From: Eledone cirrhosa
Taxonomy: Eukaryota
DNA length: 64,000 nt
Direction of reading: 5' to 3'
Assembly: GCA_964016885.1 (NCBI GenBank)
Contig: OZ024743.1
Location: forward strand, 90,458,001-90,522,000
The notes below the pieces were generated by a model. It was not told the origin of the DNA and searched no databases. It saw only the letters and a list, made by a program, of their open reading frames with translations. Positions 1 through 64,000 of this stretch are shown here, one piece after another. Numbering within the stretch: position 1 is the stretch's first letter; every line of letters begins with the position of its first letter. Both the position numbers and the translations under genes were made by a program.

Positions 1-416
1 ATTCACTGTTAAGGTTTGTATTTATAACATTTTATTTGATTTTTCTATAACATTCTCTATAAGATAACATCCTCTAGAAAAATGCAAAAGTATTTTCTTG
101 TGTAGAACTTTCAGCCCAGCTGAAATGCTACAAATAACACAAATTGTTCCCCTTTAATTTAAGGATTAACCCTTTCATGTCAGCATTTCTAATGAAATAC
201 ACTCTATTTCAGTTAATTAATTAAGGATTTTTTAGAGTTTTACTAAAATTATTAATTATTTCATTACTAAAGTAGTAACTTAATGTAAAGTTCTTATATA
301 AAATTATGTTGGTAGATTTTAATTTAAATTGGAAACCTTTAAAATAGGTGGTTTTATTTCATAGAACCAGAGCTGGTTTTGGCCAGGTTGGTAACTAAAT
401 GGTTAAAAAAAATAAT

Positions 417-596
417 TGTTTCTACTTTTGGCACAAGGCCAGCAATTACCCAGTACATTACTGGTACTTTATTTTATCGACCCCATAAGGATGAAAGGCA
501 AAGTGAACCTCGGCGGGATTTGAACTCAGACCGTAAAGGGACGTAACTATGCTGGAAAGCATGGCATCCGACTCTCTACCGATGCTGCCAATCCAC
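417..596 (-). mobile_element. tRNA-derived SINE family 1 (octopod-like) with 18-bp target-site duplication
   Basis: A-box-like TGGCAGCATCGG and B-box GAGTTCAAATCC on the minus strand. ATGGTTAAAAAAAATAAT is duplicated at 399-416 and 597-614. Same sequence family as 54387-54567. Confidence 0.85.
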
Positions 597-839
597 ATGG
601 TTAAAAAAAATAATGAACTCTTCCGTTATCATATTTCTAAGGAACTTCAACTGTATTTCAATTAATTAATGAAGATTTTTTTTTTGTTTTTTTTGTTTTT
701 TTATTTATGAATATTAATGAAGAATTTATAGGGATTTACTATGAATATTGATTAGTTGATTGCTAAAATAGTAACTTAATATGTGGTTCTTAGATGAAAT
801 TATGTTGAGAGATTTTAAATTTTATTAGTTTTATTAAGT

Positions 840-1490
840 TTTAAATATATACATAAATAACACTACAAATTGCTCATAGATTGAAAATATAAACACATAT
901 AACAAATACAATTAACCATTGCTAGGAACCTCATAAATACAACCCACCAAAATATATGACCAGAGCGAGAGAAAGAAAAAAAAAGGGAAACGAAAACGAC
1001 CATCAATTCACCACTAGTGCGACAATTGGCTGCACATCACAAGGATCAACCGGAATATTTTGAGCAAGCCAAAAAGCTTGCAGCATTACCACAGGTGGTG
1101 GAGAGGTTAAGGCGCTGAAACAACCAGGCACCCTCACAGGCATCACCTGTCACCTCAGTTAAGCGATGACAAGAACTTCGCTGTCAACAGTCAAACTCCA
1201 CCAAACGTCTCTAACGCCACAGACTGGAGAAAATAATTGTTAGATAGATTTCCGGATTCTATTCTATTTGGCAACAGAAGCAGTGACTCTCACATTAACC
1301 ACGGCATCCATGATGTGGGAGGGAGCAATAGAGTCACTGACTATGGCGTCCCAGATGAGACATCTGCCCCTTCGCAGGGACAAAGGGCAACGCCGTCTGG
1401 TCTCTTCCCATCACTTCTGGATAATCCAGCCGGCTCCAGAACCGAGGGGATATTTAGCCAAGCCAGAGCTGTTTAATGATCAGATTTAGC
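840..1490 (-). mobile_element. 3' fragment of a CRE-clade non-LTR retrotransposon (restriction-like endonuclease), degenerate
   Basis: Minus-strand translation across frameshifts gives PSVLEPAGLSRSDGKRPDG..RRGRCLIWDA..SD, then VALETFG, then RLTEVTGDACEGAWLFQRLNLSTTCGNAASFL. These match the PD-(D/E)xK RLE and QRLS..QRGNA C-terminus of CRE elements. Confidence 0.8.
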
Positions 1491-2290
1491 TTGGGGATTT
1501 TAATTTAGATAAACCTTGTAAATGGGCCGGTTTTGGCTAGACTGGTATCAAAAAATGTTAACAGCATTTAATTTATTTTAAATAAACTAAGAGAAATTGA
1601 TTCTGTAAATTGACTGCTCATCAAATTGCCAAATGTAATTCAGCAGAAGATTTTGTTTCAGAAATAGTTATTTTAGGATCTATTTAAGTAGCATTCAGAT
1701 TTTGTCATTATCATCATAATCATTATCACATCTGGTTTACGCTGGCATGGGTTGAACGAGGTTTTTAGAAGCAGTGTTTAATAGAAGAAGGCTCTTTCTA
1801 ATGCCAACCCTTTTTGTTGCCTCTTATAATTTGTAAGGATATCGTGTACCTGTTCTAAAAACTGTGATGCATACATTAATGAAATGGCAAAATAGTAAGT
1901 GAAGCATTTATTGAATTCAAAGTTATGCTGGAGGACATCATTTCTGGCCAAAATTATTATGAATTTTTGTTTGATAAACCTCGTAAAGTAAATAGAAGGA
2001 AGAAAACTATGGTTTGGCTCTGAATAAAGGCTGTGGTTCTTGAAATCCGTTACATGTGAGGTAATGTAGTTGATATAACTCTTCCATTGCTGCAGGTAAA
2101 AGATGTTAAGGGAGATAATTTAAAAGGGATAATGTTCTCAAGAAAAAAGGTTGGCAAAATAGCTTTATTCTGAATTTACAACATTCATCATCATATGTCT
2201 GCTTTTCCATGCTGCCATATGTTGGATGACCAAATCAATGTTTCATTGGAGCTACTAGCCTCAATGAGAGAGTCCATAATATATATATAC

Positions 2291-2386
2291 AATTAGTTAC
2301 AATAGTGACAAAAACAGGCTGAATAAGTTGGGGTGTATAACTCAACGAAACTTAAGTACCTGTATATGTCAGTGCTGTAACTAATT
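2291..2386 (+). ncRNA. Type I hammerhead-ribozyme-like motif within a (TA)n-flanked short element (core variant)
   Basis: Stem I ACAGG/CCTGT, extended by TGACA/TGTCA and AATTAGTTACA/TGTAACTAATT. Core CTGAATAA, stem II GTTG..CAAC, GAAA, palindromic stem III ACTTAAGT, GUA cleavage triplet. Core G8 is replaced by T. Confidence 0.6.
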
Positions 2387-2466
2387 ATACTTAACTCATC
2401 CAATGGACTGAGTGTTCTTAGCCTTGGATATTTCTACCAAACTTGTAATACAGTATATATATATAT

Positions 2467-2832
2467 CATCATCATCATCATCATTTAACGTCCATCTTCC
2501 ACGCTTGCATGGGTTTGAATGGGAGTTTTCCCACTTGAGGCAAGAGTGGTTGTCTTGCTCGCATAGGACTGTCTGGCGGGTTTTCTACGGCTGGATGCCC
2601 TTCCTAACACCAACCACGTTTACAGTGTGGACTGGGAGGTTTTTACCATGTTGCCTACACGGCCACATTACAGCGTGTACTGTGTTTTTTTGTCGTGACA
2701 CCTACACAACCTCATTTGTTTCGGACTGGATGTTGTGGTACCTTTACATTGAAAGGGGTGGGACGGGGGTGTATTTTTGTTAGAGGTGCCTACTGACTGT
2801 AGGTTTCGCTTTGCACTTAGGCAAGGCGGGTT
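2467..2832 (-). mobile_element. 3' UTR fragment of RTE family A
   Basis: Reverse complement of 5062-5475, with (CAT)n tail at the left end. Confidence 0.85.
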
Positions 2833-2855
2833 TTATATATATATATATATGGGGG

Positions 2856-5475
2856 GGTAGATAAGATAATAGACGTAAATAGAGTGAACGACAGAATAAT
2901 TAAAATAAGACTTGTCCTAAATAGAACTACTGTGACAGTAATATCTGCGTACGCACCCCAATCCGAACTGCCTGGCGTTATAAAAGACAGATTCTATGAG
3001 ACATTGATGCTCACTACCTCCCAAATAACCGACAGTGACTACATAATTATTGCTGGCGACCTAAATGGTCACGTTGGACAACATTGTGATGGCTATGACG
3101 GAATCCATGGAGGCTATGGGTTTGGTACTAGAAATGAGGAAGGCTCCAGAATCCTGGAATTCTGTGACGCAAATAACCTAACTATCTGTAACACTAACTT
3201 CAAAAAACGAGACAATCACTTGATCACCTATAGATCAGGGGAACATGCCAGTCAGATAGATTATATCCTTACCAGAAGACGTGATAGAGTGTCTGTTGTA
3301 AACACTAAATCCCTCCCCCATGAAGAATGCACCTCCCAACATAGACTCATAGTCAGCGACCTCATAGTCAGGACAAGACGTACTCAACAACAAAAGAAGA
3401 CTATCCTCAGGAGAAAAATATGGAAGCTAAAGGACCCCACAGCCAGTAATAAATTTAAAAGCATATTACTTGATGCTTTTGACAGTAAGGAAGAGCAATT
3501 AGTCGTACAATATAGAGGGACAGTGGGAATTCCTGAAAGCTAACCTGCTGAAGGCGGCAGATGAAGTCTGTGGCTGGAGCAGACCTATAGGCAGGAGGAG
3601 AGTAACGTGGTGGTGGAGGAGTCAATTAAGGCCAAAAAGCAGGCTTGGAAAGTATGGCGGGATGGGGGAAGTAGAGAAGACTATCAAGTGGCCAGGAGGG
3701 AAACTAGGAGATAAGTGTACTTCGCAAGAAGAGAAGCAGAGGAAAGAAAGTTCAAGCATGTTCTACAACACGAGGACCAAAAACGTGAGGTGTTCAGGAT
3801 TGCTAGGCAATGTGTCAAGGAAAACCGTGATATTGTCGGGGAGAAGTGTGTCCTTAATGATGATGGTGTACTTGCCATCACTGACGCTGATAAGAAGGTA
3901 GCTTGGAAGTGTCACTACGAAAGGCTACTAAATGAGGAGAATAAATGGGAGAAAGACAGTCTCCCCCACATTGATCCAATAGAGGGACCAGCAGTGCTAG
4001 TTGAAGGTAGTATAATAAGTAAGGCAATCAAAGATATGAAGACGGGTAAGGCGGCTGGGCCTTCGGAAATAGTTGCTGAAATGCTGAAAGCATCTGGAAC
4101 GGTGGGACACACTATGGTCACCCGGATAGTAAACCAAGTCATACAGAATGGGGTCGTTCCGAAGGACTGGTGTAGCAGCATCATCATTAACTGCTACAAG
4201 GGTAAAGGAGATGCCCTAGATAGGAGTAACTATAGAGGCATTAAATTAATCGACCAGGTCATGAGGGTCACAGAAAAAGTAATAGCGCAACTGCTCAGTG
4301 TGTAGGAAAGGAGTAGGCAGAAACTCCATTTTATGTCCCAAATGCAAAGTATGGGTGCATAAAAGATGTAGTGGGATCACAGGTAAGCTAACTAAGAATA
4401 TAGATTTTATATGTGGCCGGTGCTCTGGTGCAACAAGTAGCAGCAAGTGCCCACAATACTAGCTCATTCCATTGCACAGATGGTTCTATAGAAATAGTGG
4501 ACACCTTCCGTTACCTGGGTGACAAAATCAGCAGTGGTGGAGGGTGCTCTGGAAGTACAGTAGCTAGAGTCAGAACGGGATGGAAAAAGTTCAGAGAGCT
4601 TATACCACTATTGGCTGCTAAAGAGTTCTCTCTAAAAATGAAAGGCAGGCTGTATGATGCCTCCATACGAACATCAATGTTACATGGCAGTGAGACTTGG
4701 GCATTGTGTGCAGAGGATATACGCAGACTGGAGAGGAACGAAGCTTGCATGCTCCGCTGGATGTGTAATAGTAATATACGTGAACGGCAAAGCATAAACG
4801 AACTAAGGGAGAAATTAGGAAGAGGAGGGATCAGATATTGTTTACTCGAGAGAAGACTACGTTGGTACGGTCACGTGATGCGCATGAAAGACGACAGCTG
4901 TATAAAAAAGTGCAGGGCGACAAAAATAGACGGTAGCCACGGAGTAGGCAGACCCAGAAAAACCTGGGATGACTTGATAAATTCCGACCTCACACACTTA
5001 CACCTCTCCAAGACAATGTCACTGGACCGAGATCTTTGGTGCTACACAGTAATACAGAAGACCCGGCTTGCCTAAGTACAAAGCGAAACCTACAGTCAGT
5101 AGGCACCTCTAACAAAATACACCCCCGTCCCACTACCCCTATCCCATCCACACCACCCCCACCCCATACACACCACCCCTTTCGATGTAAAGTTATGTTG
5201 GTACCACAACATCCAGTCTGAAACAAATGAGGTTGTGTAGGTGTCATGACAAAAAAAACACACAGTACACGCTGTAATGTGGCCATGTAGGTAACACAGT
5301 AAAAACCTCCCAGTCTACACTGTAAACGTGGTTGGTGTTAGGAAGGGCATCCAGCTGTAGAAAACCCACCAGACCTATACGAGCAAGACAACAATCTTGC
5401 CTCAAGTGAGAAAATTCCCGTCCAAACCCATGCAAGCGTGGAAGATGGACGTTAAACGATGATGATGATGATGAT
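2856..5475 (+). mobile_element. RTE/RTE-X LINE family A, 5'-truncated, RT core internally deleted
   Basis: APE endonuclease motifs (SAYAPQ, GDLNGHVG, QIDYIL..SQHRL), GKAAGPS..NYRGIKL, Cys-rich CSVCRKG..CPKCKVWVHKRCSG, FRYLGD and LRWYGHV..GRPRKTW. Ends in a (GAT)n tail. Contains stops and frameshifts. Confidence 0.93.
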
Positions 5476-6055
5476 ATATATATATATATCATCATTATCA
5501 TTTAACATCCATTTTTCATGCTAGCATGGGTTAGACAGGTTGCTCTGTTTGGGTAAGTTGGGTCAGGTGACTGTGTCTTGCTCATACAGAACTGTTTCTG
5601 GCTAGGTTTCTATGGTTGGATGCCCTTCCTAATGCTAACCTCATTTACAGTGTGGGCTGGATATCTATATATATATAAAGTGTTTATGAAAAATACAGTG
5701 TTTGTGCCTAACAACCTTCCTTGTGCTGGTGCCACAATAAAATGCATCCAGTATATTCTGTAATGTGGTTGATGTTAGGAAGGGCATCTAGCCATAGAAA
5801 TCATACCAAAAGAGTAGAGTCTTCTCTTGAGTTGTGTGAAGGATGTGACAACTTCCCAATTGATAAAATGTACTCTGTACACTCTGTAAAGTCATTAATG
5901 TTAAAAAGGACATCCAACTGTAGATGCATTCCCTTATGACATGCTTTCTACAGTTAGATGCCCTATCATATATATATATATAATACATTATGAAGAGAGA
6001 AGAAACATTAGATATAATTAGTAATAAGATACATCATACCCAACTGCTTCTTTAG

Positions 6056-6109
6056 TCCCCAACTACGTAGTTTCGTGGCATATTATGCAAAAACACTACA
6101 TCACAGAGA
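6056..6109 (-). ncRNA. Degenerate hammerhead-like motif in a (TA)n-flanked insert (about 5985-6252)
   Basis: Minus strand reads TCTCT GTGATGTA GTG..CAC GAAA CTACGTAG TT GGGGA. Palindromic stem III ACTACGTAGT and GUU triplet. Core deviates from CUGANGA at two positions. Confidence 0.45.
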
Positions 6110-6270
6110 TATAGAATTTTTGTGAGGTCTGCCGACTTATCAAGAGAATGCCTCATTAAGGGTTTCAAAACACGTCCGTAAGATGCGAGATAGAATCCCG
6201 AAAGGCGGAAGGGGAGTCAATCACGTGATACAGCGGTCAAGAAACAGAGCATTATATATATATATATATA

Positions 6271-6495
6271 TCATTGCTCCAGTTTACTCAGCTGTAGAAA
6301 TGAGATGATAGGGACTGAGGTCCATATCATTCCACTGCAAAGTGGTCGTGGAGGTGCCACGGCAAAAAAGCACCCAGCACTCACTGTAAATGAGGTTGGT
6401 GTTAGGAAGGGCATCCAGCTGTAGAAATCAAGCCGGAATCAGTTCCTGTCCCACCCTTGCAAGCAGGGAAAAAGTGGACATAAAATGAAAATGAA
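6271..6495 (+). mobile_element. SINE family 2, 5'-truncated
   Basis: Body CATTGCTCCAGTTTACTCAGCTG, AGGAAGGGCATCCAGCTG module and CCCACCCTTGCAAGCAGGGAAAA tail, as in 45810-46150. Confidence 0.8.
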
Positions 6496-6509
6496 AATAT
6501 ATATGTGTA

Positions 6510-6541
<32 letters not shown>

Positions 6542-6869
6542 CAACAAATGTTTTAAAACCATGAATAGTATCACCCTTACTCTCACCATGAGGTCCTTTT
6601 TAAGGTAATGTTTTACGACCAGATGCCCTTCTTAGAACCAACCATTATAATCCTCTTAATACATGCAGAGATATAGTGTATCTATTCTAAACTGGATACG
6701 CACAGCATATGCTTTTCATTTAACATCTGTTTTTCCATGTTGGCATGGGTTTGACATGAAATTCCCTCTAACTGCAGTTTCAGTATTGGTGCCACACACA
6801 TCAAAATGTTGCCACTCAATAGCTTTAGAATGTTGGTAGTTACTGTGACTGAATTTAGAATTGTTGTTT

Positions 6870-7400
6870 GTATTGAGATCGGATACAGTGTACAAGAGAG
6901 GAGATTGTGTTGGCATGGCTTTGTGATGCGTATAAATGATGACAGCTGTATAAAAAGGTGTAGAGCGATCAAAGTTGATGGAAGCCATAGAGTAGGAAGA
7001 CCTGGAATGGGGTGATAAAAGTTGACCTTGCACAATTGCCCCTCTCAAAGGTGATGACACAGGATTGAGATCTCTGGCGATATGCAGTACTGCAAAAACT
7101 CACCTTCCCATGCACATGGACTGCAGCATACATCTAGTATGAACCACTTAACCCCTATCCTCCCTCCCACCTCATTCCAGCCGCCAGTCCACACTTTAAA
7201 GTGGTTGTTTTGGCGACACAACAAAAAACACCCAGTCCACACTGTAAATGGAGTTGGCATTAGGAAGAGCACCCAGCCGTAGAAACCAAGCCAGTAACAG
7301 TTCTGTATGAGCAAGATACAGTCACCTGATCTGACATGCCTCAAATGGGACAACTTGTTTAACCCATGCTAGTGTGGAAAAAAGACATTAAATGATGATT
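6870..7400 (+). mobile_element. RTE 3' fragment
   Basis: ERRLCWHGFVMRINDDSCIKRCRAIKVDGSHRVGRP, followed by the RTE-A-type 3' UTR and an ATGATGAT tail. Confidence 0.8.
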
Positions 7401-7449
7401 GAGTGTTTCCTTGTATGAAATCATTTCACTTGTATCTCTTTCTTTCTAG

Positions 7450-7530
7450 TTGCTGGATTCACCATGTATGATGGAGACCCTAAAGACTGTTGACAGGAAG
7501 ACATTTTACAAAATTGCTGATGTTATGCAA
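7450..7530 (+). CDS. TAF7: TAF7-like exon A (TAFII55 N-terminal domain), internal exon, phase 0/0
   Basis: Acceptor tctttctag| and donor |gtaagg. Translates LLDSPCMMETLKTVDRKTFYKIADVMQ, matching the TAF7 motif [27 protein letters not shown]. Confidence 0.9.
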
Positions 7531-7884
7531 GTAAGGGCTAGCATTTCAATCTTAAAATTGAATGTAGATAGGAGTTTTATCGGGGGCAAATTGGCAGGGT
7601 TGTTAGAACATCAGATGGAATGCTCTTTTTAAATCGATGAGGGATTTAGTAGATTTATTAATTATTTCATTTACTAATATAGTAACTTAACATATAGTTC
7701 TTATATTAAATGATGTCTGGAAGATCTTAATTTAAATAGGAACCCTTTAAAATGGGTGATATTATTTCATAGAACCAGAACAGGTTTTTAACCTGGCTAG
7801 TATGAGAAGGATTAATTGAACCCTCTAACAACTAAACCAATTTGATTCCTTTAGACTTATGTCCTAAATTAAATTATTTTTCAG

Positions 7885-7981
7885 CTGCTAATTTGCAGTG
7901 TTGAAGATGACACAAGCCAAGATGAAAATGAAAGTCCACGTAAGAAAGACAAAGACAAGAAGTACCATTATCCTCACGGAA
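7885..7981 (+). CDS. TAF7: TAF7-like exon B, phase 0/1
   Basis: tttttcag| ... |gtaagt. LLICSVEDDTSQDENESPRKKDKDKKYHYPHG matches TAF7 MLVS...KKKDKDKEKKFIWNHG and is in frame with exon A. Confidence 0.88.
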
Positions 7982-8639
7982 GTAAGTAACTTTATGAAGT
8001 TCAGACTGTAGCATGACTGTGTGATTAAGAAGTCTGCTTTGTTATCGTATTGGGGTGCTATACAACTGTGTGACATCATCTACTAGAGTTTCAGGCCAAC
8101 CAATGGCTTATGAGTGGATTTGGTAAACAGAAACTATACAAAGTCCAGTGCATATATATATATATATATATCATCATCACCATTTTACATCCATTTTTCA
8201 CACTAGCATGGGTTAGGCAAGTTATCCTCTTGTGAGCAATGCCAGGTCAGGTGACCATGTCTTGTTCATACAGAACTGATTTGGGCTTGGTTTCTACAGT
8301 TGGCTTCTTTTCCTAACACCAACTGCATTTACAGTGAGTACTAGGTGCTTTTTGTCATGTCACCAACACGACCATTTTACAGTGAGTACTGGATGCTTTT
8401 TGTCATGACACCAACACGACCACTTTACAGTGAGTACTAGATGCTTTTTGTCATGTCACCAACACGACCACTTTACCGTGAGTACTGGATGCTTTTTGTC
8501 ATGTCACCAACATGACCACTTTACGGTGTATATATATATTCATATATGGTTGACAGCTGAGACCCTGTGATAAATAGGCGAAACTCCAGAGTAACAAGAC
8601 TCACCATTCAGCCTTAATAGAATGGATATATATATAGAT

Positions 8640-9878
8640 GGAGGCACATGGCTTAGTGGTTGCAATCGAAAGGTTATGAGTTCAATTCTCAGACCGGCTG
8701 ATGTGTTCTTTCCTTGAGCAAGACACTTTATTTCACATTGCTCCAGTTTACTCAGCTGTAGAAATGAGATGATAGGACTGGGTCCCTATCATTCCACTGC
8801 AAAATGGTCGTGGAGGTGCCACGGCAAAAAAGCACCCAGCCCACACTGTAAATGAGGTTGGTGTTAGGAAGAGCATCCAGCTGTAGAAATGTAGCTCCTT
8901 CTACTGCCCAGATGGTTCTATAGAAATAGTGGACACTTTCCGTTACCTGGGTGACAAAATCAGCAGTGGTGGTGGGTGTTCTGAAAGTACAGTAGCCAGA
9001 GTTAGAACGGGATGGAAAAAGTTCAGAGAGCTTATACCGCTGTTGGCCACAAAAGGTTTCTCTCTGAAAATGAAAGGCAGATTGTATGATGCCTGTATAC
9101 GAACGGCAATGCTACATGGCAGTGAGACATGGGCATTGCGTGCAGAGGACCTGCGCAGACTGGAAAGGAACGAAGCATGCATGCTCCGTTGGATGTGTAA
9201 TACACAAACGGCAAAATATAAATGAATTAAGTGAGAAATTAGGAATAAGAAGGATCAGATGCTGTTTACTTGAGGGAAGATTATGTTGGTATGATCATGT
9301 GATGCGCATGATAGACAACAGCTGAATAAAAAAGTGCAGGGCGATCAAAATTGATGGAAGTTACAGAGTAGGTAGACCCAGAAAAACCTGGGACAACATG
9401 ATAAATTCTGACCTTGCACACTTGCACCTCTCTAAGACAATATCACCGAATCGAGATCTTTGGCACCACACAGTAATACAGAAGACCCGCCTTGCCTATG
9501 TACAAAGTGAAACCTACAGTCAGTAGGTCCCTACAAACCAAACAAACACCCCAACACACTACCCCTACACCACCCTTTCTCTATAAAGTTATGTTGGTAC
9601 CACAACATCCAGTCCAAACTAATGAGATCTTGTAGGTGTCACGACAAAAAAACACACTGTCCACACTGTAATGTGGTCGTGTAGGTAACACGGTAAAAAG
9701 TTCCCAGTCCACACTGTAAATGTGGTTGGTGTTAGGAAGGACATCCAGCCTTAGAAAAACTGCCAGATAGTCCTATAGGAGCGAGACACGGTCACCCGAC
9801 CAACCTTGCCTCAAGTGGGACAACTCCCGTCTAACCCATGCTAGCGTGGAAGATAGACGTTAAACAATGATGATGATA
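8640..9878 (+). mobile_element. SINE family 2 head/body (8640-8890) joined to an RTE-A 3' fragment (8891-9878)
   Basis: tRNA-like head TGGCTTAGTGG..GAGTTCAATTCTC, then DTFRYLGDKISSGGGCSES..LHGSETW..GRPRKTW, 3' UTR and (ATG)n tail. (TA)n on both sides. Confidence 0.85.
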
Positions 9879-9897
9879 ATTATATATATATATATAT

Positions 9898-12800
9898 CAT
9901 CATCATCATCATCATTTTACGTCCGCTTTTCCCTGCTTGCAAGGGTGGGACGGGTCTTATTTAGCACAACATCTCTCCACTTGTCACGGTCCTTCGTCGT
10001 CTCCACCGTGAGCTTCAGTGATCCGAGGTCTGTTCTCACCACCTCTGCCCATGTTTTTCGTGGTCTACCTCTACCACGTCTTCCTTCAACTGGCATTTCC
10101 TGACACTTATTCACCCATCAGTCATCCTCCATGCGCATTATATGTCAATACCACCTCAGTCTCCTCTCGCACACTACATTCTATCCCTCTCAGATACAGT
10201 TTCTCTCTCAACACATTCATGCTGGGTCGTTCACGCACATTGACATTGCACATCCAATGGAGCATATTTGCCTCATTTCTCTCCAGCCGTCGCACATCCT
10301 CTGCAGCTGCTGCCCATGTCTCACTACCATGCAGCATCGCGCTCCTCACATAAGCATCATATAACCGGCCTTTCGTACGCAGAGAGAAACCCTTCTTCGT
10401 CAGCAGAGGAAGTAGCTCCCTAAACTTCTTCCAACCCATCCTTATTCTAGATACTATGGCCTCGGAACACCCCCCTCCCATGCTAATCTGATCTCCTAGG
10501 TACCGGAAGCTATCTACCACTTCTATAGCACCCGCCTGCATTTGAAAAATGTGTCTATCAATGCGACTTCTACTGTCTAATTTCCCTGTACATCTACTGC
10601 ATACGTATTTCTCCCTACCTGTTAGTTTGCCTGCTATCCCACTACATCTCTTGTGTACCCAGGATCTGCATTGTGTACATTTTATAGAATTTATGCCAGT
10701 TCCTTTTCTGCATATCGAACATTGTCCTCTTTTCTACTCATCAACACTTTTGTCTTAGCTACGTTCACTCTCAGTCCTCTTGTTTCCAACTGCTGTTTCC
10801 ATAGCCAGAATTTATTCTCTAGCTGCTCTACTTTTTCTGCTATAAGAACCAGATCGTCAGCATAGAGAAGTTCCCATGGACAGCCAGTCTTAAACTCCTC
10901 TGTTATGGCTTGGAGGACTATAATGAACAAGAGCGGGCTGAGGACCGAACCTTGATGTACTCCTACTTGTATCTGGAATTCCTCACTAAACTCCATTCCT
11001 GACTTTACTGACAGTACCTTTGTACAAAGTTTGCACTATCCTCACAAGCCATTCCTCAACACCTAGTTTCCTTAGGGACCACCAAATGACAGATCGAGGT
11101 ACCCTATCAAAGGCCTTCTCTAGGTCAACAAAGGCTAAGTATAGTGGCTTATTTTTCTCTTAGAACCTCTCTTGTAATTGTCTCACTAAGAAGAGGGCAT
11201 CTGGTATACTCTTCCTAGGCACAAAACCAATCTGCATCTCATCTAGTTTAGCCCTTTCTCTAATTAGTTGTGCTAATATCCTTTCTGCCACTTTCATAAC
11301 CTGATCCATCAGTTTTATACCCTATAATTGCTACTCTCCAGAGCATCCCCTTTATCTTTGTAGCAATTTATGAGAATACTGCTGCACCAGTCTTTGGGTA
11401 TGACACCACCATAAATAGCCTGATTGATGATGCATGCAACCAGTTTAGTGCCTACGTCCCCTGATGACTTCAGCATCTCAGCAACTATCCCTGATGGTCC
11501 AGCAGCCTTACCATTTTTCATTTTCTTAATCGCCTCTTGGACCCTATATTCGTCAATCTCAATAGCTGGTCCATCTGTCAGATCTTCTAAGGGTAATTTC
11601 TCTCTCCCATTCATTCTCCACATTCATCAGTCTCTAATAATGACATTTCCAGGCCTCCTTTTTCTGATCATTCATGACACTAAGTACACCGGCATCATTC
11701 CGGACACATTTATCTCCAACAACATCCTGATTTGCATTGACACACTGCCTTGCAATGTGGAACACTGCAGGCCTCTGATCTTCCCGTCGCAGAACATTGG
11801 CAAACCTCCTACTCTCAGCCTCCCTGCGTGCTAAGTACACCTGACGTCTAGCTTCTCTCTTAGCAGCTGTATATCCTTCTCTACTCCCACCCTTTTTCCA
11901 AGCCTTCCATGCTAGTCTTTTGTATCTAATGGCCTTATCTACTGTGCTGTTCCACCACCAGGTCACTCTCGGTCTGGTTGGAGCTTTGCTCCAGCCACAA
12001 GTTTCATCAGTAGCCTGCAGTAAGTTGTTACGTGAGAAATTCCAGTTATTATCTATGTCATACGTCTCTAAATCGTCTTCTTTTTCATCATACACATTTT
12101 GAAGGGCTTTCCTAAATTTGTATTTTAGTGAAAAGTCTTTTAGCTTCCAGACCTTTCTGCTCCACACCTTCCTGTATGTCTCATTCCATCTGTTGCTTAC
12201 TGAGATATCACTAATGACTAACCTATGCTGTGGGGTACATTCTTCCCCAGGGTATGCCTTGGTATTAGACACCATCTGCCTGTCCTGCTGCCTAACTAGT
12301 AAGAAGTCAATCTGGCTTATGGGCTCGCCTGATTTGTAGGTTATTAGGTGGTTGGCAGGTTTCTGGAAGTTAGTGTTGCAAATAGTCAGTGTACTTGCAT
12401 CACAAAATTCAAGAAGTCTCACTCCATCTTCATTTCTTGAGCCGTAACCGTGCCCACCATGTACCCCTGTGTAACCATCCTGGAGCTGTCCAACATGACC
12501 ATTGAAGTCCCCTGCTAGCATAACGATGTCTCCGTCCTCTGTCTTTGTGGTTGTTTGTAAAAGTTGCTCGTAAAAGCAGTCTTTCCCTTCCTTACCTAGG
12601 TCTGCTTGGGGAGCATAGGCAGAGATGATTGTCAGTAGTCTCCTGCCTACAACTAATCTAAGCTTAATTATTCGATTACTAACTCGAACTACCTCTATTG
12701 TCTTATTTATCCATCTCTCAGCCAGGAAAATGCCTACTCCCCCTAACCCATCATCCTTACCTACACCAAAAAGCTTATAGCTAAGATGTTTGCCTGCGAC

Positions 12801-13138
12801 TAGTCTCGCAGAGGCACCTCTCCATCTCACCTCTTGCACGCAGCATACATCCACATGCCTTCTCTCCAGCATCTCCGCTATTTCAGCAGATCTACCTCTG
12901 ATAGTGCCAACATTAAGTGTTGCAACTCTGAGATGCGACGTCTTCATATTTTGTTGTTCCTATATACTTGTTGCTGTGCTAATAATCATTTTGGCATTGA
13001 TACACTGGTTGGATGCCCTTCTTAACACCACTATACAGCATGGACTGGGTGCTTTTATTTGTGCCACCAGCACTAGAGAGGATGTCTTACTAGAATCAAT
13101 GGCCCTCTCTACCCCTCCATTTTACAGCATGGTCATAA
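9898..13138 (-). mobile_element. Full-length RTE/RTE-X LINE family B, copy 1 (disrupted)
   Basis: MKTSHLRVATLNVGT..CVQEVRW (APE), GDFNGHVG, QGSVLSPLLF..LLYADD (RT), C-terminal Cys cluster, GRPRKTW..TRPTLASREKRT, (GAT)n tail. Nonsense codon at 11634 plus frameshifts. Confidence 0.95.
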
Positions 13139-13148
13139 AAAAAATATA

Positions 13149-13179
<31 letters not shown>

Positions 13180-15225
13180 AGAATTAAAATACTAGAGTGC
13201 ATTGGAGTAAAACACACTCGTCGTATTATAGAAATGACAGTATAAGATATAGCTCAATGTAATACAACAGAGCCGAAAAATTAATAAGGCCTTAATTATG
13301 GCCATGCGAATGTCTAGTCTTACGCGACCCCAGATTGATGTTATATTAGCCGCCCGTAGGACTCATCAAATTCGAAGATACACTTTGGACGCGTAAAAAC
13401 ACACCCAACAACTTTGACGTTACAATGGGTTCGAGTGATTTGGCGCAGGTAACTGATCTTGTTGGGCTGTTCCTCTTGAATGAACTGTATGTTAGCTTTC
13501 CGCACCTTAAAGGGGGACTTTATCGTGACGATGCATTATTTGTGATAAACTCTAGCACTAATAACATTGAGCATAATAGGAAGAAGCTTTATAAATTTTT
13601 AAAAAATTTTAACCTTTCGATCACGATTGATAAGAATGATAGAGCAGTCAACTTTTTAGATGTGACATTAGACTTGGTCACTAATAGTTATAAACCCTTC
13701 CACAAACCAAATGAGACACTCTCTTACGTTAACCCTAATTCCAACCACCCTAAATCTATGATTAGTTCTATAATTAATGGTGTATCTAATAGAATCTCCA
13801 CACTCTCTAAGGATATAGGAATATTTAATTCACATGCAGAGTATTATAATAATGCCCTAGCTAACTCTTGTTACTCTGGTAAAATACATTTTAAGGAGGA
13901 CGGCCTTGGAATGACTCCGATCACCCATAGTAACGTAATATCCCATAATATGGCCTTGAATGGGAGAAGAAAATATAGGAATCATAGAAATCTTGTAGAT
14001 ATATCCAAACCGAACCCTAAGCTTAACTACCGAAATAGTGAGTCCAACGGTACGCATTTCGAGTTTGGTTCTAGGGAACGGGATAGGCGCTCTGAACGTT
14101 CACCCAGTGGTAATGTTTTAACTGCTTCTAATAGTATCACTTCAACTGTTCCTCGTATTAACCCGGATCCTATTAATAGGATACCACATTACGGTAGAGA
14201 TAGTAAACGTAGGAATAGGAGGAGACTCAATACTTACTTTAACCCGCCTTTTGATCATGAAGTATCAACTAATATCCCTAGGTCTTTCTTTTCTATTTTA
14301 GAGAAAAATTTCCCTCCTACTAATAAATATCATGGTATCTTTAATAAAAATGTAATTAAACTCTCCTTCTCTACCACCCCTAACATTAATTCTCATCTAG
14401 CTAGCACTAACAATAGGAAAATTAGGGATAGCTACTTCTCTTGCGTACTGCTAATCTAGATAGCTCTATTGATAACTTACCGCCTGAGCAGATCTTATCT
14501 TATAATAATAATAACACTAGGAATAATGCATTGCGTAATCAGCTAGTCACTAGTACCCGGAAGTGTAACTGTAGATTAAGTAATAACTGCCCCTTAAATG
14601 GTCACTGCCTCTCTATGAACATTGTTTATGCATGTGAAGTTAAGACTAATTCTTCTTGTAGCACATATATAGGCTCCACATCGACTACTTTTAAAACTAG
14701 GTTTAATTCACATATTTCTAATTTTAAGCATATCAAGTTTAAGAACTCTACTTCTTTGGCACACCATATCTGGGATTTAAAAGGGGCCGGTATACCATAT
14801 AGCCTAAATTGGCGAATTGTAGCACACTCTAATCACCTATCAACACACACTAAATTCTGTAATCTTTGTATCCTAGAGACCCACTCTATAATTTTCTCTA
14901 GGAACATATTGCTTAATAGAAAATCTGAGATATTTTCTTCCTGTCCGCATGCCATTTCTAATTCTTTCTTCTATTATAGACCTAAAAGTTCTAGTAGTTT
15001 AAACCGTATCCATTAGCTGCTATATTTCCCTATCTCTTTGGTTTTAGTTTATTATTATTACCATTATTATTAGTTTTCTACGGTTGTTTTGATTTTCGAA
15101 TTTTAGTTTTCATAGTCTTATTAGCTACCTTACCATATCTATCATCTGAAACATTATTACATTTTTACTCAATATTATCGCCTTGTAAGTTTGTATCTTA
15201 TTGAATAGTTTAAATTTTTGAGTCT
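13180..15225 (+). mobile_element. Penelope-like element, Naiad-type (RT + GIY-YIG endonuclease), 5'-truncated and frameshifted
   Basis: FEDTLWTRK..FDVTMGS..LVGLFLL..GLYRDD..NFLDVTLDL..KPN..SNHP..FNPPF. Second frame: KCNCR..CPLNGHCL..IVYACEV..YIGSTSTTFKTRFNSH..CNLCILE..LLNRKSE..CPH. Starts at a (TA)n tract. Confidence 0.9.
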
Positions 15226-15227
15226 TA

Positions 15228-15545
15228 ATCCTGTGTCATGACCTTTGAGAGGTGCAATTGTGCAAGGTCAGCTTTTCTAGGTCTTCCTCTTCCATAGATT
15301 CTTTCATCTTTGATCGCATTGCACCTTTTTATACAGCTGTCATCCTTCATATGCATCACATATCCTTACCACTACAATCTCCTATCCTGCACACTGCATC
15401 TGACTCTCTTATGCCCAATTTCTCTCTTAGTTCATTTATGCTTTGCTGTTCATATATATTATACCATGAGAACATGCAAGTTTCATTTCTTTCCAATTTT
15501 TGTAGGTCCTCTGCACACATCACCCAGGTCTCACTTCCATGCAGA
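15228..15545 (-). mobile_element. RTE 3' coding fragment
   Basis: Reverse strand encodes HGSETW..LQWxGYVMHMKDDSCIKRC-like RTE C-terminus, homologous to 4680-5030. Confidence 0.75.
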
Positions 15546-15843
15546 AAATCATCTTTTAGTTCATCTGATAGTCCCGATTATGGAACATATGCAGAGATAA
15601 TAGTTGCAGTTGTTCTATCCTAAATTTAATGATTCTGTCATTTACTCTGTTTACCACGATTACAATATCTACTCATTTTTAATACCTACTTCGCTTAGAT
15701 GATTCATGCCAACAAAAAGTTTTCCAACCTTGTCTCATCAGGAGAGAAGTACTACACGGTAGATTTTTCTTAGGAGACATATATAGGGTAGATTTCTAGT
15801 GAGGAATATATAATATATAACTTTATCTGATTTATTCGTTTTA

Positions 15844-16120
15844 CAAAGTTTATAATGGTATTGGAATGAAGTAGTGTGGTGGAATATTAAATGTTAAGTG
15901 TTAGTTGAACAAGTACTTTCATGCTTTCGCAATCTTCAGGTTCATATTCTGTGGTGACAGTCAAGTTTGCAATTTTCAACTGTGTTGAAAATTGCAAACT
16001 TGACTGTCACCACAGAATAAGAACCTGAAGATTGCGAAAGCATGAAAGTGCTTGTTCAATTAAAACTTAACATTTGGTATTCTACCGTGCTGTTTCATTC
16101 TAATACCATTATAAATTTTG
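15844..16120. repeat. 277-bp palindrome (137-bp arms, TGT loop) with a minimal hammerhead motif in each arm
   Basis: Position p pairs with 31964-p throughout: 12 G.T wobbles and 2 true mismatches. GAAC-CTGAAGA-TTGCGAAAGCAT-GAAAGT(A/G)CTT-GTTC at 16021-16057 (+) and 15907-15943 (-). Confidence 0.92.
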
Positions 16121-16310
16121 AAGGATTGTAGGTGGAACGAGTAAATCAGACAAAGTTGGAATTCCTTTTATTAATATATATATATATATATATATATTTC
16201 CTGTATGAGCAAGGCATGGTCAGCCAATCAGACACTGCCCACAACAGGACAACCCATCTAACCCATGCTAGCATGGAAGAACGGACGTAAAACGGTGATG
16301 ATGATGATGC

Positions 16311-16610
16311 ATTGGCCTTGCAATCGAAAGGTTGTGAGTTCAATTCTCAGACTGGGTGATGTGTTGTTTCCTTGAGCAAGATACTTTATTTCACATTGCT
16401 CCAGTTTACTCAGCTGTAGAAATGAGATGATAGGGACTGAGGTCCATATCATTCCACTGTAAAGTGGACGTGTAGGCGTCACGGAAAAAAAGCACCCAGC
16501 ACTCACTGTAAATGAGGTTGGTGTTAGGAAGGGCATCCAGCTGTAGAAATCAAGCCAGAATCAGTTCCCGTCCCACCCTTGCAAGCAGGGAAAAGCGGAC
16601 GTAAAATGAA

Positions 16611-16640
<30 letters not shown>
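16311..16640 (+). mobile_element. SINE family 2 with RTE-B tail
   Basis: B-box GAGTTCAATTCTC, CCTTGAGCAAGATACTTT core, tail CCCACCCTTGCAAGCAGGGAAAAGCGGACGTAAAATG followed by (ATG)n. Confidence 0.85.
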
Positions 16641-16642
<2 letters not shown>

Positions 16643-16938
16643 TTTTCTAGGGAGAGAGATGAATGTAAATGCACATATATATATATATATATGTTTAGTT
16701 GAAAATGAACGAACAAAACACAGGAGGCAATTGTACACAGTTATATTAGGTTCACGCTTGGTGGAAGTGGTGGAGGTTTCAACGTTTCAGACAGAAATCC
16801 TTCAAAACAAATAAATAAAAAGGAATTGGAAAAATGAAATCAAAGATATATATATATATACTTACGGTAAACATTGATGCAATTCAATTCAAGCACTCTA
16901 CGTACTTTTTCCACATAGGAATAACGGAGAATATTTAG

Positions 16939-17138
16939 AATAAGAAAAGGCGAAGTAGGTTCAAATGTTAAAGTCCTTTATTGATAAGGCTGTGATTACT
17001 TATTATGTAAGAAGCTGTCTGATGATGTCATGGCACTGGTCAGGCAGAATCGCTTGGCCACTGTCGTTATTGAAATATATATCACAACCTTATCAATAAA
17101 GGACTTTAACATCTGAAACTACTTCGCATTTTCTTATT
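16939..17138. repeat. Inverted repeat, 58-bp arms around an 84-bp spacer, between (TA)n tracts
   Basis: 16939-16996 is the reverse complement of 17081-17138, with 4 mismatches. Confidence 0.85.
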
Positions 17139-17189
17139 ATATATATACACATACATATGTAGTACAATAACTTTCAAGGATAAATACAA

Positions 17190-17715
17190 TGAATTTATGA
17201 GAGAAGCATAAACAAACTGAGAGAGAAACTAGGCATAAGCAGAATAGGATGCAGTGAGGAAGAGAGGAGACTGCATTGGTATAGACATGTGAGGCTTATA
17301 TAGGATGACAGCTGTATAAAAAGGTGCAGAGTGCTTAAAGTCAATGGAGTGGGGAGACCCACGAAGACTTGGAATGAGGTGATAAAAGCTGACCTTGCTC
17401 AATTGCACCTCTTAAAGACGATGACACAGGACTGAAATCTCTGGCATTATGCAGTAATACAGAAAACCCACTTTCCCATTGGCACAGGCTGAAGTTGAAG
17501 TATACATATATATAATATGCACCACACCCTCCAATACATCTCTCAGGCTGTAGCATATGTCCAATGAAGCCTCCTACCCACACTGTAAAGTGGTCGTGAT
17601 GGCAACACAGAAAAAAAGCACCCAGTCCACATTGTAAAGTGGTCGTGTAGGAGTCATGACAAAAAGCACCCAGTCCACATTTTAAATGTGGTTGGCGTTA
17701 GGAAAGGCATCCAGC
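17190..17715 (+). mobile_element. RTE 3' fragment
   Basis: Homologous to 48460-48980 (RRLHWYRHV..DDSCIKRCR..GRPTKTW) plus 3' UTR modules. Confidence 0.75.
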
Positions 17716-18015
17716 CAAGCTCATGGATGTTATCCAACCATCTTGCTTGGGATCTGCCCCTGGGTCTCCTACCTGTTGGTTTTGCCCATAAAATCAGTCT
17801 AGCAATTCTTTCCTGAGACATTCTAACCACATACCCATAGTATCGCGGCTATGATTTCTCAATGCGGAGAAGTAGTGGATCTACCTTGAGTGACTCTGAT
17901 CTCCAAGCTACGCACTCTATTGAGTAACGTTACTCCAAAGACCCTTCGGAGGAATCCCATTTCAGCCACTTGTATTTGCGATTGCATTCTTTCGGCCTTA
18001 CCCAAGATTCCTGAC
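17716..18015 (-). mobile_element. Fragment of a further RTE-clade (Expander-like) LINE
   Basis: Same sequence family as 36575-37230 and 28160-28425 (ILWAKPTGRRPRGRSQARWLDNIHE). Confidence 0.75.
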
Positions 18016-18067
18016 ATCTTCAATGTATGATTTTAATGTTTTCTTAAATATTTTTTTTTGCTCATAG

Positions 18068-18126
18068 TTTGTCCATCTTTAAAAAATGTTAGAAAAAGAA
18101 GATTCCGGAAAACCTTAAAAAAGAAG
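18068..18126 (+). CDS. TAF7: TAF7-like exon C, phase 1/0
   Basis: ttttgctcatag| ... |gtaatt. With the split codon A+TT it reads ICPSLKNVRKRRFRKTLKKK, the TAF7 signature ITLPLKNVRKRRFRKTAKKK. Confidence 0.92.
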
Positions 18127-20453
18127 GTAATTACAACCTCTTGTATATTTCTACTGTTTTGGAGTGAGGTTTGTGTCTATGTCTTTGTAAGTGTGTGTAT
18201 CATCATCATCATCATCATCGTTTAACGTCCATCTTCCACGCTAGCATGGGTTTGGACGGGAATTTTCACACTTGAAGCAAGATTGGTTGTCTTGCTTGTA
18301 TAGGACTGTCTGGCAGGTTTTCTACGGCTAGATGCCCTTCCTAACACCAACCACGTTTACAGTGTGGACTGGGAGGTTTTTACCATGTTACCTATACAGC
18401 CACATTACAGCGTGGACTCTGTGTTTTTTTTGTCATGACACCTACACGACCTCATTTATTTAGGACTGGATACTGTGGTACCAATGTATGTATGTATGCA
18501 AGGCGGTGAATTGACAGAGTCATTATAATGTCAGATAGAATGCTTTATGGTATTCGTTTTGGCTCTTTTCTATCTCAGTTCAAATCCCACTGAGGTCAAC
18601 TTTACCTTTCATCTATTCATGGTCGATAAAAAAGTACCAGTCTAGAACTGGTGTCCATTCTTCCTCTGTATCTCTTTCTCACTGCAATTATCTAACTCTA
18701 TCATTCTTTAGAAGAAACCTACTGTATTCATACCTGGAGAGGAGATGGGCTCTGCTAAGTTTTAAAAAAATACCCTAGAAACGCTGTATGCCAATACAGT
18801 GCCCTACGACTCACTCAGGAGTTACGGGACCATGCATGCATGGATGTATGTATTTACATGTGCTTTATTTAATAATTGTTTCCACTTTAGGCACAAGGCC
18901 AGCAATTTGAAGTGGAAATGAAAGTCGATCAAATCGATCCCAGTACATTACTGGTGCTTTATTTTATTGGCCCTGTAAGGATGAAAGGCAAAGCTAATCT
19001 CGATGGGATTTGAACTTAGACTGAAAAAGATTGTAACTCTATGCTGCAAAGCATGGTGTCCGACTCTCTACCAATAATGATTTCTTTATTTCTCCTGAAT
19101 TTTCAGTAAGGTATATTTTTTGTGTGTATTTTATAAATACAATATCTCTTATTTCTCCTGAAGTTAGAATAGGGTTTGTGTGTGTATGTGTGTGTTTTAT
19201 AAATACATCTGATGTGTTTTATTTTATTTCAATACATATGGTGTATTTTTCTTTAATTTCAAGTGTATGAATAAGTTTTGTAAATACAATATCTCATATT
19301 TCTCCTGAAGTTAGAGTATATGAGTGTGTTTTATAAATATAACATCTCATGTATTTCTCCTTAATTTCAATTATATGTATGTGTGTTATAAATACAACAT
19401 CTCGTACTAGTTAGTAAAAGTGTAACCCTGTATGAATTATGTCCTTTGAATGGTTTAGGAAATGCCAGTGGAAGGAAGTCGCAGTAAAGGTAGACCAAGA
19501 AAGACCTAGGCAGAGGTTGTGAAACCTCAAATCACTAACAGAAGTGATGACAAAAGATCGCATGCTGAGAAGGACCCATGCAAGCATGAAAAAAGCAACG
19601 TAAAAACAATGGGGATGATGATGATGATGATGACTTCAGTCAGTATTCCAACACTTTAGTGAAGTCACTCCTACCTGTGAAAGTCCTTCCACTCTGCTAC
19701 ATTGTGGCTGCAATCTATATTATAGTGGAACAACTGTTTCGATGAAGAGTCTTCCAGTTGTTTGATCAATGGAATGGCTTGCTTGTGAAATTAACATGCA
19801 AGTGGCTGAGTATTCCAAAGACACATGCCCTCTAAATGTAATTCTCAGGGAGATTTAGTATGACATAGTGTGTGATAAGGCTAGAACTTTGAATTACTAG
19901 TACAGTTCATCTGATGAGCTTCCAAACAGTTTCTGCTACCCAATTTCACTCTTAAGGCATGGATCAACCTGAGGCTATGGTAAATGAAACTTTCCTAAGA
20001 TGTCATACAATGGGATTGAACCCATGACCTAATGGTTGTGAAGTGAACTCCTTAACCATTCAGCCATGCTGCCTCTACTATATTATAGTAACTCTACAGC
20101 AACTTCACCATCATATAATGTCCATCCTTCCATGTCCATCCTTCCATGCTGGTATGGGTTAAATGAGTCGTCATAGACAAAGTCAGTACTTCACTGGAGC
20201 CACTAACACCTCAGACAGGCCAGGGATCCACATCTCGCATATGTTCCAAAACCTTACAGAGTGTACTGGGTGCATTTTATTGTGGCACCAGCACTAGAGA
20301 GGCTTTATGCCCTTGACACAGCTGAAGGATCCTCTCAATCTATCTTTAGCAAGTTTCTTCTTTGGCTGGATGTCCTTCCTAACACCAACCACTTGTAAAA
20401 GAAGACTGAAAAAAAAAGCAGTGTAAAAAGTATATTTTTGTTTTGTATTTTAG

Positions 20454-20664
20454 TATACAGAACAACCAGATATTGAAAAAGAAGTAAAGCGACTTTTTAG
20501 AATGGATGCCGAAGCTATTGATGTAAAGTGGGAAGTGTTAACTGAAGAAGAGAAGACACTGTCAGAAAGCAACAGCCAAAACCAAATTGTGGAAGCTAGT
20601 GGTACTGCAGTACAAGCTGAAGATAACATATATACAGCTGATTCCAGTATTAGTCTGGATATAG
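20454..20664 (+). CDS. TAF7: TAF7-like exon D, phase 0/1
   Basis: tattttag| ... |gtaaga. YTEQPDIEKEVKRLFRMDAEAIDVKWEVLTEEEK matches TAF7 YIESPDVEKEVKRLLSTDAEAVSTRWEII. Confidence 0.92.
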
Positions 20665-21009
20665 GTAAGAATTCTTGGGATTATTCCTTTCATTACCATA
20701 TTTCTAATTAAAAATACAGCCCATGAGTTTAGCTTTCAAATAATTTAGAAAATAATCAAATGTTGGTAGGGTTTTGGTAGAATAACTTACTTTTTCATTA
20801 TTATTAAGATGGAGGTTAACTTTGCCTTTCATCCTTACGGGGTTGATAAAATAAAGTACCAGTAATGCACTAGGGTCGATTTAACCAATTTTTCCCCTCT
20901 CCCAAAATTGTTGGCCTTGTGCCTAAATCAGAAACCGTTATTAAGATGGTATTTAGAACATAATTTAAGGGTTCTTACATAAAATTATGTTTTATGGTTT
21001 TTAGACTTT

Positions 21010-21625
21010 ATGGCTCAAATACATGACTAGTACTGGCTTTACAACTTTAGTACACTACTAGTTAAACTTTATCACTTGTATGTGACTAATAATGATTTTA
21101 TGAACCTACTGCATGACTAGTACTGACTTTATGATACTAGTACATGGCTAGTACTGACTTTAGGATGCTAGCACATGGCTAGTACTGACTTTATGACTAG
21201 TACATGGATAGAATTGACTTTATGACGTATATACATGGCTAGTACTGACTTTATGATGCTAGTACATCTAGTACTGACTTTATGACGTATATACATGGCT
21301 AGTACTGACTTTATGATGCTAGTACATCTAGTACTGACTTTATGACGTATATACATGGCTAGTACTGACTTTATGATGCTAGTACATCTAGTACTGACTT
21401 TATGACGTATATACATGGCTAGTACTGACTTTATGATGCTAGTACATCTAGTACTGACTTTATGACGTATATACATGGCTAGTATTTACTTTATGATGCT
21501 AGTACATGACTAGTAGCAACATTATGACACTAATACATGGATAGAACTGACTTTATGATACCTATATGGCTAGTACTGACTTTATGATACTAGTACATGG
21601 CTAGTACTGACTTTATAGCATAGTA
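21010..21625. repeat. Minisatellite of 29-31-bp AGTACT-containing units, homogenised as a 60-bp dimer
   Basis: Lines 21241-21480 are four identical 60-bp repeats (agtactgactttatgatgctagtacatct + agtactgactttatgacgtatatacatggct). Flanks are degenerate. Confidence 0.95.
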
Positions 21626-21707
21626 CATACCTTTTTTGCATTATCGCCCATTTTCACAAGGAAAAATTTTCCACTGTCCACAATGTAGTAAATATTCAAA
21701 ATTATAG

Positions 21708-22090
21708 CAACTGCAGAGGATATGCGAGGGCTGGAGAGAAATAAAGCAAGCATGCTCCGTTGGATGTGCAATGTCAATGTGCGTGAACGACCAAGCATAG
21801 ATGAGTTGAGAGAGAAACTGTGTATAAGAGGGATAAGTTGTAGTGTGTTGGAGAGAAGACTGCGATGGTATGGACATGTGATGCACATGGAGGATGACTG
21901 CTGAGTAAAGAAGTCCCAGTAGAAGGAAGACCACGAAAAACATCAGCGGAGGTGGTGAGAGCAGACTTCAGATCGCTGAAGCTCACGGTGGAGATGACGA
22001 AGGAGTGTGACAAGTGGAGAGATGCTGTGCTGAACAGGACCCATCCCACCCTTGCAAGAAGGGAAAAGCGGACGTAAAATGATGATGACA
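21708..22090 (+). mobile_element. RTE family B 3' fragment
   Basis: MRGLERNKASMLRWMCNVNVRERPS..LRWYGHV and the tail GGGAAAAGCGGACGTAAAATGATGATG. Confidence 0.88.
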
Positions 22091-22414
22091 CCAAAAATGT
22101 TTGATAATAGTTTGTTGCTGATTCGTGACTTTTTATGATGTAGTAAAAAAAATTATCAAAGGGAGGTAATAAATAATACTGACATGTAGCTGTTGTTATT
22201 ACTGTATTAATGAACAAACGACAGCATACACGACCATATGACACTGTATTTCATTCAATTTTATTAAATTGGGATTAGATATAACTATACTTTGATGATA
22301 AAACAAGCCATGTTTACTATGAAGCTGATACCATTTTGTGGCATCATTGTCATTTTGTAAATCTATAAATTCATCATTTACATCGTCTTCACAATTGATT
22401 ACATGGATTTCAAA

Positions 22415-22790
22415 CACATCTTCACATAGCCATACTCCACTTCACTGTCTTCACATAACCATACTCCACTCCATTGTCTGCTCACATCTTCACCTAGCCA
22501 TACTCCACTCCACTGTCTGCTCACATCTTCACCTAGCCATACTCCACTCCACTACTCGCTACTCATATCTTCACCTAGCTATACTCTACTCCACCTCATA
22601 TCTTCACCTAGCCATACTCTACTCCACTCCCTACTCAAATCTTCATCTATCCTCACTCCACTCCTATACTACTTCATATCTACACTCCACACCCTACTCA
22701 TATCTTCATCTATCCTCACTCCACTCCTATACTGCTTCATATCTACACTCCACACCCTACTCATATCTTCATCTATCCATACTCCACTAC
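22415..22790. repeat. C-rich minisatellite (about 39-bp and 66-bp units)
   Basis: Repeated cacatcttcacctagccatactccactccactgtctgct and derived variants. Confidence 0.85.
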
Positions 22791-22955
22791 TTGCAGACTC
22801 CATGATAAGCTTTATACTAATTATGGGGCTCCACTTTTTGTGGCAATATTTTACAGCTGGATACCAGCCCTTTTTATTGCTTCTTAGAACTTGCAGGGAT
22901 ACGGTGTATCTAACTGGGTACACACACATAATTTGTGTGTGTGTGTGTGTGTGTA

Positions 22956-23032
22956 CAAGGTATCCAAAAAAATTGTATACACATTTATTAGAATGATTTT
23001 TAACTGTGAATACATTTTTAGGGGACACCCTG
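22956..23032. mobile_element. Tc1/mariner-type MITE
   Basis: TA|CAAGGTATCC..AAAATTGTAT ... ATACATTTTT..GGACACCCTG|TA imperfect TIRs. Same family as 45227-45327. Confidence 0.65.
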
Positions 23033-23069
23033 TATATATATATATATATATGTATGTATTTATGTATAC

Positions 23070-23832
23070 ACAACAAAAAGCACCAAGCCCACACTGTAAA
23101 GTCATCATGTAGGTGACACAACAAAAAGTGCCCAGCCCACACTGTAAAGTGGTCATGTAGGTGTCACGACAAAAAGTACCCAGTACACACTCTAAAGTGG
23201 TCGTTTAGGTGTCACAACAAAAGTGCCCAGTACACACTGTAAAGTGGTCATGTAGGTGTCACAACAAAAAGTACCCAGTACACACTCTAAAGTGGTCGTT
23301 TAGGTGTCACAACAAAAAGTGCCCAGTACACACTGTAAAGTGGTCATGTAGGTGTCATGACAAAAAGTACCCAGTACACACTCTAAAGTGGTCGTTTAGA
23401 TGTCACAACAAAAAGTGCCCAGTACACACTGTAAAGTGGTCATGTAGGTGTCACAACAAAAAGTACCCAGTACACACTCTAAAGTGGTCGTTTAGGTGTC
23501 ACAACAAAAAGTGCCCAGTACACACTGTAAAGTGGTCGTGTAGGTGTCACAACAAAAAGTACCCAGTACACACTCTAAAGTGGTCGTTTAGGTGTCACAA
23601 CAAAAAGTGCCCAGTACACACTGTAAAGTGGTTGTGTAGATGTCACGACAAAAAGCACCCAGTATGTACTGTAAATGTGGTTGGTGTTAGGAAGGGCATC
23701 CAGTTGTAGAAACCAAGCCAAAATCAGTTCTGTATGAGCAAGACACAGTCATCTGACTTGGCTTGATTTACAATGGGACAACTCGTCTAACCCATGCTAA
23801 CGTGGAAAAACAGACATTAAATGATGATGACA
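23070..23832 (+). repeat. About 12 tandem 48-bp units (alternating A/B) inside a SINE/RTE-tail element
   Basis: Unit acaaaaagtgcccagtacacactgtaaagtggtcatgtaggtgtcaca, then the GGTGTTAGGAAGGGCATCCAG module and (ATG)n tail. Confidence 0.92.
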
Positions 23833-25459
23833 ATCATCATCATCACCATTTTACGTCCATTTATTCCACGTTAGCATGGGTTAGACTAAACAATATTGGT
23901 TTCTGATTTAGGCACAAGGCCAGCAATTTTAGAGGAAAAGGAAAGTCGATTAAATCGACCCCAGTGCATTATGGGTACTTTATTTTATCAACCCCGTAAG
24001 TATGAAAGGCAAAGCTAACCTCGGTGGAATTTGAACTCAGAACATAAAGGGCAATAACTCTATGCTGCTAAGCATGTTGTCCAATGCTCTACCAATTCTG
24101 CCAATTTACTGCCCTATATGTATATAACCATCATCGCCATTTTACATCTGTTTTGCCTGCTAGCATCGTTTGGAGGAGTCATCATAGACCAAAACAGTAC
24201 TTAGATGCAGCCATTGACCTCTCAGATGGGCCATTGGCTGCATCTTACTTACATTCCTGTACTCCACAGAGTGCACTGAGTAGATTTTATAGTAGAACCA
24301 GCACTAGAGAGATTGTTATGTCTTTGACACAACTGGAAATTCCTTTCAACCCTTTGTTTGGCAAGTTTTCTACAGCTGGATGCCTTTTTGATCACCAACG
24401 ACGCATTTTATTGTAGCACCAACACTAGAGAGGTTGTTGTGCTTTATATATATACATTACCAAACACTGTTATTTATATCATAATTTAATTTATATATGT
24501 CTCATCCTCCTGAGACTCCTCGGAATTAACCAATATATTTTCACTTACATCTTTCTAGTTTTTATATTTGAAAACGAATTTCTTTATATGTATATGTGTG
24601 TATATATATGTGTGTGTGTGTGTGTATACAATTTGCCATTAATCAAAACATACTCTTGTGTGTTTAATCAAACTGAACTGTATGTTGTGTGAAGGTAATC
24701 CGGCATATGAGAGCTAAGGGATAAATGTTTATCAAATGCAAAATGACATCCAAACTGACAAGTTTATATTGTTTTCATCTTCCTTCATCAAAGGACCTAG
24801 ATTCTGCAAAAACTTGATGCTTTTGTTGATTCGATGAAGAAATTATTAGCATATTTCTATATTTTAGATTGTTTGAAGCATTGTGTAAAGTGTAGAAAAT
24901 AGAGTGATTTATTAGAAAGCTACAGAAATTGGGACTTATATGGTAAAAATAATAACAAAGATGTTGAAATGTTACCTTGGAATTGTTTAATAGTCCTTAA
25001 TATTTTGGGATAAATATCCCTTCATCAAAAGAAGGGTTGAGGAAACTAATTTGGAGCAGGATGTCTTGCATTATTCTTATGCTGGCATTTTTTAACACAA
25101 AGGGAGGAAATATAGAAACATGGTAATCACAGAAACATGGTAATGTCACGGATATGTGTGACAAAAGAACTTTGAGAAACTATATTTATTTTTTTAACTG
25201 TTAGTCAATCAATGATAAACATTGATTGCTAGCTAAATTATTTATAGAAATCTGGAAGTATTTTTTCAATGCTGTAAGAGGTATGTGTTCTAATCTGAGA
25301 TCTGATTGTATCTATTTTTTAAGTTTAATGAAATGTTGTACAAAGTCTGTTTATATTAGCCATATATACATACACATACACATGCATGCACATACACATA
25401 CATACAACTTGAGTTGTTTACATTTTTAAAGCCTATTTCATTGTTTAATCTCTCTTCAG

Positions 25460-25704
25460 AACAAGTTTTTGGTGAACTTAGCAGTTCCGATGATGAAGAC
25501 AAAGATGTCAACATAATGGACAGTGGTGAAGAAGAAGCTGCCATTATGTCTAGAGGGGCAGAAGCTGCCCAACAGCTTATTGATGGCCTCAGTCAGTCTG
25601 TTGGCAATGACCAAGAATCTGTCTTACTTTCAAATAATGACACAGAAGGAGGATGTGAAGAGGATTTCTCTATTTCTCGACTTTACCAATCAATAGATGA
25701 CTGA
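25460..25704 (+). CDS. TAF7: TAF7-like exon E (acidic region), ending at TGA
   Basis: ctctcttcag| acceptor, phase 1 compatible with exon D. EQVFGELSSSDDEDKDVNIMDSGEEE matches TAF7 EIFNDLSSSSEDEDE..DINIID. In-frame TGA at 25702-25704. Confidence 0.82.
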
Positions 25705-26270
25705 AGAACTGCTATTTTGTCAAATGAACTGTAATGTTAACATTTTCATTACCATACTTCTAATGAGGGACACTGCCTATGATTTTCAAATAATTTTGAA
25801 AACAATCAAGAACTTGGAGAGATTTAGTTATATAACTGTTTTCATTATTAAGCTGTTGTTTGGAATATAGCTTAACAGAGGTTCTTACATAAAATTACGT
25901 TACCATAATTTTGAATGAAAGACACTGCCTATTTCAATTAATTTTGAAAATAATCAAGAATTTGGAAGTATTTAGTAATATAACTAACTTCCTCGTTATC
26001 AAGCTGATGTCTGGAACATAACAAAAGTTCTTGCATAAAATTATGATGGAAGGATTTTAGATAAATATAAGCACTTTAAGATAAACAGCTTAATATCATA
26101 GAACCAAGATTTATTCCACATTATTCTTCTACAATGGAAAGAACAGTCAAGAATATAGCATCTATCCTGGAACTATCACCAGTTTCAATTCAAACTACAG
26201 CTATTTCTCACTTAATGATCAGGTTCTATCACACCAACCTAATTGTAAAGTTAATATGTTGGTAAATTAA

Positions 26271-26457
26271 CCCTTTAGCATTTACATTACTCTATATATA
26301 CTATTGTATTTTTTGTAGTAAAGGCTTTATCTCACATAATATCGAATCTATGAGATTTTGATGTCATTTATTTTGAGAACAATACCTTAACATTGGTATG
26401 AGTGGCCAATTACAGCTGGTTTGAACAGAAAGAGCTGCCGGTTTAAATGCTAAATGG
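26271..26457. mobile_element. piggyBac-type MITE
   Basis: TTAA|CCCTTTAGCATTTA ... TAAATGCTAAATGG|TTAA. Second copy at 51778-51987. Confidence 0.75.
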
Positions 26458-26987
26458 TTAACTCAGTTAACAACCAGGTTCTGTTTCAATGTCCTGATCT
26501 TTAAATATTGTTTAAATGTTATGCAGTATGTGATAGAGTCTATGAGAGTATGTAAAGTTACCAAGTATCAGTTTTATAATAAAGAAATTATCTGAATAAA
26601 GAAATTCAGAAAGGTCTAATCAAAACTGCAATGTATTTGTTTTGCACTATAACAATATCTAATCAAAACGTTATCTTACTAACTGCAAATTCTTTAAAAA
26701 TGCTTACAAACATTTAAAAAAAATTATTTGAAACATAAATAAGGATTTGCTGGATAAAAAACAGACTAAAGTATGTAGCAAAAAATTTTATAAAAGAAAT
26801 ATTAAAAAGTACATAACTTATTGATATAGACATCATCATTTTTATGTTGATTTTTCCATAATGGCATGGGTTGGATGGGTCTTTTTGAGGCAATGTTCTA
26901 CAGCTAGATGTTTTCCTGTCACTAACCTATTTAGTCACTCCTTACAAAACTCAGGAATATGGTGTCCTTATTCTACACTGGATACAA

Positions 26988-27375
26988 TCATCATCATCAT
27001 CGTTTAACGTCCATCTTCCACGCTTGCATGGGTTTGGATGGGAATTTTCCCACTTGAAGCAAGATTGGTTGTCTTGCTCGTATAGGACTGTCTGGCGGGT
27101 TTTCTACAGTTGGATGCCCTTCCTAACACCAACCACGTTTACAGTGTGGACTGGGAGGTTTTTACCGTGTTACCTACACGGCCACATTACAACGTGGACT
27201 GTGATTTTTTTTGTCGTGACACCTACACGACCTCATTTATTTCGGACTGGATGTTGTGGTACCAACATAACTTTACAGAGAAGTGGAGGTAGTGGGATGG
27301 GGGTGTATTTTTGTTAAAAGGTACCTACTGACTATAGGTTTCGCTTTGTACTTAGGCAAGGCGGGTCTTCTGTAT
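26988..27375 (-). mobile_element. 3' UTR fragment of RTE family A
   Basis: Reverse complement of about 5053-5470, with (CAT)n tail. Confidence 0.85.
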
Positions 27376-28159
27376 ACATAGCCTATATATTGTTAAAACT
27401 TCCAACAGTATGGTATAGAAATACAGTAAGCCTTTTAAGGTCATTCTCTCTGCTAAAGCAAGGATTAACCTTTTAAAGATTTAGTCGTAAGTGTGTGTGG
27501 TCATAAACAAGATGGTTAATTGAAGAGTGGCTGTATTTTTAACTGTTCAGTTCTCATTTAATGGAGACTCTTTCCAGTAGATTCTTATTTATTCTACAGT
27601 TTAATGTACAAACCCTATCTCCAGTTTTGTTTCTTCATAACTTTCTTAATAATTCATATTGGGTATGGAAATTTTGTAGATACATTTTCAAATGTGCATG
27701 TAAGAATGTATGGACTTGTAACTCCTGATGGAGTCATAGGGCACTTTAAACCTGAATACAGCTGATTTCTTCCAGAAAGAGGAAAGAGAGAGATTGAGAA
27801 AAGGATATAGAGGAAGAATCAACTCCAGTACTGTACTTTCTTTATTGACCTTGAAAGGATAAAGGCAAAGTTGAACTCAGAAAGCTGGAATGAATACTGT
27901 AAAGCATTCTATCTGACATTCTAATGATTCTGCAGTACCTTTTTCAGATGTGTAGATGATGATTGTATGTTGATGAAATTATTTTTAAATGTTTTTTTTA
28001 CTCACAATTCATAATTGTAGAAATGATATTTATATTGCAGTACAAAATATCAATGGTATTGTATTGTGTTAAATACTATTTATTTTATCAAAATGAACCT
28101 AGAAGGCACAATGAAATAAATTTCTTGTTTAGCTTATTCATTGTCATTAAGTAGAGCAG

Positions 28160-28425
28160 TTACTACTCCGAATTGAGAGATCACAGCTCCAATACTATGG
28201 GTATGTGGTTAGAATGTCTCAGGAAAGAATCGCTGGACAGATTTTACGGGCAAAACCAACAGGGGTAGACCCTGAGCAAGATGGTTAGATAACATCCATG
28301 AACTTGGCTGGTCTCACTTGGGAATCCAGCTGGATCAGTTGTAGACGGTTGCTTCTGACAGGACCTGCTGGAAGGAGTTTTAGCACTCTGCCCCCACGAC
28401 CTGCTCAGGAATAAGTGGGCAAAGA
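28160..28425 (+). mobile_element. 3' end of Expander-like RTE LINE
   Basis: YYGYVVRMSQERIAGQILRAKPTGVDP..WLDNIHELGWSHLGI..LPPRP-like translation. Confidence 0.7.
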
Positions 28426-29296
28426 TCATCATCATCATCATTTAATGTCTATCTTCCCTGCTAGCAAGGGTTGGATGGATCTTCACAGAAAGAGTCAGAA
28501 CTCAAGTGAAGCCACCTACCTCTTGGATAGGCTGGGGACCTGCCTATTGTTTACATGCATACTCACACTTTACCAGGTACATTTTATTATGGTACCAGAG
28601 CTAGGGATTTTTTCATGTTAGTGACACAGCTGTAGAGTCCTCCTGACCCTACTGTAAACAACATCATCATCACCGTTTAACGTCCATTTTCCATGCTAAC
28701 ATGAGTTTGACGAGCTGTCTTGTGAGACAAGCCAGATCAGATGACTGTGTCTTGCTCATACAGAACTGATTTTGGCTTGGTTTCTACAGCTGGATGCCAT
28801 TCCTAACCACAACCACATTTACAGTGTATACTGAGTGCTTTTTGTTGTGACACCTACACGATCACTTGACAATGTGGGCTGTGTGCTTTTTGTCGTGGTA
28901 CCTATACAATCATTTTACAGTGTGGGCTGGGTGTTTTTTATCGCGACACCTACACAAATTGAAAATATCCAATAAATGAAAGTATTAACAAACAGAACAA
29001 CACACTAATGGAAGTATTGTGGTCCCTTCTTTATTTCCAAGTAATTGTAATAAACTTGCATTTTCTGAGTGGTGGGGGCCACTAAACTGTAGCTATGACT
29101 ATTTACCATAGTGGTTGTAGTGCTCCAGCATGAGAATTACAGTGACTTGAACCAACTAAATCAGGTCAGATTTCTTGATTATCTTTGAGGTTGTCTCATG
29201 ACCAATAATTAAAAATATCTTCGTTTTTGTATTTGTTTGGCAAGATTCTTGATTCTTGATGTGTTATCATATCTTGAAACAGATATTGTTGTAAAC

Positions 29297-29525
29297 CAGA
29301 GGTTCTCAAAGTGGGCGCTACCGCCCTCCGGGGGTGGTAGAGATGATATAATAGTATATTAAATATCAAATGATATGTATTATATGTAACAAATATATAA
29401 TATTTATTTATATAGAGTATATATTATATTATTAACAATTTGCATGTAGACAGGTCTCTCTGGAAATAGAGGTGAGGTGCTGAGGGTATTACATGGCGGT
29501 GGCCCAGAAAGTTTGAGAACCTCTG
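29297..29525. mobile_element. hAT (Charlie-like) MITE
   Basis: Perfect 14-bp TIRs CAGAGGTTCTCAAA/TTTGAGAACCTCTG. 8-bp flanks TTGTAAAC / CTGTAGAC (degenerate TSD). Confidence 0.85.
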
Positions 29526-29859
29526 CTGTAGACTAATGCTGTAGGAAAGTAATTCAAAATAGAGATGAAACACAGGGAGAAAAAAGTCATATGTGTTGAA
29601 AAGACTTTGACAATAAATTAATTAATTGGATCAACCAACTGATTAGTAATAAAAACTGAAGTAAAACAATCAGTGCACGTTTTAATTGGCAACATGACTC
29701 TACCAAAATACAACAAAAATAAATTATTTTTGTAATGTTTATAAAATAATTAGTAATCAATATTTGACATTAATTTCTTTTGTTTTTATTATTTAATTTT
29801 GATTTAACTGTAACAAATTCAAAATTTTATATAAAAGATGTGTATCTATGTATTATTAC

Positions 29860-30390
29860 ATCCCTTTACGATCTGAGTTCAAATCCCGCCGAGGTTGACT
29901 TTGCCTTTCATCCTTACGGGGTCGATTAAATAAAGTACCAGTAATGCACTGGGTAATTGCTGGCCTTGTGCCTAAAGTAGAAACAATTATTATTGTAGTA
30001 TTGGTAGAGCATCAGACACCCTGCTTTGCAGCATATAGTTACAGCCCTTTATCATCTGAGTTCAAATCCTGCCGAGGTTAGCTTTGCCTTGTGTCCTTAC
30101 ATGAGTCAATAAAATAAAGTACCAGTAATGCACTGGGGTTGATTTAATCGACTTTCCCCTCCCCCAAAATTGCTGGCCGTGTGCCTATAGTAGAAATTAT
30201 TATTATTATAGGTGGTGTATTGGCAGTATAGGTAGTGTCGGACACCCTGCTTTGTGGCATGGAGTTACGGCTCTTTAAGTTCTGAGTTCAAATCCTATTG
30301 AGGTTAGCTTTGCCTTTCATCCTTACAGGGTCGATAAAATAAATTGCTGGCCTTGTGCCTAAATCAGAATCCATTATTATTATTATTATT
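29860..30390 (+). mobile_element. Three tandem copies of SINE family 1
   Basis: Three CTGAGTTCAAATCC..CTTTGCCTT..GCTGGCC(T/G)TGTGCCTA units separated by (ATT)n tails. Confidence 0.85.
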
Positions 30391-30961
30391 TGATTTTCTC
30401 AAACTTTAATATCTCGTCCCTTCATTGACTTGATTTCATCATCCTCACCATCATCATCATCATTCCATCATCATTGTCATTTTTACATCCCCTCATCTCA
30501 TGCTTGAATGGTGAGGAGAGGACTTTTTCAGGCAGGTTTTCTATTGTCAAATGCTCTTCCTGACATCAATGGATATCTTTATATATCTATATAATATCAT
30601 CATCATCGTTTAACATCCACTTTCCATGCTATATATATGTATATATAATAACTAACAACATATCTGCTGATATGCAAATCTGGCTGATCAGTGGGTCTGC
30701 TAATATGCAAATCAAGCTCTGTATATTTTAGAAAATATATATTTTCACTAGCTCTGACAGTTGGCAGGCAAGCAGTAAACTGCATTGATGAAGGGTAGTC
30801 ACCCAGAAACATTAGTGTCTGCAGTTCTGGTTACATACCAACACAAGAGCAAGAATGAGGGGCTCATTCTACTGACATGGCTTATAAAAGAGGCTGTTTG
30901 CATCATTGCAAATGAATTAAATATTATTATTAATATTCAAAAAACTCAGATTGCATTCATA

Positions 30962-33900
30962 TCATCATCATCATCATCATTTTACGTCCGCTTTTCCCTG
31001 CTTGCAAGGGTGGGACGGGTCTTATTCACCACAGCATCTCTCCATTTGTCACGGTCCTTCGTCATTTCCACCGTGAGCTTCAGCGATCTGAGGTCTGTTC
31101 TCACCACCTCCACCCGTGTTTTTCGTGGTCTACCTCTACCACGTCTTCCTTCAACTGGCATTTCCTGGCACTTCTTCACCCATCGGTCATCCTCCATGCG
31201 CATCACATGTCTATACCACCTCAGTCTCCTCTCTCGCACACTACATCCTATCCCTCTCAGACACAGTTTCTCTCTCAACACATTTATGCTGGGTCGTTCA
31301 CGCACATTGACATTGCACATCCAACGGAGCATGCTTGCCTCATTTCTCTCCAGCTGTCGCATATCCTCTGCAGTTGCTGCCCATGTCTCACTACCATGCA
31401 GCATCGTGCTTCTCATACAGGCATCATATAACTGGCCTTTCGTATGCAGGGAGAAATCCTTCTTCGTCAGCAGAGGAAGCAGCTCCCTAAACTTCTTCGA
31501 ACCCGTCCTTATTCTAGATACTATGGCCTCGGAACACCCCCCTCCAATGCTAATCTGATCTCCTAGGTACCGGAAGCTATCAATCACTTCTATAGCACCC
31601 GCCTGCATTTGAAAAATGTGTCTATCAATGCGACTTCTACTGTCTAATTTCCCTGTACATCTACTGCATACGTATTTCTCCCTACCTGTTAGTTTGCCTG
31701 CTATCCCACTACATCTCTTGTGTACCCAGGATCTGCATTGTGTGCATTTTAAGAATTTATGACAGTTTCTTTTCTGCATATCGAACATGGCCATTTCCCT
31801 GACGGAATCAGAGTTTTGCCCTCTTTTCTACTCATCAACACTTTTGTCTTAGCTAGGTTCACTCTCAGTCCTCTTGCTTCCAACTGCTGTTTCCATAGCC
31901 AGAATTTATTCTCTAGCTCTACTACTGATTCTGCTATAAGAACCAGATCGTCAGCATAGAGAAGTTCCCATGGACAGCCAGTCTTAAACTCCTCTGTTAT
32001 GGCTTGGAGGACTATAATGAACAAGAGCGGGCTGAGGAGCGAACCTTCATGTACTCCTACTTGTATCTGGAATTCCTCACTAAACTCCATTCCTACCCTG
32101 ACTTTACTGACAGTACCTTTGTACAAAGTTTGCACTATCCTCACAAGCCATTCCTCAACACCTAGTTTCCTTAGGGACCACCAGATGACAGATTGGGGTA
32201 CCCTATCAAAAGCCTTCTCTAGGTCAACAAAGGCTAAGTATAGTGGCTTATTTTTCTCTTAGAACCTCTCTTGTAATTGTCTCACTAAGAAGAGGGCATC
32301 TGTTGTACTCATCCCAGGCACAAAACCAAACTGCATCTCATCTAGTTTGATCCTTTTTCTAATTAGTTGTGCTAATATCCTTTCTGCCACTTTCATAACC
32401 TGATCCATCAGTTTTATACCCCTATAATTGCTACTCTCCAGAGCATCCCCTTTACCTTTGTAGCAATTTATGAGAATACTGCTGCACCAGTCTTTGGGTA
32501 TGATACCACTATAAATAGCCTGATTGATGATGCATGCAACCAGTTTAGTGCCTACGTCCCCTGATGCCTTCAGCATCTCAGCAACTATTCCCAATGGTCA
32601 AGCAGCCTTACCATTTTTCATTTCCTTAATCGCCTCTTGGACCCTATATTCATCAATCTCAATAGCTGGATCTACTGAGGGTAATTTTTCTCTCCCATTC
32701 ATTCTCCACATTCATCAGTCTCTCATAATGACATTTCCAGGCCTCCTTTTTCTGATCATTCGTGACACTAAGTACACCGGCATCATTCCGGACACATTTA
32801 TCTCCAACAACATGCTGATTTGCATGGACGCACTGCCTTGCAATGTGGAACACCGCACGCCTCTGATCTTCCCGTCGCAGAACATTGGCAAACCTCCTGC
32901 TCTCAACCTCCCTGCGTGCTAAGTACACCTGATGTCTACCTTCTCTCTTAGCAGTTGTATATCCTTCTCTACTCCCACCCTTTTTCCAAGCCTTCCATGC
33001 TAGTCTTTTGTATCTAATGGCCTTATCTACTGTGCTGTTCCACCACCAGGTCACTCTCTGTCTGGTTGGAGCTTTGCTCCAGCCACAAGTTTCATCAGTA
33101 GCCTGCAGTAAGTTGTCACGTAAGAAATTCCAGTTATTATCTATGTCATACGTCTCTAAATCGTCTTCTTTTTCGTCATACACATCTTCAAGGGCTTTCC
33201 TAAATTTGTATTTTAGTGAAAGGTCTTTTAGCTTCCGGACCTTTCTTCTCTACACCTTCCTGTATGTCTCATTCCATCTGTTGCTTACTGAGATATCACT
33301 AACGACTAACCTATGCTGTGGGGTACATTCTTCCCCAGGATATGCCTTGGTATTTGACACCATCTGCCTGTCCCACTGCCTAACTAGTAAGAAGTCAATC
33401 TGGCTTATGGGCTCGCCTGATTTGTAGGTTATTAGGTGGTTGGCAGGTTCTGGAAGTTAGTGTTGCAAATAGTCAGTGTACTTGCATCACAAAATTCAAG
33501 AAGTCTCACTCCTTCTTCATTTCTTGAGCCGTAACCGTGCCCACCATGTACCCCAGTGTAACCATCCTGGAGCTGTCCAACATGACCATTGAAGTCCCCT
33601 GCTAGCATAACGATGTCTCCGTCCTATGTCATTGCGGTTGTTTGTAAAAGTTGCTCGTAAAAGCAGTCTTTCTCTTCTTTGCCTAGGCCTGCTTGGGGAG
33701 CATAGGCAGAGATGATTGTCAGTAGTCTCCTGCCTACAACTAATCTAAGCTTAATTATTCGATTACTAATTCAAACTACCTCTATTGTCTTATTGATCCA
33801 TCTCTCAGTCAGGAAAATGCCTACTCCCCCTAACCCATCATCCTTACCTACCCCGAAAAGCTTATAGCTAAGATGTTTGCCTGCGACTAGTATTACAGAG

Positions 33901-34230
33901 GCACCTCTCGATCTCACCTATTGCATGCAGCACACATCCACATGCCTTCTCTCCAGCATCTCCGCTATTTCAGCAGATCTACCTCTGAGAGTGCCAACAT
34001 TAAGTGTTGCAACTCTGAGATGCGACGTCTTCATATTTTGTTGTTCCTATATACTTGTTGCTGTGCTTATAATCGTTTTGGCATTGATACAATGATTGGA
34101 TGCCCTTCCTAACACCAGCGCCACTTTACAGCATGGACAGGGTGCTTTTATTTGTGCCACCAGCACTAGAGAGGATGTCTTACTGGACTCATGGGCTCTC
34201 TCTACCCCTCCATTTTACAACATGGTTATA
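30962..34230 (-). mobile_element. Full-length RTE/RTE-X LINE family B, copy 2 (disrupted)
   Basis: Collinear with 9898-13138 from the 5' UTR to the (GAT)n tail. APE, RT (LLYADD) and WPCSICRK..CTQCRSWVHKRCSG..CSRC finger. Several frameshifts. Confidence 0.95.
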
Positions 34231-34772
34231 AAAAAAACAAAAAAAAACACTTATTGACACTCACGACACACACACACACTCACTCACACACTAACACTCA
34301 TGCATACAAACACACACACCAACACTGATGCATATAAACGTACACACCACTCACACATACATATATATATATATATTACCGTCAGTACTGATACAAAATC
34401 AAAATCATGTCAACTGTTGACTTTTCCAGTTCAGTTTTTATATAATAATAATTGTTTGCTTTACAGCAAAGAGCAACGGCTCTCCAATCTCCGGGCCCCA
34501 AAAGACAAGACACCACCAATGCCCTGAGACAGTCGCTGTCGCTGCCCCATGCCAAGAACAGAATAGTTATTTAGTATTCAGTAATGTACTGGGTAATTGC
34601 TGGCTTTGTGCCAAAAGTAGAAACAATTATTATAGTTGTTTTTAAGGCTTGATCGCTGGTGATAGTGGTGGTAGTGGTGGTGGTGGTGGTGGTGGTGGAA
34701 GGTGTCAGTGATGGTGGTGGTGGAGGATGGTGCCGGTGATGGTGAAGGGGGTGGATGGTGCCAGTGATCGTG

Positions 34773-34803
<31 letters not shown>

Positions 34804-35138
34804 CATTAAAACAACAATAGAGGACCGGACTGGAAAATTTACTTTTGGAATTTTAATTCCGTGAAAGCACTATACATATTTTGATGGCCCAGCTCTATCA
34901 TCTGATTATAATGCAAGACAAGGCGATTTCATCAGGTGTTATTTGTAGAATTATGTAACAGGATTATGTTGAAGCCAAACATCGAATGGAAGATAGGTGA
35001 TAGAGAAAAAATAGAAGATAGAAAATATAAAATTTGATTCAAGGACAGCCTGCCAATATGGTGATATGGTGTTATATCGATAGCTGAGCCATTTCCCTAT
35101 ATATATATATACATATATATATATATAGCTTTCACCGT

Positions 35139-35200
35139 ATAAATGGAAAAAGATGAGTATTGACGTACATGTACGTCAATACTCATCTTTTTCCATTTAT
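35139..35200. repeat. Perfect 62-bp palindrome nested in an outer inverted repeat
   Basis: ATAAATGGAAAAAGATGAGTATTGACGTACA|TGTACGTCAATACTCATCTTTTTCCATTTAT. Outer TATAGCTTTCACCGTAT / ATACGGTGAAAGCTATA at about 35124-35140 and 35249-35265. Confidence 0.92.
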
Positions 35201-35615
35201 CTGAGGGTTCTAAACCCCGTTATCAAGCTAAAATTCCTTTAGTTAAAAATACGGTGAAAGCTATATATTTTCTAATTTCAAACTCGCTCACTGTTTCAAA
35301 ACATACATATATATATATATATCGACAAGATCCTAGACCTTATTCGCTTAAAGAGTGGGGTGGAGCTCATCAAATTGGTCCGAGGAAACAATGTTTTCCA
35401 TTGGTTTTTCCAATTGCTAATACTATCTGTCTGTCGCAAATCCAGGTAGAAGGAGCAATGAGAAATAAAGTGTCTTGCTCAAGGACATAACGCATCACCC
35501 GGTCCGGGAATCAAAATCACAACCTCACCATTGCAAATCTAATTCTCTAACCAAATTGTGAAGGCACATAGCTGAGTGTTTATATATTTATATGTGTGTG
35601 TAGGCGAGGAATATA

Positions 35616-35784
35616 GGAAACAGAAAACTCCAAAGAGACAAGCACATGGATAATTCTCACTCATTGGCTGTCTTCTAGTGAATAGTCCTGTCTTATAAAG
35701 CATCCAAATTTTTAATGATCCCTAGAAGAAAGCCAATGAACAGGAATTGTCTATATATTTGTTTCTTTCGAATTTTCTGTTTCC
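35616..35784. repeat. Old imperfect inverted repeat (63-bp arms), MITE-like
   Basis: 35616-35678 versus the reverse complement of 35722-35784: ungapped, 13 mismatches. Confidence 0.75.
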
Positions 35785-36535
35785 ATAATTGATACTCTCA
35801 TGCTCTCGTGAAAAGACAGCATATCGTCACGTATGCCCAGCTTTTTAAAGATTTTCCAAAGAGTTTTGTGATTAACAGTGTCAAAGGCTTTGTTCAAGTC
35901 AACAAACACCATAAACAGCTCTTGGTTCTTTTCTCGAGCCTTCTCTGCAACCAGGTGAAGGGAGAAGATCATGTCAGTAGTATGCCAACCTGTGCGCAAG
36001 CCACATTGATTTTCAGGTTAGATATCAACAAGTATGGATGAAATTCTGTTAAGAATGACTCAGGCAAATACCTTGCCAGCAATACAGAGAAGTGAGAGTT
36101 ATCACAGTTGTGGGCAGCTGATCTACAAGACATTGCTCATAAAAAGGACTCAAGGGCCTTTTATAATGGTCTGAGAGAGAACAGGTGAAATCCAGTTCTG
36201 TCTTCTTATGGTAAAACCCTATAGAGAGACAAAGCTGAGATACTCACTTGATGGAAGGAACACTTCAAAAAGGTCTTAAATACAGTCAAATGTTGATGAA
36301 GATGTGGTATCATCTATTCCACAAAGGTGGGAGAAGCTTGAATGAAGCACAAGCCACTATCAAGTAACTGTCATTGCATAAAGCTCCTGGTAAAAATAGC
36401 ATCCCATCTGAAATGTGGTGGTCAAAAACTGGTTTGTAAGCTTCTTCGGCTATTCCTGTTAATCTGGAAGGTTGGACATGTTCCCCCGACTTCAGAGATG
36501 CCTCTATGATCCATCTCTTTAAGAACAAAGGTAAA
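35785..36535 (-). mobile_element. RTE (BovB-like) LINE fragment with an inverted 5' segment
   Basis: Minus 36108-35785: SLLCIAGKV..PENQCG..TTDMIFSL..FVDLNKAFDTV. Plus 36110-36535: WKEHFKKVLN..KAPGKNSIPSE..PDFRDASMIHLFKNKGK. Confidence 0.8.
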
Positions 36536-36574
36536 AAAAATCTATTTATATTTTTATCTATCTATATCTTCTTT

Positions 36575-37660
36575 TCTTCTTCGCCCACTTATTCCTGAGA
36601 GGGTTGAGGGGGCAGAGTCCTCAAACACTCCTTCTAGTGTGTTTTGTTAGAAGCAACCGTCTCCAATCTGGCTGGATTCCCAAACAAGACCAGGCAAACT
36701 CATGGATGTTATCCAACTGTCTTGCTTGGGGTCTACTCCTGGGTCTCCTGCTGGTTGGTTTTGCCCATAAAATCTGTCCAGTGATTCTTTCCTGAGACAT
36801 ACTAACCACTGCTAGCATGAAAGATGGACATTAAAAAATGATGATGGTACCCATAGTATCAGAGCTGTGATCTCTCAATTCGGAGAAGTAGTGGTTCTAC
36901 CTCAAGTGACTCTAATCTTTGAGCTACACACTCTATCAAATAACGTTACACCAAAGACCCTTCAAAGGAACCCTATTTCAGCCACTTGCAATCGTATTCT
37001 TTCTGTCATTACTCAAGATTCATGACCATAAGTAAGGGTTGGCACAAAAATCCGAATTGAAGGTAACGAGTTTGGCTTTTACACCTACCCCCATTCTTCT
37101 GATAACTGAATGCTGAAGCTGGCACATCACTGCACTAGCTCCTGCTATCCATCATTTGTGAACACGGCCTCGAGATACTTGAACTTCTCTACTTGCTTCA
37201 GTGGAACTCCATTTATATGTAGAGTGCACTGCGCAGCACAGCCGACCAAATAGTCACACTGCGGCAGATCTTCAACAAATCATGGGAGTATTGCCAAGAG
37301 GTATATTTTTGTTTTGTTGACCTTGAAAAGGCATATTGGGACCTGTTGTGGAAGGTTCTGCAAGAGTATGGATTCAATGGTCAGCTCCTTACTGCTCTGA
37401 TGTCTCTATACGAATCCCAAGTATTTGTGTTTGGATAAATGGTGCTAAATCAAAACCATTTAATGTGGGAGTCGGACTCCACCAAGGGTGCATACTGCCA
37501 CTACACTCTTTTACAGCCTGAGTTCAAATCCCACCAAGGTTAACTTTGCCTTTCACCCTTATGGGGGTTGAAAGTGGTATCATGACAGTCGGCTGCAATT
37601 TGCAGACCATATAGTTTTACTTAACTCGACAGAAAGTGATCTCTGACTTGCATTCAATAG
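36575..37660. mobile_element. Expander-like RTE LINE pieces (3' end on the minus strand 36575-37230; RT pieces on the plus strand 37245-37660) with a SINE insert
   Basis: KPTSRRPRSRPQARQLDNIHE and EKFKYLE on minus. FCFVDLEKAY..FNVGVGLHQGCIL on plus. Confidence 0.75.
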
Positions 37661-38189
37661 GTTTTATGTTGAGTTCTTTGGTAAAGCAGTTTTCTTAGCA
37701 ACCCTTGCAGGTGCTACTCTTCTGGATCAAAACAATAGCACCTGCAAATAGTATCAGCTGAGAGGCATCTCTGTTATTTTCAATATCCGGGGTTTTCTAG
37801 AGAGACATCTTGATTCTTCTCAATATCTAGGGGTTGTTCAACCCTAGACCCTGACTGACACTAGATACTGTTTAAGGTCATACACCAGATACAGTTTAAG
37901 TCTTGGCTAGTAAGTTGTTGACTCCATCAATAGTAAGCCTCACAGTTATGAGCAATCACCACATGTTGACACTGTTTGATAGCCTCCAACCATTACACGT
38001 CCTGTGGAGTAATACACACAGTTACCATATTGGTTTCTAATTTAGACACAAAGCCAGCAAATTTGGGTGATGGGCAAACTCAATTAAATCAACCTGGTAC
38101 TTGTCTGGTACTTTATTTTATTGACCCTAGAAAGATAAAAGACAAAATTTACCTTCATAGGATTTGAACTCAGAATACAAAGACTCAGC

Positions 38190-38760
38190 TCCCCCATATT
38201 GAGACAAGCACTATCCGTGTGAATTTGACTTAGACATTTTGCTCTTGCTCACTCCACACATTGTCAAACTATAATACAATCGCATGCTTGAGTTCAACAT
38301 ATAGTGCTCCTCCTGTGGTAATTAACTGGTTGTCTCCCTTACATATGGTTCCCAAGAAGACATCCAGCAACTGGCATCCTTGCGGTGACTACCGTGCTCT
38401 TAATCCGAACACTATTTAAAAAAGCTTGCCAATTCCACACTTACTGGATTTTTCTTCGTTCTCCGATGGCGCACAAGTTTTCTCCAAGACAAATCTTGTC
38501 AGTGCATGTTATCAGATCCCAGAAAAATTGGGCAACTTTCACAAGACACCAATCTCAAAACTTTGAGTTTGCATTCATATCGTCTAGTTCTTGTAATGTC
38601 ATATCTACATTTCAGAGATTGGTGTTTGAAAATTATCCTCTGCAACCGCACTATGTGGAGATCTCTCGTCGGCCAACGCTCCATAGAGAGCAAGAGGAAC
38701 TTACTACCAGAACCTTCTCAGATCTGCCTTTTGGTTCATCCTTTAACTTTTTAACATTAG
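38190..38760 (+). mobile_element. Degenerate Ty3/Gypsy pol (RT) fragment
   Basis: NWLSPLHMVPKKTSSNWHPCGDYRALNPNT..PIPHLLDFSSFSDGAQVFSKTNLVSACYQIP..TFQRL matches the Gypsy RT consensus WASPLHMVPKK..WRPCGDYRALN. Confidence 0.85.
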
Positions 38761-41678
38761 TTATTTTCCCTTAAGGCAAATTGGTAAATGCGTTAGAGCG
38801 TCAGATAGAATGCTCTGCAGTATTCGCTCTTTGTGTTCCCAGTTTAAAACCCGCCATGGTCAATTTTGCTTTGTATCCTTTCGAGGTCGATAAAAGATGT
38901 ACCAGTTCAGTACTCTATATCTCTGTCTCACTTTCCCTCTTTCCTTCTCTGAAAGAAATTGGCTGTGTTCATACCTTGAAAGTTAAAACGAGCAAGACAC
39001 GCTTATATCACTACGGCGCCCTTACGACTCCATAAATACATATTTTCCCTTAATTTTAGGTTTTTTAATTTAAGTTTTAATCCATCAAACTCCCGATAGC
39101 GATCATAATCAGCACATGTTCCCACTTTCACTGCAAACTGAAAATATTTGCCTAGAATGAATAGAAAAATTATAAAAAAGAACATTTTTGTAACTCGCCT
39201 TTAGTATATTTTCTAATCCTAATTTTGTCTCTTTAGAAATAAGTTTTCGTATAAAAATATTAATTCGTAATAAATTCGATAACGAACACGAGACCCATGG
39301 TAATGTCTCTATGGAGATATTTTTGTCAGTTAAGTTTATTGCGTTTAGTCTTCGATATATCCCCACACACACATCAAACTTTTTTCATGTTTGGATTAAC
39401 ATTTCAAATACATTCATTATACGATTAACGTGAGTGAATTAAACACATCATTAACAGCTAATTATGAGGCTATATTAAAATATAAATAATTTCATGTTCA
39501 GTTACATAAATGTAATAATATAAATAGCACATGGTTTAATTGCAACGAGGTCTTAATCGTAATAAAACATTCAAATTTTGAACAAGATTTGTGCTACATT
39601 AGATTTCATATACACTTAAAACAATAATGCATGTAAAGTAATTTATCTTGTAGGTAAGGGGAAGGAAATAAAGGTAGCCAATGAAATCAAGGCTATCAAA
39701 GCTAGTTGGGAGAACTTTTAGTGAAATGGCTGGGGTTGGGGGAAGTGATCATAAAGATTTCGCGCCGTTTTCATTCAAACTTTTTTTTTCTTCTATAAAA
39801 TTAAAAACTTTACGAAGTTGCTATCATTATTAAAAGCATGAATTATTTGTTTTAGTTACTTTATTTATAGCATATTTTATAAAAGTATAATGGGTTTTTA
39901 AAAAATCTATACTGACATATTTTTATCGATTATAATCTATACTTAATTTAATCCCCTTTTTGATGACATACTCATAGCACGGTGTGATTTCTGATTATTT
40001 ATTATGTTTTCATCTTAAACTGAATCGAACCATTATTTATATCTTTTTAAATAAAATATTTCAGAATTATTGAGCAATATAGTTTTCCCCTCCATAACTG
40101 AAAGATTTATTCACTGCAGGTCCTCTCACTAACACTCCTTAGTGAGTCTTCCAAGCAACCTGGAGTTTCTATTTCGTCTTACAGTATTACAACCTAATGA
40201 TCTTGTTTAATTCGCATGTAGACTTATCTTCTTTCCCTCCCATTTAATAATTATCGTGTTCCCCTACTGCCGTTGCCCGCTCCCCCCTTCATAACATTCA
40301 TCTCACACTATCCCCCTACCACACATTGCGCTCGTTAAAATTCACCACCATTATCACCATCAACAACACAAACCTTCGCCATCAACTCCTCTTACTTCGT
40401 GGCCGAGTTTTCAAGGTAAGAAACTAAACAACCACCTATTGACTAATAAAAAATAAGCGGTAACAACGAATAGACAAATAAATGGTGAAGAACATTTTAT
40501 TTTCGCCATTGCAAAACCCACTTTATTGCAATTTACTTCTCAGCAAACAAAACCCTCAAACCGTCTATCACTTCATCGTTCATCTTAATCTAATTTGTTC
40601 TATCATTACATATTTAATATATGATCGTTTCTAGCGTAACAAGAAACATTAGCAAAACAATATGCTGAGGGAAATTTTTTATCATTAGAATTATTTACAA
40701 TTCAGTATTTGCTGTTTGTTATTTTTTCGTCAATCTGGTGAAATTAGCCATTCAGTGACAATAAACTACTAGATCAAGTCTTTATATTCTTATTTCTTTC
40801 TCTCTCTCCTAATATATATATAAACACTACATATATTCGTACATACATATGTATATAATATATATATGTTGTGTTGTTTCTATGTTAGTTGAAGTATGTT
40901 ATGGTGTGTATCTTAAGTGGATTCCATTTCATGATGTTATCGTTACTGAAAGAATGTTACTCTAGTCAAATATACCCGTTTGCGACTATGTAAAATGTGA
41001 CAATGAAAGCCAATTCTTCAATAATCTATCGCAGATGATCGATAGTTTAGAATCTGTATTTATTTTGATGTTAATTTTATAATCTAAATGTCAACATATT
41101 CAACGTCACAAATTATAAAAATCGCGCATAAACTTGAACTCGGGTTCAACTTTATAAAATTAACCCTGCATTTTATGAAAGGCGTCGACCTGTACTACGT
41201 TATTTAGCAGCTATAGGTTAGTCTTTTCATTGATTATATTAATTCTTCTAAAATATATATTGTAAATAAAAACTGTCACCATTCCATTTGTTGTGGTATT
41301 TTTATGCTATGAATTCAGTGAGGAGGGGGATACACATTACTTCCCTTGTACGTAACTCTCTATCGCCGTCAATGTTACTAACGAAGAAGCTGCTTCCTCT
41401 CCTTCTCCTCCTTTCATCTTACCTCACATAAAGAAACTCCTCCTCCCACTAACACCGGTTCGTTTTAATCTCCCCCATCCCCTTATCTTGCAGGAATGCC
41501 ACTTGAGAGGGATTTGTTGCTGTCTCTCATAGGATCTGAATGAAAATCATACATAATTTCTGTCTATTTTCATATCTGCACCTAAATCTAGTGTGATTGT
41601 GCGTCCACAATTGTAATTGCTGGCCCCAGAAGTGTGCATCAATTTACTCTTCTTATATTCCAGTAATCTAACATTGTC

Positions 41679-41690
41679 CAAGATGGCGGC
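41679..41690 (+). promoter_or_regulatory. YY1 consensus site in a repeat-poor, promoter-like region
   Basis: Exact CAAGATGGCGGC. ETS-like CGGAAGT at 42044-42050 and candidate donor CAG|GTAGAG at 42090/42091. Confidence 0.5.
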
Positions 41691-44600
41691 TACTGCCGTT
41701 CTTCTTTACTTTGGTTGTGTGTTGTGTGAATGAGCTGCTCTACATACAACACTGTGTGGCCCTACAACAACCAGTCCGCCAGATTCACCTTCCGACACTC
41801 ATGACAACTACAAAAAACAACAGCTAAACACAATGAAAATTAGTTTTATTGCGCTTTCCTCTTTTTGTTATGCGACCTTTTTAAAAATTCTGGATGAGTA
41901 TACTGAGTTGAGCTACTGATAAAAGAAAAAGCTAGACTTTAATAAACCCCTCCAGGACGAAGACAAGCTGTACCATCATCATTCTCTGTATATAAAGTAT
42001 ATATTCATAAATATATTTAATACACGCATATTTTGTACTGAGACGGAAGTACCAACAAAATATTTTAAATAAAAAGGGATCGTGGCGCAGGTAGAGTTGA
42101 TAAAAATTTTCTTTTCATCTATGTTCACTGTTTACACAGGAATTACCAACGTATCTGTTTATGTGTTACATTAATATTGTTAACCAGTGATCAAAATAAG
42201 TCGTTTAAAATTCGATCAGTTGGTGTCATCATAGAAGAAAATGTAGCTTTGTAGCTAACTACAATTTAGACCAGCCATGCTGCTTAAAAAATACTGCACC
42301 TTCCATTACTCTTTCGATTCTTCATTATTTCAAGCCTGTGTATTTCTTCTCTAAATGATATTGTTGACTGAGCTTTTATTTTGTTTGTGTGTGTGTGCAG
42401 AGAAACTAGTGAATAGAGGAGAGAAAGAGATCGATCGATTTTTCCCCCCGGTTATTTGTTGTTTTTTTATTGCTTTGTGTTGTTATCTAGAGCAAAGATA
42501 GGTTTTGACGAATTCTAATGAATAATAATAAAATAACCGAGGGGAAAAAAGACCTTGTAATCTTCTGTAAATATAGTCTTAGTTATTTCTTCATATGCAT
42601 ACCTTACATGATCAATCTGTTCTGGTGAAGAAGCAAATATTTATGTCAAATTTACTAAATTCTTAAAACAACAGTTTCCATCATTTCCTGTTATATTATT
42701 TTATTTTTTCAAATTGTTCTCTCAGAATTGCCGTTCCATCCCACTCTATTAAATTTAATAATAGTTGGCCTCTTCAATAAGCTTTACCTACATATCTATA
42801 TATTTCTCTCTCTCTCTCCACATATATATATATATACACAATGCTGTTTGTGGACAAAATTTTAGATATATTAGCTCCATAAAATTCTTCCGTTTTTCTT
42901 CAAGTGTTATCTAGATTTAAAAAAATATATTAAGAGATCTCCAATACTGCACAAACGATAAGAAAATTTGAAAAAAGACGACGATGTTGGGAATTCATAA
43001 TTTTATCACGACTTTGTTTATATCGCATTTTATATCAAAGTTAGTTAAATTACACAGTTATAAATTTATTTTTGTATGAGAACTCACTTTCCCTCCCACT
43101 TAGCCAAATTATGGTGATTCTTTTTTTACCGGGCAAATGAAATGATCTCTTCTGTTTGTCCAACCACAATTTTTCGTGTTTAAATATTTTTGTTTTCAGA
43201 ATCTTTTTCTCTCTATATATTATTTAGTTATATATGTCTCTCCTATCTGTAGTGGTTAGTAGTGTATAAAGACTACATTCAGATTTAATTATTAATATGG
43301 CCGTCTTTCTATATTTATTCTACATGCCGCTTCTTACACACTTCACTAACTATTCTAATAAATTCAAAACTATGCATCTTTTTATTTACCAATTAAAAAT
43401 AATTCATTAGTGATGAAATTTATTGTAAAAATACAGATTTTTGTTTTGTTTTCATTGCGCTGACTTTTAATTAGTGGTTGTTAATTAAGTTCGGTTGCAA
43501 CACCTGAATTGGCCTCAATTAATATTTAGATTAAGGATATAGAAAAATGGAAATAGATTAAAATTACTTAGGAAGATTGTTCTAAACTTTTCTTGTATAG
43601 AAAGTATTTGAAGTTTTAGATAGAGCAGCGATCCACACTATATATAATAAATAAAACCGTCTCTCTTATTTATTATACTAAAACTCCGGTTGATACCTTA
43701 GAGAAAATCTTAAGGAATACAGATCGTAGAGTGCGTTATGTTTGTTTACGATAAAGTCGGTAGATTATTTGATCAACCAACTTTCACCAATGATGTGTAT
43801 ATATATATATATATCATAGCCAGATTTTGATCCTACTAGATCCCAACGTATCCCATTGCAATAGATAAATCGTTCTTCAATGTGTGGCTCACAAATGTTA
43901 TATACTATATAATATTTTATATAGTGGGTTTAGGATGGAGTGTAGACCTTGCTATCCTATAATCATTTCTAAACTGTATTTTTTTAAAGTATGGTGTATT
44001 AAGTTGAATAATGGTCTTACTAGTTTTAACTAGGAAGATCTTAGCCAAATCTCTCCCTAAATATATATATGCATAGATGTGTGTGTGTTATTTTTCAAAG
44101 GAAAACGTGGCAGTGACTTCGAAGCTAATAATTAAGAAGTCGCGGCAATGTATTTGTTTTGCAAATTTTTTGGCAATATTAAGACATGACCCCCCCCCCC
44201 CTCCGCAAGATAATAATTAAGTAGTCACTGCCACCTTTTTCTTATATATTGTGGCCATTCATTCTGTTTGTTTACAGAAAATACAATATATATATATATA
44301 TGCGAAAAATAAAGCAAACAATGCAGTAGAATGAAGATATATATTAGTTTAACGTTAGTTATGGTAGGAAAATAGTCATAACTGCTACTACTACGTAATA
44401 TTTGCACTACAATAAATATGTACACACTACTTCTGTATTGAGTACTTTTTCCTCTTGTGTATAAACACACACACACACACACATACGTGTCGTCTCGTCT
44501 TGTTCTATTGCAATCCCTAGTGCGGACGGTCCCGCCTTTAAAAACCGAACTTGTGTTAATCTCCAGCAGAGAAGTGATGATTAAGGGATGATTTGCTCCG

Positions 44601-45135
44601 ATTTTCCAGTGTCTGTTTGGGAAAAATATTTTCCGCTTTCATGAAAGGCAGAAAGCGAGAATCAAGCTATTATGTTAGTTTAAAACCATTTTCCCACCCA
44701 AAATACTAATGGTTTGTTTGTTTTATTGAAGGTTGGAAATGGGACGTTTCGTTATATAAATTGAAACCCTAATTTATATAATGTTTGTTTCAATTCGATA
44801 TGTGTGTGCTTGAAATAACAGATGATATATAATTTTCCCACTATTGGATACCGCTGATTATGTATTTATCTCTGTTTTTGTCGAAAGACAATTTTCCTGT
44901 CCAGTTTTTGTTTTACCAACAGAGCAGCAGTTATCCAATTTGTTGGGCAAACTGGCATTACAATACCACATTAATGTGCAAAATTGCATTCCTGCAAGGT
45001 GGCTGACGAGGTAGAGATGCAGTTATCTGTTCATCTTATGTAGCTGAACTGTTTTTGTGTGTATCTTTATCTTTCAACATATCATTATGCAAAGATAGTT
45101 TGCCATTTTCTATTAACTCAGTCTTTCCTTGTATG

Positions 45136-45166
<31 letters not shown>

Positions 45167-45226
45167 TGTGTGTGTGTGTATTTATATTTGTATGTGTCTC
45201 TCTCTCTATATATATATATATATATA

Positions 45227-45327
45227 CAGGGTGTGCGCAAAAAATGTATAAACACTTCAACAGCATACTAATAAATATTGCCTGTACAGGTAATCAAAGT
45301 GTATATACATTTTTGGGGGACAACCTG
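45227..45327. mobile_element. Tc1/mariner-type MITE in (TA)n
   Basis: TA|CAGGGTGTGCGCAAAAAATGTATA ... TATACATTTTTGGGGGACAACCTG imperfect TIRs. Confidence 0.7.
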
Positions 45328-45809
45328 TGTGTGTGTGTGTATATATATATATACACACACATAATGGGGAAAATACATTGGTTTGTCCTATTTCTCTTGG
45401 CTTTTTGTCTTAGCAATTGTTTATTGTTCATTTGACATTAGCTGCACACTCACACACACAGATACATATAACTTGTTTACTATATTAAACGTAATTAATG
45501 ATTCCCGGGCTGCAGTTTGCTTTCATTGGTAATCACATGAGTGCACTAAGTAAATCTATGGTGTTAGCGCCACAATAAAATGCACCCAATACACACTGTA
45601 AAGTGGTAGTATTGGTGTCACGATAGAATGCACCCAGTATACACTATAAAAGGGTAGTGCCCGTGTCATAATAAAGGCACCCAGTACACTCTAAAATGGT
45701 TGGCATCAGGAAGGGCCGTAGAAATGATGTCTATAACAACCCATTTAAGTAGCATGGAAAAATGTACTTAAAATGACAATGATGATATACGTCAATAGAG
45801 AAACCTTGT

Positions 45810-46150
45810 ATCATCATCATCATCATCATTTTACGTTCGCTTTTCCCTGCTTGCAAGGGTGGGACGGGAACTGATTCTGGCTTGATTTCTACAGCTGGAT
45901 GCCCTTCCTAACACCAACCTCATTTACAGTGAGTGCTGGGTGCTTTTTTGCCGTGGCACCTCCATGACCACTTTGCAGTGGAATGATAGAGACCCCAGTC
46001 CTATCATCTCATTTCTACAGCTGAGTAAACTGGAGCAATGTGAAATAAAGTGTCTTGCTCAAGGAAACAACACATCACCCGGTCTGAGAATTGAACTCAC
46101 AACCTTTCGATTGCAAGGCCAATGCTCTAACCACTAAGCCATGTGCCTCC
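45810..46150 (-). mobile_element. Complete SINE family 2 (tRNA head + core + RTE-derived modules + RTE-B tail)
   Basis: Minus strand: GGAGGCACATGGCTTAGTGGTTAGAGCA..GAGTTCAATTCTC..CCTTGAGCAAGACACTTT..AGGAAGGGCATCCAGCTG..CCCACCCTTGCAAGCAGGGAAAAGCG..(ATG)n. Confidence 0.88.
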
Positions 46151-46988
46151 TTGTATATTCTGTGTTTTTGAGAAATTACAACAGGAAAGTGCTACTACTA
46201 TCCAGCACTCCTTGTCCATTCCAAATGATATTCATGCTCATCACCGTATATTTTCCATGGTTATATGGTCTAGATGGTCTCATGTTCTGAGACAAGACTG
46301 GCCTAGTGACCACATCTTGCTTGTGCACTCTGTTTTGGGCTTAGTTTCTATGGCTGGATGCCCTTTCTAAAACCAACCACTTAACAGCATAGACTGGGTG
46401 CTTTTTGTCGTCACACCATCTGTTTACAATATCTAATCAGTAAAATCTAAAGTAAATAAAATTCATGTTTTCATTATCACTCTGTTTTTTCCATGCGTGT
46501 GAGGTTCAATGCCCTGAGATCAATTTTTACTACTTCTTGCCAAGTTTTCCTTGGTCCTTCTCTTCCACTTCCATCTCCTGTCACTTCTGTGGCCAACTAT
46601 CATCATCCATATGCATCATAGTCTGCACCAATGCAGCCTTATCTCTTGCACACAACACTAACTTTACACATCCAGTGGAGCATAATTGCTTCATTTATTA
46701 TCAGAATTTGCACACCCTCTTCATTCAATGTCCTTGTTTCTCACTTCCTACACAGCAAGCAACATCTAATTATTTTATTCCCATGTCTTTTCCTGCCTAT
46801 CAAATCTCTTCTTTATCCACTTATTCCTGAGATGGTTGTAGGGGCAGGGGCCTCAGACATACCTCCGACTAGATCTCCAAGTGAGACCAACCAAGGTTAT
46901 GGATGTGGTTTGCTTCTGGGTCTCCTGCTGGTTGGTTTTGCCCATAAAATCTCTCTTGCGGTTATTTCCTTAAACATTCTAACCACAT

Positions 46989-49099
46989 CTCCGCTAGACA
47001 GTGTGTCAGAAATGACTTTGGCGAACTTGCTTGCCCTCACTGATGCTGAAAAGAAGGTAGCATGGAAGTGCCACAATGAAAGATTACTGAATGAGGAGAA
47101 TGCATGGGATAAAGACAGTCTGTCATATGTTGACCCAACAGAGGGACTGGCTGTACAAGTTAACGGTAGTATGGTAAGTAAGGCAATCAAGGATATGAAA
47201 TCAAGCAGGGCAGCTGGCCCCTCAGGGATAGTTGTTGATATGCTGAAAACTTCAGGTATGATGGGCCATACCTTAGTCTCCCGCATTGTTATATAAAATG
47301 GTGCCATATCCAATGACTGGTGTAGCAGTAGCATCGTAAACTGCTACAAGGGCAAAGGAGATGCCCTAGATAGAGAAAACTATAGAGGCATTAAGTTGGT
47401 TGACCAGGTTATGAAGGTCACTGAAAGAGTCTTAGCTCAGCTGATTAGAGAATGTGTTAACATAGATGAGATGCAGTTTGGATTTGTCCCAAGTAAGAGT
47501 ACCACAGATGCCCTCTTCTTTGTAAGACAACTGCAGAAGTACCTAGCTGAGAGTAAGTCCCTCTACCTGGCTTTTGTCGACCTTGAGAAAGCTTTTGACA
47601 GAGTATCCCATTCCATTATCTGATGGGCTCTTAGGAAACTAGTTGACGAATGGCTTGTGAAAGCAGTTCAAGCAATGTATAGAAGAACAGCCAATAAGGT
47701 TAGAATTAATAATGACTATAGTGAAGAATTTAGCGTGCAGGTTGGTGTCCATCAGGGCTCTGTTCTTATCGTTTATCATCGTTCTGCAGATAATAACGGA
47801 GGAGTTTAAGACCGGCTGCCCATGGGAACTTCTATATGCTGATGATCTAACCCTTATAGCTGAACTAGAGATGAAATTCCAAACCTGGAAGCAAGGCCTA
47901 GAATCGAGAGGTCTTAAAATCAACCTGGCAAAGACTAAAGTTCTAGTATGTAGTAGGGATAACAGGGCACAGGTCGCCTCTAGGAAATAGCTCTGCTAAG
48001 TGTACAGAAAGGGAGTTAGTAGAAATTCCATTCTATGTACCAAATGCAAGCAATGGGTACACAAGAGATATAGTGGGATCTCAGGCAGGCTAACATAGAT
48101 TGTAGGTTTTACTTGTGGCAGTAAGTAGCAAGAACCTTCAAGATACAACCACCTTCAAATGCTCGGCTTGGTTGAAGTGGTTGATAGTTTTTGTTACCTG
48201 GGTGACCAAATCAGTAGTGGGGGAGGGTGTTTCGAAAGCACAATAACCAGGGTGAGATCGGGTTGGAGAAAATTCAGGGAGCTACTACCGTTACAAAAGG
48301 TTTTTCTTTCAAAATGAAAGGCAGACTGTATGATGCATGTATACAAACAACAATGTTGCACGGCAGCAAGACCTGGGCACAGTATGCGTGGGACCTGCGA
48401 AGATTTGAAAAAAATGAAGCCTCCAAGCTTTGCTGGATGTGCAATAGCAATATACATGAACGGCAAAGTATAAATACACTGCGTGAGGAATTAGGCTTAA
48501 GAGGGATCAGTTGTTGCATGCATGAGAGGAGATTCCATTGGTATAGACATGTGATGCATATGAAGGATGACAGCTGTATAATAAGGTGCAGAGCGCTCAA
48601 AGTCGATGGGAGTCGTGTTGTGGGCAGGCCTAGGAAGACTTGGAATGGGGTAATAAAAACTGACCTTGCACAATTACACCTCTCAAAGGCAATGACTCTG
48701 GACCGCAACGTCTGGCGCTGTGCAGTTTTATGGAAGACCTACCCTCAACCTTCTATCCTCTCTCATTCACCTCTCCTACTACCCTGCCACATTTTTCACC
48801 CAAGCCCCTCCATCCTCCCTAGTCCCAAGGCATCAGTGTTGTCAGCGACACGACAAAGGTGCCCAGTCTACACTGTAAAGAACATCCAGCCCACACTGTA
48901 AAATGATCACGTGGGTGTCACGACAAAAAGCACCCAGCATACACTGTAAATGTGGTTGGTGTTAGGAAGGGCATCCAGTCAGAAACTCTCCTATATGAGC
49001 AAGACACGGTCACCCAATCCAACTTGCCTCAAAATGGGACAAACTTGTCTAACTCATGCTAGTGTGGAAGATAGACATTAATCAATGATAATGATGATG
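46989..49099 (+). mobile_element. RTE LINE (A-related), 5'-truncated, RT core retained, inserted into an Expander-like LINE
   Basis: AWKCHNERLLN..AAGPSG..MQFGFVP..FVDLEKAFDRV..LLYADDL..GRPRKTW. Host LINE pieces at 46810-46988 and 49100-49285. Confidence 0.9.
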
Positions 49100-50259
49100 T
49101 CCATAGTACCAAAGCTGAGATCTCTCAATCTGGAAAAGTAGCAGCTCTAATTGGAGCAATTCTCTGATCTCGGAGATATGCACTCTTTTGAATAACCTTA
49201 CGCCAAAGACTCTTTAAAAGAACCTCATATTGGATGCTTGTATTTGTGATACTATTATTTCATTCATTACCTAAGATTACCCAATATGCTGCAACTGATC
49301 TGGGAGGTGTGGGATGGACGCTCAAAGGTTGTGTATCCCAGACCATAAAGGGGGGCCAGAAAGGGGCAAATGTTGGCAATTGGAACATTACACCCCTTAC
49401 AGGTAAGGAGCAACAACTATTGGAGAAGACCAGATGAAATCAGGGTTTTCTCAACTAAGTTCCATGGCTCTGGTAATGTAGATTTGGATGGAGGATGGAA
49501 ACTCCAGTATTCAGATGTGGTGCCAGAAAGGACAGCACAGACACAAATAAGGATACTCACAAGTCCCTGGCTGTCTAAATGTGTTATGGAATGGATAGGA
49601 AGATTTGCCTCGTAAAGCTTAAGCTGAAAGAATGGTGCAAGTTTATGTGTTGAACAAAGAGTTCAACTAGAGATCCTTTCTTGATGAAGTCACTGCAGCA
49701 TTAGATTTTGTTAAGACTATTAAATCTCAGCAGTTAGGTTTTTTTACTTTTATATATTTGTTATCATCATCACAATCATTGTTTAACATCCATATTTCCA
49801 TGCTAGCATGGGTTTGACGAATTGTTCTGTTGTGAGATAGGCCGGGTCAGGTGACCTTGTCTTGCTCATGCAGACTGATTTTGGCTTGGTTTCTACAGCT
49901 GGATGCCCTTCCTAACACCAACCTCATTTACAGTGAGTACTGGGTGCTTTTTGTTGTGACATCTGCACGACCCTTTTACAGTGTGGGCTGGGTACTTTTT
50001 GTCGTGACACCTACACGAGCACTTTACAGTTTGAGCCATACAACCAACAATATTTTTAACACATTATTTTCTCAGTTCACTCTTGTTTCACTATAATTTT
50101 AAGCTATACATTTTTAGGTTACTACAACTTTTCTATCTTTACTAATTATATCATCATCATTGTCATTTTAACATCCACTTTCCCTGCTAGCAAAGGTTGG
50201 ACAGGTCTATATAAACTAAGTCAGTACTGAAGTGAATCCACTGATCTCTTTGGCAGAAA

Positions 50260-50798
50260 GAAATCTGGAGGGTTTAAATCAGGGCGGTGTTGGGTCCACT
50301 TCAAATAAGTCTTCAAACAGATCGCGCGATTTCCAGAGTTATTTTTCAGCCTGTATTCTGTAGGGGTTCTTCTTAAGGTTGTCTTTGACAACCTTTCTGC
50401 AAGTTTCTTTTGAGAGACCCAAGGAGTGGCTTCTCCTGCTCAGCGATTGTTTTGAGCTCTGGTCAACAGATTCCCAGACCATGTCAATGCGTTCCTGTTT
50501 ACACGTTTTGGGTCGTCCAGGATGGGTAGGATAGTCCTCAGACATTGTATTGGGGTTCTCCACTGTTCCATAGATCTCAAACTTCTTTGCCCCGTTTTGT
50601 ATAGTTGGCTTTGGAGGGAGATTTGTCTGTTCCAAAAAGTACATGAAATTGTTCCTGGATCTGCTTGTATGAGCCACACTTATAGTAATGTTTCACATAG
50701 AAAATCCTGTGCTGGAGCTCCTGTTGAGGCCTTGTTTTCTTCTCTAACGTACAGACAGAAAATGTGTGCAGGGCTGGTTTTTTTCTTTTGTTACCCTG
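50260..50798 (-). mobile_element. Tc1/mariner transposase N-terminal fragment with left TIR
   Basis: TA|CAGGGTA terminus. YVKHYYKCGSYKQIQEQF..PPKPTIQ..KKFEIYGTVEN..GRPKT..SLSRRSHSLGLSKETCRKVVK..PYRIQ (HTH region, frameshifted). Confidence 0.8.
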
Positions 50799-51607
50799 TA
50801 CATCTCTCTCTCTGTAAAACGTAAACAGAAATAACAAAGCAAACGACACAGTACAATGAAGAAATATATTAGTTTAACACTTGAAATAACAAGAAAATGT
50901 TTCGGACACTAGTTCTTCATCAGAATATAGAATGAGAAAATAACAAATGCGTGTGTGTGTGTGTGTATACACATACATGTATATATGGGAATTTCACCCA
51001 TTTTATTCCTTTGGTCAGTGGTTTCTAACCATTTCCATACCAAGAATCTCTTCATGCAAAATTAACTCTCCAGATTGCTATACAATAATAACAACTATTG
51101 AAAAAGAGAAATGTTTATACTAAGAGAAGAAGGGATACCCAATAGCAAGTGTGTGTTATATTGTTAAAAAACTAGTTTAAATTTTGACTATAACTCATTG
51201 TTATTTGTTACTTGACATCAGCTATTAATATAGAACCATTTACTTAATGCCAACTAACTATTTAGTATCTCCTTACTCATCAGTATTTTACATCTGCTTC
51301 CATTGCTTTTGTGCGTTGGAATTGTTGTCATAGTCTGAGGTATGACGATGGGTTCGATATCCACCTCTTGCTCATACATTCCATATTACGGCTGGATCCC
51401 CTTCTCATTGCTGAAACTTTACAGAATGTATTGGGTTCATTTCATTATAGTACTAGCATTAGAGAGGTTGTCATGTACCTAACAAAACTGAAGAGTTCTC
51501 AAACATTTCTCTTATGATGTTATATATGTTTGAAAGTTCTTAATGTCATCAAATACCTTGATTTTTGTCTATGGTTACAACCGACCCATTAGGCACAAGG
51601 TATTTAA

Positions 51608-52054
51608 CCCTTTTGATATCAAATTTCTAACACTGCCTATGATTTCCAATCAATTTTTTCTTTTTAATAATCAAAAATTTAGAAAGATTTAGTAATTAAC
51701 TTTTTCGTTATTAAGCTGGTGTTTGGAACATAACTTAACAAAGGTTCTTACATAAAATCAGGATGGGAGGTCTTTAACCCTTTAGCATTTACATTACTCT
51801 ATATATACTATTGTATTTTTGTGGTAAAGGCTTTATCTTACATAATATCTCACATAATATCGAATCTACGAGATTTTGATGTTATTTATTTTGAGAACAA
51901 TACTGTAACATCAGTATAAGTGGTCGGTTTGAACAGAAATAGGTGAGAGAATTCTGGATGGATATGGCCGGTCTAAATACTAAAGGGTTAAATGAATACA
52001 AACAGTTTTGTGTCAGAACCAAGGAAGGTTTCAAGCAGTTTGGTATCAAAAGGG
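51608..52054. mobile_element. piggyBac-type MITE containing a nested piggyBac-type MITE (51778-51987)
   Basis: Outer TTAA|CCCTTTTGATATCAAA ... TTTGGTATCAAAAGGG|TTAA. Inner TTAA|CCCTTTAGCA ... TACTAAAGGG|TTAA. Confidence 0.8.
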
Positions 52055-54386
52055 TTAACTCTTAATACCAAACCACCTGGAACAGTAATCTATTGTTCTG
52101 GTGCTGTAGATAATTAGATCAAATTTTACTATTTACTCTATAGCTTAACCCGTTTGTTAACATATTTCTAATTAAAGGCACTGCCTATGATTTTCAATTA
52201 ATTTCGAAGAATAATCAAGAATTTGTAAAGATTTGATAACTAATTTTCTTATTAAGTTGTTTATTAACAAAGTTCTTAGAATTATGATGGAAAGTTTTAT
52301 TTTAACACAAATTTTTGTACTAAAGAACCAGAGGGCAGTTTAGTATCAAGAGGGTTAACTTTTCCCAGTTGAAATGTTCCATTTCTTGATATACTTATAG
52401 CTGGAGTACCAGTAATATACTAGTCAGTTTAACTGATTCTGACAATTCTTAGTAAAAGGTTAGTGTATTTGAGTAGCATTTTTATCAAATGTAAATTCAA
52501 GAAGTATGATGCATATTTTTGGTTAAATATACTAGAACTATGTGTTTGTCTTATTATTATTGTAAATTAGCAGAGTTGTTAAAAATGCCAGGAAAATGCA
52601 TTTTGGCATTTACGTTTTCAGTTGAAAGCCTACCGAGGTTAACTTTGCCTTTCATCCTTATGGGGTCAATGAAAAGTACCAGTAATGCACTGGAGTCAAT
52701 TTAATCGACTTTCCCTTCAAATTGCTGGCCTTGTGTCAAAAGTAGAAAGTTTTTAAGGGCAGTGAATTGTCAGTATCAGTAGGGCATCAGACAACATGCT
52801 TTGTAGCATATAGTTACGACACTTTACATTCTGAGTTCAAATACCGCCAAAGTTAGCTTTGTTTTTAATTGACTTTCCCCTCCCTCAAAGCTGTTGGCCG
52901 TGTACCTGAATCAAAAACCATTAAGCTAGATTGGTAGTTAAAAATGCCAGACAAAATGTCTGGCATTTATGTTTTGTGTTCAAATTCCACTGAGATCAAC
53001 TTTGCCTTTCATCTTTCTAGGGTCCATAAAATATAGTATCAGTTAAGTACTGGGATTGATATAATCAACTTTCCCCTTCCCCCAAATTGCTGGTAATGTT
53101 AGTATTATTACTTAGCTGTTACTACTACATTTGGTAAGATAGTTGTTGCAAGGTTTATACTTAATTCTGCTTTCATTCTAACATCAGATTATTTGGTCTA
53201 TTGTCTTCCTAGTTCATCATCTGAGTGTTTTGTTTACTTAGAATATTAACTACATCATTATAGACCTTATTTATGTCAACATTTCAAACTTATTAATCAC
53301 CCTCCTTTCCTTATCTCAAATATTTGATGTTTCCACATAGATGCTATCTAATATATATAATTCACACCATCATCATTATCATCATTTGTCTGTTTTCCAT
53401 GCTGGCATGGGTTGTTACAATCTGAGACAAGATATGATTAGATAATTACATCCTACTTATACAATCCATATTTGGCCTGATTTCTCTGTCCTGTCTAATG
53501 CCAACTGCTTTACAGAGTGTACTGGGGGCATATTATTGGTATCAGCACTAAAAATGTTGTCACATTGCTCAGCCAGATTGAAGAGGCCTCTCTATCCTGT
53601 ATCATCTCCATTCTTCAATGTTACCATTTTCAGCTTCTGGAATATTTTTTGGTGCATCATAATCCTTTTGATACCAACCCGACCAAAACTGCCCGTTTCT
53701 ATGAATCAACAACCTATTTAAAAGGGTTTCTACTTAAATTAAAACCTTCCAAAGTAATTTTACAAATATCATCTTAATTGAATTATAATTTTAAGAAATA
53801 GTTCCCAAATTCTTCGTTGTTTATTAAAATACAAAGTTTTTCATTAGAAATATGGTAATGAAAGGACCAAGAACATTATTTAAGCAAAAATGTTTAGTCA
53901 TATTTGAACTACTAACATTGTTTTCTCCTGACTTTTATATATATGTACAATCATATATAATTGATACTTGAGACATATTTTTGGATTTTTAATCCTTGAA
54001 CTGCCCCTGGCAGCTATGATACTGTTAATGTCCTTTACCACATGAAAAAAGTACAAAACTGCACTATAAGTGCATCACATTAAAAACTAAAGTCGTTATT
54101 CAAATAGCTGCAAATTTTCACTATGATCTGTCCACTAAGGAAGATGCTATAAACATTTGAATTAACAAACCTGTTTTTAAATATTTTCTGCTAAATCATT
54201 GCAGGATGTTAACAGTTAAAATGTTTATGTGAAAACCTATCATAATTTTAAGAAGCTTTGTTAATCTTTTCATTACCATATTTCCAGTGAAGGACATTCA
54301 CTATGATTTTCAAATCATTTTGAAAATAATCAAGAATTTGGAGGGATTTAGTAATATTACTAACTCTTATTATTAAGCTTATGAGC

Positions 54387-54567
54387 GGTGGATTGGCAGT
54401 ATCGGTAGAGGGTCGGATGCCATGCTTTCCAGCATAGTTACGTCCCTTTACGATCTGAGTTCAAATCCCGCCGAGGTTGACTTTGCCTTTCATCCTTACG
54501 AGGTCGATAAAATAAAGTACCAGTAATGCACTGGGTAATTGCTGGCCTTGTGCCTAACGTAGAAACA
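54387..54567 (+). mobile_element. SINE family 1 with 18-bp TSD
   Basis: A box TGGCAGTATCGG and B box GAGTTCAAATCC. ATTATTAAGCTTATGAGC is duplicated at 54369-54386 and 54568-54585. Confidence 0.9.
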
Positions 54568-54728
54568 ATTATTAAGCTTATGAGCATAACTTAAGAAAGC
54601 TTGTATATTTACTAAATCCCTCAAATTTTTGATTATTTGGAAAATCATAGGCAGTGAATTTCATTAAAGATGAGATAACAAAAGGGTTGAATTTACAGTT
54701 GTGTTGTATGAAATTGTATGGATATAGT

Positions 54729-55163
54729 GAAGGCGCATGGCTTAGTGGTTAGAACATTGGGCTTGCAATCAAAAGGTTGTGAGTTCAATTCTCGGACTGA
54801 GTGATATGTTGTTTCCTTGAGCAAGACACTTTATTTCACATTGCTCCAGTTCACTCAGCTGTAGAAATGATATGATAGAACTGGGGTCCCTATCATTCCA
54901 CTGCAAAGTGGTTGTGGAGGTACCACGGCAAAAAAGCACCCAGCCTACACTGTAAAAGTGGATGTATAGGCGCCACGGGAAAAAAAGCACGCAGCACTCA
55001 GAGTAAATGAGGTTGGTGTTAGGATGGGCATCTAGCTGTAAAAATCAAGCCAGAATCAGTTCCTGTATGAGCAAGACAAGGTCAGCCGACTGGACACTGC
55101 CCACAACAGGACAACCTGTCTAACCCATGCTAGCGTGGAAGAACGGACATAAAACGGGATGAT
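54729..55163 (+). mobile_element. SINE family 2, full length, with the alternative RTE tail
   Basis: GAAGGCGCATGGCTTAGTGG head, same body as 45810-46150, ending AACCCATGCTAGCGTGGAAGAACGGAC. Confidence 0.85.
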
Positions 55164-56091
55164 AGTAAGTGTCTTTTCATACAAAGAACATTATTTTTTG
55201 GATGGTGTGTTAAAACATTGAATCTGACTAAGATGTCCATTCTCCATCAACATCCTTCGCCACATGAAACTACATTAGCAAGACATTCTAGAAAAATACA
55301 AGGAATTAAACCTGCAACCTTACATTCATGAGCCGCCTTAACCACTAGGCCATGTGCCTTCTCCTGATGATCTAGAATATTTTTTCCACTATCTTGTTTT
55401 ACATAGCTGAAATATAAGTAATGTCATTTTATACCTATTTGTTGAGAATCAATGTAAAATTTTAAGTTATAATCTAAACTACATTATATATATTTCATAC
55501 ATGACATATCTCATATTTCATATTCTTTCACTGGTTTCAATCATTAGAAAGTGGCCATGCTGGGGTCACCAACATTTTTATTTTATTTTATTTCTTATTT
55601 TTGATGAAAAGCTAAAACAGAGACAGAGATATATATATGTGAAGTTTCCGTCAACCAAATCCCACTCACAAATATTGCTTTACCTGGAACTATAGTAGAA
55701 ATCAGCTGCCTTTGGTGACACACAGGGGGCAGTAAATGTGGAGCCACTTAGTTGTATAGCAAACCCATTAACTACACACCCATGCCTACATCATTACATA
55801 CATATTTCATGCATTAAATCATCATCATCACCATTGTACTTCCATTCTTCCATGTTAGCATGGGTTAGATGAGTTGTCCTGTTGTTAGACCAGATCAGAT
55901 GACTATGTCTTGCTCATACAGAACTGATTTTGGCTTGGTTTCTACAGCTGGATGCCCTTCCTAACACCAACTTTACAGTGAGTACTGGGTGCTTTTTACC
56001 GTAGCGCCTGCATGACTACTTTACAGTGTGGACTGAGTGCTTTTTATTGTGACACCTACACGACCACTTTATAGTAGGAAGAGGTTGGGAG

Positions 56092-59000
56092 CATATCTTG
56101 CACTTCATCCATTACATATCTTACACTTATATACATTACATATCTTACACTTCATCCATTACATATCTTACACTTCATCCATTACATATCTTACACTTCA
56201 TCCATTACATATCTTACACTTCATCCATTACATATCTTGCACTTCATCCATTACACATACATTACATATCTTACACTTCATACATTACATATCTTACACT
56301 TCATCCATTACATATCTTATACTTCATCCATTACATATCTTACACTTCATCCATTACATATCTTGCACTTCATACATTACATATCTTATACTTCAAACAT
56401 TACATATCTTACACTTCATCCATTACATATCTTACACTTCATCCATTACATATCTTACACTTCATACATTACATATCTTGCACTTCATCCATTACACATA
56501 CATTACATATCTTACACTTCATCCATTACATATCTTACACTTCATCCATTACATATCTTACACTTCATACATTACATATCTTACACTTCATCCATTACAT
56601 ATCTTACACTTCATCCATTACATATCTTACACTTCATCCATTACATATCTTACACTTCATCCATTACATATCTTACACTTCATACATTACATATCTTACA
56701 CTTCATCCATTACATATCTTACACTTCATCCATTACATATCTTACACTTCATCCATTACATATCTTACACTTCATCCATTACATATCTTACACTTCATAC
56801 ATTACATATCTTGCACTTCATCCATTATACATACATTACATATCTTACACTTCATCCATTACATATCTTACACTTCATACATTACATATCTTGCACTTCA
56901 TCCATTACACATACATTACATATCTTACACTTCATCCATTACATATCTTACACTTCATACATTACATATCTTGCACTTCATCCATTACACATACATTACA
57001 TATCTTACACTTCATCCATTACATATCTTGCACTTCATCCATTACATATCTTGCACTTCATCCATTACACATACATTACATATCTTACACTTCATCCATT
57101 ACATATCTTGCACTTCATCCATTACATATCTTACATTTCATCCATTACATATCTTACACTTCATCCATTACATATCTTACACTTCATCCATTACATATCT
57201 TACACTTCATCCATTACATATCTTACACTTCATCCATTACATATCTTACACTTCATCCATTACATATCTTGCACTTCATCCATTACACATACATTACATA
57301 TCTTACACTTCATCCATTACATATCTTGCACTTCATCCATTACATATCTTACACTTCATCCATTACATATCTTACACTTCATCCATTACATATCTTGCAC
57401 TTCATCCATTACATATCTTACACTTCATCCATTACATATCTTACACTTCATACATTACATATCTTACACTTCATCCATTACATATCTTACACTTCATCCA
57501 TTACATATCTTACACTTCATCCATTACATATCTTACACTTCATCCATTACATATCTTACACTTCATCCATTACATATCTTACACTTCATACATTACATAT
57601 CTTGCACTTCATCCATTATACATACATTACATATCTTACACTTCATCCATTACATATCTTACACTTCATACATTACATATCTTACACTTCATCCATTACA
57701 TATCTTGCACTTCATCCATTACATATCTTACACTTCATCCATTACATATCTTACACTTCATCCATTACATATCTTATACTTCATCCATTACATATCTTAC
57801 ACTTCATCCATTACATATCTTACACTTCATACATTACATATCTTACACTTCATCCATTACATATCTTGCACTTCATACATTACATATTTTACACTTCATC
57901 CATTACATATCTTACACTTCATACATCATACATTACATATCTTACACTTCATCCATTACATATCTTATACTTCATACATTATATATCTTACACTTCATCC
58001 ATTACATATTTTATACTTCATACATTACATATCTTACACTTCATACATTACATATCTTACACTTCATCCATTACATATCTTACACTTCATCCATTACATA
58101 TCTTACACTTCATACATTACATATCTTGCACTTCATCCATTACACATACATTACATATCTTGCACTTCATCCATTACATATATTACACTTCATACATTAC
58201 ATATATTACACTTCATCCATTACATATCTTACACTTCATACATTACATATCTTACACTTCATACATTGCATATCTTACACTTCATCCATTACATATATTA
58301 CACTTCATCCATTACATATCTTACACTTCATCCATTACATATCTTATACTTCATACATTACATATCTTACACTTCATCCATTACATATCATACACTTCAT
58401 CCATTACATATCTTACACTTCATCCATTACATATCTTGCACTTCATCCATTACACATACATTACATATCTTACACTTCATACATTACATATCTTACACTT
58501 CATCCATTACATATCTTATACTTCATCCATTACATATCTTACACTTCATCCATTACATATCTTGCACTTCATACATTACATATCTTATACTTCAAACATT
58601 ACATATCTTACACTTCATCCATTACATATCTTACACTTCATCCATTACATATCTTACACTTCATACATTACATATCTTGCACTTCATCCATTACACATAC
58701 ATTACATATCTTACACTTCATCCATTACATATCTTACACTTCATACATTACATATCTTACACTTCATCCATTACATATCTTACACTTCATCCATTACATA
58801 TCTTACACTTCATCCATTACATATCTTACACTTCATCCATTACATATCTTACACTTCATCCATTACATATCTTACACTTCATACATTACATATCTTGCAC
58901 TTCATCCATTATACATACATTACATATCTTACACTTCATCCATTACATATCTTACACTTCATACATTACATATCTTGCACTTCATCCATTACACATACAT

Positions 59001-61495
59001 TACATATCTTACACTTCATCCATTACATATCTTACACTTCATACATTACATATCTTGCACTTCATCCATTACACATACATTACATATCTTACACTTCATC
59101 CATTACATATCTTGCACTTCATCCATTACATATCTTGCACTTCATCCATTACACATACATTACATATCTTACACTTCATCCATTACATATCTTGCACTTC
59201 ATCCATTACATATCTTACATTTCATCCATTACATATCTTACACTTCATCCATTACATATCTTACACTTCATCCATTACATATCTTACACTTCATCCATTA
59301 CATATCTTACACTTCATCCATTACATATCTTACACTTCATCCATTACACATACATTACATATCTTACACTTCATCCATTACATATCTTGCACTTCATCCA
59401 TTACATATCTTACACTTCATCCATTACATATCTTACACTTCATCCATTACATATCTTGCACTTCATCCATTACATATCTTACACTTCATCCATTACATAT
59501 CTTACACTTCATACATTACATATCTTACACTTCATCCATTACATATCTTACACTTCATCCATTACATATCTTACACTTCATCCATTACATATCTTACACT
59601 TCATCCATTACATATCTTACACTTCATCCATTACATATCTTACACTTCATACATTACATATCTTGCACTTCATCCATTATACATACATTACATATCTTAC
59701 ACTTCATCCATTACATATCTTACACTTCATACATTACATATCTTGCACTTCATCCATTACATATCTTACACTTCATCCATTACATATCTTGCACTTCATC
59801 CATTACATATCTTACACTTCATACATTACATATCTTACACTTCATCCATTACATATCTTACACTTCATACATTACATATCTTACACTTCATCCATTACAT
59901 ATCTTACACTTCATCCATTACATATCTTGCACTTCATCCATTACATATCTTACACTTCATCCATTACATATCTTACACTTCATCCATTACATATCTTATA
60001 CTTCATCCATTACATATCTTACACTTCATCCATTACATATCTTACACTTCATACATTACATATCTTACACTTCATCCATTACATATCTTGCACTTCATAC
60101 ATTACATATTTTACACTTCATCCATTACATATCTTGCACTTCATCCATTATACATACATTACATATCTTACACTTCATCCATTACATATCTTACACTTCA
60201 TACATTACATATCTTGCACTTCATCCATTACATATCTTACACTTCATCCATTACATATCTTATACTTCATACATTATATATCTTACACTTCATCCATTAC
60301 ATATTTTATACTTCATACATTACATATCTTACACTTCATACATTACATATCTTACACTTCATCCATTACATATCTTACACTTCATCCATTACATATCTTA
60401 CACTTCATACATTACATATCTTATACTTCATACATTACATATCTTACACTTCATCCATTACATATCATACACTTCATCCATTACATATCTTACACTCCAT
60501 CCATTACATATCTTATACTTCATACATTACATATCTTACACTTCATCCATTACATATCTTACACTTCATCCATTACATATCTTACACTTCATCCATTACA
60601 TATCTTACACTTCATCCATTACATATCTTACACTTCATCCATTACATATCTTGTACTTCATACATTACATATCTTACACTTCATCCATTACATATCTTAC
60701 ACTTCATCCATTACATATCTTACACTTCATCCATTACATATCTTACACTTCATACATTACATATCTTATACTTCATACATTACATATCTTACACTTCTTC
60801 CATTACATATCTTACACTTCATACATTACATATCTTATACTTCATACATTACATATCTTGCACTTCATCCATTACATATCTTACACTTCATCCATTACAT
60901 ATCTTACACTTCATCCATTACATATCTTACACTTCATCCATTACATATCTTATACCTCATACATTACATATCTTACACTTCATCCATTACATATCTTACA
61001 CTTCATCCATTACATATCTTACACTTCATCCATTACATATCTTACACTTCATCCATTACATATCTTACACTTCATACATTACATATCTTGCACTTCATCC
61101 ATTACACATACATTACATATCTTACACTTCATCCATTACATATCTTACACTTCATCCATTACATATCTTACACTTCATACATTACATATCTTACACTTCA
61201 TCCATTACATATTTCATACATTACATATCTTACATATTTTACATATTTCATACAATATATATCTTATATATTTCATACATTGCATATCTTGCGTATTTCA
61301 TACATTACATATCTTGCGTATTTCATACATTACATATCTTGCGTATTTCATACATTACATATCTTGCATATTTCATACATTACATATCTTGAGTATTTCA
61401 TACATTACATATCTTATGTATTTCATACATTACATATCTTGCGTATTTCATACATTACATATCTTATGTATTTCATACATTACATACATATCTTA
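56092..61495. repeat. 5.4-kb satellite of a 23-bp unit (CATATCTTACACTTCATCCATTA), with 11-bp half-units and a 25-bp variant at the right end
   Basis: Directly visible. The unit contains no TAA/TAG/TGA, so all three + frames read the same 23-aa repeat. Confidence 0.98.
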
Positions 61496-61967
61496 TCATT
61501 TGTTTCTGAAATGTCATACAGGCCACATAGTCAAATGTCTAGAGTGGCAATAGCTTCACCAGTAACAGGAACATGTTTTGTTGTTTTTTGTCTTACACTC
61601 ATTACACCTCGTTTATATTTTATTTAATATTAATTATTTAAAACATTTTTTTTTAATTTGCAACTCTAATGTGATAAATATCTGAGTACTAATGAAGGTT
61701 TGTAACCTGTTTCTATGTATGCCACACATATATATGTATAGTTGACCATTTATAAATACCTATGTATAATTTTAAGCCAGATATATAGAATGTTTAACAT
61801 TATCTTTTACTAAGGCAAAATATTTATTTTTTAAAAAACATCTCTGCATTTTGTAAGAGGCAATTAAAGGGTTGGCATCAGGATGGACATGCAGCTGTAA
61901 AATATTGTTTCAAAACGTCCTGTTCAACCCATACCATGGAAAACGGACATAAAAACGATGATATATA

Positions 61968-62395
61968 TGAGGGGTGTCAGAAAAAAATCGGGACTAAATT
62001 CGCAAAAAAAATTATCAAAATAATCCCCCTAGAGTCTATTGCACTTCCCCATCCCTCTCTGCCACGTCTCCATGTACTCATGGGGGGAATCTCGGCAGCT
62101 CCATCATGGCCCTCTTGAAAGCTCTGGTGCTCATACTCAAAGATCCATGACGCACTGGTGATGACTCTCCTTCAAACAGTCGCTCAATGTTGGCTTCAGT
62201 CCTGCTTGTTGAAGGCCTTCCTCTCCTGAGGATGTCTTCCACATACTCGCATCTCTCTTTGAACTTGTTGTGCCACTCGAAAATCCGTGAGTGTGACATT
62301 GTCTCATCTCTGAGTGGTTCTGAGTTTTCCCCAGCTGGACTAGAAACTTCAAGTTGGTTTGTTGCTCTATGCCCATCGCTCGATGACCTAGTCCT
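61968..62395 (-). mobile_element. Internally deleted mariner element
   Basis: TA|TGAGGGGTGTCAGAAAAAAATCGGGACT terminus. IEQQTNLKFLVQLGKT and MSHSRIFEWHNKFKERCEYVED..GRPSTSRTEANIE, the mariner N-terminal HTH. Confidence 0.8.
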
Positions 62396-64000
62396 TTATC
62401 AGAAGATAGAGTTAGAAATAGAAGATAAATAGAAAGTAAAGAGGAAGGACTGGGGGAGAAAAAAATGTGCATATTATAAAGAGAGTGAGTGACTTTGCAT
62501 GTGTCAGATGCACAAGGATAGTTGATACTGGTGATATAAACCTTTTTCAATCTCTTTAAGGTACCATAGAAATAGTTGATAATTTCTGTTTCTTAGGTCA
62601 CCTAATTAGCAATAGATGTTGATTGCTTTGAAAGCATAGTAACTAGAATAAAAAGTTGGAGAATGTTCAGTGAGCTATTCTGTTTAAAACGAATTTTTCT
62701 CTGAGTGATGAATAGCTAGTAATTTATCTGACACCAGCACTAGAGATGGATAAGTAACAGGTGTGGGGAGTTGTTAGTGATGATGGAATATGAATGTTAC
62801 CTGAGTTTTGGGTGATGTAGGGAGAGAAAAGGTGAAAAGGCATGTTTTGGGGTGAATGAGGTGTGGTGGAGGTTTGACAAGGTGATGGGAGAGAGAAAGG
62901 TTTGTGAAGATGGGTAGAGTTAAAATAATTCTTGTGGGTATTAATGTTTCATTGCTGGTCTATTTTGATACAACAGTGCTATTATCACTTAATGTTTTAT
63001 TGGTTGCAGAAAATTATGTTATATATAATATAGAAAAGCAGACATTAAATGATGATGAATATAATATATTAGGTGTGGGCATAACTGTGATCAAGAAGTT
63101 TGCTTTGCAACCACATGGTTGTAGATTCACTCTCACTGCACAGCTCTTTAGACTATCTTCTATAGTCATATCTTGATCAATGTTTGGTGAATGATATTTG
63201 GTACAATCTCTTACGTCTCCCTGACCGTCCTCCGGGGCAATGCATTCTCCATCATGTTGGCCGAGACCCAATAGTGGAGGGGAAGTTAGTTGGTGATGGA
63301 GAATACTCGTTTGGATGTCACTTCAACAACTAATGTATATTTACATATGAAGTATTCCACCTAAGTTAACACAGGGATAATAGGCGTTAAATGAGGATGA
63401 TGGTGATTTTAAATGTGTGTGTATGCATGTGTTGATAAAATAAGTACTTAAACGAGTACTGAACTCATGGTTGTCTGCATACGTTGTTCAAGGTGGTGTC
63501 AGCATGGCCACAATTTATGACTGAAGCCATTAAAAGAATAGATTCTAGGTAGCCATTAGAGATATTTTCAATTCAACTTTTATTTTTGTGTTTTATTTTA
63601 ATCAATTTATATATTTTATGGTTTATTTTGAGTGTATTTAAAAAAGAATTAATTATTGTTGAGAAGTGTTTCACTTATTTACTGGTTCTGTTCTATCAAT
63701 TTGTAGAATTAATAAGCAAGTGCATCCGGTGTGATAGCCGTCAGCCAATATTAGACATTTCCTATATATGTATTAAGTGATAAAAACTTTAGCTTTCACT
63801 ATTGCTGTCTTAGTTATATTTCCAGAGAAATAGTTGTTACAGTTCACACCTACGTAGATTTAGCTTTAGCTGGCCTCCTGTGAAGTTTGCATCTCAGAAG
63901 GATTCTCAGGTGGTTTAATAATAGAAGACCTCTGTCTTGTCATGAAATGCAATGTGTGAGGATCTAATTCATGACTTTTATAAAAGTTTATAACCCCTTT

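Follow-up and report, generated by a model that had tools for sequence, protein, structure and literature searches.

A hairpin in an intron of a TAF7-like gene of Eledone cirrhosa carries 17 A-to-G changes on its + strand, distributed over both arms. We put at roughly 70% the probability that it is the DNA copy of one ADAR-edited hairpin RNA, reverse-transcribed through the loop and inserted at this site. That the A-to-G changes originate from ADAR is, taken by itself, very likely.

Architecture of the hairpin and its element family

The window is the whole 64,000-nucleotide stretch of DNA that was analysed, and unprefixed positions below refer to it. The focal hairpin consists of two arms of 137 nt each (15844-15980 and 15984-16120), 90% complementary and separated by a 3-nt loop. 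The arms lie where the original prediction placed them, and its 277-bp span falls short of the full extent, which is 15819-16178. The features of the hairpin are:

15819..15980, - strand: left arm, inverted terminal repeat copy (repeat positions 1-174), without the last 21 nt and 12 internal nt
15981..15983: loop, 3 nt; the arms meet head to head at repeat position 1, the joint of most family hairpins
15984..16178, + strand: right arm, complete terminal repeat (pLTR, 195 bp) from an endonuclease-bearing Penelope-like element; the 30-40 nt tail is absent
16172..16198: (TA)n tract at the element 3' end, the usual target of the Penelope-like family
15907..15943, - strand: mirror copy of the hammerhead motif, in the left arm; its helix III is unaltered
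16021..16057, + strand: hammerhead motif of the right arm, with stem I, CUGAAGA core, stem II, GAAA and a short palindromic helix III (assigned from the sequence and the available text of PMC4209133)

The same genome contains a large repeat family matching the right arm, and a 24-nt tag of this family was found 8,060 times. Upstream of the repeat, long family copies have a frame that contains a Cys-rich linker and a GIY-YIG endonuclease besides reverse-transcriptase motifs. In one such copy (L016, 2-1177) the open frame has 391 amino acids, with a YLDD-type RT motif read by eye and a Pfam GIY-YIG match above the cut-off (E 6.6e-06), and it ends ~320 nt before the repeat. A Cys-rich linker like that of L016 is common to Neptune and Nematis, according to the accessible part of PMC8557442. 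A hammerhead motif lies within the 195-bp unit, which terminates in (TA)n or a tail of ~40 nt and is often joined head-to-head at position 1. Among 58 family hairpins, including the focal one, the tail is usually on one arm and (TA)n tracts flank the structure. Penelope-like elements are described, in the available sections of PMC8557442, PMC11167929 and PMC4209133, as having 5'-truncated inverted copies, a 30-40 nt tail at one end, microsatellite targets and a hammerhead with a small palindromic helix III. Because the family shows these features, the focal hairpin is what an endonuclease-bearing Penelope-like element ordinarily leaves behind on inverted insertion, and its structure is routine. 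The family is young, with copies 1.6% from the majority. We also considered a non-LTR retrozyme, which the accessible text of bioRxiv 10.64898/2026.07.22.740005 describes as tandem head-to-tail units with a hammerhead in each, and rejected it; the family copies are solo, ORF-linked or head-to-head.

The hammerhead called in the original prediction was found in both arms of the focal hairpin. Its core and stems I and II are present in both arms and in the natural copy L020. In the right arm, where cleavage is predicted from the sequence to fall after 16053, the palindromic helix III is altered by the A-to-G change at 16050, as had been noticed. The earlier suggestion that the wobbles are tied to the cut site is doubtful, since other edited copies carry changes on both its sides. 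An Rfam gathering scan of the window gave no matches. A further hammerhead-like core is located at 15697-15749 (-), just upstream of the focal hairpin and outside the Penelope-like hairpin family.

The host intron and its surroundings

The tblastn exon matches to TAF7-like proteins (~7456-7533, 7876-7980, 18046-18126, 20397-20663 and 25438-25674) are all on the + strand, in agreement with the prediction that this is the pre-mRNA strand. Therefore, the focal hairpin is intronic and lies on the pre-mRNA strand:

7981..18045, + strand: TAF7-like intron holding the focal hairpin (tblastn, borders approximate)

The closest named relatives of the TAF7-like gene are octopod proteins. Pfam found no family in the TAF7-like piece or in the RT-like frame of the window at 13350-14456.

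The same intron holds other repeats. A second, unrelated Penelope-like remnant lies 800 nt upstream of the focal hairpin (13350-15016, +); it comprises an RT end and a GIY-YIG frame (Pfam E 0.0019, below the cut-off), and its protein is ~26-28% identical to L016 in short stretches. Inverted LINE-like repeat pieces at 15229-15443 and 17204-17431 bracket the focal hairpin and could form a second, weaker duplex, in which the wobbles are unskewed (9:14). Elsewhere in the window, a 5.5-kb low-complexity tandem array (56037-61627) is open in three frames on the + strand, probably reflecting a unit with no stop codons.

The arm differences are A to G on one strand

A recount of the mismatches between the focal arms reproduced the reported tally at every left-arm position: the 14 non-Watson-Crick positions comprise 12 G.T, no A.C and 2 transversions. 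The two transversions are unrelated point changes. The control repeat at 35616-35784 likewise gave the reported 5 G.T and 6 A.C, together with 3 transversions, over 64 ungapped pairs. Folding predictions favour the + strand (-204.9 kcal/mol) over the - strand (-171.6 kcal/mol) by 33 kcal/mol.

When 43 other arms supply the column majorities for polarisation, each of the 12 wobbles reads as an A-to-G change on the + strand, six per arm, and none is C to T. The original prediction offered either editing or a selected hairpin as the cause, and this outcome supports the former. With the full repeat as query, the right arm adds five A-to-G changes, at 16120, 16131, 16132, 16134 and 16135, giving a total of 17. 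The changes are located as follows:

15848, 15863, 15871, 15876, 15881, 15904, + strand: six A-to-G changes of the left arm (column majorities), present in public contig X1 record 1
16050, 16076, 16077, 16087, 16089, 16092, 16120, 16131, 16132, 16134, 16135, + strand: eleven A-to-G changes of the right arm, absent from the X1 contigs

The G at 15881 is perhaps not an edit, as it coincides with a variant common in the family. The 17 A-to-G changes compare with 0.67 expected (Poisson P ~1e-18), with no T-to-C change, and the other point changes in the focal copy (4 in ~357 nt) are at background. In that background, counted on 176 other arms (32,217 bases) without the focal locus, L021 and one misaligned arm of L118, A-to-G and T-to-C changes are symmetric (53 and 49, a rate of 0.5% or 0.005 each), and C-to-T changes occur at 1.5% (0.0148).

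This symmetry extends to the hairpins of the family. In the 57 others we counted 91 G.T and 82 A.C pairs, with a maximum of 7 G.T in any one. An apparent family-wide A-to-G excess (36 vs 6) was rejected, as it was gone (53 vs 49) once the query-selected sites and L021 had been removed. The asymmetry expected in other copies is seen in rare hyper-edited ones (5 of 268 arms, in a set enriched by the queries) and not family-wide.

In the focal copy 16 of the 17 changes follow A or T; the lack of 5' G is not significant there (P 0.07), and only 2 of 17 changes precede a G, which is no enrichment. The 66 loop-proximal pairs contain none of the 17 changes (P 0.001, or 0.012 when only A preceded by A or T are considered), which counts against our preferred reading. 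The loop-proximal part is richer in G+C (0.38 vs 0.22), and composition explains the gap only partly. The other hyper-edited copies are also thin near the loop, with 6 of 35 events vs 34% of A.

Three further loci are A-to-G hypermutated

Queries built on the edited sites led to three further loci with 11-19 A-to-G changes:

L021, C2:327165339-737 (L185:4840-5238): 13 and 16 A-to-G changes, 13 of them common to both arms, in element orientation
L129, C5: solo 78-bp piece, 11 A-to-G changes
L175, C3:193858585-779: long copy, 19 A-to-G changes

The number of A-to-G changes per arm is bimodal: 263 of 268 distinct arms have 0-3, and the other five, from four loci, have 11-19. This set is enriched by the edited-site queries, and the rate is at least 4 loci in ~8,000 arms. 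In L175, 18 of 76 scored A are changed inside the repeat vs 2 of 342 upstream (P 1e-12). The changes thus stop at the repeat border and follow the part able to pair.

The 63 events at the four loci have 33 A, 26 T, 4 C and 0 G as 5' neighbours. When each of the 31 distinct sense sites is counted once, G is under-represented on the 5' side (P 0.002) and over-represented on the 3' side (P 0.015). Depletion of upstream G is the ADAR preference across animals, and octopus hyper-editing is among the highest measured, as stated in the available part of PMC5625713. All four loci have changes at repeat positions 148, 149 and 152, and the focal hairpin and L175 share 7 sites besides the one used to find L175 (P 0.001). 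L129 carries the marks of another subfamily, so the recurrence of sites is not simple descent. The shared edited sites look like recurrent targets, with the proviso that their overlap is partly selected because the three other loci came from edited-site queries. A search for the pair 148+149 found no copy with that pair alone. Descent of the focal locus from L021 was rejected, as it lacks the private changes of L021 and its left arm lacks the shared Gs.

Further searches enlarged this set no more. Patterns for antisense-edited arms (1, 6, 9 and 15 matches, the last two patterns being such that they cannot match the focal locus) yielded the focal locus only. We found no copy with a solo T-to-C cluster, the highest T-to-C count outside the focal locus being 4. 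No further hyper-edited locus came from searches at sense sites 120 and 67, and similarity searches with L021 and L175 returned the focal locus as the best other locus and nothing new among the 40 candidates scored for each. The candidates L148, L176-L179 and L188-L190 have 1-2 A-to-G changes only and are not hyper-edited.

The arms of L021 differ by 5 further A-to-G changes on one strand (3 right, 2 left), which may reflect two templates with different edits or editing in a second round. A scan of 560 kb of sequence for G.U/A.C asymmetry covered 130 hairpins, of which two besides the focal one are skewed at P<0.05 (L134:1684-2353, 12 G.T to 2 A.C; L079:283-852, 1 to 9); these belong to other repeat families, are not polarised and contain many transversions. 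The evidence for an A-to-G skew applies to the Penelope-like hairpin family alone.

Public contigs

The original prediction asked for confirmation from DNA, which was obtained for the left-arm Gs; the right-arm Gs are in no X1 contig. Record 1 of X1 (445 nt, depth 23.7) runs from the unique flank through all six left-arm Gs with 0 differences. X1 is a genome-sized contig set and may be the assembled individual. The right arm sits between deep repeats and the (TA)n tract, where coverage holes prove nothing. X1 and the RAD run X12 have mostly A at the right-arm sites. X1-X3 contain 0.62-0.70 of the words, 21% of which overlap right-arm variants, and in X4, from another organism, cover of the unique flank is too patchy to show an orthologous allele. 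Among the sequencing runs listed as containing the sequence none was RNA, an absence that carries no information on expression.

A different pattern was seen in X5 (88 million letters, kind not on record), which has depth 0 at 15674-15833 and leaves the unique flank uncovered. In X5, A is absent at 16050 (depth 200) and at 16131-16135 (depth 587-837) and scarce at 16092, and the left-arm sites are 93-100% A. If X5, present as contigs only, is RNA, this pattern would be suggestive, and only suggestive, of sense transcripts of other copies being edited at the same sites.

Discussion

The following route would account for the focal hairpin. An unedited family hairpin elsewhere would be transcribed in the germline, and ADAR would convert ~13% of the duplex A to inosine in both arms. 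The Penelope protein would then prime at repeat position 195 in a (TA)n target and read inosine as G. The reverse transcriptase would copy the sense arm, cross the loop and stop at position 174 of the antisense arm, slipping twice at short repeats on the way, which would leave the 12 missing left-arm bases. At L021, L129 and L175, copying may have stopped at or before the loop, yielding sense-strand changes only.

Of the three other loci, L021 shows 13 of its changes in both arms, L129 lacks a partner within 4.5 kb, and L175 has an inverted piece nearby with the same Gs. Because of this both-arm, partnerless or inverted-duplicate anatomy, their edits predate insertion, and therefore edited RNA serves as a template in the Penelope-like family. 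The focal locus differs from them in that its antisense arm is also edited on the same strand, and the read-through step is drawn from this locus alone because no second antisense-arm hyper-edited copy was found. No empty site or mother locus was identified for the focal hairpin, which counts against through-loop copying and insertion.

The main alternative is that an ordinary hairpin was inserted first and edited in place, in the TAF7-like pre-mRNA, with the edited RNA templating the repair of its own locus. Such repair predicts that the A-to-G strand is the host transcript strand, as it is; random insertion gives the same agreement half the time, so that its prior is one half. The focal locus is also the sole one found with both arms edited on one strand, and for somatic mutation a hypothesis paper available in part (PMC11817618) proposes that A-to-I changes become fixed by an RNA-templated route. 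The three other hyper-edited loci cannot have arisen in place, which means that an insertion route exists in the family. Moreover, most fresh family hairpins have a tail on one side, which is missing from both focal arms. We therefore regard editing in place as unlikely.

Deamination of cDNA seems less plausible. Here, in one insertion, the right arm would derive from edited sense RNA and the left-arm cDNA would be deaminated in an RNA:DNA hybrid or a DNA fold-back. The + strand of the left arm would indeed be first-strand cDNA in an inverted insertion, and the available text of PMC11817618 discusses ADAR acting on the DNA strand of hybrids. This scheme needs two processes at one locus, and no copy with T-to-C clusters alone was found; we consider it quite improbable.

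Error-prone synthesis, by polymerase eta or by misincorporation of the reverse transcriptase, could also give a strand-coherent cluster. Polymerase eta has an A-to-G bias after A or T, and the 16 of 17 changes that follow A or T fit it as well as they fit ADAR. It is nonetheless very improbable in view of the L175 changes ending at the repeat border, the recurrence of sites at four loci, the sense orientation of the three other loci, the 3'-G excess over distinct sites and the background level of other change types in the focal copy.

An assembly or polishing artefact, to which the absence of the right-arm Gs from the X1 contigs might point, is hardly credible. Contig assemblers readily lose a path of low depth that runs between two very deep repeats. 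Record 1 of X1 links the unique flank to all six left-arm Gs, the same Gs occur on three other chromosomes, and polishing would pull towards the thousands of A-bearing copies.

Selection for a functional dsRNA hairpin, or chance, can practically be dismissed: all the transitions do preserve pairing on the transcribed strand, yet selection on pairing would let C-to-T changes through equally, these have a three times higher background rate (0.0148 vs 0.005) and make up 0 of the 12 polarised differences, and the family is young with its other hairpins symmetric. The original proposal of a selected hairpin as an siRNA or miRNA source fails on the same count, and no function of the hairpin is implied by the copying of an edited RNA.

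Related phenomena are known in other systems. The A-to-G hypermutation that ADAR causes in avian retroviruses (Felder et al. 1994; Hajjar and Linial 1995, as cited in the accessible part of PMC8586724) is alike in that RNA-level A-to-I changes are carried on through reverse transcription. Those viruses are infecting, whereas the present case concerns an endogenous Penelope-like element in an invertebrate germline, at four loci in the assembly. LTR retrotransposons edited on DNA by APOBEC, with G-to-A changes on cDNA, are known from vertebrates and reported absent from 19 invertebrate genomes in the available text of PMC4866542. Both cases involve rare, strand-biased, context-specific hypermutation during retrotransposition, found via the family majority; the Penelope-like changes differ in being A to G, tied to dsRNA and made on the RNA template. 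Palindromic repeats are hyper-edited in RNA, most strongly in octopus and frog (PMC5625713, available part). They share a self-folding ADAR substrate and the depletion of upstream G, and their changes are in transcripts only, in contrast to the genomic DNA changes described here.

The available text of PMC8557442, PMC11167929 and PMC4209133 on Penelope-like elements describes no edited copies or through-loop hairpin copying, and that of PMC6757416 and PMC5974252 contains nothing on ADAR edits fixed in retrotransposon copies. In the literature covered, mainly the main texts of open-access papers, no account was found of ADAR edits having become fixed in copies of Penelope-like elements or of other endogenous retrotransposons.

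The flow of RNA edits back into inherited DNA has often been proposed and seldom shown. The four loci give a direct, scannable signature of it in the animal group with the most editing, and the effect is rare (at least 4 loci among ~8,000 arms). We lean towards a recurring process, in which the Penelope-like reverse transcriptase writes ADAR edits into the octopus germline from edited hairpin templates, and inosine may loosen the duplex for read-through. If our reading is true, ADAR acts in octopus germline cells on RNAs that get retrotransposed. The Penelope reverse transcriptase would accept hairpin transcripts as templates and on occasion pass through the loop, a point relevant to the origin of the unexplained inverted structures of these elements. 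Invertebrate repeat annotation should then allow for A-to-G hypermutants, as it does for APOBEC ones in vertebrates. If the process is recurring, the genome would keep single-molecule snapshots of germline RNA editing.
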